Shown piece after piece: positions 1 to 64,000 of a stretch of 64,000 bases of DNA. Positions within the stretch are counted from its first letter, which is position 1, and every line of letters begins with the position of its first letter. Origin of the DNA: Gammaproteobacteria bacterium (GTDB lineage Bacteria; Pseudomonadota; Gammaproteobacteria; UBA4575). The notes beneath the pieces were generated by a model, which saw only the letters and a list, made by a program, of their open reading frames with translations, had not been told where the DNA came from and searched no databases. Position numbers and translations under genes: made by a program. Where the stretch lies: positions 704,001 through 768,000 of the forward strand of contig CBDEUS010000001.1 in the NCBI GenBank assembly GCA_965243395.1, given 5' to 3'.

Positions 1-866
1 ATTTCACGGACGGTTCTTTTTCCTAAGATACCATCAACCTCTAAACCATGACGATATTGAAAAGCGCTGATTGCTAAAGCTAATTCTTCATCAAATATGT
101 CATTATATAAATCGTTATCTTTATAATCACCGAACTCAAAAAGTCGTTTTCGCGCTTTGATAACTTCAAATGATACGTCTCCAATAGTAAGAGACCTTTT
201 TTGCAAGATGATTGGTTCAAAATCATCATTTAATGAGCGATATTTCTCTAAAGCATTGAGTAGTCTTGAATAAGGGTTTCTATCAATTGGAAAGCTTTTC
301 AGTGTAGTTTCTAACTCATTTTTTTGGTTATTTTCATTTAAAGTATTCGATAAAAATACTTCGTCATCAAGCAAGGCAAAATTACTTTGCAAACTATAAC
401 TACTACTGAATTGTTCATTTGTAATATGACTGGCAAGCTTAAGATATGCGTGAGTAAAGGTAACATCTGATTTACTAAGAATGACTGGATCTGATTGAGT
501 GACTTCCAGGAAATACTTGAGCACATCAATATCGTAATCGGCAGGATTTAAGCCTAATTTGCGTATATTTTGTATTACGCGATACAAATTATGTGCTCTA
601 TTGTTATATTGTATTCCATCGCTCCAAATTAAATTATATTGTCTTGATTCGTAGAGCTTTGAAACTTCATTAATCAAAGGTAATGAAGAGTTCTTTAGAA
701 CAGATTTAAGATTTAAGGTGTTATCGCTTTCTGCAATATATTCAGACTGATTAAGATTATTTGCGATTACATTTTGACTAAATAAAATAGAAATCAGCAA
801 TACAAAGATGCATGCGAAACTACTTATACAGTAATAATATCCATTAAATGCTTTTTCGATAAGCAT
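1..866 (-). CDS. Murein L,D-transpeptidase (YcbB/LdtD-like), N-terminal part; runs off the window edge
   Basis: Absent from the ORF track; translated by hand from ATG at 866 (SD AAGGAGA upstream). Shows a hydrophobic N-terminus, a scaffold region (LYESRQYNLIW...GLNPADY) and the PG-binding signature AISAFQYRHGLEVDGILGKRT. The catalytic domain lies outside the window. Confidence 0.8.
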   Translation of the reverse strand, partial: MLIEKAFNGYYYCISSFACIFVLLISILFSQNVIANNLNQSEYIAESDNTLNLKSVLKNSSLPLINEVSKLYESRQYNLIWSDGIQYNNRAHNLYRVIQNIRKLGLNPADYDIDVLKYFLEVTQSDPVILSKSDVTFTHAYLKLASHITNEQFSSSYSLQSNFALLDDEVFLSNTLNENNQKNELETTLKSFPIDRNPYSRLLNALEKYRSLNDDFEPIILQKRSLTIGDVSFEVIKARKRLFEFGDYKDNDLYNDIFDEELALAISAFQYRHGLEVDGILGKRTVRE

Positions 867-1173
867 GTCGACTCTCTCCTTATTTTGATTCACTTTCCAT
901 GTGAATCATTTGATTACTGTAGGGTATTAATCCGTAGGCTTCTTTGTGGTAAGTCACGACTATGGCAAAAATACCTTTGAAATGATTGAAGTTGCTTCAA
1001 AACCTATTTAAAACAGCAGGTTTTCAATAAGTTATTAATAGTCTTGATGTAGATACTTAGAGCTAAGTATTTATGGGCGCATGGCAATTAAAAACGGTTT
1101 TGCTGAGCTATTGCTATAACCATTTCTTTTCAGGTGCTATATTGGATAACAACACGGATGAATTGAACCCCCT

Positions 1174-2550
1174 ATGAGCATACAAATTTTTAACACGCTT
1201 TCGCGCAAAAAAGAGGAGTTTGTGCCTGGTGATCCCCAAAGGGTCACGATGTATGTGTGCGGACCAACGGTTTATAGTCATCCTCATATAGGGAACGCGC
1301 GTCCGGCAGTGGTGTTCGATACTTTTTTTAGATTGCTTAAACACGAATTCCCAAATGTTGTATACACACGCAACATTACAGATGTAGACGATAAAATTAA
1401 TGCGGCAGCGCTAAGTGAAGATACATCTATCGATACTATTAGCGAACGTTATACAAATATTTATCATCAAGACATGAGTGCTTTGGGTGTTTTGCCACCA
1501 ACCATTGAGCCGCGTGTCACTGAACATATGCCACAAATCATCGATATGATTCAGCGCTTGATAAAAAGCGGACATGCATATGAAGCCGAAGGGCATGTTC
1601 TCTTTAATGTGCCTTCTTATTCAGAATACGGAAAACTTTCAGGGCGAAATCAAAAAGAGATGATTGCTGGCGCTCGTGTTGAAGTGGCTCCATTCAAAAA
1701 AGACCCCGCAGATTTCGTTTTATGGAAACCATCGACTCAAGATCAGCCTTCATGGGACAGTCCTTGGGGCGGAGGTCGGCCGGGCTGGCATATCGAATGT
1801 TCCACAATGATTGAGAAACATCTGGGCAACACCATCGATATACATGGTGGAGGGCAAGACCTGGTATTTCCTCATCATGAAAATGAAAGAGCACAAACTA
1901 CATGTGTTCATGGTGGAGAATTATTTTGCCGTTATTGGATTCACAATGGTTTTGTAAATGTTAATCACGAAAAAATGTCTAAATCCATTGGTAATATCTT
2001 ATTAGTAAAAGACTTGCTCAGCCAGGCTCCAGGTGAAGCTATACGAGCTACATTATTAAGTACTCATTATAGGAGCCCATTGGATTGGACGGATGATGCA
2101 TTGCATCAGTCATCTAGAAATCTCGATAAACTTTACGGTGCATTGCAAGAGTTACAAGATTTGCAAGTAAGTGTTTCAAATGAAGATGTTCCTGAAGAGT
2201 TTATCAATGCACTAAAAGACGATTTAAATACTCCTGCTGCATTTGCAATACTTCACAAGCTAGCAAAACAAGCAAATAGTGAAAAAGAAGTTGAAAAAAG
2301 AAAGCAAATTAAAAAACAACTATTGGCGGCGGGGAATATGCTTGGTGTTTTACAGCAGCAACCGGAAGACTGGTTTCGTGGGATAGGGGATGTTGACGAA
2401 ACGGAAATAGAAAAACTATTAGTGGAAAGAGCAAAGGCTAAAAAGGAGAAAAACTTCCAACTAGCTGATGATATTCGCGACAAATTAACGGCTATGGATA
2501 TTCAAGTGTTAGATCACCCTGATGGTACTTCAACCTGGCGTAAACAGTAA
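1174..2550 (+). CDS. cysS: Cysteine--tRNA ligase
   Basis: MYVCGPTVY, HIGN, GRPGWHIECS, DIHGGGQDLVFPHHENE and KMSKS motifs. Confidence 0.97.
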   Translation: MSIQIFNTLSRKKEEFVPGDPQRVTMYVCGPTVYSHPHIGNARPAVVFDTFFRLLKHEFPNVVYTRNITDVDDKINAAALSEDTSIDTISERYTNIYHQDMSALGVLPPTIEPRVTEHMPQIIDMIQRLIKSGHAYEAEGHVLFNVPSYSEYGKLSGRNQKEMIAGARVEVAPFKKDPADFVLWKPSTQDQPSWDSPWGGGRPGWHIECSTMIEKHLGNTIDIHGGGQDLVFPHHENERAQTTCVHGGELFCRYWIHNGFVNVNHEKMSKSIGNILLVKDLLSQAPGEAIRATLLSTHYRSPLDWTDDALHQSSRNLDKLYGALQELQDLQVSVSNEDVPEEFINALKDDLNTPAAFAILHKLAKQANSEKEVEKRKQIKKQLLAAGNMLGVLQQQPEDWFRGIGDVDETEIEKLLVERAKAKKEKNFQLADDIRDKLTAMDIQVLDHPDGTSTWRKQ

Positions 2551-2588
2551 TTGTTTCAAATGAACTTAATTATAAAGAGGTCTTTTAA

Positions 2589-2861
2589 GTGAGGGGATTT
2601 GTACCACCCGATCCAGAAGGGGGAGTCTCAGAAATACAATATGCAGTGGTATATTCTCCCAAGCACAGTAAAGAAAATGAAAAGCAATCCAAACGAAATA
2701 ATAAACGCTTTTCAGCCAATTGCATCGAAATAAAAGCAAGTGAAGAAGAAGTTAGAGCAGATGCAGATATACAGAACAATTATTATCCTGCAAAAGTATT
2801 GGGCCCTTCAAAGTCTTCAGAAGGACAGTATATTTATTACTTGGTGGAGTGGCTGGTGTAA
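2589..2861 (+). CDS. Small hypothetical protein (90 aa)
   Basis: GTG start with AAGAGG upstream; globular-looking sequence ending GPSKSSEGQYIYYLVEWLV; no family recognised. Confidence 0.7.
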   Translation: MRGFVPPDPEGGVSEIQYAVVYSPKHSKENEKQSKRNNKRFSANCIEIKASEEEVRADADIQNNYYPAKVLGPSKSSEGQYIYYLVEWLV

Positions 2862-2982
2862 TCTTTAATAAACATATTTATTTTATATCATTAGCATACT
2901 TTATCTGACATATGAAATTTAGTGCAACTACAGGCATGATATTTGGTCATATATGTTGATAGCCAGAATTAGGAGGAGAGCT

Positions 2983-3333
2983 ATGAAATCTATATATAAG
3001 TATACGTTTGTTGTTCCCGCTATTTTCGCTTTAGTTTTAATATCCTTTTCATTTCAAGCAAAAGCTGGTGACGTTAAAATTATTATCGGCGGTCATGGCT
3101 TCGATAGACACCATTACAAACATAATATTGGGTTTAAACGTTACTACAACAAATCACGACATAACTACAGGCATCATTTAGGTTATAAAGATCATTACTA
3201 TCCTAAGCGATACTATAAGAAAAAGTATTACGGAAATTACTATAAGCCTAAGCGTTATTATGGTTATAGCAATGGCTATCGCTATAATAATCGCAACTAC
3301 TATCGAGGCAACCGGAACTATTGTCCTTACTAA
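2983..3333 (+). CDS. Secreted Tyr/Lys/Arg/His-rich low-complexity protein
   Basis: Strong SD AGGAGGAG (2971-2978) favours ATG 2983 over 2953; signal peptide ending A-K-A; followed by a terminator. Confidence 0.75.
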   Translation: MKSIYKYTFVVPAIFALVLISFSFQAKAGDVKIIIGGHGFDRHHYKHNIGFKRYYNKSRHNYRHHLGYKDHYYPKRYYKKKYYGNYYKPKRYYGYSNGYRYNNRNYYRGNRNYCPY

Positions 3334-3361
3334 TTTTAGTTTAGTTCATACTTGAATCTGG

Positions 3362-3398
3362 AAAATAGGCGCTCATCTTTTTGATTGCGCCTATTTTT
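3362..3398 (+). terminator. Intrinsic terminator (possibly bidirectional)
   Basis: Inverted repeat AAAATAGGCGC...GCGCCTATTTTT. Confidence 0.75.
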
Positions 3399-3472
3399 AT
3401 GTGAAGCTATTGCTTCATTATTTTTTGTAAAATTGTGAGGTTTTCATTTTCATAATCGAATAGAATTCACCT

Positions 3473-4477
3473 ATGAGTTCTTCGTCTATTTATATTGAGG
3501 CACCCGCACGATTACACCTAGGGTTTTTAGATCTAGAAGGCGGCCTGGGTAGGCGTTTTGGTAGTGTGGGGCTCACCCTTAATGATATTGCTACAAAAAT
3601 ATTAGTACGGCCTTCTGAACAACTTCGTGTAGTGGGTGATCCATCCGGACGCATACAAAAATATGCAGAAAAATTTATTGCCTATAAAGGATTAGCGTCC
3701 AGCTGCGAAATTGAAGTGGTAGATCAAATTTTAGAGCATTCTGGCTTGGGTTCAGGTACGCAGCTAGCTATTGCTGTGGGTAGCGCCGTTTCCAAGCTCT
3801 ATCAACTGGAATGTTCGACCGCTGAGATCGCCGTTTCACTGCATCGTGGCGCCCGATCAGGTATCGGTATTGCTGCCTTTGATTATGGTGGCTTTTTAGT
3901 GGATGGAGGGAGAAATCCGGATAGTCAGGTTCCACCCATAATTTCACGTGTCGAATTCCCCTCTAACTGGCGTGTGATTCTGGTATTAGATCTTGCTCAA
4001 CGTGGCATTCATGGCCAAGATGAACATGCATCATTTGCCAATTTGCCGTCATTTTCTGCTCAAAATGCAGCTGATCTTTGCCGCATGGTGATGATGCAAA
4101 TTTTACCTGCGATTAAAGAACAGAATATTGATGTATTTAATCAAGGTATATATGAATTACAAAAATGTATCGGCGAATATTTCGCTTCAGCACAGGGAGG
4201 ACGTTATACTAGCGCGTCGGTAGCAGAGGCCAATGCATATCTGGAGTCATTGGGTATCAAAGGAGTAGGGCAAAGCTCTTGGGGGCCAACTGGGTTTGCA
4301 TTTGTAGATAGCGAAACACATGCTCATACTCTGTTACGAAAATTACAAGCTAAGTTTGAAAATAATAAAGATCTTACTTTTAAGATTGTTTCAGGAAGAA
4401 ATACTGGGGCGCTGATTGAAGAAAGGGAGTCAGAGCAGCATCAATCTGTTTCTTTGCCTAGATCAAATAGATCTTAA
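3473..4477 (+). CDS. mptG: beta-ribofuranosylaminobenzene 5'-phosphate (RFAP) synthase, GHMP family
   Basis: APARLHLGFLDL, HSGLGSGTQLA, RSGIGIAAF..GGFLVDGG and GQSSWGPTGF motifs; first gene of the H4MPT cluster. Confidence 0.92.
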   Translation: MSSSSIYIEAPARLHLGFLDLEGGLGRRFGSVGLTLNDIATKILVRPSEQLRVVGDPSGRIQKYAEKFIAYKGLASSCEIEVVDQILEHSGLGSGTQLAIAVGSAVSKLYQLECSTAEIAVSLHRGARSGIGIAAFDYGGFLVDGGRNPDSQVPPIISRVEFPSNWRVILVLDLAQRGIHGQDEHASFANLPSFSAQNAADLCRMVMMQILPAIKEQNIDVFNQGIYELQKCIGEYFASAQGGRYTSASVAEANAYLESLGIKGVGQSSWGPTGFAFVDSETHAHTLLRKLQAKFENNKDLTFKIVSGRNTGALIEERESEQHQSVSLPRSNRS

Positions 4478-4575
4478 CTGAATTCAAACAATAAAAGATT
4501 TTGCACAAGCATAGCTATGCTGCGCAAAAAATTTAATTAATTTTGTTATTCAAAAAAATAAGAAGAGAGTAAAAA

Positions 4576-5472
4576 ATGGGAAAGCCTTATATCCTTCATA
4601 TGATTACCCCTGCTAAAAATCTTAGCCCGTTTGATGTCAATATGGCATTGGATGCGGGCTGGGATAATGCTATCGGTTATACCAATGTTGAAAAAGATGA
4701 AGTGCAAGCATTAGTACAAGACGCAATTTTTTCACGTGGTCCTTCTGGCGCAAAACGTTCCGGCTTATTTTTAGGTGGTCGTGATATGCATATGGCGATG
4801 GATATGATGGAAATCGTACAAGAATCGATGGTACCGCCATTTCAGGTTTCTTGCTTTGCTGACCCAAGTGGTGCATTTACTACAGCTGCTGGAATGGTGG
4901 CAAGTGTTGAGCATGCACTTAATGAAAAACACGACACAGATTTAAAAGATAAAACCGTAATTGTAATGGGTGGCACAGGTCCTGTTGGTTCCACAGCTGC
5001 GGTGTTGGCGGCTAAAGCTGGGGCTGAAGTCAGTATTCTTGGGCGTAAAAAAGATAAATCACAACGTGTTGCGGCAATGTGCACAGAATATGGTGCTGAC
5101 CTTACAGGTATCAAAGGTGAAGCCAACGACATGATTGATGGTATTGTTCAGATGGCAGATGTTGTATTGGCTTGTGCAGCAGCGGGAGTACAAGTTATCA
5201 ATGAAGATCATATTAAATCTGCAGATAACTTAAAAGTTGCGGCGGATGTGAATGCTGTTCCTCCTTCCGGAATTTATGGTTTAGATTTAATGGGAGCATG
5301 TGAACCGATTAAAGGCTCTAAAAATGCTTTTGGTATTGGTGCGTTAGCAATAGGTAATGTTAAATACCAAACCCAACATAGAATGCTGCAAGAAATGCAC
5401 GATAGAGATGAACCTATCTATCTTCACTTTGAGCGCGCATTTGAAATTGCGCGTGAAGTCGTAAAAGAATAA
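4576..5472 (+). CDS. mtdB: NAD(P)-dependent methylene-H4MPT dehydrogenase
   Basis: ILHM..P..NLSPFDVNMALDAG, QDAIFSR, DPSGAFTTAA, GGTGPVG, DVNAVPPSG and IGALAIGNVKYQ motifs. Confidence 0.92.
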   Translation: MGKPYILHMITPAKNLSPFDVNMALDAGWDNAIGYTNVEKDEVQALVQDAIFSRGPSGAKRSGLFLGGRDMHMAMDMMEIVQESMVPPFQVSCFADPSGAFTTAAGMVASVEHALNEKHDTDLKDKTVIVMGGTGPVGSTAAVLAAKAGAEVSILGRKKDKSQRVAAMCTEYGADLTGIKGEANDMIDGIVQMADVVLACAAAGVQVINEDHIKSADNLKVAADVNAVPPSGIYGLDLMGACEPIKGSKNAFGIGALAIGNVKYQTQHRMLQEMHDRDEPIYLHFERAFEIAREVVKE

Positions 5473-5502
5473 TTCTCTTTAAGATTTTTGTAGGCTGTTT
5501 AT

Positions 5503-6597
5503 ATTTATTTAGTTATTGCTTCCTCGGGTCGCGCAATCGCACAAGGACTTAAGGCGCTTGATCTATCTTGTGCCTTGATTGGCGGATTCGCTGATATTGA
5601 TACACAAGCTGCTACTACTGCCTACAAGCAAGTAAAACGTGCTGAATTTGGGCTTGATACGCAAGAAGTATTAGAGGCAGCTAACGCCCTTATCCAAAAA
5701 TATACATTTGATGGCTTGTTATATGGGACTGCAATTGAATCCTGTCCAAGCTTGTTAGAAAAAATAATTAGCTTTCCTGTGGTTGGAAATTCGAGCGAAA
5801 CTCTTCAGAGTTGTAACAACCCACAAACATTTTTCCCAACTTTAGATCGATATTCTATTCCTTATCCTGAAATTAGTTTTGAATTTGATAATTCTGTACC
5901 GCTCGATTGGTTGATTAAACATCAATCTTCGAATGGTGGAATAGGGGTTCGATTATTAGAAAATACAAGTGAATTATTACCTGATCACTATTTGCAGAAA
6001 AAAATAACAGGAATAAATTTTTCAATTACTTTTCTTGCCAATGAAAAAGATATTTTCGTTCTAGGATTTAATACTTTGTGGAATGAAAATTTAGGGGAGG
6101 ATATTCCATATGCTTATGCAGGTTCCATTAATCAGGTTGATTTAAGTGAAAATGTTTTAGAACTTGCTAAGCAATACGCACAAACTATTACTCAAGAGTT
6201 TGGATTAGTTGGCTTGAATAGCATCGATTTCATTTGTGATGATAATTCAGTCTATGTGTTAGAAGTAAATCCACGTATTCCTGCCACCTATGAGTTATAT
6301 GAAACAAAATACGGCAATCTGTTGAGTGAGCATATAGATGCTTGTAAGCATAAAAATTTACCTACAGGCAAAAAACCTTATTTATTACGTGCTCATGCTA
6401 TCGTATATGCGCATTCAGAAATTACCATTCCCAGGAAAATGTCTTGGCCATTATGGACTGCCGATCGCCCACAAGCAGGGGAGGTGATTTCACAATATGA
6501 GCCAATATGCAGTGTATTTTCAGGAGGAAAAAATAGCGCTCAAGTGCGTGACATGATAAAAACACGCAAGCAATTTATTATCAATAAACTTATCTAA
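5503..6597 (+). CDS. ATP-grasp protein OrfY (methylofuran polyglutamylation, MyfB-like); start uncertain
   Basis: ATP-grasp motifs (WLIK...GGIGV, GLVGLNSIDF, VLEVNPR, ADRP..GE.I....PICSV); lies between mtdB and mch. The frame is open back to 5494; the ORF-track start is TTG 5575. Confidence 0.8.
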   Translation: MYLVIASSGRAIAQGLKALDLSCALIGGFADIDTQAATTAYKQVKRAEFGLDTQEVLEAANALIQKYTFDGLLYGTAIESCPSLLEKIISFPVVGNSSETLQSCNNPQTFFPTLDRYSIPYPEISFEFDNSVPLDWLIKHQSSNGGIGVRLLENTSELLPDHYLQKKITGINFSITFLANEKDIFVLGFNTLWNENLGEDIPYAYAGSINQVDLSENVLELAKQYAQTITQEFGLVGLNSIDFICDDNSVYVLEVNPRIPATYELYETKYGNLLSEHIDACKHKNLPTGKKPYLLRAHAIVYAHSEITIPRKMSWPLWTADRPQAGEVISQYEPICSVFSGGKNSAQVRDMIKTRKQFIINKLI

Positions 6598-6624
6598 ATA
6601 ATAATATTAAAAAAGGAACACTCG

Positions 6625-7569
6625 ATGATCAGTGTGAATGAGTTAGCTAAGCCTTTGGTTCAAGAACTTGTGACAAAAAGTGAAGCATTGCGAGTGAAAG
6701 TTGGAAAATTTTCCAATGGCGCAAATTATATTGATGCTGGGATTGATTGTGTTGGCGGATTAGAAGCAGGCAGGATCATAGGCGAGATTTGTATGGGCGG
6801 TTTAGGTAAAGTGAATTTATACCATGCTTCGGCTGTAGGAGAATGGCCATTATCATTGCATGTACATAGTTCGCATCCCGTAATCGCTTGTTTAGCAAGT
6901 CAATACGCTGGCTGGAGTCTGTCGCATGAAAAATTTCATGCACTAGGTTCTGGCCCCGGGCGTGCGATCGCATTAAAAGAACCTTTGTTTGAAGAGTTAG
7001 GCTATAAAGATAATTGTGATAGTGCGGTGTTCGTTCTAGAAGTTGATAAGCTTCCACCTATTGAATTAGTCGATAAAGTTGCTGAAACCTGCAAGCTAGA
7101 TGCAAGTGCAATAACATTTATATTAACACCCACCAGCTCAATAGCAGGTTGTATGCAAGTGGTGGCACGTGTTTTAGAAGTAGCTATGCACAAAACACAT
7201 GAACTACATTTTCCGCTAGAAAATGTTTTAGATGGTTCTGCGAGTGCGCCGTTATCTCCACCGATTCCAGATTTTGTTAAAGCGATGGGCCGAACCAACG
7301 ATGCCATCTTGTTCGCTGGAAGAGTGCAATTATTTGTAAGTGGAGATGATGCCGCTGCTGAGAAACTTGCGAAAGAATTGCCTTCAAGTTCTTCGCGCGA
7401 TTATGGAAAACCATTTGCACAGATTTTTAAAGATTATGAATATGATTTTTTCAAGGTAGACCCAATGTTGTTTAGTCCTGCATCGGTCATGGTGACGGCG
7501 GTGGAAAGTGGTAATACTTTCCGTGGTGGGGAGCTTGATCCTGCGCTTCTAAACAAATCATTTTCATAA
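6625..7569 (+). CDS. mch: Methenyl-H4MPT cyclohydrolase
   Basis: [46 protein letters not shown] and [12 protein letters not shown] motifs. Confidence 0.96.
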
Positions 7570-7591
7570 CAGAAACATCTTAAGAAGACTT

Positions 7592-8506
7592 ATGAAACAT
7601 ATTGCCGTTATCACAGATGATCCCGGCTGGCATGGCAAGGAGTTACATGATGCGTTCAATCGAAAAGGTTTTCGGTGTACTAATGTTTCATTAACGGAAT
7701 GTCATTTTGATATAGGAGCACAAAATAATAAAAGTTTATTTTTGCCAGGTTTTGAAAATGATCTTCCAGATGGTGTTTTTGTTAGAGGTGTGCCAGGTGG
7801 AACTCTAGAAGAAGTTGTTTTTTATTTAGATATTTTGCATGCCCTGCAAGAATTAAACATTCTTGTTTATAACAACGCGCGTGCAGTAGAACGCAGTGTC
7901 GATAAAGGTATGACAAGTTTTCTATTGCATCAGGCTGGTATTTCTACACCTCCTACATGGGTGGGGAATGATGTGCATAAAGCTTATGCATTTGTTCGAA
8001 GAGAGTTAGGTATGGGTAATCAAGTTGTAGCCAAACCTCTGTTTGGATCACAAGGCAAAAATCTACAACTCATTTCTAAGTTTGAAGACATGGTTAATTT
8101 CAATGTCTACAATAAGATTTACTATTTGCAACGATTCATTCACACAGGGCAAGAAAAGGCATTTGACTGGCGCCTGTTTATTATTGGTGATCAAGTCGTA
8201 GCATCGATGAAAAGAGAAGCTGCTAACTGGATTAGCAATGTTGCAAACGGCGGTAAATGCTATTCAGCACTGATAAATGACAAATTTGCTGAATTAGCTA
8301 AAGAAGCTGTGAAGGTAGTTGATATGCACTATGCTGGGGTAGATCTTATGCAAGACGCCGAGGGTAGGCTATGGGTTACTGAAGTGAATAGCATACCCGC
8401 GTGGAAAGGACTGCAAAGTGTAAATAATTTAGTGGTTGCGGATAAGCTCGTTGAGCACTTTATAAAGTGTTTAGGTGCTTATTCGAAAATAACTGTCGCA
8501 AGTTAG
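7592..8506 (+). CDS. RimK-family ATP-grasp glutamate ligase Orf5 (MyfA-like)
   Basis: DPGWHG, FVRGVPGGTLEEV, ERSVDKGMTSFLL, KPLFGSQG and EVNSIPAWKGLQ motifs; follows mch. Confidence 0.9.
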   Translation: MKHIAVITDDPGWHGKELHDAFNRKGFRCTNVSLTECHFDIGAQNNKSLFLPGFENDLPDGVFVRGVPGGTLEEVVFYLDILHALQELNILVYNNARAVERSVDKGMTSFLLHQAGISTPPTWVGNDVHKAYAFVRRELGMGNQVVAKPLFGSQGKNLQLISKFEDMVNFNVYNKIYYLQRFIHTGQEKAFDWRLFIIGDQVVASMKREAANWISNVANGGKCYSALINDKFAELAKEAVKVVDMHYAGVDLMQDAEGRLWVTEVNSIPAWKGLQSVNNLVVADKLVEHFIKCLGAYSKITVAS

Positions 8507-8543
8507 CTACGTTGGCATTAATTTTAACTACTGATCAAATGCT

Positions 8544-9776
8544 ATGAGCTTTTTCGAAATCGTATCAATGTTGCTGTGTTTTGCAGCTGTCTTCGCATAT
8601 ATCAATTACAAATACATAAAATTGCCTACCACAATTGGCATTATGTTATTAAGTTTAATGTTCTCATTAGTACTCGTTTTATTTGGAGAGCTTGGGTTTT
8701 CGTTAGAAGATCAAGCAACCAGAATTGTAGGAAGTATTGATTTTAACGAAGCTTTACTACATGGAATGTTAAGTTTTCTACTTTTTGCTGGCGCATTACA
8801 TGTAAATCTGAATGATTTGCGCGAACAAAAGTGGGTAATTGGAACATTAGCCACAGTTGGTGTGATTTGCTCTACATTCATCATAGGGACTGTGATGTTT
8901 TATGTATTGCAGTGGTTAGACATCCATGTTGCATATATTTATTGCTTAGTGTTTGGTGCGTTGATTTCTCCAACAGACCCAATTGCTGTAATGGGAATTT
9001 TAAAAATAGCTGGGGCACCTAAGACATTGGAAACAAAGATTGCTGGCGAATCATTGTTTAATGACGGTGTTGGTGTGGTTGTGTTTTTAGTTCTACTTGG
9101 TATTGCAACCGGTGGAGATGAAATTACGACAACGCAAGTTATCAAGCTGTTTTCTGTAGAAGCCTTAGGCGGTGTTACATTTGGTCTAGGTTTAGGATTT
9201 CTTGGCTTCTTCATGCTACGAGGCGTAGATAACTACCAAGTTGAAGCTTTAATTACCTTAGCATTGGTTTCCGGTGGGTATGCATTTGCTGAGTACTTAC
9301 ATATTTCGGCACCGATAGCGATCGTAGTTGCAGGGTTGTTTATAGGTAATCAAGGGCGAATGTTAGCAATGTCAGATAAGACGCGGAAACGATTGGATGA
9401 TTTCTGGGAACTCATTGATGAAATTCTCAATGCAGTATTGTTTTTGTTAATTGGTTTGGAATTGTTAATTCTTACCTTTACCAATCAATTCATGATTGCG
9501 GGATTGATAGCAATTCCGGTTGTTTTGTTAGCACGATTTGCATGTGTGGGCACCCCAATTCACATAATGAGGAAGTTTAGAACGTTCTCGCCTTATGCGG
9601 CGACTATTCTTACCTGGGGTGGTTTACGTGGCGGTATTTCAGTTGCATTAGCACTTTCTATACCTCCTGGCCCAGCCAGAGAGCCCTTACTTGTAATTAC
9701 ATATTTCGTTGTCGTATTTTCAATACTTGTTCAGGGTTTAACAGTCAAAAAAGTTTTGGCTCTTTCGCAAAAATAA
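8544..9776 (+). CDS. CPA1-family Na+(K+)/H+ antiporter (NhaP-like)
   Basis: Multi-TM protein with FGALISPTDPIAV, GESLFNDG and WGGLRGGISVALAL motifs. Confidence 0.92.
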   Translation: MSFFEIVSMLLCFAAVFAYINYKYIKLPTTIGIMLLSLMFSLVLVLFGELGFSLEDQATRIVGSIDFNEALLHGMLSFLLFAGALHVNLNDLREQKWVIGTLATVGVICSTFIIGTVMFYVLQWLDIHVAYIYCLVFGALISPTDPIAVMGILKIAGAPKTLETKIAGESLFNDGVGVVVFLVLLGIATGGDEITTTQVIKLFSVEALGGVTFGLGLGFLGFFMLRGVDNYQVEALITLALVSGGYAFAEYLHISAPIAIVVAGLFIGNQGRMLAMSDKTRKRLDDFWELIDEILNAVLFLLIGLELLILTFTNQFMIAGLIAIPVVLLARFACVGTPIHIMRKFRTFSPYAATILTWGGLRGGISVALALSIPPGPAREPLLVITYFVVVFSILVQGLTVKKVLALSQK

Positions 9777-9840
9777 TTGCTCTGCGTGTGCAATTTCTAG
9801 CAAACTGTTGCTCAATCCTCAAGAAGGCCGATCAATTGTA

Positions 9841-10680
9841 ATGGAACTTCAAAAAGAGCTGATCCGCTTATATCTGCATACCTGTGAGTTAGATGTTCAA
9901 TCATTGAAACCAGGCAATGTGAGTGTCTATTCATCTGTAAAAGATTTGTCAGTTGATGATTTTTTGAACAGTGCACAAGCCAGTGCTAAAGAAATTACTG
10001 CTGTAGATGTTCCACTAGGAGTTCGAATCTTGAGGGCAGTAGAGGCTACTCAAAGTGCAGTAGGGACAAACACCAATCTAGGTATGATTTTACTGATTGC
10101 TCCGCTCATCCAAGCCCGTTATATATCTAAAGATGGCTCAAAGATTAGAATGAATCTAGGGTCAGTTTTAAAACAGACTTCCATCCAAGATGCGCGTGAC
10201 GTTTATCAAGCCATTCGCATGGCAAACCCAGGAGGAATGGGCGAAAAAACCAATCAAGATATTTCTGAGGAACCTAATGTAACCCTCTTAAATACAATGA
10301 AAATTGCGGCAGATTGGGATCAAATTGCTGCACAATATTCGAACAATTTTGAAGCAATATTTTGCTTTGGAGTACCGCAATTTAAAACGCTAAATATGCG
10401 CTGGCAAGATGAAAAATGGGCTACAAGTGGTGTATTTTTGTCGTTTTTAGCCCAATACCCTGACAGTTTAATTGAACGTAAGTTTGGACAGTTAAAAGCT
10501 AGAGAAATTAGTGATATGATCTCCGAACTTGAGATGGAGCTCTGCCGATCGGACTTACCGGGTAGGTACGAGGCACAATTATTAGAAATTGACAGCCAGC
10601 TCAAGCGTGACCTAATCAACCCGGGAACCACTGCGGATCTCACTGCAGCTAGCATTTTTGCAGCTGGCTTGTGTAATTGA
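9841..10680 (+). CDS. CitG-family triphosphoribosyl-dephospho-CoA synthase-like protein Orf7
   Basis: ELDV...KPGNV, NTNLGMILL, DSLIERKFG and NPGTTADL motifs; ATG 9841 preferred over TTG 9808. Confidence 0.88.
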   Translation: MELQKELIRLYLHTCELDVQSLKPGNVSVYSSVKDLSVDDFLNSAQASAKEITAVDVPLGVRILRAVEATQSAVGTNTNLGMILLIAPLIQARYISKDGSKIRMNLGSVLKQTSIQDARDVYQAIRMANPGGMGEKTNQDISEEPNVTLLNTMKIAADWDQIAAQYSNNFEAIFCFGVPQFKTLNMRWQDEKWATSGVFLSFLAQYPDSLIERKFGQLKAREISDMISELEMELCRSDLPGRYEAQLLEIDSQLKRDLINPGTTADLTAASIFAAGLCN

Positions 10681-10692
10681 CGCTTGTTAATT

Positions 10693-10790
10693 ACTACAAG
10701 ACAGAGGTAAAACAGCAGTAGGTCCCAGACAATAGTCTGCGGTTTTCCAAGGTGGATTTGCAAGCGGGCATGCAATGCTTAGCTTGTAGT
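10693..10790 (+). ncRNA. Candidate structured cis-regulatory RNA (riboswitch-like) in the fae leader
   Basis: Closing helix ACUACAAG/CUUGUAGU encloses helices GUAGGUCC/GGAUUUGC, CAGAC-AAUA-GUCUG and GGGCAU-GCA-AUGCUU; folded by hand only. Confidence 0.55.
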
Positions 10791-10829
10791 TTGTCGACAA
10801 ATTAGAAATATAATTTTAGGAGAATAATA

Positions 10830-11357
10830 ATGGCATTAATTAATAAAGTAATGGTCGGGGAGTCGCTCGTTAATGATAACGATCCTTCCGGCACTATGGC
10901 TGAAATTGCGCATATCGACTTATTGGTCGGTCCTCGCGGTTCTGCTGTTGAAACTGCTTTTTGTAATGGCTTGGTGAATAACAAGGATGGCTTCTCTACA
11001 TTATTGGCCGTAATTGCACCAAATCTACCTTGTAAGCCAAATACTATGATGTTCAACAAAGTAACTATTAAAGGTGCAGAGCAAGCGGTTCAAATGTTTG
11101 GCCCAGCTCAAGCTGCAGTTGCTAAAGCGGTAGCAGATAGTGTTGAAGACGGTACTATTCCTGCTGATGAAGCGGATGATGTATTTGTTTGCGTTGGTGT
11201 TTTCATTCACTGGGAAGCTAAGAGCAACGAAGCGATTTATGAAAACAACTACAAGGCAACTAAAGAAGCACTAGAGCGTGCCGTTAAGGACGAGCCAAAA
11301 GCTTCTACAGTTGTTGCACAAAAAGATAGCGCGGAGCACCCATTCAAAGGCTTCTAA
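10830..11357 (+). CDS. fae: Formaldehyde-activating enzyme
   Basis: [35 protein letters not shown] and VGVFIHWEA motifs; SD AGGAG. Confidence 0.96.
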
Positions 11358-11380
11358 GCAACTTTTTATTGCTAAATATA

Positions 11381-11413
11381 AAAATGCCCCGACTATGTTC
11401 GGGGCATTTTTTT
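11381..11413 (+). terminator. Intrinsic terminator after fae
   Basis: AAAATGCCCCGA-ctatgt-TCGGGGCATTTTTTT. Confidence 0.88.
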
Positions 11414-11459
11414 GCCTGGGACTTTTGTTGAGTTTAATATGATGGTCAAAACTTAGTCT

Positions 11460-11468
11460 TGATATAAT
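11460..11468 (+). promoter_or_regulatory. Extended -10 promoter element, probably giving a leaderless transcript
   Basis: TG-A-TATAAT ends 6 nt before ATG 11475; no SD sequence. Confidence 0.55.
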
Positions 11469-11474
11469 ACGAAT

Positions 11475-12695
11475 ATGCGATGTAAAGAGTGTAATAAAGA
11501 TATAGGTAGCTATATAAGCAATGAGCATTTATACGCTTGTTGTGGGTTAACTTTACAAGAATATGCATTACGCCATCATCAACCGTTGGATTTGTTGCTG
11601 AATACAGATCAAATTAACTTGCAAGATAATGTTTCAAATTATGAAAAACAGAACAGGCCCGCTAGCCAACAAGCGCAGAATCTGCTTAATGGTTTGTATA
11701 TGGCTAATGCCCTCCAGCAAGAGGGAGATTTTACATTTGTCACGCTGGGAATACGCAGATTAGAACAACTATTGTGGTACCAGAATATTTTGCAGTCTAT
11801 TGGATTTCAGTTTAAGCAAGAGTATTTTTATGCAAATGATAGTCACCGAGTGATTGCCAGAAATGCACTTAAAATTCCTACTGCTTTTTTACCACCTAGA
11901 ATAGTAAACCACTCGGATGATTCATTGTTACAGCAGCTTGCCGTATTGATTGCGCATATCGGTGAACTGCATGCCGGTTATTTATTTATAGATTTTCCTC
12001 AACAACAGAATGCTGAACAAATAGCTGCTAAATTGGCAAATAATCATCAAATCCGTATAAAACCGCTGATGGCTACGGAACATTTTGACGGACAATTAAT
12101 GAGATGCGAAACATTAGAAGATACTTCGCGTCTGCTTACATTGTTAACTGAATATTTAGAAGATATTCCTAATGCGCGAGAGAGATTTTTTGAAAAACAT
12201 GAAGAGGCGCTTGTAGCTAAAGAATTAGTATTTGATTCTGCTCATTTCATCACCGACCACCCTGATAAATGTGCAAATCTCCATGGCGGAAGGTATGCCA
12301 TGAATGTAAAAGTTAAAGATCAAATTGACCCATTAACTGGGTTTGTATTGGATTATGGTTATTTAAAACGTATAGCCAAAGAAAAAATTGTAAATCAGCT
12401 TGATCACCATAACCTTAATTATGTATCAGCTGAATTATCTTGGCGTTCAAGCACGGAATTGTTAAGTATTTTTATTTGGGAAAAACTGATCGAATATTTG
12501 CCGGGTTTAACGGAATTACAGATTTATGAGACTAGTCAATCACATTGTTGTTTCAAAGGCCCTAGTTTGGATGAGCTGCAGAAGAAAGGGAGTAGCGTGT
12601 TATTGAATCATTTTAGTTCTGACGAATTAGGGAAATCTCAACTGCGAAATTTGCTGGATCAGAACATACAGCGTAAATTTAAAGTGATTGGCTGA
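11475..12695 (+). CDS. Zinc-finger / degenerate LAGLIDADG-like / QueD-PTPS (T-fold) fusion protein
   Basis: The C-terminal ~160 aa carry PTPS motifs (FDSAH, CANLHGG, GFVLDY, LDHHNLN, STELLS, IYET); the N-terminus has CxxC...H...CC-GLTLQEY. Confidence 0.75.
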   Translation: MRCKECNKDIGSYISNEHLYACCGLTLQEYALRHHQPLDLLLNTDQINLQDNVSNYEKQNRPASQQAQNLLNGLYMANALQQEGDFTFVTLGIRRLEQLLWYQNILQSIGFQFKQEYFYANDSHRVIARNALKIPTAFLPPRIVNHSDDSLLQQLAVLIAHIGELHAGYLFIDFPQQQNAEQIAAKLANNHQIRIKPLMATEHFDGQLMRCETLEDTSRLLTLLTEYLEDIPNARERFFEKHEEALVAKELVFDSAHFITDHPDKCANLHGGRYAMNVKVKDQIDPLTGFVLDYGYLKRIAKEKIVNQLDHHNLNYVSAELSWRSSTELLSIFIWEKLIEYLPGLTELQIYETSQSHCCFKGPSLDELQKKGSSVLLNHFSSDELGKSQLRNLLDQNIQRKFKVIG

Positions 12696-13392
12696 GGACT
12701 TTGATTTCATTTTGTGAAATCATTTGTGTATGTAAGGCCGTTGAGATTAAAGTCCCTGCAAAGCCTTTTTCACTAAGATTTTGAATATCATCTAAGTTTC
12801 TAATTCCACCACCATAATAAAGATGAAAATCGCTAATTAAATGATGTGATTTTATTTCTTCGGGGTAATTAACTCCTTGTTTAGTTCCGACAGAGTTTAA
12901 GTTTAATATGATTACATCTTTCGGCCACTGATTTTTGTGTTCGAATAAATCATTAGTACCAAGAAAATCATTATTTTTATAATCTAGAGATAAAATAAAA
13001 CGATGCTCAGAATACTTGTTCATTAAATCAGTAAATATAGATACCGAGTTAATTGTTTCTGAGGATAGAATGAAGCGTAAGTTAATCTCTATTGCTTGTT
13101 TTAAGTAGTGCCCAGCTGATGATAAACCGCAATCTAACCATATTTCTGTATTAGGATATTTATTGCATAATGTTTTGATTATTTCATAGTTGTCACCTTG
13201 ACATTCTAGTGCATCAAGATCAGCTATATATACTGTTTTGAAATTAAATACACTTAAAAACCCATCTATTACGTCAGATGGATTTGCTGAAGAACAAATC
13301 TTGGAGTCAATTGCTTTATAATTTTCCCTATCTCCAGCAATAGCTTGAACGACTAGGCCATTATAGAGGTCTATCACTGGAATTATCTGCAT
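12679..13392 (-). CDS. HisA/HisF-like TIM-barrel protein Orf17 of H4MPT/methylofuran clusters
   Basis: IIPVIDLYNGLVVQA..GDRENY, YIADLDAL, IWLDCG and YYGGGIRNLDDI motifs; ATG 13392 (TTG 13395 alternative). Confidence 0.88.
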   Translation of the reverse strand: MQIIPVIDLYNGLVVQAIAGDRENYKAIDSKICSSANPSDVIDGFLSVFNFKTVYIADLDALECQGDNYEIIKTLCNKYPNTEIWLDCGLSSAGHYLKQAIEINLRFILSSETINSVSIFTDLMNKYSEHRFILSLDYKNNDFLGTNDLFEHKNQWPKDVIILNLNSVGTKQGVNYPEEIKSHHLISDFHLYYGGGIRNLDDIQNLSEKGFAGTLISTALHTQMISQNEIKVLSQSL

Positions 13393-13402
13393 CAATTACA
13401 TA

Positions 13403-14398
13403 ATGAATATTTTAATTTTTGAGTATATCACTGGCGGGGGTTTGGTCGAGCAAGATTTGCCGAGCTCTCTTGTAAACGAAGGTGAGTTGATGTTGACTGC
13501 ATCGGCAAATGATTTTAATGAGATTACAGATGTTCAAGTTAGCGTTCTACGGGACTATCGCCTTCAGAATATAGAATATGAATTTGAACAGTACATAGTA
13601 AGCCCAGAGCAAAATTATTCTCAAATCATTAGCAAAATAGAAGACTCAATAGACGCATTGCTTATTATTGCCCCAGAATCAAATAATACTTTAACGAGCT
13701 TATGTGAAAAGTATTCTGAATACGATTTTATATTGCTTAATTCTTCTACTCAAAGTGTTGCATTAACGAGCAACAAATTTGCAAGCAATAATTATTTAAA
13801 ATCTTTTGGAATACCACAAATACCTACTTACGAATTAAAAGATATTTTTTGTATTCAAACAGACAGATTGGTTATAAAACCAAAAGACGGGGTAGGTTGT
13901 GAAGGTATACGTTTACTTAATTCATATGATGATGTTGAAAATATCATCTCTTCTGATGAACAAGAGAAATATATAGCACAACCTTATCTTGAAGGAGAAA
14001 GTCTAAGTTTAAGTTTGGTATGTTGCCAAGGAGAATGTGTGCTGCTTAGCGTGAATAAACAAATTATTATTGAAGATAATAATAGTCTAGGGCTCAAGCG
14101 ATGTCTGGTTAATGCTAAAGACCGTGATTCATTCATAGAATTTAGTCAAAACCTAGTTTCCAAATTATCGGGATTAAAAGGTTATATTGGTATAGATGTG
14201 TTAATTGTTGAAAATAAAACCTTCTTAATTGAAATAAATCCGAGATTAACGACTTCTTATGTAGGTTTAAAATCCGCATTAAATATCAACCCTGCTGAAC
14301 ATATTCTTCATACTTTTATGCATAATGAACTACTCAGTGTTAATAACCCTGCTGATAATCTTGTAACGGTAGAGATGGGTAAGCTGTATGCCGCCTGA
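13403..14398 (+). CDS. ATP-grasp ligase Orf1 (MfnD tyramine-glutamate ligase-like)
   Basis: ILIFEYITGGG, EGELML, IIAPES, KPKDGVGC and EINPRLTTSYVGL motifs. Confidence 0.88.
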   Translation: MNILIFEYITGGGLVEQDLPSSLVNEGELMLTASANDFNEITDVQVSVLRDYRLQNIEYEFEQYIVSPEQNYSQIISKIEDSIDALLIIAPESNNTLTSLCEKYSEYDFILLNSSTQSVALTSNKFASNNYLKSFGIPQIPTYELKDIFCIQTDRLVIKPKDGVGCEGIRLLNSYDDVENIISSDEQEKYIAQPYLEGESLSLSLVCCQGECVLLSVNKQIIIEDNNSLGLKRCLVNAKDRDSFIEFSQNLVSKLSGLKGYIGIDVLIVENKTFLIEINPRLTTSYVGLKSALNINPAEHILHTFMHNELLSVNNPADNLVTVEMGKLYAA

Positions 14399-15440
14399 TT
14401 TGTTGCAAAGCGTAGTAGGTTGGGATGTTGGCGGCGCTCATGTAAAAGTTGCCAATATGCAAGGCGACACCATCTCTAATGTTTTTCAGCTATCTTGTCC
14501 ATTATGGAAAGGTTTGCAAGAGTTGACTCACTGTATTGAAAATGTGCAAAAAAATTTAGATGTATCCCATAGCAAACATGCAATTACAATGACGGGTGAA
14601 TTGGTAGATCACTTCGAAAATCGTAAGCAAGGTGTGGTATGTATCGTTGATGAGATGAATAAAAAACTCTCTGCCGATAGAACTTATTTTTTTGCTGGTG
14701 AAATGGGTTTTTTAGATAGCTCAAGTGCAATTAAAGAATTTGAAAAAGTTGCTTCAGCGAATTGGCTGGCTAGTGCACAGTATGTAGCGAACAAAATATC
14801 AAATGCATTGTTTATAGATATTGGTAGCACGACTACAGATGTCATAACAATAGAAAATAATAAGGTTACTAGCGAAGGCTATACGGATGCCCAAAGATTA
14901 GTAGCTAAGGAGCTTGTTTATTGTGGAGTGGTTAGAACACCAATCTTTGCAATTTGTAATAGTGCATTGATTAAAAACCAAAATACACCGGTTATAAATG
15001 AATATTTTTCTAGTATGGCAGATATATATCGTATAACTGAAGAGCTGCCTACGCATGCGGATATAGGTGAAACACTGGATGGACGCGCCAAAGACATTAT
15101 GGCAAGTACTAAGCGTCTGGCACGTATGTTTGCACACGATGCCCACTCTTCTGAACTTGACATCTGGCATGCTGTCGCAATGCAAATACGAACAATGCAA
15201 ATTCAAATGATTAAAGATGCGTGTAGACATCAGCTCATGAAAAAATCGATACCATTATCAACCCCGATAGTGGGAGCAGGTGTGGGTCGTTTTTTAGCAA
15301 AAACACTTGCCGCTGAACTCGGGCGCGAATATATTGATTTCGAGAACCTATTTAGTATTGCTAATGTTGTAAACGATTTTAGTATTAGTGATTGTGCGCC
15401 TGCAGCAGCAGTAGCTTGTCTTGCAGGTAGTCAAGTATAG
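14388..15440 (+). CDS. Hydantoinase/oxoprolinase-family protein Orf9 (MfnF-like)
   Basis: GWDVGGAHVK, TMTGELVDHF, ASANW, DIGSTTTD and ELVY.GVVRTP motifs. Confidence 0.88.
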   Translation: MPPDLLQSVVGWDVGGAHVKVANMQGDTISNVFQLSCPLWKGLQELTHCIENVQKNLDVSHSKHAITMTGELVDHFENRKQGVVCIVDEMNKKLSADRTYFFAGEMGFLDSSSAIKEFEKVASANWLASAQYVANKISNALFIDIGSTTTDVITIENNKVTSEGYTDAQRLVAKELVYCGVVRTPIFAICNSALIKNQNTPVINEYFSSMADIYRITEELPTHADIGETLDGRAKDIMASTKRLARMFAHDAHSSELDIWHAVAMQIRTMQIQMIKDACRHQLMKKSIPLSTPIVGAGVGRFLAKTLAAELGREYIDFENLFSIANVVNDFSISDCAPAAAVACLAGSQV

Positions 15441-15449
15441 TCGTATTTT

Positions 15450-16853
15450 ATGAGCGATTATTTGTTCGAAGAGCTACCTTATCAGCCTGACAGTAGCTTG
15501 TTATTTGAAAAGTTTGTTAATGAGCCATGGTCAGTTTTTCTTGATAGCAATCAGCCTGAAGCAGTCCATGGAAGATACGATATAATTTCTTCACGTCCAA
15601 AAGTACGTATCAGCTGTCACCAAAATGTTAGTCAGATAGATTCTTCTTCTGATTCTTTGACTGTTCCTGGAGATCCATTCTCTATACTAAAAGATTATCT
15701 TCCACTGAAAAAAAGTAAAAATCGAGAGTTATCAAACCTGCCTTTTATCGGGGGTGCGCTAGGTTATTTTAGTTATGATTTAGGTCGCTCTATAGAGAGC
15801 ATTCCTTCAATTGCACAAGATGATTTGTTGCTTGCTGATATGAAAGTAGGAATTTATTCTTGGGCAATTGTTGTTGATCATAATAAGAAAAAAACTGTTT
15901 TAGTAGGCGACAAGTCGGATTTACGTACACGTCGCGAGTGGAATGATTTAGTTCATTATGTCTCGGATAGTTCTTCCTTTATAAAAAATCAAAAAGAATT
16001 TAAAGTTCTAGCTGAAGTTGATTCAAATATGACCGAATCATATTATGCAGAAGCATTTGAAAAAATTAAAACATATATAAAAGAAGGAGATTGTTATCAG
16101 GTTAATCTAGCCCAGCGGTTTAATGCAGATGTGGAAGGTGAGCCTTGGTTAGCTTATAAAATGTTGAGAAATATAAATCCTTCACCTTTCAGTGCGTATT
16201 TAAATTATGCGGATTTTCAAATTCTCAGTAATTCACCCGAACGTTTTCTTTCTGTAAAAGATAGCATTGTTCAAACTAAGCCGATTAAAGGCACACGACC
16301 AAGATCCGATATAAAAGATAAAGATGATGCTTTATCGCATGAACTTGCTAGTAGTAAAAAAGACCAGGCAGAGAACGTTATGATTGTCGACTTATTACGC
16401 AATGATATAAGCAAAAATTGTGCGTTAGGATCAGTCAAAGTACCCAAATTATTTGATATTGAAAGTTTTCCTAATGTTCACCACATGGTTAGTACCATAA
16501 CTGGTAAATTAGATAAAAATCGTTGTGCGATTGATCTATTACGCGGCTGTTTCCCTGGTGGTTCTATAACAGGTGCGCCCAAGTTGCGTTCTATGGAAAT
16601 TATAGAAGAGTTAGAGCCCCATCGTCGTGGTATTTACTGTGGTGCAATAGGTTATATTAGTAATGATGGTAATATGGATACCAATATTGCAATTCGCACC
16701 ATATTGCATAAACAGCAGAAAATGTATTTTTATGCAGGTGGCGGCATAGTTTATGATTCAGAAATGAACTTGGAATATCAAGAAACTTTTGATAAAGCCG
16801 CTGCCATGTTACAAGTGCTTAATCAAGATAGACAGCATGCTCAAACTATCTAG
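15450..16853 (+). CDS. pabB: Aminodeoxychorismate synthase component I
   Basis: GDCYQVNLAQRF, SPERF, PIKGTRPR, ENVMIVDLLRND and FPGGSITGAPK motifs. Confidence 0.93.
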   Translation: MSDYLFEELPYQPDSSLLFEKFVNEPWSVFLDSNQPEAVHGRYDIISSRPKVRISCHQNVSQIDSSSDSLTVPGDPFSILKDYLPLKKSKNRELSNLPFIGGALGYFSYDLGRSIESIPSIAQDDLLLADMKVGIYSWAIVVDHNKKKTVLVGDKSDLRTRREWNDLVHYVSDSSSFIKNQKEFKVLAEVDSNMTESYYAEAFEKIKTYIKEGDCYQVNLAQRFNADVEGEPWLAYKMLRNINPSPFSAYLNYADFQILSNSPERFLSVKDSIVQTKPIKGTRPRSDIKDKDDALSHELASSKKDQAENVMIVDLLRNDISKNCALGSVKVPKLFDIESFPNVHHMVSTITGKLDKNRCAIDLLRGCFPGGSITGAPKLRSMEIIEELEPHRRGIYCGAIGYISNDGNMDTNIAIRTILHKQQKMYFYAGGGIVYDSEMNLEYQETFDKAAAMLQVLNQDRQHAQTI

Positions 16854-16861
16854 GCACAAAT

Positions 16862-17443
16862 ATGAATGCTTGGGCGATAAAAATTGGTGGCAGCTTGTAT
16901 GACAGCCAAGATCTTATAAAGTGGCTGCTTACAATTGATGAATATTCGGCTAGAAACATAGTAATTATCCCTGGAGGAGGGCCATTTGCCGATCAGGTGA
17001 GACAGGCAGATGAGATGCATCATTTAGACCAAATTCATGCTCACAACATGGCAGTAATGAGTATGCAACAGTATGGCACTTTATTAGCCTCTTTATGTCC
17101 AAACATGATTCTTGCAAATACGACAGATAAAATTCACATGGCTTGGCAAAATTCTAAAACTGCTATTTGGGAGCCTTACGAAATGTTGCGTGATGAATGT
17201 GAGCTTGATAGGACATGGGATATAACCTCAGATAGTCTCTCCGTTTGGCTAGCAAATAAATTAGAATTGAAAAATTTGTTGCTTATTAAGTCAAGTGATG
17301 ATGTCTTAAAAGTGAAAAGCATAGAAAGACTAAGCGACAAAAATTGTATAGACCCATATTTCTGTCAATATGTAAACCTATCGAATATCAATGTCCATGT
17401 TTTGCATAAATCCGAATCAAGCGAATTTAAAAACATGTTATAA
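16862..17443 (+). CDS. Amino-acid-kinase family protein Orf21 (MfnE-like)
   Basis: IKIGGSL, PGGGPFADQVR, AHNMAV and WDITSDSLS motifs. Confidence 0.85.
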   Translation: MNAWAIKIGGSLYDSQDLIKWLLTIDEYSARNIVIIPGGGPFADQVRQADEMHHLDQIHAHNMAVMSMQQYGTLLASLCPNMILANTTDKIHMAWQNSKTAIWEPYEMLRDECELDRTWDITSDSLSVWLANKLELKNLLLIKSSDDVLKVKSIERLSDKNCIDPYFCQYVNLSNINVHVLHKSESSEFKNML

Positions 17444-17486
17444 ATATCTAAGCAAATTATCCTTTAATTAATTTATAAATAAAAAT

Positions 17487-19979
17487 ATGTTTCAAAGTAC
17501 TATTAATGTATTAACTGCTTTAGTTATTAAAAAGCCAATCGTTATTTTGGTATTCATGTTCGCTCTTGTTGCAGCATGCAGTATTTATATAAAGCATTTG
17601 AATATAGATGCTTCTCCTGATTCACTTATGTTAGAAAGTGATCCTGATTTAAAATATTACCGTGAAATTCATCGTCACTATGGAACAGATGAATATATTA
17701 TCGTTGGTTTTAAACCTAATAGAGAAATTTTAGAAAAAGAAGCGATCGTTCATATAGAAGAAATTTCAAATCAATTTAAGGATATTAATGGTGTTTCCGG
17801 CGTTACTTCGTTAAGTAATGTTCCACTATTATTACAACTTGAAGAAGATGAAAAAACTGGGCAAACCAAATTTGCAAATTTATTAACACCAGAGGTTGAT
17901 CTTGACAAAGCCAAACACGAATTCACTACCAGCCCTATATATGTAGATAATCTTGTAAGCCAGGATTTGACTACTACAGCTATTAAAGTAGATATCCAGA
18001 AAAATCAGCAGCTTGTTGAATTAATTGAACACAAGTATACGTTATTAGAAAAGCTTGAGTCGGTAGAGAAAAATAGTCAAGTTGATGCTGAATTGGAACT
18101 ATTACGCGAAGATATCAGTACAGAAAGGCAAATAATTAACCAACGCTATAAGGAAGTACTGGAGAGTATACGCGCGATTATTACTTCAGCAGAGGGTAAA
18201 GGTGAATTTTATTTAGCCGGCGCTCCCTTGATCGGAAATGACATGAAAGAGTATGTGGTACAAGATATACAGACTTTCGGTATCGCGATTCTGGGAATAA
18301 TGGTCATTGTTTTATTCATTTTCTTCAGAAAACCAGCCTGGATTTTTTTAGCACTCGTTTGTGCAGTATTAAATGTTCTATTAGTAGCAGGGCTGGCTGC
18401 ATTGCTAGATTTTCAATTGACTATCATTTCATCTAATTTTGTTGCCTTATTAATTATATTTTCTATCACTCTTTCGATTCACGTCATTATCCGCTATCAA
18501 GAAATTCAAGCATTAGACCCTAATGATGATGTTGAAACTGAAATTAAAACTGCTGTTTCGCAAATTGTAACACCGTGTTCATATATGGTGCTCACATCTG
18601 CTATCGCATTTTTATCATTAGTAGTAAGCGATATAAATCCCGTCATTATTTTTGGCTATATCATGATTTTAGGATTATTTTGTGCTTTCCTATTGACGTT
18701 TACGGTTCTGCCTGCACTGATAAAATTAATTAAGCCTAAATCACGTGAGCTTGAAAAAGATAAGGCTGCTTATTTTCTTGAAAATATTCTTAAAGCCATC
18801 GTAGGCCATAAAAAACTTACATTAACGATTGTAATTGGAATGTTTGCATTGAATATTGTTGGTATTAGCCAGCTTACGGTTGAAAATCGTTTTATTGATT
18901 ATTTTAAAAATTCTACTGATATTTACCAAGGATTAGAGCTAGTCGATCAAAATTTAGGTGGGACAGTACCCTTGGAAGTTATTCTTGAGGCTGACCCGAT
19001 AGAAGAGGATGAAGACGAGTTAGATGAGGACGAAGAATTTGGTGACTATTTATCAGAACTAGAGGAGAGCCAAGACGACTTCACCGCTAAAAGTTACTGG
19101 TATAACCGCAGTGGAATAAAGAAAATCAGCAAAATTCACGACTACTTGGAAAGCTTGCCTCAAGTGGGGAAAGTATTGTCTTTATCAAGTACTGAAGAAG
19201 TATTTCGTACGATCAATAAGGGCGAACCATTAGAGGATTTCCACTTATCTTTGGTTCATTCAAAAGTCCCTGAGAATATTAAGCAAGTACTTATTTCGCC
19301 TTACGTTTCAACTGATGGTGGTCAGGCACGTATTTTAGCGCGGATAAAAGATTCAGATCACACTCTAATTCGCAATGACTTGCTAAATAAAATCAAAGAC
19401 GATCTGAGCCAAGATTACGTAAAAGAAAATGAAAGTGTACAATTAACGGGGATTAGTGTTTTATACAATAATGTACTTCAAAGTTTGTTTAAATCACAAA
19501 TTCTGACGTTAGGAACTGTATTTGTTGCTATTTTACTTATGTTAGTAATTTTGTTTAGAAGTGTTAAATTGGCAATTATTGGAACGCTACCTAATATTTT
19601 TACTGCATTATTTATTCTAGGCGTTATGGGTGTATTTAAAATTCCTCTGGATATCATGACAATAACAATTGCTGCTATAACGATTGGTATTGGTGTTGAT
19701 TATGCAATCCATTATATACATCGCTATAAAAAAGAATACGCAGATTCAGGAGATAACTATCAAGCTATACATAAATCACAAACTACAGTAGGAAAAGCAT
19801 TATATTTCACGTCAATCACTATTACGTTAGGCTTTGTAGTACTTGTGTTGTCTAATTTTGTTCCCTCCATTTACTTTGGTTTATTAACAAGTATAGCTAT
19901 GTTAGTTTCTTTGTTCGCAACATTTAGCATTATTCCACTTCTGCTTTTACTTATGTATCCACAAAAATTACAAAATTAA
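17487..19979 (+). CDS. MMPL/RND-family transporter
   Basis: Two repeats of a TM, a large periplasmic loop and five TMs; IGIGVDYAIHY motif. Confidence 0.88.
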   Translation: MFQSTINVLTALVIKKPIVILVFMFALVAACSIYIKHLNIDASPDSLMLESDPDLKYYREIHRHYGTDEYIIVGFKPNREILEKEAIVHIEEISNQFKDINGVSGVTSLSNVPLLLQLEEDEKTGQTKFANLLTPEVDLDKAKHEFTTSPIYVDNLVSQDLTTTAIKVDIQKNQQLVELIEHKYTLLEKLESVEKNSQVDAELELLREDISTERQIINQRYKEVLESIRAIITSAEGKGEFYLAGAPLIGNDMKEYVVQDIQTFGIAILGIMVIVLFIFFRKPAWIFLALVCAVLNVLLVAGLAALLDFQLTIISSNFVALLIIFSITLSIHVIIRYQEIQALDPNDDVETEIKTAVSQIVTPCSYMVLTSAIAFLSLVVSDINPVIIFGYIMILGLFCAFLLTFTVLPALIKLIKPKSRELEKDKAAYFLENILKAIVGHKKLTLTIVIGMFALNIVGISQLTVENRFIDYFKNSTDIYQGLELVDQNLGGTVPLEVILEADPIEEDEDELDEDEEFGDYLSELEESQDDFTAKSYWYNRSGIKKISKIHDYLESLPQVGKVLSLSSTEEVFRTINKGEPLEDFHLSLVHSKVPENIKQVLISPYVSTDGGQARILARIKDSDHTLIRNDLLNKIKDDLSQDYVKENESVQLTGISVLYNNVLQSLFKSQILTLGTVFVAILLMLVILFRSVKLAIIGTLPNIFTALFILGVMGVFKIPLDIMTITIAAITIGIGVDYAIHYIHRYKKEYADSGDNYQAIHKSQTTVGKALYFTSITITLGFVVLVLSNFVPSIYFGLLTSIAMLVSLFATFSIIPLLLLLMYPQKLQN

Positions 19980-20443
19980 TGAATTCTAAATGGCTTAGTT
20001 TAGTTTGCTGGGTTGGCATATGTTTGCTGACAGGTTTTGTAGGTTCATTATTCGCACCTGGTGAATGGTATCAGGACATGCAAAAGTCAGCGCTTACTCC
20101 ACCTAATTATGTTTTTCCTATAGTCTGGAATATTTTATTTATTTTAATGGGCATAGCTGCCTGGCGAGTATGGGGGAAACGCAAAAAAGGTGTACGTTTT
20201 GCGCTATCTCTATTTTTAGTGCATTTAATTTTCAACATGCTTTGGTCGTATTTATTTTTTGGTATTCATCGACCGGATTTAGCGCTTTTTGAAATTGTAT
20301 TTTTATGGGTTGTTATTTTGTTGACAATTATTGCATTTATAAAGGTTGATAGGCTTGCAGGGATAATTATGCTTCCATATATTGCTTGGGTCAGTTTTGC
20401 TATATATTTGAATTATGCATTTGTTGAATTAAACCGTTTTTAA
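19979..20443 (+). CDS. tspO: TspO/MBR tryptophan-rich sensory protein
   Basis: WYQ...K..LTPPNYVFPIVW, NMLWSYLFF and PYIAWVSFA motifs. Confidence 0.92.
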   Translation: MNSKWLSLVCWVGICLLTGFVGSLFAPGEWYQDMQKSALTPPNYVFPIVWNILFILMGIAAWRVWGKRKKGVRFALSLFLVHLIFNMLWSYLFFGIHRPDLALFEIVFLWVVILLTIIAFIKVDRLAGIIMLPYIAWVSFAIYLNYAFVELNRF

Positions 20444-20516
20444 TTTAATATCAAAAATTAAGTACTTTCAAGTTATAGCATTAACTTACGTCAAAAATCG
20501 TATAGTTAGAATCTAG

Positions 20517-21608
20517 CTAGTATATGTCTACTTGAATATCCTTGTATCGGTCGCTGCCATGGATTTTAACGAGATTGCTGCCATCAACGCCTATGCGCCA
20601 AATACTGAATTGTTTGTCTTCTCTGAATCTTAAACGATGAAAATAAAGTTGTTTTGAGTCAGAACTCCATCTTGGTAGTTTATTAGCATGCCCATCATTT
20701 AGTAATTCAAATGTTTTTGCATTGCCTGCATCTGAGATACGTAATGCACGCTTGCCAAATAACCAGTACAGTGGTTGAACTTCAGTTACATAGGCAACCA
20801 ACTTTCCATCGGGAGACCAATAGGGATCATGGTCGCGAAATTTATCAAAAGTTAAACGCTCTTCGTTTTTACCATTAGCATCCGCAATAAATATTTCTAA
20901 ATTGTTAAGCTTACTTCCATCATACGATTCTGGAAGGGCGCTAAATACAATTTTGGAACCATCAGGCGACCAAGATGGATCTAGATAAATGCTTTCTCGC
21001 TGCGAGATTCGCTGAGGGTTTTTTCCATTCAGATCAGTAATATAGAGATGCCAGCGGCCTTTTTGTTTGGATGCCGCCATAATAAGTTTTGAGCCGTCAG
21101 GCGACCAATTGGCAAAACCTTGTTCTACCCATTCAAAACTACGGTGAGGAATGAGTTCCTTGAGACTCTGATCATTCAAGTTAAGCTGCCATAATGAAAA
21201 CTGGTCATATGCACTTTCTTTTTCACCTATGGGTACACGATAAAATAAAACTTTGGCTCTATCCGGCGAAACTCTTGGCCAAAAGCTTTCATATTTATCA
21301 TCAGTAGTCAGTTGTACTGAGTTTTTTCCATCTAAATCTGATAACCATATTTCAAGATTACCTGTACGGTTAGATGAAAATATCAATTTAGAATGAGAGG
21401 TAGCCGTTTTGATGACTTCTTTTGCTTTCTTTATATTACGTTCTTTGCTTGGTTTAGCTTCTCGTGTTTCTTCTAGGGATGGCCGATCTTTTGTATGAAT
21501 TTTTTTACGCGTTGCTTCTTTTTTAATAGGTGTCAAACCACAACCACTAAGAATAAAGATCGAGATTAATATAGTAGAAAAGATAAAAGATAAATAATTT
21601 TTTTTCAT
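20517..21608 (-). CDS. TolB-like beta-propeller lipoprotein (PD40 repeats)
   Basis: LSGC lipobox and repeated WSPDG motifs; not in a tol-pal context. Confidence 0.82.
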   Translation of the reverse strand: MKKNYLSFIFSTILISIFILSGCGLTPIKKEATRKKIHTKDRPSLEETREAKPSKERNIKKAKEVIKTATSHSKLIFSSNRTGNLEIWLSDLDGKNSVQLTTDDKYESFWPRVSPDRAKVLFYRVPIGEKESAYDQFSLWQLNLNDQSLKELIPHRSFEWVEQGFANWSPDGSKLIMAASKQKGRWHLYITDLNGKNPQRISQRESIYLDPSWSPDGSKIVFSALPESYDGSKLNNLEIFIADANGKNEERLTFDKFRDHDPYWSPDGKLVAYVTEVQPLYWLFGKRALRISDAGNAKTFELLNDGHANKLPRWSSDSKQLYFHRLRFREDKQFSIWRIGVDGSNLVKIHGSDRYKDIQVDIY

Positions 21609-21626
21609 ATTTTGGTTATTGTTTAA

Positions 21627-22532
21627 CTAAATACTGTCATGGCTAGCCTGATCGCATAAATGAGCATGATCGCCAGATTCAATTTGAATGGTAGGGTGAA
21701 TAATACCAAACTTATCACGTAACCCATTGCTTAGTCGATGTACAAATTGATCATCTAGTTTATGCGAATCACGTACAAGATGAGTCGTTAAAGCCACTTG
21801 TGTAGTGCTCATCGCCCAGATATGTAAATCATGGACAGCTATTACACCATCTTGTTGTAAAATAAACTCTCTCACCTCATCAATATTTATACCTTTAGGT
21901 ACACCATCCATTGCCAAATTAAATGAATCTCTAAATACTCCCCAAGTGCTAATAATAATTACGATTACAATAACTAAACTAATTGCAGGGTCGATCCAGA
22001 ATAAGCTTGTTAAAAAGATCGCAATTCCTCCTAATACAACGCCCAAGGAAACACCTGCATCTGCTGCCATGTGAATAAAGGCAGCTTTAATATTCAAATC
22101 TTCGCGTTGACTAGTGAGAAACAATAAAGCGGTTGCTGTATTAATTATAACTCCAATGGCTGCAACAACAATGATAGTCGTTGAATTTACTACAGAAGGG
22201 GTAGTAAGACGTCCTAATGCCTCCCAGGCCACAACACTCATTGTCATAAGTAAAATTAGACTGCTTACAAATGCTGCTAAAATGGTCCCTCTGCGTAAAC
22301 CATATGTCTTTGTACGAGTAGGTTTGCGTTGTGCCAAGTAAGTGGCGCCCCAAGATAGCAATAAGGCAAGAACATCACCAAGGTTATGCCCAGCATCTGC
22401 AATGAGTGCCAATGAGTTTGATAAAAACCCAAATGTGGCTTCAACAACAACAAATATCACATTTAGAGCAGTACCGACTGCAAAAGCTAAGTTATAGTTT
22501 TTTGGTGTAGGATGACGGTGCGAATGTTCCAT
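21627..22532 (-). CDS. Cation diffusion facilitator (CzcD/ZitB-like)
   Basis: SLALIADAGHNLGD, AFIHMAAD and VHDLHIWAM motifs. Confidence 0.92.
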   Translation of the reverse strand: MEHSHRHPTPKNYNLAFAVGTALNVIFVVVEATFGFLSNSLALIADAGHNLGDVLALLLSWGATYLAQRKPTRTKTYGLRRGTILAAFVSSLILLMTMSVVAWEALGRLTTPSVVNSTTIIVVAAIGVIINTATALLFLTSQREDLNIKAAFIHMAADAGVSLGVVLGGIAIFLTSLFWIDPAISLVIVIVIIISTWGVFRDSFNLAMDGVPKGINIDEVREFILQQDGVIAVHDLHIWAMSTTQVALTTHLVRDSHKLDDQFVHRLSNGLRDKFGIIHPTIQIESGDHAHLCDQASHDSI

Positions 22533-22556
22533 GTTTATGCATTATATAATATTAGT

Positions 22557-23300
22557 TTAGGCTACCCTGCGTTTTAGTAATACATAAAAGTAAAAAGTAG
22601 CGATTGCCGCAAGCAAATGTTTAATTGTATGCCCGCTTAGACTATGCCCTAACAATTCAAAAATTTGTTTGTCAAAATATTCTGCTATTTTCGAAAGCAT
22701 ATAAAAAAGGAATGCAGAAAGTAGAAATTTAGTTTGTAAGTGCGTGGGCTTATAAATAAAAATGATTATCAGTATTAAAGCCATCGAAACAAACTGCACC
22801 CATACATAGATTCTCAGATCATCTGTGATATGCCAATATAAAACTGAAATAATTCCAACTATACACATCGGTAGCAGCAGCCATTTCTCGAGTTTGTAGT
22901 TAATATAATCTGATATTGTAATGACAAACAGGGCCATAAAGCCTATAGCCATTGGTAAACGGTCCCAAGTTAAAGTTTTATTTTCAGGGTTAAAATGATA
23001 ATAAGATGAACCAAATGCAACACAAAAAACAGATAAAAACAAGAACAGCCAGCTCCAGGAATAATTTATGCCCCAGTTTTGGCAGATTGTATAGAGGCCT
23101 AACATTCCTACAAAAAGAAATGGTAGGCTAGAAACAATATCTAAAAAATTATTGATACCAAATATGGTTCGATTGTCTGCAAAATCGTGATATGCAAGAT
23201 CTTGAGAAATTGGCTCAAGAAAAAATAAGCTAATAAAAGAGATAAAAACTAAAGAGACAATTAAAGAATCTTGCCAGCTTACGGGCCATCGTGCATTCAT
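22557..23300 (-). CDS. Alkaline ceramidase-like membrane protein
   Basis: QDLAYHDFAD, FGSSYYH, WDRLPM and SGHTIKH motifs. Confidence 0.8.
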   Translation of the reverse strand: MNARWPVSWQDSLIVSLVFISFISLFFLEPISQDLAYHDFADNRTIFGINNFLDIVSSLPFLFVGMLGLYTICQNWGINYSWSWLFLFLSVFCVAFGSSYYHFNPENKTLTWDRLPMAIGFMALFVITISDYINYKLEKWLLLPMCIVGIISVLYWHITDDLRIYVWVQFVSMALILIIIFIYKPTHLQTKFLLSAFLFYMLSKIAEYFDKQIFELLGHSLSGHTIKHLLAAIATFYFYVLLKRRVA

Positions 23301-23303
23301 TTG

Positions 23304-23870
23304 TTATCCCGTAAATGCCTGAGGAGATTTTAAGTATTCTAATTCCTCTGTAGTACTCGTTCGATTCAATATCAAATTTCTATGAGGAAATCGGCCATAT
23401 TTCTTAATTATATCTCTATGGTGTTTTGCAAAACGTAGATTCTTTTCTAATCCGCTTTTTGAAAATAACTCAACGGATAGATTTTGATCTTCAATATTTT
23501 CACTATGCATGAGTGGCATATAAAGAAAAGGTAGGCGCGTTGGGTCAAGCTCTTCGTCAAAATTTTTAGAAATTGCAAAATGTGAAATTTGTATTGCATC
23601 TGCTTCAGTTGAAAAACTTTTAGCATCGCCACGAAACATATTTAAAGGAAGTTGATCTAAGACTATGACCAAGGCTAGACAACCATCAGCGTTTTCTTTC
23701 CATTCTGTTAATTGTTTTTCTTTAGCAAGCAACCATAAAGAGTGAAATTTGCTATGTACTTCTGCATCAAATTTAGGTGTAGATTTAAACCATAGCTTAT
23801 TAACAGGTTCACTAAACCAAAAATTCAAAACCAATTTATATGAAATAGATTCATAATTCTGATCAGACAT
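23304..23870 (-). CDS. DUF924 family protein
   Basis: VLNFWF, LDQLPLNMFRG, FLYMPLMHSE and YGRFPHRN motifs. Confidence 0.9.
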   Translation of the reverse strand: MSDQNYESISYKLVLNFWFSEPVNKLWFKSTPKFDAEVHSKFHSLWLLAKEKQLTEWKENADGCLALVIVLDQLPLNMFRGDAKSFSTEADAIQISHFAISKNFDEELDPTRLPFLYMPLMHSENIEDQNLSVELFSKSGLEKNLRFAKHHRDIIKKYGRFPHRNLILNRTSTTEELEYLKSPQAFTG

Positions 23871-23878
23871 AAATATAT

Positions 23879-24307
23879 TTAGCCATTTATGTAATGCTCA
23901 AGTTGTTCAATAATATATTTCTGTTCAGATATAATCGTTTTTACTAAATCGCCTATAGATATAATGCCAATAACGTTGCTGTTTTCAACAACCGGCAAGT
24001 GCCGCACACGCTTTTCAGTCATCAAAGCCATTGCTTCTTCAACAGTTTGATCAGGTTTTGTGCACAGTACGTTTGTTGACATTATATCTTTAACAGCAGT
24101 GTCTGGAGATGACTTTCCTTTGAGAATTACTTTTCTAGAGTAGTCTCGTTCAGTAATAATCCCAAGCAACCTATCATTCTCCATCACCATCAAAGATCCA
24201 ATGTGGTGGTCAGCCATGATTTTAATTGCATCATAAACTGAGCTTTCTGGGCTTATCGTTATAATTTCGTTACCTTTGTATTCTAAAAGTTGTTTAATAG
24301 TTTTCAT
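23879..24307 (-). CDS. Tandem CBS-domain protein
   Basis: GIITERDY and RHLPV..GIISIGDLVK motifs. Confidence 0.92.
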   Translation of the reverse strand: MKTIKQLLEYKGNEIITISPESSVYDAIKIMADHHIGSLMVMENDRLLGIITERDYSRKVILKGKSSPDTAVKDIMSTNVLCTKPDQTVEEAMALMTEKRVRHLPVVENSNVIGIISIGDLVKTIISEQKYIIEQLEHYING

Positions 24308-24379
24308 AATTACTAAACTCCTTTCGTTTCTATATAGTTAAAATTAGTTATGATTAAAGAATCAAATTGTATATATAGT

Positions 24380-25141
24380 TTATAGAAAGTGATTGTGTAA
24401 AAATTGATTTACAGCATCCCAATACTCATTATGATCATCAAATTGTTCCCATAATGCTCTTGAGCCATGATTTCCTTCTGTCTTGGGTATAAATAATGAT
24501 TTTTTATCCGATTGGATAGCATCATAGATATCAATCCACTTATTCTTCTCATTACGTGCAGACGTGATGAATACCGGCACATTTATGCTTGTTGCAGAAT
24601 CTTGTATCCACGTTTTGGATTTGCCTTGTTTGCTAAAATATTCGCCGGGCGCAAATGCAAGTACTCCATCAACTATATCGGGATGATTTCCCGCAACATG
24701 TAAAACCAATGAAGCAGAATATGAGCTTCCCCAAAGAATTATTTTATTCTCTGGGAATTGGGAACGAATAAAATGAATTGACGCCAGTATATCTGGCAAT
24801 GCGTCTATATACCTTGTTTGTAAATTAGAGGCTTTGGCACTTTTTGCAGTTAAATTTTTCACACTATTAATTTTTCCGCCAGAACGTAAATCTACTGCAA
24901 TACAATTAAAACCCAGTTCGTTTAATTTAGGTGCAATATCAGTATATTCACCACGACTCCATCCTGCCTGATGAAATAGGAGAATAATTGGTGTTGTGGG
25001 TTCTAAGCTGATGAAGTATGTATCAGCCACAACTACAAGACCATCTTCAGAATTGAATGATATGGTGTCAGTAGATGCAAATAAGTCCGACGTAATGATT
25101 AGGACTATTATAAAAAATATAAAGTTACTAATATTTTTCAT
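24380..25141 (-). CDS. Exported alpha/beta hydrolase
   Basis: Signal peptide; HQAGWSRGEY, nucleophile-elbow WGSSYSA and HGSRAL motifs. Confidence 0.8.
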   Translation of the reverse strand: MKNISNFIFFIIVLIITSDLFASTDTISFNSEDGLVVVADTYFISLEPTTPIILLFHQAGWSRGEYTDIAPKLNELGFNCIAVDLRSGGKINSVKNLTAKSAKASNLQTRYIDALPDILASIHFIRSQFPENKIILWGSSYSASLVLHVAGNHPDIVDGVLAFAPGEYFSKQGKSKTWIQDSATSINVPVFITSARNEKNKWIDIYDAIQSDKKSLFIPKTEGNHGSRALWEQFDDHNEYWDAVNQFLHNHFL

Positions 25142-26517
25142 GTATTCATTGTATCTTCAAGTTTCGGCAGTCTTTTTACGATACGAATTAACTTGGCAAG
25201 TTCCATTTCAATATCTTTACGTTTAGTTTCCAAATATTCCCTAAGTTGTTTTTTTCTCATAAACAAAAAGAATATTTTTATATTATCGATAATAATATGG
25301 TATTCCTTGCGAAGTTTTAGCGCAAAAGGCGCACTTATTATGATGCTTGCTAAATAAATTAATGACGCGGGTATTCCAAAATATTTATATATCATATAAG
25401 TTTGGATCGACCAAAATAATAGAAAGAAGAATAATCCAAAAGTAACACTTGCAGTATCATATTGATCGGGGCCTTTAGCAATTTTACGTGTTATATCACG
25501 GGTAAGCTGATATGGAATAAAATTATTAATCATCCCCCAGATAGCAAAGGGTAACCCAATTAATAAGATCATGATTATCCGCATAATATAAATTGTTACG
25601 AGAACTGGCTTGTAATTAATTGTTAAGTGATAATCCCGTATACCACAGCAATTACACAAACGCTCAAATCCGCGTAGCTGACTAACGATAGAACGCACTT
25701 TATCCGGCTCATAAATTCTTAATAGTCTTTGTGCCTCAATGATTCTTTGTAGCGCATTAAATCGTTCTTTTAAGTGACCTTTCCTGTATTTACCGCGTCT
25801 CATTGCAAAAAACTTTTCCAAACGCGTTATAAGATAAATATCTTCCCATGAGTCTGCATTGAGAGTAACTTTAGCAAGCTCATGTTTAATTCGATCTGTA
25901 ACAAGTTCTACAGACTCAAATGGTTCAAGTTTACTTGGGGTATTTAAATCAATTTTGGTTCCATATTGAATGAGCACATCGCTTCGGAATTTACCTTTTC
26001 GAGAAAAAGTCAAGCCAACAGGTATGACGACTGGAGCTTTTTTATTTGTCCGCAAAGCACCTAAAGCTATTCGAGCGGCACCTGTTTTAAGTTTATTAAT
26101 ATGCGGATCAGAATGACTTTGTCCTTCTGGAAAAATTATAATGGTTTTATTGTTTGCAAGGGCTTCATAGCATTTAACAAATGAATCTTCATTTTGCGAG
26201 GTGTTTGTTCCTGGGTCATTGCGACGGTATATAGGTATCGCATCAATTAAATTTAGAATCGGTTTTAAGAAAGGGTTCAAGAACAGACCGCTTCTTGCGA
26301 GCGGTAAAAGCTGTTTATCAGTTGATGCTTGGAGAATAACAACATCAACTAATGCATTTACATGATTCGCGCACAATAATAAACCATCATTTTCAGGAAT
26401 GTTTTCTAAACCTGTAACCTCAAAGTTACGATAGAAAACACGCACTACAAGTTTACAAAAGCGTTGCCAAACTTTTAGAAAGCTCGTCTTTGAAAAAGAT
26501 TTCTGTTGTCTGCTCAT
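25138..26517 (-). CDS. Lysophospholipid/glycerol acyltransferase family protein
   Basis: NHVNALVD (HX4D) and IFPEGQSH motifs; C-terminal TMs. Confidence 0.88.
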   Translation of the reverse strand: MSRQQKSFSKTSFLKVWQRFCKLVVRVFYRNFEVTGLENIPENDGLLLCANHVNALVDVVILQASTDKQLLPLARSGLFLNPFLKPILNLIDAIPIYRRNDPGTNTSQNEDSFVKCYEALANNKTIIIFPEGQSHSDPHINKLKTGAARIALGALRTNKKAPVVIPVGLTFSRKGKFRSDVLIQYGTKIDLNTPSKLEPFESVELVTDRIKHELAKVTLNADSWEDIYLITRLEKFFAMRRGKYRKGHLKERFNALQRIIEAQRLLRIYEPDKVRSIVSQLRGFERLCNCCGIRDYHLTINYKPVLVTIYIMRIIMILLIGLPFAIWGMINNFIPYQLTRDITRKIAKGPDQYDTASVTFGLFFFLLFWSIQTYMIYKYFGIPASLIYLASIIISAPFALKLRKEYHIIIDNIKIFFLFMRKKQLREYLETKRKDIEMELAKLIRIVKRLPKLEDTMNT

Positions 26518-26556
26518 ACTAATCCTAAAGGTTAGTATTTATATATTAGAAATAAA

Positions 26557-26817
26557 TTACTGTAGCAGTGGGTGATCCTTTGGAAGTTGCTTAGATACCC
26601 ATATTGCGAGCTTATGCTTCATTGCGGGCAGGTTCAATTGGTCTTTTGCTAAAGGCTGTATAAGTTTGTCGTGAACAAGTAGCCTGTATAAGTATTCAAT
26701 CTTTTCATTTGCGGAATCGGTCGCTTCAAATTTAACAACTCCGCGTTTTTCAGCATATATCATTCCAACGCGTATGGCTTTTTTAACTAACTCTGCTTCA
26801 TTTTTTAGTTTTTTCAT
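26557..26817 (-). CDS. Small conserved protein (DUF5062-like)
   Basis: KKLKNEAELVKKA...YAEKRG...LVHDKLIQPL...MKHKLA pattern, recalled from memory. Confidence 0.7.
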   Translation of the reverse strand: MKKLKNEAELVKKAIRVGMIYAEKRGVVKFEATDSANEKIEYLYRLLVHDKLIQPLAKDQLNLPAMKHKLAIWVSKQLPKDHPLLQ

Positions 26818-26834
26818 AGAGTTTTACGAGTGTT

Positions 26835-27542
26835 TTAAGCGAGTTTGCGTTGTAATCTCTCAGGCACAGGTATGGCTTCTCTTACAGATAATATAGCTTG
26901 TTTGTCCAGCTTACCGTTTCTAATTAGACTTCCACATAATGCAGTACGAAAACCAATGTAATCAGGATTAGCTTTTAATAATATCGGAATATCTTCAATT
27001 GTTAGAGATCCAGCTAAGCCAGTTAACAAGTCATTCTGTTTCGCTCGATTTACAAAATACTCAAGTTGCATAATGTTCATGCGCGTCAACAAATTTCCAC
27101 TACTTTTTCGTGCTGTATCTAGCATAACTCCTTTTAAGCGTGCGTCTTTTGCTATCTGAATTGCAAAATCAATGTCAAATTCCATGTCTGCAAAAAATAC
27201 TGCGATTACTGCAATACCTTTGTTTGAGCAATGAATTAAATTAGGTAAGCAAGTTTCAATATGACGCTCACTGAACATTCCGACTTTCACATAGTCAACA
27301 CCTGTTTCAGCAGTTTGAATCACCTTTTCATTTATTTTTGAATAATCTGCCGGGAGATCACCAATTGTTGCGCTTATTTCACATTTTTCCCATAAGTCAT
27401 CTACAATTTGCAGTATCTGTTTTAAAGAAACTGCTCCTAATGCTCCATCATTAGGTTCTTTAAGATCAATTATGTTTGCACCACCGTCATAAACGCATTT
27501 GGCTTCTTCTAAGTCACGTACACTGGCTAACATACCTGTCAT
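26835..27542 (-). CDS. mfnB: (5-formylfuran-3-yl)methyl phosphate synthase (Orf22)
   Basis: LASV...EA, IIDLKEP..GALGA, SATIGD, YVKVG, MLDTA.K and GLAGSL motifs. Confidence 0.88.
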   Translation of the reverse strand: MTGMLASVRDLEEAKCVYDGGANIIDLKEPNDGALGAVSLKQILQIVDDLWEKCEISATIGDLPADYSKINEKVIQTAETGVDYVKVGMFSERHIETCLPNLIHCSNKGIAVIAVFFADMEFDIDFAIQIAKDARLKGVMLDTARKSSGNLLTRMNIMQLEYFVNRAKQNDLLTGLAGSLTIEDIPILLKANPDYIGFRTALCGSLIRNGKLDKQAILSVREAIPVPERLQRKLA

Positions 27543-27544
27543 CT

Positions 27545-28111
27545 TTATTTATCCTTATTTATATGAGCGAGAATTTTCTTCATTAACCACTCCCAAGCTT
27601 CTTGTTCACGAGGGCCTGAAGTTTTCTCATACCCTATAGTTAAATATTCTATTTCTTGCAGAATTTTTTCTTCTGGTAGCATCTTGAGACGGCTAGTTAA
27701 AATGGCTAGTTCTAATACGGCTGATTGTGCACGATTATAGCCATGAAATGGTTGATGTGTAGCTTCATCTACAATCTTGCAAATATATTGCGGTCTTATT
27801 TTATCATCTACTTTATTAACGACTTCTAACTCAGTGTGGGCAAGGCTATTTACTAACCGTGCACCTTTGATGGTTTCTGTAGAGCAAGTAGGCCAATCCC
27901 GACGGCCTGTAATGCAACCCGCATAAATTCTCACATCATCTGTGTAATTAAGTGTGGCGTGACCATCACGCTCTAAATTATCTAGTGTTGTTGAAGGTTT
28001 GAATGGCAAAATGATGAGTTCTTTCCCCGATTCATGTATTCCCATAGGGGCAATATGCACAGACTCGTCATCATTTAGGGTGGTAACAATACATTCTCTT
28101 ATAAACGGCAA
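27545..28111 (-). CDS. DUF447 family protein Orf19
   Basis: E.IVTT.....HIAPMG, PFKPSTTL.N and GYNRAQSAVLELAIL.SRL motifs; TTG start. Confidence 0.85.
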   Translation of the reverse strand: MPFIRECIVTTLNDDESVHIAPMGIHESGKELIILPFKPSTTLDNLERDGHATLNYTDDVRIYAGCITGRRDWPTCSTETIKGARLVNSLAHTELEVVNKVDDKIRPQYICKIVDEATHQPFHGYNRAQSAVLELAILTSRLKMLPEEKILQEIEYLTIGYEKTSGPREQEAWEWLMKKILAHINKDK

Positions 28112-28115
28112 ACCA

Positions 28116-29534
28116 TTAGTCCTTTTTAGTTTTCTTATTTTTTCTAACTTTACGGGTGTGCATTGTACTACCAGTTGCTTTTTGTTTAGTTAGGTCTTGT
28201 TGTTCTTTTTTAACCGCTACACCCCAATCTAATTCCTCATCTTGTTCATAACGTTTGCCTAGTTGCCAAGCTATTTGTGCTCGTGCATGTTCAACCCCTA
28301 AATAAAAAGCATGCCCGCCGTCATCTTCTACATTCAGTTTGGGGAAAATATCATATGGATCGATCGTAGTATGTAAGCCGTCTCTATTGTAGGTATGTAT
28401 GCCATCTTCGCTGACTTGAATACGAAAATTCGGATCTTTAATTTCTGCAGCAAATTCTTGTACTTCTTCAAAGCTATAGGGAAAAGCTTTGCGTTCATGC
28501 AATGCCATCAAGCCGTTATCATATCCTTTAGGTGGAATACTATCGATTCGAGAGGCAAACATGATTCGCCGAGCAAGATCTGCCTCTCGGACAGCACAAC
28601 GACAATGCTCACTTACTTCAGTTGCTAATACATGATTAATTTCTAATTCAGAAATAATACCTAACAATAATGCGTTGGTACCAGCAGAGTCAGCGTGAGT
28701 AAGTTCTGTAAGATTGCCGATACCCATGATCATTTCGATATCTGGATATCGTTTGCGCAAATTACGATAACGTACGATAGATTCTGTAAATCCAAAATGG
28801 ATCGGGTCCAATATGGAGTCAGCAATAAATCTTCGCTTCTGCTTAATTAAAATATCAATTGCACGATATAGAGAACGTGCATCTGATGGAGTGTTCCCAA
28901 TAAGTATCGGTACAGAATCAACTTCATCTAATATCCATAAAGTTTTCTCACTGATGCTGAGTAAATAGTCAGCGCCTGCTTTTCCACCTGCCACTAAATC
29001 TTCGGCCGTAAGTGAATCCACACTTACTTTGTATCCTTCAGATTTAAGCGCCTGAACGGCTTCGGTCAGATGCGGGAAGGGCGTGCTAGGTAGGCATCCC
29101 AAATCAATCACATTTGCGCCATCTTGTTTATATGTAAGTGCTCTTGTGACTATGTCGCTTACAGACATATTGGGTGCATCGACAATCTCAGCAAAAATTT
29201 GTACGTCGTATTTAGATAGGTCAGCTTTTCGATCTACGAGGCCAAAGTAAGCTGGCAAGTCTTTGAGCTCTTCGGGGCCGCGCTCAACGGGTAGATTTAA
29301 TACAGCTGACAAGGTATCAATATCACCGCGACAGCGTCCTGGAAGTATGACTTTATTTGCATCGCCTGTATCTGTTAACCGTTTCTCAATCAGACCGGTA
29401 GTCATTAAAGCTGCCACACTTACTCCTAGCTGGCGTACTTCATAGGTAAAGTCTGTCGGTTGCATGGATTCTAAAACGCGATGCAAACTTTTTTCTGCAA
29501 GCTTTCCTGTTAAAAATAAAATATGTTCAGCCAT
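28116..29534 (-). CDS. Dihydropteroate synthase-like protein Orf20 (methanopterin synthesis)
   Basis: LFLTGKLAE, VAALMT, GPEELKDLP, IFAEIVDAP, GNLTELT.ADS and HAFYLGVE.ARA motifs. Confidence 0.88.
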   Translation of the reverse strand: MAEHILFLTGKLAEKSLHRVLESMQPTDFTYEVRQLGVSVAALMTTGLIEKRLTDTGDANKVILPGRCRGDIDTLSAVLNLPVERGPEELKDLPAYFGLVDRKADLSKYDVQIFAEIVDAPNMSVSDIVTRALTYKQDGANVIDLGCLPSTPFPHLTEAVQALKSEGYKVSVDSLTAEDLVAGGKAGADYLLSISEKTLWILDEVDSVPILIGNTPSDARSLYRAIDILIKQKRRFIADSILDPIHFGFTESIVRYRNLRKRYPDIEMIMGIGNLTELTHADSAGTNALLLGIISELEINHVLATEVSEHCRCAVREADLARRIMFASRIDSIPPKGYDNGLMALHERKAFPYSFEEVQEFAAEIKDPNFRIQVSEDGIHTYNRDGLHTTIDPYDIFPKLNVEDDGGHAFYLGVEHARAQIAWQLGKRYEQDEELDWGVAVKKEQQDLTKQKATGSTMHTRKVRKNKKTKKD

Positions 29535-29727
29535 GATTCTGCAAAGTAATTACTTAAGGAGATATAGATAAGTAGCTAATAAATATAATGATTAAGAATT
29601 GAGTTAAAGTGATATATCAGGTTTCAGTAGGGATCATTATAGTACGAACTAGTAAATTACAGTGCTTTAAGTGCGCGAACTTGTTTAGAATATATTTGCA
29701 ATTATATTTCATCTAAATTGTTCATAC

Positions 29728-31455
29728 ATGCTAACCACAATTAAGCGTCGTCCTGACGTAACTGTCAGTGAAGAATTCAATGATTTTCCACCAATCCTCC
29801 AACGCATATATGCTCAGCGAGGAATTAGTAGTGAAGAAGAAATTAATCATTCATTAGCAAAAGCCTTATCTCCAGGGAAATTACTCAATGTAGAAGCGGG
29901 CGTAGAGCACATCTATAAATGTATGCAAAATAATCAACGTATCCTGATTGTTGGTGATTTTGATGCCGATGGCGCGACAAGCACGGCTTTATTTATACGT
30001 GTACTAAAGTGCTTTGGATTTAATAATGTTCAATACCTGGTACCGAATCGATTTGAGTATGGCTATGGCTTAACACCTGAAATAGTAGAAGTAGCTATTG
30101 ATTATGAACCAGCATTAATCATTACGGTTGATAACGGGATTTCGAGTATTGATGGCGTTGCCGCAGCAAAAGCCAAAGGTATTGATGTCATTATCACGGA
30201 CCACCATCTGCCAGGTAAAGAGCTTCCTGATGCAGATGTCATCATCAATCCTAATCAAGATAATGATGAGTTCCCAAGCAAGCACTTAGCGGGCGTAGGT
30301 GTAGTGTTTTATGTTTTATCAGCGCTTCGTGCGCATTTGCGAGAGCATAACTGGTTTATTGATATGAATATTCAAGAACCAAACTTAGCTCAATTCTTGG
30401 ATATTGTAGCTATTGGCACTGTCGCAGATGTCGCAAAACTGGATTACAACAACAGAATTTTAGTTGAACAAGGATTAAAGCGAATACGTTCAAATAAATG
30501 TTGTCATGGTGTACGTGCTTTACTAACTATCGCGGGTAAAAAACTTTATCGTATTAGTTCAACCGATTTAGGATTTGTGATAGGGCCACGTTTAAATGCT
30601 GCGGGTCGTTTAGAAGATATGTCTCTTGGAATTGAATGTCTGCTAACAAATGATGAATCACATGCACTAGCTCTTGCAGAAGAACTAAATCATTTAAATG
30701 AAGAACGTAAGCAGATTGAACGAGATATGCAAAAGCAGGCAATCAGTGTTTTAAAATCGGAAAATATTAAAGAAGTTACTGTAAATAAATATGGAATTTC
30801 TCTGTTTGACCCATTATGGCACCAAGGAGTTATCGGGATAGTTGCGGCCAGAATTAAGGAAAAATATCACCGACCTGTAATTGTATTCGCGCAAGCAAAT
30901 GAAACCGAACTAAAAGGTTCTGCACGTTCAATACCGGGATTACATATTCGTGATGCCCTTGAACTGCTTGCTGCTAGATACCCACACTTGATAAATACAT
31001 TTGGTGGCCATGCAATGGCAGCCGGATTGTCTATACCAATAAAAAGCTTCGTAGAATTTGAAGAAACTTTTAACCAAGTTATCGAAGAACTTGTATCACC
31101 CGAACAACTTGAAGCGATTTTGTTATCAGATGGAGAGCTTAAGGAAAAGGAGTTGTCACTTGATGTTGCAGAAATGTTGTTTCAAGCTGGCCCTTGGGGC
31201 CAGGGTTTCCCAGAACCTGTATTTGATGGAATATTTAATGTCAACGAACACAGAATTGTGGGAGATAACCATCTCAAGTTAAATGTCACTCCTAGTGGAG
31301 GGCAGCAAAAAATCGATGCGATTGCCTTTAATATTGATAAACACCACTGGAGGGAAGATACCGATGAGATTCATATTGCTTATCAATTAAGCGTAAATGA
31401 ATTTAGGGGAACACGGAGCCCACAATTAATAATTCAATATTTAGAGTCACTATAG
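29728..31455 (+). CDS. recJ: Single-stranded-DNA exonuclease RecJ
   Basis: GDFDADG, TVDNG, TDHH, PRLNAAGRL and GGHAMAAG motifs. Confidence 0.97.
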   Translation: MLTTIKRRPDVTVSEEFNDFPPILQRIYAQRGISSEEEINHSLAKALSPGKLLNVEAGVEHIYKCMQNNQRILIVGDFDADGATSTALFIRVLKCFGFNNVQYLVPNRFEYGYGLTPEIVEVAIDYEPALIITVDNGISSIDGVAAAKAKGIDVIITDHHLPGKELPDADVIINPNQDNDEFPSKHLAGVGVVFYVLSALRAHLREHNWFIDMNIQEPNLAQFLDIVAIGTVADVAKLDYNNRILVEQGLKRIRSNKCCHGVRALLTIAGKKLYRISSTDLGFVIGPRLNAAGRLEDMSLGIECLLTNDESHALALAEELNHLNEERKQIERDMQKQAISVLKSENIKEVTVNKYGISLFDPLWHQGVIGIVAARIKEKYHRPVIVFAQANETELKGSARSIPGLHIRDALELLAARYPHLINTFGGHAMAAGLSIPIKSFVEFEETFNQVIEELVSPEQLEAILLSDGELKEKELSLDVAEMLFQAGPWGQGFPEPVFDGIFNVNEHRIVGDNHLKLNVTPSGGQQKIDAIAFNIDKHHWREDTDEIHIAYQLSVNEFRGTRSPQLIIQYLESL

Positions 31456-31510
31456 ACTTACTTTGTTTTGCGCTACTATACGCCCGCAATAACCTCACAT
31501 AATTAAAAAT

Positions 31511-32606
31511 ATGGAAATTAACCCACTACAAAATTTAATAGAAGATCTTCAATCTCGTTCTGCAAGTTTAAGGGGGTATCTTTGACTATGAAACAAAGCG
31601 CGAACGTTTGGACGAGGTTAGTCGAGAGCTAGAAGATCCTGAGATCTGGAACCAACCAGAACTTGCGCAAAAACTCGGCAAAGAACGTTCTAACCTTGAA
31701 GCAGTGGTGAAAACCATCGACGATGTAGAGGGTGGCGTGAACGACGCGAGTGATTTACTTGAGCTTGCCTCCAATGAAGGTGATGAGGAAACTCTAAAGT
31801 CGATTGAGGAAGACTTACAAGGCTTGGATGCACGCGTTGCGGAATTGGAATTTCGCAGAATGTTTGCTGGCGAAATGGATCCAAATCATGCTTTTCTTGA
31901 TGTGCAATCAGGATCGGGGGGTACTGAAGCCCAGGATTGGGCTGAAATGTTATTGCGAATGTATTTGCGCTGGGGTGAGAGAAAAGGATTCAAGACAGAT
32001 TTAATTGAAGTGTCACCAGGTGAAGTGGCAGGTATTAAAAGTGCAACTATAAAATTTGAAGGAGATTATGCTTTTGGTTGGTTACGAACAGAAACAGGAG
32101 TGCACCGACTTGTTCGAAAGTCTCCTTTTGATTCTGGAAACCGCAGACATACATCTTTTGCAGCGGTATTTGTTTCTCCAGAAATAGATGACGATATTGA
32201 AATTGATATTAACCCTGCAGATTTGCGCATTGATGTTTACCGAGCAAGTGGTGCCGGAGGGCAGCATGTAAATAAAACGGAATCTGCTGTAAGAATTACA
32301 CATTTGCCAACCGGCGTTGTGACACAATGTCAAAATGATCGTTCACAACATAAAAATAAAGATATAGCAATGAAACAACTTAAAGCAAAACTTTATGAGT
32401 TGGAGATACAAAAAAGACAAGGTGAACAGCAAGCAGTAGAAGATAGTAAAGCGGATATTGGATGGGGGAGTCAGATACGTTCATATGTGCTGGACCAGTC
32501 GCGAATAAAAGATTTACGTACCTCTGTTGAAACGGGCAACACTCAAGCAGTATTAGATGGTGATTTGGATCAGTTTATCGAAGCCAGCCTTAAATCGGGA
32601 TTATAA
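31511..32606 (+). CDS. prfB: Peptide chain release factor 2, with programmed +1 frameshift
   Basis: ATG 31511 reads 24 codons to CTT-TGA (31580-31585); the +1 frame continues into the ORF carrying SPF and GGQ. Confidence 0.97.
31571..31586 (+). promoter_or_regulatory. RF2 autoregulatory frameshift site
   Basis: AGGGGG-TAT-CTT-TGA-C, the canonical internal SD plus slippery site. Confidence 0.95.
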
Positions 32607-32620
32607 ATAGTTAACTTAGT

Positions 32621-34111
32621 ATGTCAGAAGAAAATAATATTAGTGAACAGGAAGAAAATAAACTGATTGCGCAGCGACGTGCAAAGTTAAATGAGTTGCG
32701 TAATAAAGGAAACGCTTACCCGAATGTATTTAGGCGTGACAGTTATGCACAAGACTTGCAAGAACAATTTAGTGCTAAAACAAAAGAAGAACTTGCAGAG
32801 TTAAATCAAATTGCAGCCGTTGCCGGGCGCATCATGGCAAAACGAGGACCGTTTCTTGTCTTGCAGGACATGTCCGGTCGTATTCAGTCGTATATAGATC
32901 GCAAAAGCCTAGATAAAGAACTAGTAAAAGAAATTGATACTTGGGATATAGGGGACATTATTGGTGTAAAGGGACCCATAAGTAAATCTGGTAAAGGTGA
33001 TCTATATGTAAAAATAGAATCCGTATTATTACTAACTAAATCATTGCGGCCTTTACCTGAAAAATTTCACGGCTTAACAGATCAGGAACTACGTTATCGC
33101 CAGCGCTATGTAGATCTAATCATGAATGAAGACACGCGTAGTGTCTTCAAAATGCGAACTAAGATTATTCAATATATTCGTGATTTTCTAACTGAACGCA
33201 GGTTTACTGAAGTTGAAACACCCATGATGCAGGCTATTCCTGGCGGTGCGGTCGCTCGTCCATTTGAAACGTTTCACCATGCGTTAGATATTCCCTTGTA
33301 TATGCGCATTGCGCCAGAATTATATTTGAAGCGCCTCGTAGTAGGTGGAGTGGAGCGTGTATTTGAAATTAATCGCAGTTTTCGTAATGAGGGTTTATCT
33401 ACTAGACACAACCCAGAATTTACCATGGTGGAGTTCTACCAAGCATATGCAGACTATCATGAGTTAATGGATTTAACTGAAATACTCATGCGAGGACTTT
33501 GTAATGATGTATTAGGAATAACATCTATACAGTATGGTGATGAAACATATAACTTTGACAAACCCTTTACACGCATGACGGTTAAAGAATCTATTTTGCA
33601 TTTTAATCCGAATATAACGGAAACAGATATTGATGATGTAGAGAAAGCTAAAAATGTTGCTGAAACGCTCAGCATACCCATTAAGGATGCTTATGGTTTA
33701 GGTAAAATTCAAATTGAAATTTTTGAGAAGACGGTAGAAGAAAAACTCAAAGATCCAACTTTTATTACCCAATACCCAACTGAAGTATCACCTCTTGCAA
33801 GAAGAAGTGATGAAGACCCTTTTGTTACGGATCGATTTGAATTTTTTGTCGGTGGTCGAGAAATTGCCAATGGTTTTTCTGAATTAAACGATCCTGAAGA
33901 TCAGGCAGAACGTTTTAAAAAACAAGTTATAGAAAAAGATGCTGGTGATGATGAAGCCATGCATTACGATGAAGATTATATTCGTGCATTGGAATATGGT
34001 TTACCACCTACAGCAGGCGAGGGAATTGGAATTGATCGATTAGTGATGTTGTTTACGAATACGCATAGTATTCGCGACGTGATTTTATTTCCGCATATGC
34101 GTCCTGAATAG
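32621..34111 (+). CDS. lysS: Lysine--tRNA ligase (class II)
   Basis: [25 protein letters not shown]...HNPEF and GIGIDRLVM motifs. Confidence 0.97.
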
Positions 34112-34115
34112 TTTC

Positions 34116-35159
34116 TTATTGCTCCATATCTAAAGAATAAGGTAATGACTCGTGAAAAATCTTACCACTATTCTTTTCTCCAAGATGTAAATCATCTGCG
34201 TTTTCTTTCGCTGTGCGTAATACTGTTAGAGCGGAGCAATTATTTTCATTTATTTTATGTGCAGTAACGATTTTGCCTACTGGCTGGTCACCATCCGATT
34301 TAGAATAAACATTATCACCTGCTAAAGGACATTTGGTGTCGTCAATTTTTATACGATACATTCGACGATTCGGTTTTCCCAAGTAATGCGTGCGAGCAAC
34401 GATTTCTTGTCCTGGATAGCATCCTTTTTGAAAATTTACACCATCAATTAGTTCTAGATTTACCATTTGCGGAATAAAGGCTTCACTGGTTACAGAAGTT
34501 ATTTGTGGGATTCCATCTTGGATATCAAATATTTCCCATATTGAAGAATTCGCTAGTGTTACTTGTTTGGAAATATCATTCCAAATGTTTATTGCACGAT
34601 CTACTTTGCAGATAAATAGATAACGCAAATTTAGACTAGGTATTTTAATAACTGTTGAATCAGAAATTTGTGTAACCTGATTATTTTCTTTTAGTGGAGT
34701 TAGATTAACTGTACTAAGAATCTCATCAGAGCCAGGACCCGCTAGACCAAATACAACATACTCATCAGAGACGTCCTTTAACTCAACTTTAGCCATCAAT
34801 TTAAACATGTTGAGTTTTTTTAAAGTAATTTCAATCGTATCTTTGTGTAGTAATAGAAAATAATTTTCACTTTGTTTGAAAACACGAAATATCGATAGCA
34901 TTCTTCCTTTGGGATTACAGTAACTACTCAGTTGACTCATGTCAGAAGTAATTGCGTTAAAATCATTAGTAAATTGTCCATGCAAAAAGCTTTGAGTCTC
35001 TTCACCACTCGCTTGTATGATTCCTAAATTTGATAAGTCACATAAATAGGTACTTTCGGTACTGAAGCTCAAATTTTCCGTGTCAGAGAAAGAAACAAGT
35101 CGATCATTGTCTAATACAGCACCGCGCTTTACTAAATATTCTTGCCAGATGTTGTTCAT
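34116..35159 (-). CDS. ygfZ: Folate-binding protein YgfZ
   Basis: KGCYPGQE motif; divergent from sdhC. Confidence 0.92.
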   Translation of the reverse strand: MNNIWQEYLVKRGAVLDNDRLVSFSDTENLSFSTESTYLCDLSNLGIIQASGEETQSFLHGQFTNDFNAITSDMSQLSSYCNPKGRMLSIFRVFKQSENYFLLLHKDTIEITLKKLNMFKLMAKVELKDVSDEYVVFGLAGPGSDEILSTVNLTPLKENNQVTQISDSTVIKIPSLNLRYLFICKVDRAINIWNDISKQVTLANSSIWEIFDIQDGIPQITSVTSEAFIPQMVNLELIDGVNFQKGCYPGQEIVARTHYLGKPNRRMYRIKIDDTKCPLAGDNVYSKSDGDQPVGKIVTAHKINENNCSALTVLRTAKENADDLHLGEKNSGKIFHESLPYSLDMEQ

Positions 35160-35419
35160 AATAAGTTGCTTAAATTTCAGTCAAAATAAATAAATCGTAC
35201 ATTTAATTAGGTTTTAGGGTACTTAAATTATTGCAAATCATAGAATTAAATTCATTTAAGCGATTGTTATTGTTCACATTTCTTTAGAGATATGTTCAAT
35301 ATCCAGTGTCAATCGGGTAGTATTCAGACCATAATAAATCGATTTCATCACCTCTACTAAATGGATGTTTAAATAAGTATTTCCAGAGGTGTACTAGCAA
35401 GCAATGTAAGAGGAGTTAC

Positions 35420-35803
35420 ATGGCGAATAATCAACGGCCATTATCGCCACATTTGGGAATTTATAAATGGCCTTTAGCCATGGCGATTTCGATTCTTCAC
35501 CGAATTACCGGTGTAGCCCTAGCAGTTGGCGCTGTATTGATGGTTGCTTTATTTGTAGCCATAGCCTCTGATCCCGAATGTTATGAATGGATGCGATCAA
35601 TACTTGCGGGCAAAATTGGTAAATCATTTTTATTCCTTTGGACAATTGCACTTTTTTTGCACCTATTCAACGGCATACGACATTTGTTTTGGGATGCTGG
35701 CTACGGGTTCGATAAACAAACAACATTTAACTCTGGTGTTTACACTCTATTAGCAACCGTAGCATTGACTGTTGCAGTATGGGGTGTCGCATATTTTTCT
35801 TAA
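35420..35803 (+). CDS. sdhC: Succinate dehydrogenase cytochrome b556 subunit
   Basis: RPLSPHL, SILHRITG and HLFNGIRHLFWD motifs. Confidence 0.95.
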   Translation: MANNQRPLSPHLGIYKWPLAMAISILHRITGVALAVGAVLMVALFVAIASDPECYEWMRSILAGKIGKSFLFLWTIALFLHLFNGIRHLFWDAGYGFDKQTTFNSGVYTLLATVALTVAVWGVAYFS

Positions 35804-35813
35804 AAACTAAATT

Positions 35814-36185
35814 ATGTCATTACGAACTCCATTATCTGAGGCCAAAGGATTAGGATCTGCAAAAGAGGGTGCTAGTCACTGGTGGCTGCAAAGATTAACT
35901 GCAATTGCATTAATTCCTCTAGCCATTTGGTTGGCGTTTGCAGTAGCTAAGTTAGGAAGCGCAGATTATGAAACTGTAGTTGCCTGGCTTTCAAGCCCAT
36001 ATGTTGCAGTCGCACTAATTATATTTGTTGTAGCGACGTTTTATCACACGCAACTTGGTTTACAAGTAATTGTTGAAGACTATGTTCATGGTTGGTTGAA
36101 AATAGTGACTTTGGTAATAATTAATTTTCTATGCATCGTATTAGCGGTAATTGGAATTGTTGCACTACTTAAAATCTTTTTATAA
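35814..36185 (+). CDS. sdhD: Succinate dehydrogenase membrane anchor
   Basis: HWWLQRLTA and H..LGLQVIVEDYVH motifs. Confidence 0.95.
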   Translation: MSLRTPLSEAKGLGSAKEGASHWWLQRLTAIALIPLAIWLAFAVAKLGSADYETVVAWLSSPYVAVALIIFVVATFYHTQLGLQVIVEDYVHGWLKIVTLVIINFLCIVLAVIGIVALLKIFL

Positions 36186-36194
36186 AAACTAACG

Positions 36195-37985
36195 ATGAGT
36201 AAAGCTTACAATATTATTGAGCATGCCTATGATGTAGTAGTTGTAGGTGCAGGTGGTGCAGGATTGCGCGCAACTTTAGGTATGGCAGTCAGTGGTTTGT
36301 CTACTGCATGCATTACTAAAGTATTTCCTACAAGAAGCCACACAGTAGCGGCACAAGGTGGAATGAGTGCGGCACTGGGTAATATGGGCGAAGATGATTG
36401 GCGTTGGCATATGTACGATACCGTTAAAGGTTCGGATTGGTTAGGTGACCAGGATGCAATTGAATATATGTGTCGGGAAGCGATTCCGGCAGTGGTCGAG
36501 CTTGAACATTATGGTGTGCCATTTTCCAGAACCGATGCGGGGAAAATTTACCAACGGCCATTTGGTGGAATGACTACTCACTATGGTGAAGGTATAGCAC
36601 AGCGAACATGCGCTGCAGCAGATCGAACAGGTCATGCAATTCTGCATACGTTATACCAACAGTCTTTAAAACATAATGCTGAGTTTTTTATTGAATATTT
36701 TGCAACTGATTTATTGATGGATGACGATGGTAGTTGTAAAGGTGTAATGGCGTGGGACTTGGCAACAGGTGATTTGCATATCTACCGTGCACACATGGTT
36801 TTGCTTGCTACGGGTGGTTACGGACGGACTTATTTTTCGTGTACGTCTGCGCATACCTGCACGGGTGATGGGAATGGGATGGTATTGCGAGCAGGGCTTC
36901 CTCTGCAGGACATGGAATTTGTGCAGTTTCACCCAACTGGAATTTATGGCGCAGGTTGCCTTATTACAGAAGGTGTGCGAGGTGAAGGGGGTTACTTAAC
37001 AAATTCTGATGGTGAACGTTTTATGGAACGTTATGCACCTAATGCTAAAGATTTAGCATCACGTGATGTTGTAAGCCGATCCATGACCGTTGAAATTAAT
37101 GAAGGTAGAGGGATCGGAGAAGAAAATGATCATATCCATCTACACTTGGAACATTTAGGTGCGGATTTGATTAATGAAAAACTCCCCGGAATTGCCGAGT
37201 CTGCCAGAATTTTTGCGGGTGTAGATGTCACAAAAGAACCGATACCGGTTATACCAACCGTGCACTACAACATGGGCGGTATTCCAACTAATTATCATGG
37301 CGAAGTGGTGACATTAAACAATGGTGATCCGGATACAGTTATTCCAGGTCTGATGGCTATTGGCGAAGCTGCTTGTGTATCCGTGCATGGTGCTAATCGT
37401 TTAGGTTCGAACTCACTACTTGATTTGGTTGTATTTGGTAGGGCGGCTGCCATTCGAACATCCGAGCTCGTTAAACCCAAGCAAGCTCATAGCGAATTAA
37501 AGAACGGTGCAGTAGATAAAGTTTTAGATCGCTTTGATAAATTACGACATGCAAACGGCAGTGTGGCGACAGCCGACTTGCGTTTAGAAATGCAAAAGAC
37601 GATGCAAAATCATGCTGCTGTATTTCGAACTGGGGAATCTATAGAAAAAGGTTTGCAAAAGCTTAAAGTATTGAATGATCAAATGGATGATCTAAAAGTT
37701 ACAGATCGCTCTATGATCTGGAATACGGATTTAGTTGAAACTTTAGAACTCACTAATTTAATGCCACAAGCCTTGGCTACTGCACAATCGGCATTAAATA
37801 GAACTGAAAGTCGTGGCGCACAAGCGCGTGATGATTATCCTGAACGTGATGATGACAATTGGATGAAGCATACTCTAGTCTCAGTGGACTCTAAAGGAGA
37901 CGTTACAATCGATTATCGTCCAGTGCATATGTATACACAAACAGATGATGTGGAAGTGATTCCACCTAAAGCAAGAACCTATTAA
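36195..37985 (+). CDS. sdhA: Succinate dehydrogenase flavoprotein subunit
   Basis: [22 protein letters not shown] and [11 protein letters not shown] motifs. Confidence 0.98.
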
Positions 37986-38006
37986 ATTTTATATTGAGTA
38001 ATTTAT

Positions 38007-38789
38007 ATGGCGCAATTTACTTTACCTGCTAATTCTGTTGTCAAACCAGGCAAAACCTTTAAATGCCCAACGAATAGTAACAATATTAAAAAAGTAACTG
38101 TATATCGTTACGAGCCAGACACTGGAGAAAATCCTCGTACGGATACTTATGAAGTGGATATGAATGACTGTGGCCCAATGATTTTAGATATCCTTATCAA
38201 AATCAAAAATGAAATGGACCCTACGTTAAGTTTTAGGAGATCTTGTCGAGAAGGTATTTGTGGATCATGTTCGATGAATATCAACGGTTCAAACACACTC
38301 GCATGCACGAAAGCGGTTGATGATTACAATGGGGATTTAAAAATTTATCCTTTACCACATTTGCCAGTGGTAAAAGACTTGGTAGGTGATTTAACAAATT
38401 TTTATGCGCAATACGCATCTGTAAAACCCTGGATGCAAGCGGATACTCCACCACCGCCTGATCGTGAGCGATTACAATCCAAGGAAGATCGCGAAAAGTT
38501 AGAAGGGCTAGAAGAATGTATTTTATGTGCTTGTTGTTCTACAAGCTGTCCAAGCTATTGGTGGAATAGTGATCGGTATTTGGGTCCAGCCACTTTATTG
38601 CAAGCATATCGGTGGATAGCAGATAGTCGTGATGAAGCGACAGGAGAACGCCTAGATGAGCTAGAAGACCCATTTAAATTGTATCGCTGTCATACCATCA
38701 TGAATTGTACGAATACATGCCCTAAAGGATTGAATCCAGCAAAAGCAATTGCAGAAATTAAAAAATTGATTGCCGCCAGAAGAAATTAA
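38007..38789 (+). CDS. sdhB: Succinate dehydrogenase iron-sulfur subunit
   Basis: [22 protein letters not shown] and [12 protein letters not shown] motifs. Confidence 0.98.
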
Positions 38790-38794
38790 AACGA

Positions 38795-39028
38795 TTGCCT
38801 GAAAATGTTAACAAATTAGCATGGCGCTGCCGACGCGGCACTAAAGAATTAGATGTTTTAATGCAAAAATTTCTTAATAATTTCTATCTATCTGCTCCTG
38901 AAGAATTACAACAAGCCTTTGAGCGTATGCTGGATATGCAGGATCCAGAATTATATGATTTACTTATAGGACGACAACCTTCTTCGGATCATGCGATAAA
39001 TAAAGTGATTGAATACATCTACCGCTAA
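38795..39028 (+). CDS. sdhE: Succinate dehydrogenase flavinylation factor
   Basis: WRCRRGTKELD motif; TTG start. Confidence 0.9.
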   Translation: MPENVNKLAWRCRRGTKELDVLMQKFLNNFYLSAPEELQQAFERMLDMQDPELYDLLIGRQPSSDHAINKVIEYIYR

Positions 39029-39440
39029 TGTCAATTTGATTTTAAAACCTTCCAGGGTTTTATTACTAGTTTTTAGTTTTCTCTATTTGCTAGCAATTAT
39101 CTCAGTACTTTTATTATCAGTGCATGTGTGGATAAAAGTGTTATTTATAGTTTCCATCATATTGATGGGTTATTTTCAAATTAAACAATATGCATTGCTT
39201 GTTTCAAAGGATGCAATTAGACTCTTAAATTGTTCTTCCAAAAATAAATGTAAGCTTGAGCTAAATAACAAACATCGTTATTTAACAAGTATTGTTTCTG
39301 CTAATTGGTTGTTTAACTATTTTGCGGTAATAGTTTTGCAAAGTAGCACAAAAAAGTTTAGCGTCATTATCGCAAAAGATGCTTTGAGTCAAGAGCAATT
39401 CTATACATTGCGTTTATACCTTCGGTCTTTAAATAATTAA
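39009..39440 (+). CDS. YgfX-like membrane protein
   Basis: Two N-terminal TMs and C-terminal D.L....F..LR..L; overlaps sdhE as in the sdhE-ygfX pair. Confidence 0.7.
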   Translation: MNTSTANVNLILKPSRVLLLVFSFLYLLAIISVLLLSVHVWIKVLFIVSIILMGYFQIKQYALLVSKDAIRLLNCSSKNKCKLELNNKHRYLTSIVSANWLFNYFAVIVLQSSTKKFSVIIAKDALSQEQFYTLRLYLRSLNN

Positions 39441-39583
39441 CGATAAGTAAAACAAATTTCACTCGTTTTCAACTTTGTGAGAGACTTCAAATTATGCAAA
39501 AATGAATTTGCATAAAACGTATAACGACTATTTTGAAATTTTATTAATCGAGGTAGTGGACAAACGCATGCCACATTAGTTAA

Positions 39584-40129
39584 ATGAAACTACACCTTCA
39601 ACAAGGACGAATTCTCGCGCCACCTTTGCCGAATTCTTTTGCAGGGTTGATGGAGATGTACGAAGGTAATTATATTCGCTTGCGTAAATTATTAGGTGAT
39701 AAAGACAATATACCGGCAGTAGCAGTATCTCGTGTTGCTAAGGGTATGGATTTATATCTACAGGTATTGGATCAAACCAAATATACATCCACTATAGCTT
39801 TGACCTATTATTTTTCGGATGCTGATCAGGGTTTTCTGGCGTACCCGAACCTCAAAATTAGGCTCTATTATGATGCCCTTCAAGCCGAAGTTATGAGCCA
39901 GGCTTATCGGCGTAGAGACCCTAATTTCCATGCTTTCAATTATTCTCATGACCCATCGTTACTAAAAAGATGGCGTATGAATCGCTTTTTGTTCAAGTGG
40001 TTAGCCTATTGTGGGCGCCAAGGACATACCTTCCATCTCGCTGATGTTCTGCCTAAAAATCAACTGATTACAAATAATGTGGAAATTCCATTGCAGGGCA
40101 GTCTTACTTCCAGTACCATATTTGAGTGA
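39584..40129 (+). CDS. DUF1249 (YqiB-like) protein
   Basis: LM..YE.NY.RL, IRLYYDA..AEV and N.FL..WL.YC...G motifs. Confidence 0.8.
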   Translation: MKLHLQQGRILAPPLPNSFAGLMEMYEGNYIRLRKLLGDKDNIPAVAVSRVAKGMDLYLQVLDQTKYTSTIALTYYFSDADQGFLAYPNLKIRLYYDALQAEVMSQAYRRRDPNFHAFNYSHDPSLLKRWRMNRFLFKWLAYCGRQGHTFHLADVLPKNQLITNNVEIPLQGSLTSSTIFE

Positions 40130-40299
40130 GTAAGTTATCTATATGGTATAACTTCCTGATATATAAGAATAAAAATAATTCTCAGAATTTGGCTCAGTCG
40201 ACATTTTCATTGTGTTTGTTGGTGTTAAAATAACCGCAAGATTAGTGGTTTTGGTGACTAGACCAAATTTTTGCCATTCAAGGTAGAAGGTGAAAGATT

Positions 40300-40773
40300 A
40301 TGAAACTCTCAACAAAAGCCCGTCATGCGATTACTGCAATGATGGATTTAGCAATTAATGATAATTATAAGCCCGTAACACTGGCCGACATTTCCCAGTG
40401 CCAAGGTATTTCCTTGTCTTACTTAGAACAGTTATTTGCAAAATTACGTAAAAACGGTTTAGTTGTAGGTGTGCGTGGACCTGGTGGAGGCTATCGTCTA
40501 TCTCGTTCACCCAATGAGATTTCAGTTGCACAAGTTATTTCAGCAATTGATGAAAACGTACAGCCGCAACAAGAAAACTCAGAGTTGTCTGTACAATTTG
40601 ATGATCGTTGCATTACTCATCAAATTTGGGATGAGCTAAGCGCTAAGATTTACAACTATTTAGATAATGTTTCATTAGGTGAATTTACTCAAAAGCCTGA
40701 GTATCAGGCATTACGCCAACAAGCTACCGGTGGTAACCGTAGCCATATGTTTCCTAAACGTACGGCAGCTTAA
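40300..40773 (+). CDS. Rrf2-family regulator, IscR-like, lacking two cluster cysteines
   Basis: LADIS..QGISLSYLEQLFAKLRK.GLV..VRGPGGGY; C-terminal ligand region has only C-x2-H. Confidence 0.9.
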   Translation: MKLSTKARHAITAMMDLAINDNYKPVTLADISQCQGISLSYLEQLFAKLRKNGLVVGVRGPGGGYRLSRSPNEISVAQVISAIDENVQPQQENSELSVQFDDRCITHQIWDELSAKIYNYLDNVSLGEFTQKPEYQALRQQATGGNRSHMFPKRTAA

Positions 40774-40791
40774 ATTGAGCTAATATTCATG

Positions 40792-40820
40792 AAAAGCCCA
40801 CTTTATAGTGGGCTTTTTTT
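40792..40820 (+). terminator. Intrinsic terminator
   Basis: AAAAGCCCACT-ttat-AGTGGGCTTTTTTT. Confidence 0.88.
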
Positions 40821-40912
40821 ATGTCCATTCACTATGTTCACAGTGAGATAAAACGCTTATTATTAGCGTAACAATAACAATAAATAATGATAAGAAAATA
40901 GGAGAAGCGGCT

Positions 40913-41770
40913 ATGATGCAGCAAGTCACAGTTGATGGGTTGGATATCAACATAAATATTGAAGAGAGTGGCAGTGGAGATACCACGTTGCTAATGGTGC
41001 ATGGTATTCCTACCAATGCGAGATTATGGAGACATGTACAGGCTATGCTTCCACAATATCGTACCCTCGCTATGGACATGGTGGGTTACGGCCAGTCCGA
41101 CATGCCGTTAGATAAGTTTAAGCATTCGTTCATGAACCAAGCGGAGGCCTTGAAAGGGGTTATCGAAGGTCTTGGTTTAAAAGGTAAAGTCATTCTGGTA
41201 GCTCATGATCATGGTGGTGGAGTCGCGCAAGTATTTGCGAGTAAATATTGCGACTATATTTCCCGTCTTGTTTTAATTAATCCTGTATGTTTTGACCAAT
41301 GGCCAGTGTGTGAAGTTGAAGCCTTGGCAGGGTTAGATGGTGCACCGGATGAGGTATTAGAGATGGCACTAGGGCAGGCAGTAGCTGGATTTCCGGCCTT
41401 GATGCGAATGGGTAGCTATGATGGATCACCCTTTACCGATAAGAACTGCAAACAAAATTATTTACAGTTTTGGGGCCGAGGACCGGGGATGACCGGGTTT
41501 AAATCCTTAATCCGCATTGCTGCTGATCCACAGAATTCTGACACCGATGTTGATCATAGTAAGATTACCTGTCCTACCATGGTGATGTGGGGTGTGGCAG
41601 ATAACTTTATGTCATGCACGGCAGCAGAAAAACTTAAAGAGAGAATCAGTGGCCCAACCCGTGTGCAATACTTAGAACGTGCTGGACACTGGGTCCAGGA
41701 AGATCGTCCGGACGAAGTTGCAAAATATATTAATGACTTTGTAACAGAATGGGCAGGTGTAAATTTATAG
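40913..41770 (+). CDS. Alpha/beta hydrolase, epoxide hydrolase/haloalkane dehalogenase-like
   Basis: HGIP oxyanion motif, Asp nucleophile in AHDHGG, catalytic His in AGHWVQED. Confidence 0.85.
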   Translation: MMQQVTVDGLDININIEESGSGDTTLLMVHGIPTNARLWRHVQAMLPQYRTLAMDMVGYGQSDMPLDKFKHSFMNQAEALKGVIEGLGLKGKVILVAHDHGGGVAQVFASKYCDYISRLVLINPVCFDQWPVCEVEALAGLDGAPDEVLEMALGQAVAGFPALMRMGSYDGSPFTDKNCKQNYLQFWGRGPGMTGFKSLIRIAADPQNSDTDVDHSKITCPTMVMWGVADNFMSCTAAEKLKERISGPTRVQYLERAGHWVQEDRPDEVAKYINDFVTEWAGVNL

Positions 41771-41800
41771 AGCTCCCAGTTCATAAATGCGAGTATAAAG

Positions 41801-41825
41801 AAAGGGCCTCAATTGGCCCTTTTTT
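41801..41825 (+). terminator. Intrinsic terminator
   Basis: AAAGGGCC-tcaatt-GGCCCTTTTTT. Confidence 0.8.
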
Positions 41826-41868
41826 ATTTCTGTAGTGCTTGTTAGCTTAATTCTCAAAGATTGAATAG

Positions 41869-42333
41869 ATGAAAGTATTGGTTGTGTTAACAATTCTTGG
41901 TGCAGGAATAGTGACTGGCTTATTATTTGCGTTTTCAAATTTTGTTATGAGCGCATTGAAAGATTTGCCAAATGACAAAGGCATGTATGCAATGCAGCAA
42001 ATCAACAAAAAGATAATAAATCCAATATTTATGTTTTTTTTTCTGGGCACTCCAATTTTATGTATTTTTATTCTTTTTCAAACCCTCTCTGATTTTAAAT
42101 TTACAAACGATATATACTTAACTATCGGCGCATTTGCTTATTTGTTAGGCTCATTTGGAATCACCATGTTATTTAACGTTCCTTTAAACAATCAGCTAGA
42201 GACAACCAACAGTTCTGATGCAGATACTGTGTGGCCTGACTATCAAAATCGATGGCAAAAATGGAATCACATAAGAACTTACGTCGGCATAGTAGCCATT
42301 TTACTACTGTCAGTCGGACTCGCATTAATTTAG
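41869..42333 (+). CDS. DUF1772 / anthrone oxygenase-family membrane protein
   Basis: G..FAFS.FVM.AL, AMQ.IN, NVPLN..L and W..WNHIRT motifs. Confidence 0.85.
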   Translation: MKVLVVLTILGAGIVTGLLFAFSNFVMSALKDLPNDKGMYAMQQINKKIINPIFMFFFLGTPILCIFILFQTLSDFKFTNDIYLTIGAFAYLLGSFGITMLFNVPLNNQLETTNSSDADTVWPDYQNRWQKWNHIRTYVGIVAILLLSVGLALI

Positions 42334-42405
42334 GTTGCTAGCCTTTTGTATTAAACGCTAGAGTAAGTTTTTACAGCATCTTTATCTAGTTCTGGAATTA
42401 ATTAA

Positions 42406-43167
42406 ATGAATATTAAAAGTATGTCAAATACTGTACGTAGCTTGTTTCTTTCTTTATTACTTTTGCTAATTTATGGTTGTGCCACTTCTAATATTCCAAC
42501 TAATTCAGTTGTTATAGGATCTAGTCCAAACCTCCCTGTAGGTTTGAAAGAAATTAATGATTCTTATTGGTGGAGATGTAAATTCATAATAAACTGGCCA
42601 ATTGATGAGGAACCTAATTGGGCAGTAGACTATCTACTTGCTCATGCGGTGGTATCCCCGGTCTTATCTAAAAATTCAGATAAAATTTCGTATTGGCGAT
42701 TTCATCGTAGAGCAGCCCGTGATAAATCAGGGCATATGTTTTCTTTTATTTTTTATAGTGACCCAGAAACTGCATCTTCTGTGTTTTCTTCCATTAATAA
42801 TAATTTAATGTTGAAAGCCTCGGTTGAAAACAATCTTGTTCAAAAAGTCTATACGAGTGACACAAAAAATCCAAAGCATCACAGTATTAGTGCTACTAGT
42901 GATAAAAATTGGTCACCAGAAATACAAAAATACTGGCCTTCATATATTATGGGTGTGAGCGCACTTTGGCTTGGCCTAATTATTGAGGATATGCAACATG
43001 CTTCTCAAACATCTGATGATATACATTTATTGTTGGAAGAATATCGTCAAGTAGAGTCGAATATTGTAGATAAGTGGGAAAAAGAAGGTCAACACGCTTT
43101 TTTTCATCATATGAGCGCTATATTTGGATATCAACCAATGCTGATCAAAAGAGAAATAATATTTTAA
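42406..43167 (+). CDS. Hypothetical lipoprotein
   Basis: Hydrophobic leader with IYGC lipobox; 253-aa ORF. Confidence 0.75.
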   Translation: MNIKSMSNTVRSLFLSLLLLLIYGCATSNIPTNSVVIGSSPNLPVGLKEINDSYWWRCKFIINWPIDEEPNWAVDYLLAHAVVSPVLSKNSDKISYWRFHRRAARDKSGHMFSFIFYSDPETASSVFSSINNNLMLKASVENNLVQKVYTSDTKNPKHHSISATSDKNWSPEIQKYWPSYIMGVSALWLGLIIEDMQHASQTSDDIHLLLEEYRQVESNIVDKWEKEGQHAFFHHMSAIFGYQPMLIKREIIF

Positions 43168-43217
43168 TTTTGCAATTGAGATTAATATTTGTAAATCAAT
43201 ATGCAGATCATCATATG

Positions 43218-44189
43218 TTACAAAAGGTCTTTAACTGCATCCCTTTCTTCGAGCAACTCTTTTTCTGTCGCTTTCATCATTTCGATACTGAAATCATCTT
43301 GGTTTAAACCTTGTATTACATCGTAGTTTCCGTTGTGACAAACCACTGGGAAGGAATACATAAGGCCTTCTGCAATTCCGTAATCACCTTTAGAGATCAT
43401 ACCCATACTGACCCAATCATTTGTTCCTTGCACCCAGTCTCTCATATGATCAATTGCAGCAGATGCAGCTGATGCGGCAGATGATGCGCCACGTGCATTG
43501 ATAATTTCTGCGCCACGTTTTTGAACCTTTGGCATAAACTCATCTTTGTACCATGCATCGTCTACAAGTGATTTAGCATCTTTTCCATCTACTGTGCAGT
43601 GGCTAATATCTGGATATTGAGTAAGCGAATGATTACCCCAAACCACCATTTGTTTAATCCCAGTTACAGCAGCGCCTGTTTTTGAGGCAAGTTGACTGAT
43701 GGCTCGGTTGTGGTCGAGTCGCATCATCGATGTGAATTGGGAAGGATCTAAATCAGGTGCATTATTACAAGCGATGAGTGCGTTTGTGTTAGCCGGGTTT
43801 CCTACAACTAATACTTTTACATCTTTAGAGGCATTGTCATTGATGGCTTTGCCTTGTGGGCCAAATATTTTGCCATTTTCACTAAGCAGATCAGCCCGCT
43901 CCATGCCTTTAGTTCTAGGTTTTGATCCAATAGATAAAACATAATCCACATCACCAAACCCTTCATTTGTATCTGCTGTGCAAACAATATCTTCAAGAAG
44001 GGGAAATGCACAATCTCGCAATTCCATTTCAACTCCTTTTAGAGCATCTAATGCCGGAGGTATTTCGATTAGTTTTAGAATTACAGGTTGATCAGTGCCC
44101 AACATATTGCCTGCGGCAATCCTAAATGCTGCGGCATAACCGATGTTTCCTGCAGCGCCTGTAATCGCAACTCTTACTGTTTGCTTCAT
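43218..44189 (-). CDS. mdh: Malate dehydrogenase
   Basis: [37 protein letters not shown] and WGNHS motifs. Confidence 0.96.
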
Positions 44190-44213
44190 TTATTTCTCCT
44201 TAGTAAGCAAAAA

Positions 44214-45314
44214 TTAATTTGGTTGATGTTGTTTTTCTAAATATTCGTGTGACTGCATTTCAGTGAGACGACTTGTAGTGCGCTCAAATTCTTCTTTTAA
44301 ACGTGTACCAGCATATAGTTTATCGGGTGTAGCTTCTGCTGACAAAATAAGTTTTACATTTCGGTCGTAGAATTCATCTATCATAGTAATAAACCTTCTT
44401 GCTTGATCATCTTTTGCATTAAAGATTGGCACATGCGAGAGTAAAACTGTATTAAATTCCCTCGCTATTGCAATATAGTCAGAGGCACTTCTGGGCCCGT
44501 CGCATAATTCTTTAAAATCAAACCAAGCAATCCCGTCTGCATGACGTATAGACTGTATTTCGCGGTTGTTTATTTTCAGCTTTTCCCATGATTCATTGCT
44601 ACGCTCAGTAGCAAGGTTTAAGAAGCTGTGTTCTAACCAATCATGTGAGTCCACATCAATTGGAGAATTATACAAGTCATTTTTTTGTAAAAATTCAAAT
44701 CGATGATCAATTTCTCCGTCGAGATGAATGATTTTAGTATGTTGTTGTAATAATTCGATGGTCGGCAAAAAACGCTCTCGTTGAAGGCCATCTTTGTAAA
44801 GCAGACTAGGCTCTACATTTGATGTTGCTATCAAAGCGACATTATTTTCGAATAAACCTTCAAGTAAGCCTGCAAGAATCATGGCGTCACCAATATCGTT
44901 TACAAAAAATTCGTCAAAGCAAAGTACCTTAGCTTTATCAGAAAATTCTTTTGCAACAAGCTTAAGTGGATCGGGTTGATCGCGATAATTTTTAAGCATT
45001 ATATGGGCTTGATCCATAAAGCGATGAAAGTGTAAGCGAAGTTTGTCCTGAAAATGTAGATTGGAAAAAAACAAATCCATCAGAAAAGTTTTACCGCGGC
45101 CGACGCCACCCCATATATAAAGCCCTTGGATACTACGTGTATTCGAATTTCGAGACAAAAATGTCGTAAACCGATCAATGATGGTCGAATCTTCAGGATT
45201 TTCAGAGCTAAGCTCATCATGCAGCGCCTGTAATGCTTGAACCACTTTTTTTTGGTTGGGGTCCTCGACTAGCTCATTTCCATCCAGTAGAGCTTGGTAA
45301 ACTGATTCAATCAT
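44214..45314 (-). CDS. zapE: AFG1-family ATPase ZapE
   Basis: GGVGRGKT, LCFDEF and ATSN motifs. Confidence 0.93.
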   Translation of the reverse strand: MIESVYQALLDGNELVEDPNQKKVVQALQALHDELSSENPEDSTIIDRFTTFLSRNSNTRSIQGLYIWGGVGRGKTFLMDLFFSNLHFQDKLRLHFHRFMDQAHIMLKNYRDQPDPLKLVAKEFSDKAKVLCFDEFFVNDIGDAMILAGLLEGLFENNVALIATSNVEPSLLYKDGLQRERFLPTIELLQQHTKIIHLDGEIDHRFEFLQKNDLYNSPIDVDSHDWLEHSFLNLATERSNESWEKLKINNREIQSIRHADGIAWFDFKELCDGPRSASDYIAIAREFNTVLLSHVPIFNAKDDQARRFITMIDEFYDRNVKLILSAEATPDKLYAGTRLKEEFERTTSRLTEMQSHEYLEKQHQPN

Positions 45315-45579
45315 TATTATTCTTATGTACGCTCAGTTTTTAAAATGAGCGGTAAAACTCAATTAACCAGTATAAATATAAATCCTGTCCATAGGATGAA
45401 ATTGCAGAATAATTCCATCTATATTGACCAAATATCAATCAATTGGATATTTGGCTAATTTAAAAAATATAGATTAATCAGAGTACTTGGCAAATATTGG
45501 TATAACAAATTGTCACAAAAGTGCCAAAAATTGTCGTAATTTATAGGGTTATTTGCGCAAAATATAGCTCGAATATCGT

Positions 45580-45592
45580 TAAGTCCTTGATA
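45580..45592 (-). promoter_or_regulatory. IHF binding site
   Basis: Reverse complement TATCAAGGACTTA matches WATCAANNNNTTR exactly; lies just upstream of a sigma-54 promoter. Confidence 0.65.
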
Positions 45593-45611
45593 TTTAAAAG
45601 AATACAAATTT

Positions 45612-45627
45612 TGGCATCAATTATGCT
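45612..45627 (+). promoter_or_regulatory. Sigma-54 (-24/-12) promoter
   Basis: TGGCATCAATTATGCT; GG (45613-14) and GC (45625-26) are 10 nt apart. Confidence 0.7.
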
Positions 45628-45637
45628 TACTATATCT

Positions 45638-45736
45638 ATGAGCCTCTCAACATGATGCAAATATCCTCTATTTGAACATGTTGTTATTCTCGACTCCTCC
45701 TGGATTCGGCCGCCCTATATTGGCGGCCTTTTTTTT
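45638..45736 (+). ncRNA. Candidate sigma-54-dependent trans-acting sRNA (~100 nt)
   Basis: Lies between the sigma-54 promoter and a terminator; 5' hairpin with UCCUC loop, single-stranded CUCCUCCU, no SD-led ORF. Confidence 0.65.
45708..45736 (+). terminator. Intrinsic terminator of the candidate sRNA
   Basis: GGCCGCC-ctatatt-GGCGGCC-T8; no + strand CDS ends upstream. Confidence 0.85.
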
Positions 45737-45806
45737 GCCTCATAAACTATATCTCTAGTAGCGCTAAGGGCTTCTCCTAGGTTCGGCTTTAGCGAATAAT
45801 TGCATA

Positions 45807-46868
45807 ATGTCTTTGGGTCCTCTCATGGTTGATCTTAGTGCAGATACTGTCTGTGCTAAGGAACGAGAATTGCTTTTATCACCACATGTGGGTGGTGTAA
45901 TTTTATTTAGCCGAAATTTTTCCACTATCGAAAAACTCACTGCATTAATCGAAGAGATTCATGAAATTCGACATCCACGTCTCCTAGTTGCTATTGACCA
46001 AGAAGGTGGGCGTGTGCAACGTTTGCGCGAAGGCTTCACACAATTGCCAGCAGTGAGATTATTAGGTGAGATTTATAATGATGAACCTACTCGTGCGGTT
46101 GAACTTGCGACTATAACTGGCTGGTTAATGGCTTCTGAATTAAGAGCTATTGGTATCGATTTTAGTTTCACTCCAATTTTAGATTTGGATCATGGCATAA
46201 GCCAGGTTATTGGTGATCGTGCATTTCATAAAGACCCTGAAGTAGTTTCTATAATCGCAGCTAAATATGTTCATGGTATGCGCAAAGCTGGCATGCAGGC
46301 CGTTGGCAAACATTTTCCCGGTCATGGTGCCGTAGTTGCAGATTCACATATTGATTTGCCCACAGATGATAGAGACTTTCAAGATATCTCTTTGCAAGAT
46401 TTAGTTCCTTTCCAACGCATGATAGATAATGGTATAGCCGGTATTATGAGTGCGCACGTTGTCTATGAAAAAATAGATTCTGAAATTGCGACGTTTTCTA
46501 AATTATGGTTACAAGAAGTGTTGAGAAAACAAATGGAATTTAAAGGTGTGATATTCAGCGATGACTTAAGTATGAAAGCCGCTCATTGCAATGAAGAAGA
46601 TAGTGAAGATTACTTATTACGTACACAAAGAGCTTTAGATGCTGGTTGTGATATGGTTTTGATTTGCAACTCTAGTGATAATGCATGCATGGTAGCAGAT
46701 CAATTGAATAACTATAACAATCCTGCTTCGCAAATGCGTTTAACACGCATGCATGGTGGGAAAGACCCAGTTTCATATGAAAATTTACGAAACTCTAAAG
46801 CCTGGCAAGCAGCTGTCAAAAAAATTGAATCTTATCAAGATTCACCTTATGGTGAACTAACACTGTAA
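45807..46868 (+). CDS. nagZ: beta-N-acetylhexosaminidase
   Basis: IDQEGGRVQR, KHFPGHG..VADSH and FSDDL motifs. Confidence 0.96.
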   Translation: MSLGPLMVDLSADTVCAKERELLLSPHVGGVILFSRNFSTIEKLTALIEEIHEIRHPRLLVAIDQEGGRVQRLREGFTQLPAVRLLGEIYNDEPTRAVELATITGWLMASELRAIGIDFSFTPILDLDHGISQVIGDRAFHKDPEVVSIIAAKYVHGMRKAGMQAVGKHFPGHGAVVADSHIDLPTDDRDFQDISLQDLVPFQRMIDNGIAGIMSAHVVYEKIDSEIATFSKLWLQEVLRKQMEFKGVIFSDDLSMKAAHCNEEDSEDYLLRTQRALDAGCDMVLICNSSDNACMVADQLNNYNNPASQMRLTRMHGGKDPVSYENLRNSKAWQAAVKKIESYQDSPYGELTL

Positions 46869-46881
46869 TAAATTAAAAAAC

Positions 46882-48000
46882 ATGAATAGTATCGATCTTG
46901 CAAGCCTGTTTGGCGACTCAAGTTTAGCAATGTATTTTAAACCTTGGGTGCTTCAGGTTTTTATCGTGGTTTTAAGTGTATTACTTATAAATTTTGCATT
47001 TAAAATCTTTTTAAAAAAGCTAGCCTCAAGAGCAGAGAAAACGGCAAATCCTTGGGATGATTCATTCATTCAAGCAGCAAATAAGCCTTTCCGCGTTTTG
47101 ATTTGGATAATCGGAATATTGTTTGCAGCTGAAATAGTTGCAAGTCGAAGTGAAGCGGAAATTTTTCGTGCAATAGAACCAATTAGAAATGTAACTATCA
47201 TTGCTACTTTGGGATGGTTTTTGATTCGCTTTGTTAAAGAATTTGAAAAAGCCTATGTCTACAGGCAGCATCAAAAAGGTAAGTCGGTAGATTTAACGAC
47301 TACACATGCCCTGGCAAAATTAGTTCGCGCATCCATATTTATTACGGCCGCATTAGTGATGATGCAAACTCTAGGATTTAGCATTTCGGGTGTATTAGCC
47401 TTTGGTGGCATTGGTGGTATTGCAGTGGGGTTTGCAGCAAAAGATTTACTCTCAAACTTTTTTGGTGGGCTTATGATTTATTTAGATCGTCCGTTTAAAG
47501 TTGGGGACTGGATCCGTTCACCTGATAAAGAACTAGAGGGTACAGTAGAGGAAATTGGCTGGCGACAAACGCGAATTCGCACGTTTAGCAAGCGACCTAT
47601 TTATGTACCTAACTCAATTTTCATGAATATAATTGTTGAAAATCCGTCACGGATGTCTCATAGGAGAATCTACGAGACTATAGGTATTCGTTATGACGAT
47701 ATTTCAGTTATGGACAATATTGTAAATGATGTAAAAGAAATGTTGGTCAATCATGACGAAATCGATACTAACCAAACTATGATTGTTAACTTTAATGAGT
47801 TTAATGAATCGTCGGTTGACTTTTTCATATATACATTCACAAAGACTACAAATTGGATCAGATTTCACGAAGTCAAACATGATGTATTGTTAAAAGTTTC
47901 AGAAATTATTGAAAAACATAGTGCTGAAATTGCTTTCCCAACACGTGTCTTGCAAATAGAAAATGAAAACTCTAGTGCATTGAACCTTACTAATTCTTAG
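46882..48000 (+). CDS. MscS-family mechanosensitive channel
   Basis: GGIAVGFAAKDLLSNFFGG, RPFKVGDWI and GTVEEIGWR motifs. Confidence 0.93.
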   Translation: MNSIDLASLFGDSSLAMYFKPWVLQVFIVVLSVLLINFAFKIFLKKLASRAEKTANPWDDSFIQAANKPFRVLIWIIGILFAAEIVASRSEAEIFRAIEPIRNVTIIATLGWFLIRFVKEFEKAYVYRQHQKGKSVDLTTTHALAKLVRASIFITAALVMMQTLGFSISGVLAFGGIGGIAVGFAAKDLLSNFFGGLMIYLDRPFKVGDWIRSPDKELEGTVEEIGWRQTRIRTFSKRPIYVPNSIFMNIIVENPSRMSHRRIYETIGIRYDDISVMDNIVNDVKEMLVNHDEIDTNQTMIVNFNEFNESSVDFFIYTFTKTTNWIRFHEVKHDVLLKVSEIIEKHSAEIAFPTRVLQIENENSSALNLTNS

Positions 48001-48012
48001 TCGAATAGATTC

Positions 48013-48579
48013 ATGGAAGATTTATCTCATAATAAGATTTTACAAGTACGCAAAAATGCGGATGAACTCATTTCAGAACAAAAAATTAATCAAGCTATAG
48101 ATAAAGTAGCTACTCAAATTGAAGACACGATAAAAAATGAGGTTCCAATATTTTTATGTGTAATGAAAGGTGGGTTGATGTTCACCGCAGCATTAATGCA
48201 ACGTATAAAGTCTCCATTAATCTTAGATTACGTGCATGTAGATCGATATCGGAATAAAACGCATGGAAGCAGTATACATTGGCATAAAGAACCAGATGCA
48301 AATTTGAAGGGAAGGTTAGTTGTTATTATTGATGATATCTTGGATGAAGGTTATACCTTGCAAGAATTGATTGCTTATTGCCATACAAAAGGTGCCAAAA
48401 AAATATTGTCTGCAGTTTTATTAAAGAAAAAACTTGCAAATGTATCTGTTGATATTGAACCAGATTTTCTAGGGATGGAGGTCGTTGATCGTTACGTATT
48501 TGGCTGGGGAATGGATTACAAAGGATATTTACGTAATCAGTCATCCATTTATGCCATTGATGAAAATGATGGTACGTAA
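48013..48579 (+). CDS. hpt: Hypoxanthine-guanine phosphoribosyltransferase
   Basis: VIIDDILDEGYTL PRPP motif and YVFGWGMDY. Confidence 0.9.
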   Translation: MEDLSHNKILQVRKNADELISEQKINQAIDKVATQIEDTIKNEVPIFLCVMKGGLMFTAALMQRIKSPLILDYVHVDRYRNKTHGSSIHWHKEPDANLKGRLVVIIDDILDEGYTLQELIAYCHTKGAKKILSAVLLKKKLANVSVDIEPDFLGMEVVDRYVFGWGMDYKGYLRNQSSIYAIDENDGT

Positions 48580-49317
48580 ATGACCAAGCTGGCAATAATT
48601 GGTGGCACTGGGCTTACTTCAATGGATGACCTCCAAGTCACAGAGAGACATGATGTTTTAACGCCCTATGGTGAAACAAGTGCTTTACTACTCGAGGGTG
48701 AATTAGCCGCAAAAGAAGTTGTATTTCTTGCTCGACATGGAAGCGGGCATACGATACCGCCACACAAAATTAATTATCGAGCCAATATTTGGGCACTAAA
48801 AAGCATAGGTGTTACAGATGTTATTAGTGTGGCTGCAGTGGGCGGGATCCATGCAGAGATTCCTCCTGAGAAAATAGTTATCCCAGATCAAATCATTGAT
48901 TACACCTATGGAAGACAACATACTTTTTTTGAAGATGATTTATCCGAGGTAACACACATCGATTTTACATATCCATATCATGAATCACTCAGACAAAAAC
49001 TAATTCAAGTATCAATAAACTTAAATTTAGATGTGTATCAAGGCGGTGTGTATGGAGTAACACAGGGTCCTCGTTTAGAAAGTGCTGCAGAGATAATGCG
49101 CTTAGAAAAAGATGGTTGCGATATCGTAGGAATGACCGGGATGCCAGAAGCTGCATTAGCAAAAGAACTGGAATTAAATTATGCCTGCTGTGCGTTGTGC
49201 GTAAATTGGGCAGCCGGGAAAATAGAACAAGAGATTACTATGGATGAAATTCTCATATCTCTTAAACAAGGGATGGAGTCGGTTAAATCTATTTTAGTAT
49301 CAATACTTTCTACATGA
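48580..49317 (+). CDS. S-methyl-5'-thioinosine/thioadenosine phosphorylase
   Basis: IIGGTG, ARHG..H.IPPH.INYRAN, GPRLES.AE and VGMTGMPEA motifs. Confidence 0.9.
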   Translation: MTKLAIIGGTGLTSMDDLQVTERHDVLTPYGETSALLLEGELAAKEVVFLARHGSGHTIPPHKINYRANIWALKSIGVTDVISVAAVGGIHAEIPPEKIVIPDQIIDYTYGRQHTFFEDDLSEVTHIDFTYPYHESLRQKLIQVSINLNLDVYQGGVYGVTQGPRLESAAEIMRLEKDGCDIVGMTGMPEAALAKELELNYACCALCVNWAAGKIEQEITMDEILISLKQGMESVKSILVSILST

Positions 49318-49477
49318 CCGCAACGATTAACATGGATAGTCTAAGTGCGAAATTTATATCTATCATGGAATTTACAGTAGATGAGTAATTTATTGCTTAA
49401 TCATGATGCCGAGATTTCGGCAAAGTCTTTAAACATTTTCATAAAAGGTAGATTTTAGTATTTAAAAAATTTTATAT

Positions 49478-49933
49478 ATGAAGGATGGTTATATGTCTTC
49501 AAAAGCAACAGCTTTATTAATCGGTGGATTTTTACCTGCGTTTATTTATGGCGCGTCAGCTATTTTCCAAAAATTCAGTACAAGCGCAGGTATAAGTATT
49601 TCAACGTATCTTGTAGCAGTCGGGATAGGGGTTGCAATCGCAGGATTAGGTTTTTATTTGTTTGACAATACGGTCCCTTTTTCAATAAAAGCTAGCTCAT
49701 ATGCAGGTTTATTTGGGTTCACATGGGGGATAGCAAGCGGATTAGTAGCCTATTCACTTCTTCATTTTAATATACCAATTTCTCAACTGGTTCCTCTATA
49801 CAATATGAACACCTTGATTGCTGTGTTACTCGCATTGGTTATTTTTAGCGAATGGAAAGATTTGCATACCGTAAAATTATTAGCTGGTAGTATGTTAATC
49901 GTAATTGGTGCTATTTTTGTAGCAAATGCTTAA
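49478..49933 (+). CDS. Small DMT/EamA-like membrane protein
   Basis: About five TMs; ISQLVPLYNMNTLIAV.L motif; possible start at ATG 49493. Confidence 0.7.
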   Translation: MKDGYMSSKATALLIGGFLPAFIYGASAIFQKFSTSAGISISTYLVAVGIGVAIAGLGFYLFDNTVPFSIKASSYAGLFGFTWGIASGLVAYSLLHFNIPISQLVPLYNMNTLIAVLLALVIFSEWKDLHTVKLLAGSMLIVIGAIFVANA

Positions 49934-50008
49934 ATAAGTATGCCCGCTATCAGTCGGTAGAAATTAAAAGTATCAACTGTCTTTAAAATTCTTGGATCAT
50001 CTATGCGT

Positions 50009-50671
50009 TTATTCTTCTATAGGTCTAATTTCTATAAGAATTCCAAGATAAGGGTGATCAATATAATGTAGTGTTTTGCTACGCATTTTGCGATGAGACT
50101 TGATAGGGAAGTCTGCTAACACACGATTCCGACCTAATGCATCCCCAGAAGAAATCGTAAATGTTTTTCTATAGACTAAATCTGTATATAGGTGTAAGAA
50201 GCGCCCGAGGACAATTTTAACCGTACCATCTAATTCATTTACTGGATGGTTAATAGGAATTTGCTGATCACTAAAACTTGCTTGTGCAAACGATCTTTCT
50301 TTAAATTCATCTTTATAATTTTTCCCTGCATGTATACGTACAGCAATTGCATCTTCTTTAGCAAGCCCAGGTTGCAACCATGCTATGTGTTTTAGAACTC
50401 TATAGTTACCAGAGTTGTTCAAAGCTTTGGCTTTGCCGCTAAGTTGAAAGATATCGGCATCTAAGGATATGAAACCATTAGAACTGGATTCATTTAGAAC
50501 CATTGCACCTTGCAAATCAGGAATTACGGCTCGATTGGAAATATGCACAGATTCACTACCACCTTGTAAGTTCGCGAAAAAAATCATTTCAACAATATAA
50601 TCCTTGCCGAAAGCGCTTTGTGAAGCAATAAAAGCAATAAAAATCAGAAGTATTTTAATTGAATAGCGCAT
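50009..50671 (-). CDS. CsiV-family periplasmic protein
   Basis: Signal peptide; Y.VE.I.F, H.AW.QP, LDGT......RFLH and RKMRS...HYIDHP motifs; directly downstream of mfd. Confidence 0.82.
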   Translation of the reverse strand: MRYSIKILLIFIAFIASQSAFGKDYIVEMIFFANLQGGSESVHISNRAVIPDLQGAMVLNESSSNGFISLDADIFQLSGKAKALNNSGNYRVLKHIAWLQPGLAKEDAIAVRIHAGKNYKDEFKERSFAQASFSDQQIPINHPVNELDGTVKIVLGRFLHLYTDLVYRKTFTISSGDALGRNRVLADFPIKSHRKMRSKTLHYIDHPYLGILIEIRPIEE

Positions 50672-50678
50672 ATTTAGG

Positions 50679-53600
50679 TTAAGCAGCTTGTTTTAGTTGT
50701 AGATCATTTAATAGATTCACAATTGTGTCAATTCGTTCCTCAATATTCTCTGTTTCTGTGTAAATTGTTAGTTTTTCAGAGCCATCAAGCTTATAGGTCT
50801 CGGGTTGCTCCAGAATTAATTCTAATATTTTTGTGGTATCAATATTTGGTGATTTGCCAAAGTGAATGCGTGCTGTTTCATGGCTCATTTCTATCCTGGA
50901 AACTCCAAAATCACTTGCTAACAGTTTAAGATGAGTAACGCGGAATAGGTTTTTAGCAAATTCTGGTAACAATCCATATCGATCAATTAGTTCAATTTCT
51001 AAATCATCCAGATCATCATCGCTCTTGGCGCTGGCAATGCGTTTATACATTACCAACCTGGCATGTATGTCAGGTAAATAATCGTCTGGTATCAAAGCCG
51101 GGACGCCGAGATTTACTTCAATTCCATGGTCCATAGGCTGGTCGAGATCAGGTATTTCTCCTGCTTTCAGTGCTTCAACGGCTCTGGCCAGAAGTTCATT
51201 ATATAAAGTGAAACCTACTTCATGAATTTGACCACTTTGCTCAGCACCTAATAGCTCTCCCGCACCCCGAATTTCAAGGTCATGTGTTGCGAGAGTGAAG
51301 CCCACACCTAAATCTTCTAACGATTCAATTGCCTCAAGACGTTTAACTGCGTCTGCTGTCATGGCTGGTTTGGGGGGAGCAATGAGATAGGCATATGCAC
51401 GGTGATGAGAGCGGCCGACACGACCACGGATCTGGTGCAATTGTGAAAGGCCTAGCTTATCTGCGCGATTGATAATTATAGTATTCGCTGTTGGGATATC
51501 GATTCCGTTTTCAATAATAGTTGTGCAAACTAAAATGCTGAAACGTTGATGATAAAAGTCAAGCATCACTTGTTCTAGTTCTCGTTCAGGCATTTGTCCG
51601 TGTGCGATACGAATTGTGTTATCAGGTAAAAGTTGTTGAATATCTTTAGCTACTTTTTCAATTGTTTTAACTTCATTATGTAAGAAAAATACTTGCCCGC
51701 CTCGTTTCATTTCGCGCATACAGGCTTCTTGAATCATGGTGTTATTCCAGGTACCTACAAATGTTTTAATTGCAAGACGTAGATTAGGAGGTGTAGCAAT
51801 AATTGACAGATCACGTAAACCACTCAATGACATGTTTAAAGTTCTCGGAATAGGAGTTGCTGTTAAAGTTAACACGTCAACTTCGGTGCGCATTTTCTTT
51901 AAAATTTCTTTTTGACGAACTCCAAAACGTTGTTCTTCGTCAACAACAATAAGTCCTAAATTTTTAAACTTAATGGCAGAATTAAAAAGTTTATGTGTAC
52001 CAATGACAATATCGACACTGCCTTTTTCTAATCCTGCTAATACTTCTTTTTGTTTTTTTGCTGGTACAAATCTGGATAAAGTTTCTATTTGTATAGGTAA
52101 ATCTGCAAAGCGATCATTAAAGCTTTGAAAATGTTGTGAGCTTAAAAGAGTAGTGGGTACTAATACAGCAACTTGTTTACCAGCATTAGCTGCTATAAAT
52201 GCTGCACGCATCGCCACTTCAGTTTTGCCAAAACCCACATCACCACATACTACGCGATCCATCGGACGAGAAGATTCCATATCACTCATTACGTCTTCAA
52301 TTGCTTTTAGCTGATCAGGAGTTTCTTCATAGGGGAAGCTGTTGCTAAATGCATTGAACTCAATGGCATCTATTTTATAAATAAAGCCTTGTTTGGCTTC
52401 GCGTCTTGAATAAATATCTAACAACTCTGCCGCTACATCACGCGCACGTTTTGCTGCACGGCGTTTTATGTTTCTCCAGGCATCTCCGCCTAAGTGATGT
52501 AAGGGTGCATTCTCTTCAGATGCTCCACTGTACCTGCTAACCAAATGCAATGACGACACGGGCACATACAAAATATCGCCATCTGCATATTCAAGAATAA
52601 GAAATTCGGTATCTGTGCCACTTAAGCTAAGCGTTTTTAATCCTTTGTAGCGACCCACGCCATGATCTTCGTGTACAACCGGAGAACCTTCACTCAGGTC
52701 AGATAAGTTTTTGATTAGAGATTCGGCATCGCGTATCTGTCTGCGGCGACGTCTCTTTTGCTTTGCTTTGGCACCGAATAAATTACTTTCAGAAATTATG
52801 GCAATATTTTCTTGCTCTAGTAACAGACCATCATCGATTGGTCCAATAGTAATGGCCAACGAAAAATTATTTTCAAGAAATTCATTCCATGAGTCGACGA
52901 TAGTTGGCGTTATATTAAAACCTTTAAGGACATCCAAGATGTATTCACGTCGACCTGCTGATTCAGCTAAAAATAATATTTTTTTATTGCTCGACTGGAT
53001 GAAACGTAACAGCTCGCTTGCGGGATCTTTGATTCTCGAATTAATAGTAAGAGTAGGTAGGGCGTGAGCATCAAAGTTGTATTGATCACGGTGTAATTGT
53101 TCTATTTCATATTGTTGAATTTTAATCGTATTGAATTTATAAAGATTCTTTTCAAAAAAATCTGTCGAAATCCAAAGTTGTTTTGGGTGAAGAGGAGGTC
53201 TTTCTAAATCGTATTTTCGTTGTTCGTATCTGTAGAAAACATCGTTTTCAAAATCTGTGGCAATATCCGGAATATCTTCGATCATTACTAATTGAGTGTT
53301 CTCTGGAATGTAATCAAAGAAGGTGCTTGTTTCTTCGCAGAACAATGGCAGGTAATATTCAATGCCAGCAGGGAGATTATTGTTACTAACCCCACGGTAA
53401 ATCACACTTTTGTTGGGATCGCCTTCAAACTGAATACGGTAATTTTGTCTAAATCTTTTGACGGCATCGTCGTCGGTTGGAAATTCGCGTGCAGGTAAAA
53501 CCTGAAATTCGTTTATTTTTTCTATAGAAACTTGTGTTTCTGGATTGAATATACGAATTGTTTCGATTTCATCATCAAACAAATCAATTCGATAGGGTTG

Positions 53601-54134
53601 GTTAGATCCCATTGGAAACAAATCAATGATTGAACCGCGCACGGCAAATTCGCCATGACTCATTACTTGAGATACGTATTGATAACCTGCCTTGGCAAGT
53701 GTTTGTTTGAAGGTTTCTAAGTGAAGCTGATCATTTACTTTTAGATCTAATGTCTGACCTAATATGAAGTCTTTTGAAGCCAGTCGGGATAATATAGTGC
53801 CTGCAGATATAATAAGTGCACCTTGTTGAGTGTTCGGTAATGCACTTAGAGCCAGAATACGGTCAGAAATAATATCCTCATGCGGTGAAAAAACATCATA
53901 AGCGAGTGTTTCAGTATCAGGAAAAAGGTAAACATCTATTTTTTGATCACAAAAAAACTTTAATTCACTTTCCAGTATGTGCGCGCTTTGAATATCAGGT
54001 GCAATAATCAAGGTGAGCCCCATAAATTGCTCAATCGCTTTTGCGAGCGCTAAACCTTTGCTGCATCCATAAGTGCGTCCCCAAGTTACATGGGAATGCT
54101 CTTTACAAGGAAGAGGTGGGTTAAAAATACTCAT
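50679..54134 (-). CDS. mfd: Transcription-repair coupling factor
   Basis: UvrB-like N-terminus, CarD-like RID, GDVGFGKT, DEEQRFGV, TATPIPRT and TRCF domain. Confidence 0.98.
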   Translation of the reverse strand: MSIFNPPLPCKEHSHVTWGRTYGCSKGLALAKAIEQFMGLTLIIAPDIQSAHILESELKFFCDQKIDVYLFPDTETLAYDVFSPHEDIISDRILALSALPNTQQGALIISAGTILSRLASKDFILGQTLDLKVNDQLHLETFKQTLAKAGYQYVSQVMSHGEFAVRGSIIDLFPMGSNQPYRIDLFDDEIETIRIFNPETQVSIEKINEFQVLPAREFPTDDDAVKRFRQNYRIQFEGDPNKSVIYRGVSNNNLPAGIEYYLPLFCEETSTFFDYIPENTQLVMIEDIPDIATDFENDVFYRYEQRKYDLERPPLHPKQLWISTDFFEKNLYKFNTIKIQQYEIEQLHRDQYNFDAHALPTLTINSRIKDPASELLRFIQSSNKKILFLAESAGRREYILDVLKGFNITPTIVDSWNEFLENNFSLAITIGPIDDGLLLEQENIAIISESNLFGAKAKQKRRRRRQIRDAESLIKNLSDLSEGSPVVHEDHGVGRYKGLKTLSLSGTDTEFLILEYADGDILYVPVSSLHLVSRYSGASEENAPLHHLGGDAWRNIKRRAAKRARDVAAELLDIYSRREAKQGFIYKIDAIEFNAFSNSFPYEETPDQLKAIEDVMSDMESSRPMDRVVCGDVGFGKTEVAMRAAFIAANAGKQVAVLVPTTLLSSQHFQSFNDRFADLPIQIETLSRFVPAKKQKEVLAGLEKGSVDIVIGTHKLFNSAIKFKNLGLIVVDEEQRFGVRQKEILKKMRTEVDVLTLTATPIPRTLNMSLSGLRDLSIIATPPNLRLAIKTFVGTWNNTMIQEACMREMKRGGQVFFLHNEVKTIEKVAKDIQQLLPDNTIRIAHGQMPERELEQVMLDFYHQRFSILVCTTIIENGIDIPTANTIIINRADKLGLSQLHQIRGRVGRSHHRAYAYLIAPPKPAMTADAVKRLEAIESLEDLGVGFTLATHDLEIRGAGELLGAEQSGQIHEVGFTLYNELLARAVEALKAGEIPDLDQPMDHGIEVNLGVPALIPDDYLPDIHARLVMYKRIASAKSDDDLDDLEIELIDRYGLLPEFAKNLFRVTHLKLLASDFGVSRIEMSHETARIHFGKSPNIDTTKILELILEQPETYKLDGSEKLTIYTETENIEERIDTIVNLLNDLQLKQAA

Positions 54135-54383
54135 ATTGTGCTGGACAACTTAAGAATAAAGTTTGGCTAAATTGGGCGGCTATGGGCTAAAAGGCACGAC
54201 ATTCTACTCATTGTACGAATAGGCTTAAACCTTGAATTTGCAGTAAATAATCTTCCATGCTGATCGCCTATCATCGACCTAAGGCTATCATTCGTCGCTT
54301 CTAAGCCGCCACGTGTTAAGATCTCTGTGTAATTAATGAGTTACCCATCTTAACCTATATTTTTCCTTAACTATTAGAAAGCT

Positions 54384-55022
54384 ATGCGCACAGAGGAGGT
54401 AAGCGTACTCAGGGCACTTGATTTGAAGTGTGTAAAGGGCAGTACAGAACTATTCTCCGATATTCATTTCCAAATTGAATCGGGTGAAGCTTTAGTTGTA
54501 GAAGGCAGTAATGGCAGTGGTAAAACCAGCCTGTTAAGGATTCTGTGTGGTTTTAATTATCCTGCAGAAGGCGAAATAAGCTGGTGCGGAAAACCAATAG
54601 ATGGGCATGAAGATTATCAGCAGCAAATTTCGTATATAGGGCATGCTTCCGGAGTTAAGTTAGATTTAACAGTCTTAGAGAATTTGATGTTTGCGCAGCG
54701 ATTAGTGGGTTCTGATCGAGAAGAGAGTGAAGTTAAAAACATAATTCGTTCTGTCGGACTGTTTAAGCAACGTAATGTGTTGACACGAAAGCTATCTGCA
54801 GGCCAAAAACGTAGAGTGGCATTGGCACGCTTACAGTTGGAAGAAAGGAAACTATGGATTTTAGATGAACCCCTTACTGCTTTAGATAAAGATTTTGTAA
54901 CTGATTTTGAAAACGTTTTGAAAAAACATTTAGAAGATAACGGCATGTTAGTGGTAACCACACATCGTGAGTTATTACTTCCCGATGCTCTAACGAAGCG
55001 AATTAAATTATCTACATCATAA
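54384..55022 (+). CDS. ccmA: Heme export ABC ATPase
   Basis: GSNGSGKT, LSAGQKRR and WILDEP motifs. Confidence 0.95.
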   Translation: MRTEEVSVLRALDLKCVKGSTELFSDIHFQIESGEALVVEGSNGSGKTSLLRILCGFNYPAEGEISWCGKPIDGHEDYQQQISYIGHASGVKLDLTVLENLMFAQRLVGSDREESEVKNIIRSVGLFKQRNVLTRKLSAGQKRRVALARLQLEERKLWILDEPLTALDKDFVTDFENVLKKHLEDNGMLVVTTHRELLLPDALTKRIKLSTS

Positions 55023-55025
55023 ACA

Positions 55026-55694
55026 ATGTTAAGTGCACTTATAACTATTATCAGACGCGACTTGCTTGTAGCATTCAGGCGTCGTGCAGAATTAGTCAAC
55101 CCAATTCTATTTTATGTAATTGTTATAACATTATTTCCATTGGGCGTGAGCCCTGATCATGAGTTTCTCAGTAAGCTTGCACCCGGTGTTGTATGGGTAG
55201 CCGCTTTACTTGCAGCACTTATTTCGATGGAAAGTATATTTCGCCAGGATTTTGATGACGGGAGTGTTGAGCAATTGTTTTTAAGTCAACATCCGCCCAC
55301 TTTATTGATATTAGGAAAGGTTATCGCACATTGGTTGATTACGGGCCTACCTATGTTGGTGATTGTGCCCCTTATGGCTTTACTCTTATATATACCTGAA
55401 CAAGCTATTCCTACTTTATTCTTCACTGTATTAATCGGCACACCGATACTCAGCTTAATTGGCGCTATTGGGGTTGCGCTTACAGCGGGATTGCGCGGTG
55501 GAGGTGTACTGTTGGGCTTATTAGTATTGCCACTATATATACCCGTTTTGATTTTTGCCTCTGCTGCTGTGAGTACTGCGATAGAAGGATTGCCATCTTC
55601 TGGACATTTAGCAATGCTGGGGTCAGGTTTAATTCTGGCACTTATATTAGCTCCGCTTGCTATTAGTGCTTCATTAAAAATTAGTATGAATTAG
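55026..55694 (+). CDS. ccmB: Heme exporter protein B
   Basis: F..DFDDGS.E and LVLPLYIPVLIF motifs. Confidence 0.95.
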   Translation: MLSALITIIRRDLLVAFRRRAELVNPILFYVIVITLFPLGVSPDHEFLSKLAPGVVWVAALLAALISMESIFRQDFDDGSVEQLFLSQHPPTLLILGKVIAHWLITGLPMLVIVPLMALLLYIPEQAIPTLFFTVLIGTPILSLIGAIGVALTAGLRGGGVLLGLLVLPLYIPVLIFASAAVSTAIEGLPSSGHLAMLGSGLILALILAPLAISASLKISMN

Positions 55695-55696
55695 TT

Positions 55697-56434
55697 ATGT
55701 GGGCATGGTTTCATAAATTATCTTCGCCAAAGTACTACTACGAGTGGGCAGGCAAATGGCTGCCATGGTTGTCCAGCATAACCGTTATCTTAATGGTTGT
55801 TGGTCTTTATTGGGGATTGGTGATTGCACCCACGGATTATCAGCAGGGTGAGTCTTACAGGATCATCTATATACATGTGCCCGCGGCATGGATGTCTATG
55901 TTTGTTTACGTGGTTATGGCTGTTGCTGGATTTGTAGCTTTGGTATGGAAAACAAAAATTTCAGAAATCGTCGTGTCAGAGTGCGCAGTTATTGGTGCTA
56001 TGTTTACAGCACTAGCACTTATTACAGGAATGTTGTGGGGTAAACCCACATGGGGTACTTATTGGACGTGGGATGCAAGACTTACTTCTGAATTAATTTT
56101 ATTATTTTTGTATTTTGGTGTCATCGCGCTTTATTCCTCTATAGAAGATAAGCGTGTGGCGGCAAAAGCGGCTAGCATGTTAGCTATTGTCGGGGTGGTA
56201 AATATTCCAATCATTCATTATTCCGTAACATGGTGGAATTCTTTGCATCAACCCAATATGGACATTATCTCAGACAAACCCTCTATGGATCCAAGTATGT
56301 TGTGGCCACTATTGGTTATGGCTACTGCATTTAAAATTTATTTTGTTTGGTTGTTATTCATTCGTATTCGAAATGAGATTATTTCTCGAGAACGCTCTAC
56401 TAATTGGGTCAGAAAGTTAATTGCGGAGAGTTAA
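55697..56434 (+). CDS. ccmC: Heme exporter protein C
   Basis: WGKPTWGTYWTWDARLT WWD motif. Confidence 0.96.
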   Translation: MWAWFHKLSSPKYYYEWAGKWLPWLSSITVILMVVGLYWGLVIAPTDYQQGESYRIIYIHVPAAWMSMFVYVVMAVAGFVALVWKTKISEIVVSECAVIGAMFTALALITGMLWGKPTWGTYWTWDARLTSELILLFLYFGVIALYSSIEDKRVAAKAASMLAIVGVVNIPIIHYSVTWWNSLHQPNMDIISDKPSMDPSMLWPLLVMATAFKIYFVWLLFIRIRNEIISRERSTNWVRKLIAES

Positions 56435-56436
56435 TT

Positions 56437-56586
56437 ATGCAAGAATTTTTCTACATGGATGGTAAATGGATGTTTGTATGGGGTTCTTATGGAATTACAT
56501 TTGTGGCGATGGTGTTCAGCATTGTTTTTGCCAGTCGTCGCAAGAAACAACTTGCTAGAGAAATTGAAGAGAGTCTTGAAGAATAG
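56437..56586 (+). CDS. ccmD: Heme exporter protein D
   Basis: FF.MDG...FVWGSYG, one TM and a basic tail; ATG 56437. Confidence 0.88.
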   Translation: MQEFFYMDGKWMFVWGSYGITFVAMVFSIVFASRRKKQLAREIEESLEE

Positions 56587-56597
56587 GAATTATTTTA

Positions 56598-57059
56598 ATG
56601 AGAGCGAAAAGAAAACAACGTTTAATATTTGTCACTATTCTCTTACTTGGATTCAGTGCGGCAACAGCACTTGGAGTTTATGCTATACAAAAAAATAAAA
56701 CCTACTTTCATACCCCGGCAGAATTTGCTGCAGGAACTGTTCCTCAAGATCAACTTATTAGAGTAGGTGGCCTGGTGGTAGAAGGAAGTGTGAATCGTTT
56801 TAATGATGGCGTTACAACTGAATTTGATTTAACGGATACTACAGGCACTGTAACTGTGCGTTATAAAGGTCTGCTACCCGATTTATTTAGAGAAGGTCAG
56901 GGCATTGTAGCGCAGGGTAAATTGAATAATGAGGGCATTATTGTTGCTCAAGAAGTTTTAGCTAAACATGATGAAAACTATATGCCGCCTGAGGTTGCAG
57001 AAGCATTGAAAGCTTCAGGTGCTTCACACCCTGAAAACATTCCTAAGAATAACTATTAA
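56598..57059 (+). CDS. ccmE: Heme chaperone
   Basis: LPDLFREGQG and LAKHDENY motifs. Confidence 0.96.
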   Translation: MRAKRKQRLIFVTILLLGFSAATALGVYAIQKNKTYFHTPAEFAAGTVPQDQLIRVGGLVVEGSVNRFNDGVTTEFDLTDTTGTVTVRYKGLLPDLFREGQGIVAQGKLNNEGIIVAQEVLAKHDENYMPPEVAEALKASGASHPENIPKNNY

Positions 57060-57076
57060 TAACACGATCGTCATTT

Positions 57077-59074
57077 ATGATTCCTGAAATTGGACATTTC
57101 GCGTTAGTAATCGCTCTTTGTTTAGCGCTTGTGCAAACAATCGTTCCTATTCTAGGTGCACAAACACAAACCAGCCAATGGATGGCTGTGGCAAAGCCGG
57201 TTGCTCGTGGTCATTTTCTCTTTCTAATTATTTCTTACGCTTGCTTAACTTATAGTTTTATAAAGTCAGATTTTTCAGTTTTGTACGTGGCGAATAATTC
57301 GAATACTGCCTTGCCTATATACTATAAAATTTCTGCTGTTTGGGGTGCACATGAAGGCTCGTTATTGCTTTGGGTGTTAATGTTAGGTGCGTGGACCTAT
57401 GCAGTGACCATTTTTAGTCGTAGCTTGCCAAATGACATGGTGGCACGTGTAATAGGCATCATGGGTTTTGTAAGTGTTGGGTTTCTTTTATTTACATTGC
57501 TTACTTCTAATCCATTTGAAAGAATTTTCCCTGTTCCATTTGAAGGCCGAGATTTAAATCCATTGTTGCAGGACCCAGGGTTAGTTATTCATCCTCCTAT
57601 GCTGTATATGGGATATGTAGGATTCTCAGTCGCCTTTGCATTTGCAATTGCTGCCCTGCTAGGCGGCAAATTGGATTCAGCGTGGGCACGCTGGTCGCGC
57701 CCCTGGGTTACATTTGCTTGGGTTTTCTTAACCATTGGAATCACATTAGGAAGCTGGTGGGCTTATCACGAACTCGGCTGGGGTGGCTGGTGGTTCTGGG
57801 ATCCGGTAGAAAATGCCTCGTTTATGCCTTGGTTAGTTGGCACTGCATTAATTCATTCACTAGCCGTTACGGAGAAACGTTCCAGTTTTAAAAACTGGAC
57901 GGTATTGCTTGCAATATTAGCGTTTTCATTAAGCTTGTTAGGTACTTTCTTGGTTCGCTCGGGTGTCTTGGTATCAGTACATGCGTTTGCAACAGACCCT
58001 GCGCGCGGTGTGTACATCCTAATGTTCCTAGCTGTTGTTATAGGGGGTTCTTTATTGCTGTATGCAATCCGTGCACCAAAAATTAAATCTATTGGACAGT
58101 TTGAGTTAGTGTCACGCGAGACAGCATTGTTACTTAACAATGTGCTCTTGTTGGTAGCCATGTTCACTATCTTAGTGGGCACGTTATATCCATTGTTTTT
58201 AGATGCAATGAATGCTGGGAAAATTTCTGTTGGACCACCATACTTCAATGCAGTGTTTGTACCATTAATGTTGCCATTAGTGTTGGTAGTAGGAGTCGGG
58301 CCTTTTTTGAGATGGAAAAAAGCAACTCTTGCTGACACGTTAAAAAAATTAATTAAAATTTTTATTATTGGGTTAATTATTGGAATTGGATTGCCATTTT
58401 TAATAGCTGGCAAGACATCAATACTTGTTGTCCTAGGTATTACATTAGGAGGTTGGTCTATTTTTTCTGCAGTCTATTATTTACTTAAGAATTTAAAGCG
58501 TAGTGACTCTAAACAGAGTGCAATACAACACCTTAAAAAAATTCCTCGTGCGACTTATGGAATGACGCTAGCGCATATCGGCATAGGAATTTTTGTGTTT
58601 GGTGTTACGTTTGTAAATGCTTTCGAACAGGAAAAAGAATTGCCGATGAAAGTTGGTGAGAAAGTAGAAATGGCAGGCTATGAGTTTAGGTTCAATGGCG
58701 TAAGAACAGTACAAGGACCTAATTATTCATCTAAGATGGGGTCAATAGATGTGTATAAAAACAATAAACCTGTGGCTAAACTTTTCCCTGAAAAGCGTAC
58801 ATATCTGGTACAACAAAACCCTATGACTGAGGCTGGGATTGATAGCGGGTTCTTGAGAGACGTATATGTTTCATTGGGTGAACAAATAAATAATGAAGCA
58901 TGGGGAGTACGTCTGTATTACAAACCTTTTATTCAATGGATTTGGTTGGGTGCAGGTTTGATGGCATTAGGTGGTCTACTTGCCGCACTAGATCGTCGCT
59001 ATCGCCTTAAAATAAAACGTGAGAAGGTGGAGCAATCTGTTAAGAGCAAAGAAGCCGCAATAGCTACTTCTTAA
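57077..59074 (+). CDS. ccmF: Heme lyase CcmF
   Basis: WGGWWFWDPVENAS and HPPMLY motifs. Confidence 0.97.
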   Translation: MIPEIGHFALVIALCLALVQTIVPILGAQTQTSQWMAVAKPVARGHFLFLIISYACLTYSFIKSDFSVLYVANNSNTALPIYYKISAVWGAHEGSLLLWVLMLGAWTYAVTIFSRSLPNDMVARVIGIMGFVSVGFLLFTLLTSNPFERIFPVPFEGRDLNPLLQDPGLVIHPPMLYMGYVGFSVAFAFAIAALLGGKLDSAWARWSRPWVTFAWVFLTIGITLGSWWAYHELGWGGWWFWDPVENASFMPWLVGTALIHSLAVTEKRSSFKNWTVLLAILAFSLSLLGTFLVRSGVLVSVHAFATDPARGVYILMFLAVVIGGSLLLYAIRAPKIKSIGQFELVSRETALLLNNVLLLVAMFTILVGTLYPLFLDAMNAGKISVGPPYFNAVFVPLMLPLVLVVGVGPFLRWKKATLADTLKKLIKIFIIGLIIGIGLPFLIAGKTSILVVLGITLGGWSIFSAVYYLLKNLKRSDSKQSAIQHLKKIPRATYGMTLAHIGIGIFVFGVTFVNAFEQEKELPMKVGEKVEMAGYEFRFNGVRTVQGPNYSSKMGSIDVYKNNKPVAKLFPEKRTYLVQQNPMTEAGIDSGFLRDVYVSLGEQINNEAWGVRLYYKPFIQWIWLGAGLMALGGLLAALDRRYRLKIKREKVEQSVKSKEAAIATS

Positions 59075-59083
59075 AGAATTAAT

Positions 59084-59617
59084 ATGTTCAAGTATCTTCT
59101 TCCGGTTATATTATTTTTTGTGTTATGTGGATTTTTATTTATCGGGCTTTATAAAGATCCATCAAAAGTTGATTCTCCACTAATAGGTAAACCCGCTCCT
59201 GAATTTTCGTTACCAAGGCTTGAACAACCCAATGATCTTATATCTGAAAAAGAATTTCTTGGGAAAGTATCTATATTGAATGTTTGGGGGACTTGGTGCT
59301 TTGCTTGTAAACAAGAACATCATATTTTACTGGATTTGGCAAAAAGAAATGTAGCACCTATATATGGACTTAATTATAAGGATGATACCGAACAGGCAAA
59401 AATGTATTTGCGAGATTTTGGAAATCCTTTTGTGAGTAATGCGGTAGATCAGTCAGGAAGGGTTGCGATTGATTGGGGTGTTTATGGAGCACCCGAGACA
59501 TTCATTTTGGACAAAAAAGGAATTATACGACACAAACACATAGGACCTCTTACTATAGAAGATGTTGAGGGCGAAATACTACCTCTTATTCAAAACTTGA
59601 AAAATGAAGCATCATAG
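59084..59617 (+). CDS. ccmG: Thiol:disulfide oxidoreductase DsbE/CcmG
   Basis: WCFAC and GVYGAPET motifs. Confidence 0.94.
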   Translation: MFKYLLPVILFFVLCGFLFIGLYKDPSKVDSPLIGKPAPEFSLPRLEQPNDLISEKEFLGKVSILNVWGTWCFACKQEHHILLDLAKRNVAPIYGLNYKDDTEQAKMYLRDFGNPFVSNAVDQSGRVAIDWGVYGAPETFILDKKGIIRHKHIGPLTIEDVEGEILPLIQNLKNEAS

Positions 59618-60068
59618 AGTTTGTCAATTCATATTTGCAATAAGCATTGCATTGGCTTTTCAGTTTGCAAGCGCTGAACTGATAACGGTAGCCCCTGAGC
59701 ATGAAGAACGTTACCACGAGTTGTTAAGCGAATTGAGATGTCTGGTGTGTCAAAACCAGACTATTGAAGAATCAAATTCTGAATTGGCCATCGATTTGCG
59801 TTTGGAAGTCAACAAAATGTTGATGCAAGGTGCTACGGATCAAGAAATTATTGATTTTATGGCGGATCGATACGGTGATTTTGTTTTATACAGACCACTT
59901 GTACAGCCTAAGACCTATTTATTATGGTTTGGTCCCTTTGTTTTTTTGGCAATAGTTTTATTGCTTGTATTAATATTTCTGAAAAAACATAAACCTACTT
60001 CGAGCGCACAGCTTTCAGATGATGAAAAACAAAAGCTCGACTCAATATTAAAACAAACTAAAAAATAA
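59604..60068 (+). CDS. ccmH: Cytochrome c biogenesis protein CcmH
   Basis: LRCLVCQNQ and RYGDFVLY.P motifs. Confidence 0.94.
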   Translation: MKHHRVCQFIFAISIALAFQFASAELITVAPEHEERYHELLSELRCLVCQNQTIEESNSELAIDLRLEVNKMLMQGATDQEIIDFMADRYGDFVLYRPLVQPKTYLLWFGPFVFLAIVLLLVLIFLKKHKPTSSAQLSDDEKQKLDSILKQTKK

Positions 60069-60073
60069 ACTAA

Positions 60074-61315
60074 ATGGCTATTTTTTGGATTATATGTAGT
60101 TTATTAATTATTGTTGCATTAATCATTGTAATGCCTGCATTGCTTTCTAAAGAAACAGCAAAAGATATAGATCGTAAAAAAATCAATCGAACGGTTTTTG
60201 AAAAAAAATTAATTGAACTTGAAAATGATCGAAATAATGACTTGATTGATCAAGAGCAGTATTTGATTGCTAAAACGGATCTTGAAAGGTCATTGCTGGA
60301 CGACTTAGAAAACCAACAAGAATTAACCGTTAAAACAAATAATAAGTTATTACCTATAATTGTTCTAATAGCGCTTCCTGTTGTTTCTGTATTTACCTAT
60401 TTAAAACTTGAAAACGGACTACAATCGTTAGATCCGGAATTTGAAAATACCCTCGCAGCGCAACAATCTGGCCAACCTGCTTCGATTGAAGAGGCTATAT
60501 CAAAACTAGAAGAAAAAGCAGAAAAAGATCCAGACAATCTTGAAAATTGGAATATGTTAGGTAGGTCTTATTTGGTTACCAAACGATTTGATGACGCGGT
60601 GAAAGCCTACTCAAAGGCAAATGAAATAACAAATGGCGCAGATCCTAATATTCTAGTTTCATATGGCGAAGCGAAGGTTTTTGCAGCAGAAAATAAGTTT
60701 GACGAAGATTCTATGTCTTTATTTTCGAAAGCATTACAAATACAGCCGAACAATGAACGTGGACTTTGGTATGCAGGAATGGCTGCTTACCAATTACAAG
60801 ATTATAAACAGTCTGTGGAATATTGGGAGAAGTTGATCCAACAGGTACCTGATGACCAGGCAGAAGTTAGGACAGCTCTTGGTAAGTATTTAGATGATGC
60901 AAAGCAAAAAGCCGGAATTGAAATTGCAGAAGCAACTGAATCAAGTTCTGAGTCATCAGATAACAATAAAGCAAAGGTTGTAGTGAACGTTTCTTTAAGT
61001 GATGAACTGCTCAAAAATACTGTGAACTCTGACACACTGTTTATTTACGCGAGAGCTATGAATGGTCCGAAAATGCCTTTAGCCCTAGTTAAAATGACCG
61101 CTGGAGATCTGCCTACTACTGTAACCCTGGATGATTCTGTTTCAATGATGCCTAGCATGACCTTATCCAGCATGGACCAGGTTGAGATTATCGCTAGAAT
61201 TTCTAAGTCAGGACAAGCGGTTATGCAAACTGGGGACAAATTTGGAAGCGTTCAGTCTGTGAGTACGAATCAGTCTGAGACAGTGGATGTTGTGATAAGT
61301 GAGTTAGTGCCTTAG
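60074..61315 (+). CDS. ccmI: Cytochrome c biogenesis protein CcmI
   Basis: N-terminal TMs, TPR repeats, C-terminal GPKMPLA/ARISKSG domain. Confidence 0.9.
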   Translation: MAIFWIICSLLIIVALIIVMPALLSKETAKDIDRKKINRTVFEKKLIELENDRNNDLIDQEQYLIAKTDLERSLLDDLENQQELTVKTNNKLLPIIVLIALPVVSVFTYLKLENGLQSLDPEFENTLAAQQSGQPASIEEAISKLEEKAEKDPDNLENWNMLGRSYLVTKRFDDAVKAYSKANEITNGADPNILVSYGEAKVFAAENKFDEDSMSLFSKALQIQPNNERGLWYAGMAAYQLQDYKQSVEYWEKLIQQVPDDQAEVRTALGKYLDDAKQKAGIEIAEATESSSESSDNNKAKVVVNVSLSDELLKNTVNSDTLFIYARAMNGPKMPLALVKMTAGDLPTTVTLDDSVSMMPSMTLSSMDQVEIIARISKSGQAVMQTGDKFGSVQSVSTNQSETVDVVISELVP

Positions 61316-61359
61316 TTATTTTTGTCTAACTCTCTTTAAATTAAGGATAATTAGGGAGT

Positions 61360-62247
61360 TTGTACATGTTTTTATTAGCGAACATTTTACTTTTAAGTGG
61401 CATTTGTTTGTTTGCTGCTTCTTTGTTTGCAGTTCAGCAATTAATTAAAAAATTACCGCAAGGTGAAGTTCGAAATAATTGGAAAATTCTTTCTTTCTTT
61501 ATAGCGGGTTTTGCTGTTGGTTATGCAGCTTATATGTTTATGCTAATAACCGGTAAACTTGTCCTAGCTAGCATTAATTTCCCTGCCGTCTGTTTTGTAG
61601 TTTCGGCTTTTGTTCTATTGCTTTGTTTTCTAACTTATCAAACTACTAGAGATATTCGTTTAGCAATTGCTCTGGACCAGGCAAGCATCATTGATCCGGT
61701 TTTAGAGATTTATAATCGTCGTTATTTCGATCGTAGGATTGATGAAGAGACTCAACGTTCACGTAGATACAATCAGCCATTATCAATCATTCTTTTTGAG
61801 ATTGATCAGCTTCAATCGATTATTAACAATCAAGGTAGTTTGGTAGCTGACGTTGTGTTGCGCAAAGTAAGCGACTTTTTAGTTGGATCTGTTCGTTCAT
61901 CAGATATTGTTGCACGATATGATGACCACAAAATTGTAGTAGCAACTACGCAAACTGAGCCTGATATGGCCATTATGTTAGCGGATCGCTTGCGAGCAGA
62001 GGCTGAAAAGCTTGAAATACTACCTAACAGTGAACAAAAAGATTTAGATGCACTACATATTACTGTTACCGCGGGTGTATCTTGTGTAGAAGAAAGAATC
62101 AAAAACGGGTTTGATTTAATGGATGTAGCAGAAAAAGCTATTATGCGCGCGGATTCTAATGGACGTAATCGTGTATATGCTTATGATCCGTCTGACATTG
62201 TAGTGTCAGAGCAAACGGAGCAAACGATTGAGGCTGCTGCAGCATAA
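61360..62247 (+). CDS. Membrane-anchored degenerate GGDEF-domain protein
   Basis: Three TMs; D.....YNRRYF; RSSD-IVARY-DDHKI in place of RxxD-x5-GGDEF. Confidence 0.85.
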   Translation: MYMFLLANILLLSGICLFAASLFAVQQLIKKLPQGEVRNNWKILSFFIAGFAVGYAAYMFMLITGKLVLASINFPAVCFVVSAFVLLLCFLTYQTTRDIRLAIALDQASIIDPVLEIYNRRYFDRRIDEETQRSRRYNQPLSIILFEIDQLQSIINNQGSLVADVVLRKVSDFLVGSVRSSDIVARYDDHKIVVATTQTEPDMAIMLADRLRAEAEKLEILPNSEQKDLDALHITVTAGVSCVEERIKNGFDLMDVAEKAIMRADSNGRNRVYAYDPSDIVVSEQTEQTIEAAAA

Positions 62248-62402
62248 GTAAACATCTATAACTTCATTCACACCTTACTCGGCTGCTTCTAAATAGTTAG
62301 GCTAATACCGATTTTTCTTAGTCTTAAAGACTGTTTATCATCCCTAATTCTTTAACTTGCTTGCTATAATAAGCTGGCAATGTTGATTTGAGGGGTGTAG
62401 AG

Positions 62403-62654
62403 ATGACCAAGCTAGATCTATTACAGCTTTTAGGCTGGTGTTCACTGATTTATATCGCAATTTTGTTCCTATGGATCGCTATGCTTACTTGTTGTCGTGC
62501 GTGGATGTATCGTTTGCATGGCAGATGGCTTGCTATGTCTGAGGAAAAATTTAATCAAATACATTATGCGTTGATAGGTCTTTATAAGCTTATCATCATT
62601 GTCTTTTTTCTTGTGCCTTATATAGTGTTACGAGCACTCTCATCTGGTATTTAA
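62403..62654 (+). CDS. Small membrane protein (DUF6868-like)
   Basis: LGWC..I...IL..W...H.RW..MS.E.F..IHY..IG.YKL....FFLVPY pattern; ATG 62403 after GAGG. Confidence 0.7.
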   Translation: MTKLDLLQLLGWCSLIYIAILFLWIAMLTCCRAWMYRLHGRWLAMSEEKFNQIHYALIGLYKLIIIVFFLVPYIVLRALSSGI

Positions 62655-62655
62655 A

Positions 62656-62886
62656 ATGTTATTCAAGGGAATTATATTCACTCTAATATTTGTTTTGTTT
62701 ATATCGCGTTTAATCCCAAAATATATAGAGTTTCGTGAAACCAATATTGTGAATCTTCTCGGCGTAAATTGGGAAGGTAATACGGCATTATTAGTATTAT
62801 TTGGTGTTATGTTACTTGGAATTGCTGTTCTAGCAATTGCTTTGCAAAGTTTTTTTCTTTATTTTACTGGCACAAATAAAGAATAA
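62656..62886 (+). CDS. Hypothetical membrane protein
   Basis: Two hydrophobic segments; starts 1 nt after the upstream stop. Confidence 0.55.
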   Translation: MLFKGIIFTLIFVLFISRLIPKYIEFRETNIVNLLGVNWEGNTALLVLFGVMLLGIAVLAIALQSFFLYFTGTNKE

Positions 62887-62888
62887 AG

Positions 62889-63776
62889 TTAATCATCGAT
62901 TAAACGTTTAGATAAGTTTTGATACGCATCAATTCGACGGTCACGTAAGTAAGGCCATAGTTGTCGGGTTTGCTCTGTTTCGCTTAAATCTATTCTGCAA
63001 AATACAGTTTCAGCATTTGATGGGGATGCTTGTTTTATAACTTTACCTAGAGTATCGGTGATGAAAGACTGTCCCCAAAAATCTATACCTTTTGATTGAC
63101 CTGAAGGATCTTTTTCAAAACCCACTCTATTGGCACATATTAAAGGTAAATTATTCGCTATCGCATGGCTTTGTTGAATGGTTTGCCAGGCGTCGAATTG
63201 ACGCTGTTGTTCTACTTTATCATCGCCCGGGTCCCAGCCAATTGCGGAAGGATAAATTAGCAATTGAGCTCCCGCAAGTGCCATTAAACGCGCGGCTTCC
63301 GGAAACCATTGATCCCAACAAACAAGAACGCCTAGTTTTCCTATTGTGGTTTGGATCGGTGCAAAACCTTGATCACCAAATGCAAAGTAATATTTTTCAT
63401 AATAACCGGGATCGTCTGGAATATGCATTTTTCGATATGTACCTGCAAGACTACCATCACTATCCAGCACTACAGCAGTATTGTGATAGAGCCCTTCAGT
63501 ACGTTTTTCAAAAACAGAACCCACAATAACAACTTTATGTTGCTTAGCCGTCGTTGCTAAAAGATTTGTTAGAGGGCCTGGAATAGGTTGCGCCAAACTA
63601 AAATGATGTGTGGATTCTTCCTGGCAAAAATACAAACTACTATGTAATTCACATAGAATAACTAAGTCTGCACCTTTTTTTGCAGCAGCACTAATTTGAC
63701 CGAGACTATAATCTACATTTTGTTGGTAATCCGAGCTCATTTCTTGTTGAACTAGTGCTACATTGATAGAGCTCAT
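62889..63776 (-). CDS. aguB: Carbon-nitrogen hydrolase, N-carbamoylputrescine amidase-like
   Basis: E-K-C triad (CEL, YRKMHIPDDPGYYEK, VCWDQWFPE); downstream of agmatine deiminase. Confidence 0.85.
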   Translation of the reverse strand: MSSINVALVQQEMSSDYQQNVDYSLGQISAAAKKGADLVILCELHSSLYFCQEESTHHFSLAQPIPGPLTNLLATTAKQHKVVIVGSVFEKRTEGLYHNTAVVLDSDGSLAGTYRKMHIPDDPGYYEKYYFAFGDQGFAPIQTTIGKLGVLVCWDQWFPEAARLMALAGAQLLIYPSAIGWDPGDDKVEQQRQFDAWQTIQQSHAIANNLPLICANRVGFEKDPSGQSKGIDFWGQSFITDTLGKVIKQASPSNAETVFCRIDLSETEQTRQLWPYLRDRRIDAYQNLSKRLIDD

Positions 63777-64000
63777 CTTAAAAATCCTTGAGGAATTTGC
63801 ATAGAAGTACAGTGTATCCCGCCATATTGTTGAATCAAAGTTGTACTTTCAATATCAATGATTTCTCGTGTTGGGAAACAATCATCAATGGTTTTTAGTG
63901 CGATATTGTCATGTTTATCATTAAAAACGGGCACGAATACATGCTGATTAGTAATTAAAAAATTCACATAGCTTGCAGGTAGCCTTGTATTATCATGTGA
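63773..64000 (-). CDS. aguA: Agmatine deiminase family protein, C-terminal part
   Basis: RLPASYVNFLITN and GGIHCTSMQIP motifs; continues beyond the window. Confidence 0.85.
   Translation of the reverse strand, partial: SHDNTRLPASYVNFLITNQHVFVPVFNDKHDNIALKTIDDCFPTREIIDIESTTLIQQYGGIHCTSMQIPQGFLR

Follow-up and report, generated by a model that had tools for sequence, protein, structure and literature searches.

The spacer upstream of fae

The gene fae, which codes for the formaldehyde-activating enzyme, is preceded by a spacer that an earlier note had taken for a structured RNA and candidate riboswitch. In formaldehyde oxidisers that use H4MPT, Fae ranks with the most abundant transcripts and proteins, and fae and H4MPT are widespread. 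The parts of the locus are given below, with positions numbered in the window (the whole 64-kb stretch of DNA that was analysed).

9808..10680, + strand: orf7 (ORF list), CitG-like and H4MPT-linked, ending upstream of the spacer (Pfam PF01874, E 3.5e-63)
10693..10700, + strand: 5′ arm of helix P1 of the earlier model, complementary to 10783-10790 in the window genome only and unsupported by conservation
10724..10742, + strand: hairpin 1, the P3 helix of the earlier model (CAGAC/GUCUG) with a CC/GG extension and one bulge
10746..10757, + strand: pyrimidine/purine Shine-Dalgarno (SD)-like motif UCCAAGGUGGAU, found in alignments, with a predicted small UCCA/UGGA hairpin (M)
10758..10789, + strand: hairpin 2, a 32-nt stem-loop (−13.6 kcal/mol evaluated, pair probability 0.999)
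10790..10801, + strand: invariant palindrome TTTGTCGACAAA at the edge of the interval proposed earlier, a weak AU-rich hairpin 3 or a protein site
10802..10829, + strand: A/U-rich unpaired tract and SD AGGAGAA (10818-10824) before the fae ATG
10830..11357, + strand: fae (Pfam PF08714, E 5.1e-66)
11380..11411, + strand: canonical intrinsic terminator after fae, with a 13-bp stem whose 3′ arm runs into seven U extending past the stem

The earlier remark that the spacer is GC-rich was confirmed: the GC content is 46.9% at 10693-10790, compared to 37.6% in the window and 32-45% in three other spacers. The orf7-fae spacer is single-copy in its own genome, which rules out a repeat or mobile element. 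No regulator gene was present among the five neighbouring ORFs scanned, which code for an ATP-grasp protein, a Na/H exchanger, the CitG-like orf7 product, Fae, and a PTPS protein. No terminator-like site was called on the + strand of the spacer (10681-10829), in agreement with the earlier claim that the element is not a terminator. Hairpin 2 is followed by UUUGUCGA/UUUGU, with a U run of 3 nt; the terminator after fae has a minimum free energy (MFE) of −19.7 kcal/mol and a z-score of −5.4, and none of 200 shuffles folded as well. A leader peptide was also considered. By eye, an 11-codon frame starts from an ATG within hairpin 2 of the window, but relatives have frames of 2-17 codons or none, and this candidate was rejected.

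A covariance model trained on 20 leaders, all from other genera, matched the window at 10720-10832 (45.4 bits, E 8e-8), the only match in 64 kb, and matched 34 of the 56 family genomes at E ≤ 0.01. Every match was located directly upstream of fae, one per fae copy. The spacer is a leader specific to fae that occurs in single copy across the whole of one 56-genome family; an order-level search gave the same 56 genomes as the family search. The parts of the leader that are conserved best are the SD-like motif (10746-10757) and the palindrome (10790-10801). At fae loci of other families, model R1 produced weak matches (E 0.013-0.77) at the start of fae in 8 of 100 and 2 of 35 sources. Related motifs (CAGGGAGAU, a GC hairpin, and the palindrome) could be seen by eye in a second lineage (L050-L054), and the likeness of L056, L080, and L101/L103/L200 to the leader was likewise judged by eye, without statistical alignment.

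No Rfam family (release 15, 4227 models) matched the 64-kb window at gathering thresholds, in keeping with the earlier statement that the element does not resemble the THF, ZTP, FMN, SAM, or Moco riboswitch consensus. At E ≤ 10, region 10500-11000 gave only two unrelated matches, with E values of 2.5 and 8, both sub-threshold (SBWMV1_UPD-PKh, 16.4 versus 32 bits; FourU, 13.4 versus 60 bits). No description of a structured RNA or riboswitch at fae was found in the papers searched.

Hairpins of the spacer

The earlier note had described four helices closed into a junction, with a possible additional pseudoknot. All four complementary pairs and the pseudoknot could be located in the sequence. The closed four-helix junction is not the predicted fold, however: the proposed structure has an energy of −23.8 kcal/mol, compared to an MFE of −36.4 kcal/mol for 10681-10832. 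Helices P3 (10726-10739) and P4 (10766-10780) were retained, at ensemble pair probabilities of 0.965 and 0.999, while P1 and P2 both dropped to 0.00, because the 3′ arm of P1 pairs with 10758-10765 instead and one 32-nt hairpin results. The probability of this alternative stem (10758-10765/10782-10789) is 0.999. The stability of the single sequence is weak: z is −1.08 for 106 nt, with 31 of 200 shuffles equally stable, and −2.02 for the 152-nt spacer, with 8 of 200.

Pairing was counted in 12 same-genus sequences and compared to 500 shuffles. For P1, 80.7% of cells were paired versus 79.2% in shuffles (124/500 as high), for P2, 94.3% versus 91.8% (11/500), and for the pseudoknot, 81.8% versus 79.5% (86/500). 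The covariation of P2 was no better than in shuffles (81/500), and none of P1, P2, and the pseudoknot covaried above the shuffled background. Five of the eight bases of the P1 5′ arm differ in the nearest relative, L002, where the 14-nt 3′ arm and the 43-nt region upstream can form a duplex of −4.6 kcal/mol at best, down from −11.6 kcal/mol. P1 was also considered as a switch alternative to the base stem of hairpin 2, and found to be unsupported: column counts carried no signal, the own duplex had −10.8 kcal/mol versus −8.8 kcal/mol (sd 2.3) for cross-species duplexes, and only 3 of 11 sequences had their own 3′ arm as the top-ranking partner, in a test whose upstream segment included coding sequence.

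The order of parts in the window is hairpin 1, the small UCC/GGA hairpin, hairpin 2, the palindrome, the unpaired A/U-rich tract, and a strong SD, the first three being predicted as independent stem-loops. The tip of hairpin 2 is the former P4. Its base is formed on the 3′ side by the former 3′ arm of P1 and on the 5′ side by an arm that overlaps the former 3′ arm of P2. Within the genus, 95.8% of cells in the base stem of hairpin 2 are paired, three pairs have changed on both sides, and covariation (0.623 versus 0.448 in shuffles) was matched by none of 500 shuffles. At the same time, the mean pairwise identity of hairpin 2 is 52.7%, compared to 78.7% at fae third codon positions; the sequence thus drifts faster than third positions while the pairing stays. 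Sense-strand structure kept by compensatory change, as expected of a 5′ stabiliser, was accordingly found in hairpin 2. Across the family, a hairpin ending ≤6 nt before the palindrome is present in 40 of 55 leaders, with 29 distinct outer-arm pairs. The earlier note had read G-U pairs as a sign of RNA-level structure, and the counts bear this out: 25 of 95 cells of hairpin 2 in the genus are G-U or U-G, and among the 132 cells of type-B hairpin 2, 28 are wobble pairs and one is A-C, so that the structure is to be placed on the sense RNA strand.

Hairpin 1 (MFE −8.5 kcal/mol, z −2.5, pair probability 0.965) is invariant in sequence within the genus, and other genera have a different hairpin at the same position. 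The genus counts for P3 are uninformative because two alignment rows are one column out of register. In the g7 group, hairpin 1 covaries (0.222 versus 0.155, 0/500 shuffles). In one genome, G023, an insertion of 245 nt lies between the element and the fae SD, and the hairpins persist with new compensating arms, GGGCAG/CUGCCU. The L017 clade lacks hairpin 2 and the purine motif and yet keeps fae, a point against the leader reading given next.

We consider it likeliest, though short of established, that the spacer between orf7 and fae gives rise to a structured leader, or a segment between cistrons, of the fae mRNA, modular in build and particular to this lineage, and that this cis-acting leader serves stability, processing, or insulation of the message. 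A processing or stability element that brings fae mRNA above the other genes of the operon had been named as a second possibility in the earlier note, and it fits the predicted hairpins with compensatory changes beside an open, A-rich ribosome-binding site. In the mechanism that we propose, there would be no small-molecule ligand. The mature fae message would have the stem-loops at its 5′ end or close to it, this end being generated either by a transcription start or by an endonucleolytic cut near hairpin 2 or the palindrome. The hairpins would shield the message from 5′-end-dependent decay and would keep the ribosome-binding site from pairing with upstream RNA; fae mRNA would thereby build up and reach a level of translation well beyond that of the H4MPT genes in the same orientation. 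Both the palindrome and the purine motif keep their sequence and are therefore probably protein contact sites; judging from sequence, a protein may bind one or the other.

The palindrome and the Shine-Dalgarno-like motif

The palindrome core, TTGT[CTA][GA][AT]CAA, is located between −40 and −31 relative to the ATG; 51 of 57 family-type sequences have it there, compared to 0 of 137 others. As RNA alone, the palindrome is unstable (+0.5 kcal/mol, probability 0.009), and in genus g3 (13 genomes) it is limited to three possible base pairs; structure alone therefore cannot explain its invariance. Its flanks vary symmetrically, from G:C to A:T. In other lineages, the same arms are 0-4 nt apart (TTGTTTGCAAACAA, TTTGTGACAAA, GTTTGTTAAAC, and GTTTATTAATAAAC).

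These features bear on DNA-level control, an unlikely reading, though the one that survives best among the alternatives. It holds that a dimeric repressor or activator uses the palindrome as its operator, that the surrounding A/T-rich and hairpin-arm sequences form a fae promoter, and that the hairpins belong mainly to orf7 read-through RNA. It partly overlaps the leader reading and is compatible with it. The palindrome, at 10-12 nt the most invariant piece and fixed in position, its symmetrically changing flanks, and its instability as RNA all speak for such an operator, as does an apparent resemblance of TTGT..ACAA to GntR-type operators. A position-weight scan of 55 leaders revealed no sigma-70 promoter conserved throughout the family, only clade-specific candidates, and a simple promoter scan of the window gave 6 sites versus 6.1 expected. 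A promoter-like arrangement that encloses the palindrome in a 17-19-bp spacer recurs by position: TTGTAG-19-TATAAT in L001-L003, TTGTCT-17/18-AAAAAT in type B and g3, and TTTACG-17-AATACT in g7. Other promoter-like matches, in g5 and g7, suit the leader reading: these are consensus matches only, and would set a start 0-7 nt ahead of either the palindrome or the first hairpin. Since the hairpins overlap with promoter-like hexamers, part of their conservation may reflect a function of the DNA.

Several observations weigh against this reading. With the −10 element ending at −16 and AGGAG at −12 to −8, transcription would start in or after the SD, and the −35 element would lie in the variable loop or arm of hairpin 2 and is not conserved. 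The exact 12-mer has two copies in the genome, the second inside a long ORF. Of 87 relaxed sites, 10 are outside long ORFs, and among these 10, by eye, only the fae site precedes a ribosome-binding site, so that no second operator-like copy before another gene was found; neither regulon copies nor a regulator gene among the five ORFs scanned, either of which would mark a palindromic operator, was seen. An arm spacing of 0-4 nt, as in other lineages, would be poorly tolerated by a dimeric DNA binder, and three sense-strand G-U variants were observed versus one A-C variant.

Sequencing runs were available as contigs. The X1 metatranscriptome (share 0.14) contained four short pieces, and its one informative contig extends from orf7 across the first ~70 nt of the spacer, as RNA of a relative or as contaminating DNA. 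Long contigs of X2 and X5, probably the source of the DNA, span the whole stretch, and X6 covers none of it; none of these contigs yields a start, an end, or a level. Methylosinus trichosporium shares the order orf7-fae; there, 24353 and 24787 reads are given for fae1 versus 73 and 72 for orf7, and fae1 has starts of its own at −215 and −105 (PMC3615186). A dedicated long fae leader thus has a precedent.

Turning to the leader as RNA, the region from the palindrome to the ATG has a mean pairwise identity of 92% in the genus (78.7% at fae third positions). AGGAG is invariant across alignments A1-A4, and the SD takes the form (A)CAGGAG or UAGGAG. The mean unpaired probability of GGAG over 55 leaders is 0.69, i.e., the SD is mostly predicted to be open, and no conserved SD-sequestering helix was found across these 55 leaders. 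Upstream, the SD-like motif of the window aligns to the type-B model and corresponds to CCAGGGAGGAU or AAGGGAGAU in relatives. A small UCC/GGA hairpin is predicted at the motif repeatedly across leaders, and GGA is present in the aligned motif columns of 45 of 56 sequences (12/12, 19/22, and 14/22) and missing in 11. The type-B fold of the motif, AUCC-AGGGA-GGAU, places GGA in the loop, while in the window GGA lies in the stem. Three species (L011-L013) carry 2-3 tandem copies of the motif AGGAGAUU. A model based on stability alone leaves the SD-like motif without a role.

Another reading is translational control of the CsrA/RsmA type, in which a dimeric RNA-binding protein would bridge the motif GGA, displayed within or beside a small hairpin loop, and the SD GGA and tune fae translation. 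We regard it as improbable. The genome contains a csrA gene (PF02599, 92 bits), and the presence of GGA in the motif columns of most leaders, its position in the loop of type-B hairpins, the tandem multiplication of AGGAGAUU, and the GGA within the SD are all in line with it. On the other hand, GGA is a short word and the motif might equally be a plain SD look-alike; it is missing in the 11 leaders mentioned, is held in a stem in the window, and is separated from the second GGA by ~70 nt of sequence. The resemblance to the CsrA consensus is a presumed one.

In the window and four relatives (L001-L004, L010), the SD has a predicted pairing partner in the tract UUUUCC (10743-10748), at a probability of 0.5-0.75, which hints at regulation beyond protection; UUCC:SD pairing is predicted in only 5 of 55 leaders. 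One could combine these points into a joint proposal, namely that the fae leader is an undescribed regulatory RNA class of at least two to three orf7-fae gammaproteobacterial lineages, in which UUUUCC toggles between the decoy motif and the true SD, and a C1/pterin metabolite or a dedicated palindrome-bound protein sets the balance and so gates fae translation. We rate this whole combination as quite improbable.

Similarly little credit can be given to the possibility that the hairpins are a 3′ structure of orf7, i.e., a leaky terminator or 3′ stabiliser, with fae transcribed from a separate downstream start. The UUUGU after hairpin 2, the contig running from orf7 into the spacer, and the G023 hairpins, which stay beside orf7 while the insertion displaces fae, would agree with it. 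Still, no terminator was called, a 3-nt U run contrasts with the seven U and 13-bp stem of the fae terminator, and the palindrome keeps a tight distance to the start codon of fae, which suggests that it belongs to this gene; the G023 insertion, being downstream of the palindrome, does not separate the two readings.

The original riboswitch proposal, with the spacer as an aptamer for H4MPT, methylene-H4MPT, or another C1/pterin signal that gates fae, is the least probable of all: a conserved structured non-coding RNA before a cofactor-dependent enzyme gene with no Rfam match, conserved unpaired linker nucleotides between covarying stems, a pyrimidine tract that pairs with the SD-like motif or the true SD in the window and four relatives, and the related motifs of the second lineage would suit it, but P1, P2, and the pseudoknot lack covariation and have zero ensemble probability, the spacer is a string of separate hairpins that differ in number between genera and have unconserved loops, neither a covariation-supported aptamer core common to all members nor an expression platform (a terminator or an SD-sequestering helix) was found, SD pairing is restricted to few leaders, the leader is confined to one family and weak relatives, and one clade has neither hairpin 2 nor the purine motif, with GGA lacking in 11 of 56 sequences. 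Modules that are missing in some genera, the lack of a terminator, and a mostly open SD thus make a riboswitch unlikely, and the claim was left unsupported. In a Methylophaga strain, which may not belong to the family of the window, 11 riboswitches are described, none of them at fae (PMC12530212).

Significance and likeness to known systems

A leader that stabilises or insulates the fae message would matter chiefly as a testable handle: its covariation and conservation offer a way to study how fae is uncoupled from weakly expressed neighbouring cofactor genes, and point to the message start, to hairpins that may set its lifetime, and to a putative binder of the palindrome and purine motif. Being compact and natural, the leader may also be of use as a 5′ module where marine methylotrophs serve as hosts for strong expression. 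The present evidence adds no new ligand class to riboswitches; if the toggle proposal were true, the leader would gate translation of the first enzyme of formaldehyde oxidation.

THF, THF-II, ZTP, and Moco riboswitches are, like the proposed element, cis-acting RNAs before genes of one-carbon or pterin metabolism, and differ from the fae leader, which has no Rfam match, conserved junction, or pseudoknot. With GntR-family operators, the palindrome core TTGTCGACAA (TTGTATACAA in L005) shares the arrangement TTGT-N-ACAA; unlike them, it has no regulon copies in the window's genome, its arm spacing varies between lineages, and no regulator gene is encoded by the five ORFs scanned nearby. CsrA/RsmA-bound leaders of the glgC type have GGA purine motifs upstream of and within the SD, as does the fae leader, one motif of which lies in a small hairpin loop in many relatives, and the window's genome has a csrA gene; the differences are the 11 of 56 leaders that lack the motif and the long spacing.

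In puf and pap operons, intercistronic hairpins set differential mRNA stability. The fae hairpins similarly lie between a weakly expressed gene and one that is expected to be much more abundant. By analogy, fae1 reads in M. trichosporium exceed those of orf7 ~330-fold, a contrast that comes with dedicated fae starts and not with demonstrated processing (PMC3615186).

In layout, the leader also resembles the 5′ UTR stabilisers of E. coli ompA: stem-loops precede an A/U-rich, unpaired region for ribosome binding, the gene is expressed very highly, and structure is conserved more than sequence. The ompA 5′ UTR carries 5′-terminal stabiliser stem-loops of a long-lived mRNA. The fae leader differs in that it keeps, in addition, an invariant palindrome and an SD-like motif, which a pure stabiliser would not need.

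Folding and conservation of the orf7–fae spacer

The element under study lies in a spacer that is single-copy in its own genome.

Genes and features around the spacer (window coordinates)
9808–10680, +, orf7, CitG-like (PF01874)
10681–10829, +, orf7–fae spacer, 149 nt, holding the element
10830–11357, +, fae (PF08714)
11380–11411, +, canonical terminator after fae (−19.7 kcal/mol, z −5.4)

As the earlier note had observed, the spacer is richer in GC than its neighbours: 46.9% at 10693–10790 versus 32–45% in three other spacers (window, 37.6%; genome, 38%). The gene row is otherwise H4MPT-linked and includes a Na+/H+ exchanger gene (PF00999, 8544–9776) between an ATP-grasp gene and orf7. A further Fae-like gene, only distantly similar (31% identity), is located outside the window, at C2:218772–219269 of genome G000, and also occurs in most genomes of the family.

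The earlier note had proposed a closed junction of four helices (P1–P4) with a pseudoknot, possibly a riboswitch for H4MPT or another C1 signal. Its complementary stretches are all present as written, but when 10681–10832 is folded the junction reaches −23.8 kcal/mol versus −36.4 for the minimum free energy (MFE) structure. In the ensemble, P3 (10726–10739) and P4 (10766–10780) form, with pair probabilities of 0.965 and 0.999, while P1 (10693–10700/10783–10790) and P2 (10718–10725/10754–10761) do not (both 0.00). Since 10758–10765 pairs with 10782–10789 (0.999), the 3′ arm of P1 instead closes a 32-nt hairpin 2 (10758–10789), whose tip is P4. Stability relative to shuffled sequences is marginal (z −1.08 for 106 nt, −2.02 for 152 nt), and folding one sequence does not decide whether the element is genuine.

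At E ≤ 1e-60, 51 of the 56 genomes of the window's family have Fae; widening the search to the order added no genome to the 56. Two collection scans and extra regions yielded 194 distinct fae upstream sequences, 57 of family type (Fae identity at least 86%) and 137 of lower identity. Family spacers share modules in a fixed order, from hairpin 1 through the ATG.

Modules of the family leader, 5′ to 3′
1, hairpin 1, sequence variable (P3 in the window's genus)
2, pyrimidine/purine motif, UCCAAGGUGGAU in the window, CCAGGGAGGAU or AAGGGAGAU in relatives
3, hairpin 2, sequence variable
4, palindrome TTTGTCGACAAA, 10790–10801
5, A/U-rich tract
6, AGGAGAA (SD), then ATG

A covariance model built from 20 leaders, all from genera other than the window's, matches the window at 10720–10832 (45.4 bits, its sole match in 64 kb) and, at E ≤ 0.01, 34 of the 56 family genomes, each time immediately 5′ of fae and with one match for each copy of the gene.

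Short tandem duplications, of AGGAGATT (2–3 copies upstream of fae in three species, L011–L013) and of AATTCCA (two copies in leaders of genus g3, e.g., L019 and L117), suggest slippage in the linker bearing the purine motif. Gammaproteobacterial groups outside the family (loci L050–L054, L057–L064 and L137; record labels Porisulfidus and Thiodiazotropha) have long orf7–fae spacers of their own, rich in hairpins and with common words (CAGGGAGAU, GAUUCCCG, GGUGGGGAUAC, and GTTAAC at about −35), and a wider fae-leader family may exist. Several betaproteobacteria-like loci (L023, L024, L109; L065, L066, L072, L091) carry a conserved short frame before fae (ATGTCAATCTTCAAA... or ATGACCAGTTTGTGGGATGA...), which in L023 and L024 continues in phase into the gene; it may be a small ORF upstream of fae or extend the N-terminus of the protein.

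Comparative support for individual helices

Pairing by helix in 12 sequences from the window's genus, aligned with MAFFT (paired cells; mean of shuffles; shuffles reaching at least this share)
Hairpin 2 base stem; 95.8%; 89.1%; 0/500
P1; 80.7%; 79.2%; 124/500
P2; 94.3%; 91.8%; 11/500
Pseudoknot (10706–10713/10742–10748); 81.8%; 79.5%; 86/500

In the same alignment, both sides of hairpin 2 have changed at three pairs (covariation score 0.623 vs 0.448, 0/500 shuffles). Mean pairwise identity is 52.7% in hairpin 2, lower than at fae third codon positions (78.7%); low identity with kept pairing is the pattern expected if selection acts only on the pairing. P1 and the pseudoknot fail against the shuffles. 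The nearest relative, L002, whose Fae protein is identical, has other bases at five of the eight positions of the P1 5′ arm, and the best duplex that the 43-nt upstream region can form with the 14-nt 3′ arm weakens there from −11.6 to −4.6 kcal/mol. P2, which shares bases of its 3′ arm with the 5′ arm of hairpin 2, is likewise not upheld, its covariation being matched or beaten by 81 of 500 shuffles. P3 is invariant within the genus, and its counts are uninformative because two alignment rows sit one column out of register; genus group g7 has a different, covarying hairpin at the hairpin 1 position (0.222 vs 0.155, 0/500). Tested as whole models, P3 with the long hairpin 2 and the palindrome was equalled by 2 of 500 shuffles, and the junction by 233. 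A hairpin ends within 6 nt upstream of the palindrome in 40 of 55 family leaders, with 29 distinct outer-arm pairs.

In hairpin 2 of the type-B leaders, G-U or U-G fills 28 of 132 cells and A-C one, with one position G-U in 18 of 22 sequences; the hairpin of the window's genus has wobble pairs in 25 of 95 cells. Because wobble is common and A-C rare, the structure forms in sense-strand RNA (the earlier note had taken its G-U pairs to favour RNA over DNA); a DNA cruciform and an antisense transcript are ruled out on the same grounds.

The palindrome and transcription start

The palindrome is the best-conserved piece: 51 of the 57 family-type sequences, and none of the 137 others, have its core between −40 and −31 relative to the ATG, and within the genus identity is 92% from the palindrome through to the ATG. 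As a lone RNA it is unstable (+0.5 kcal/mol, probability 0.009), and in g3 at most three base pairs are possible. Its flanks vary symmetrically (AGTTTGTCGACAAACT; TTATTTGTTAACAAATAA in genus group g5), and its centre is TCGA, TTGA, TATA, TTAA or TAAA. Some non-family leaders have the same arms in the same place, 0–4 nt apart.

Palindrome arms in non-family leaders
L050–L052, TTGTTTGCAAACAA
L080, TTTGTGACAAA
L056, GTTTGTTAAAC
L101/L103/L200, GTTTATTAATAAAC

In a natural variant, G023 (L220, 2390–2665), a 245-nt insertion, which holds a 76-codon ORF, separates the palindrome, degraded to TTTTGTTGGCAAAC, from the fae SD; the hairpins and purine motif are kept beside orf7, and the hairpin arms are new but compensate each other (GGGCAG/CUGCCU). 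The inserted ORF begins MAISFDIYCDY..., and its first codons duplicate the fae start (ATGGCAATA).

A position-weight scan found no promoter conserved family-wide. Clade-specific candidates in g5 and g7 have predicted starts just 5′ of the first hairpin or the palindrome.

Promoter candidates
g5, TTGACT-18-TATATT (10.8 bits)
g7, TTCATT-17-TAAAAT
g3, extended −10 at about −95
Window, TTGCAA-16-TAGCTT, predicted start near 10792
Window, TTGTAG-19-TATAAT, predicted start would fall inside the SD

A single metatranscriptome contig, from a relative, extends out of orf7 to cover about 70 nt of the spacer. In Methylosinus trichosporium, with the same orf7–fae order, PMC3615186 gives 24353/24787 reads for fae1 versus 73/72 for orf7, and fae1 starts at −215 and −105; by analogy, these make a dedicated long fae leader plausible.

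Possible roles of the leader

Five partly overlapping readings were weighed. The one we tentatively prefer, at slightly less than an even chance, is a real, conserved, fae-specific structured RNA leader that acts in cis on how the fae message is stabilised, processed or insulated, and that is probably bound by a protein at its palindrome or its purine motif. Strict conservation of the palindrome within the family points to a partner that reads its sequence. A DNA-level promoter and operator is a less likely contender. The variable arm spacing in non-family leaders is easier to square with a hairpin than with a dimeric site on DNA, and no regulon was found in the genome. The exact 12-mer occurs there twice, the second copy within a long ORF, and of 87 relaxed sites (10 outside long ORFs), judged by eye, only that at fae precedes a ribosome-binding site. 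CsrA-type control of fae is rather unlikely; the genome has a CsrA gene. A structure belonging to the 3′ end of orf7 is improbable.

The riboswitch suggested in the earlier note is the least probable reading: neither junction nor hairpin loops are conserved, the L017 clade is without hairpin 2 and purine motif, 11 of 56 aligned sequences lack the GGA motif, predicted folds leave the SD mostly open (mean unpaired probability 0.69, 55 leaders), and no report of such an element was found in the literature searched. UUUUCC (10743–10748) pairs with GGAGAA of the SD (10819–10824) in the MFE fold of the spacer (probability about 0.67), but this is predicted in only 5 of 55 leaders (the window, L002–L004 and L010). 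A simple scan of 9500–11800 called no terminator in the spacer, in line with the earlier note, and overlooks some clear sites, since the fae terminator went unlisted.

An Rfam scan gave no family at gathering thresholds and two unrelated, far sub-threshold matches at E ≤ 10. The element is new relative to the families and papers searched, and its kind, the hairpin leaders of abundant mRNAs, is known.
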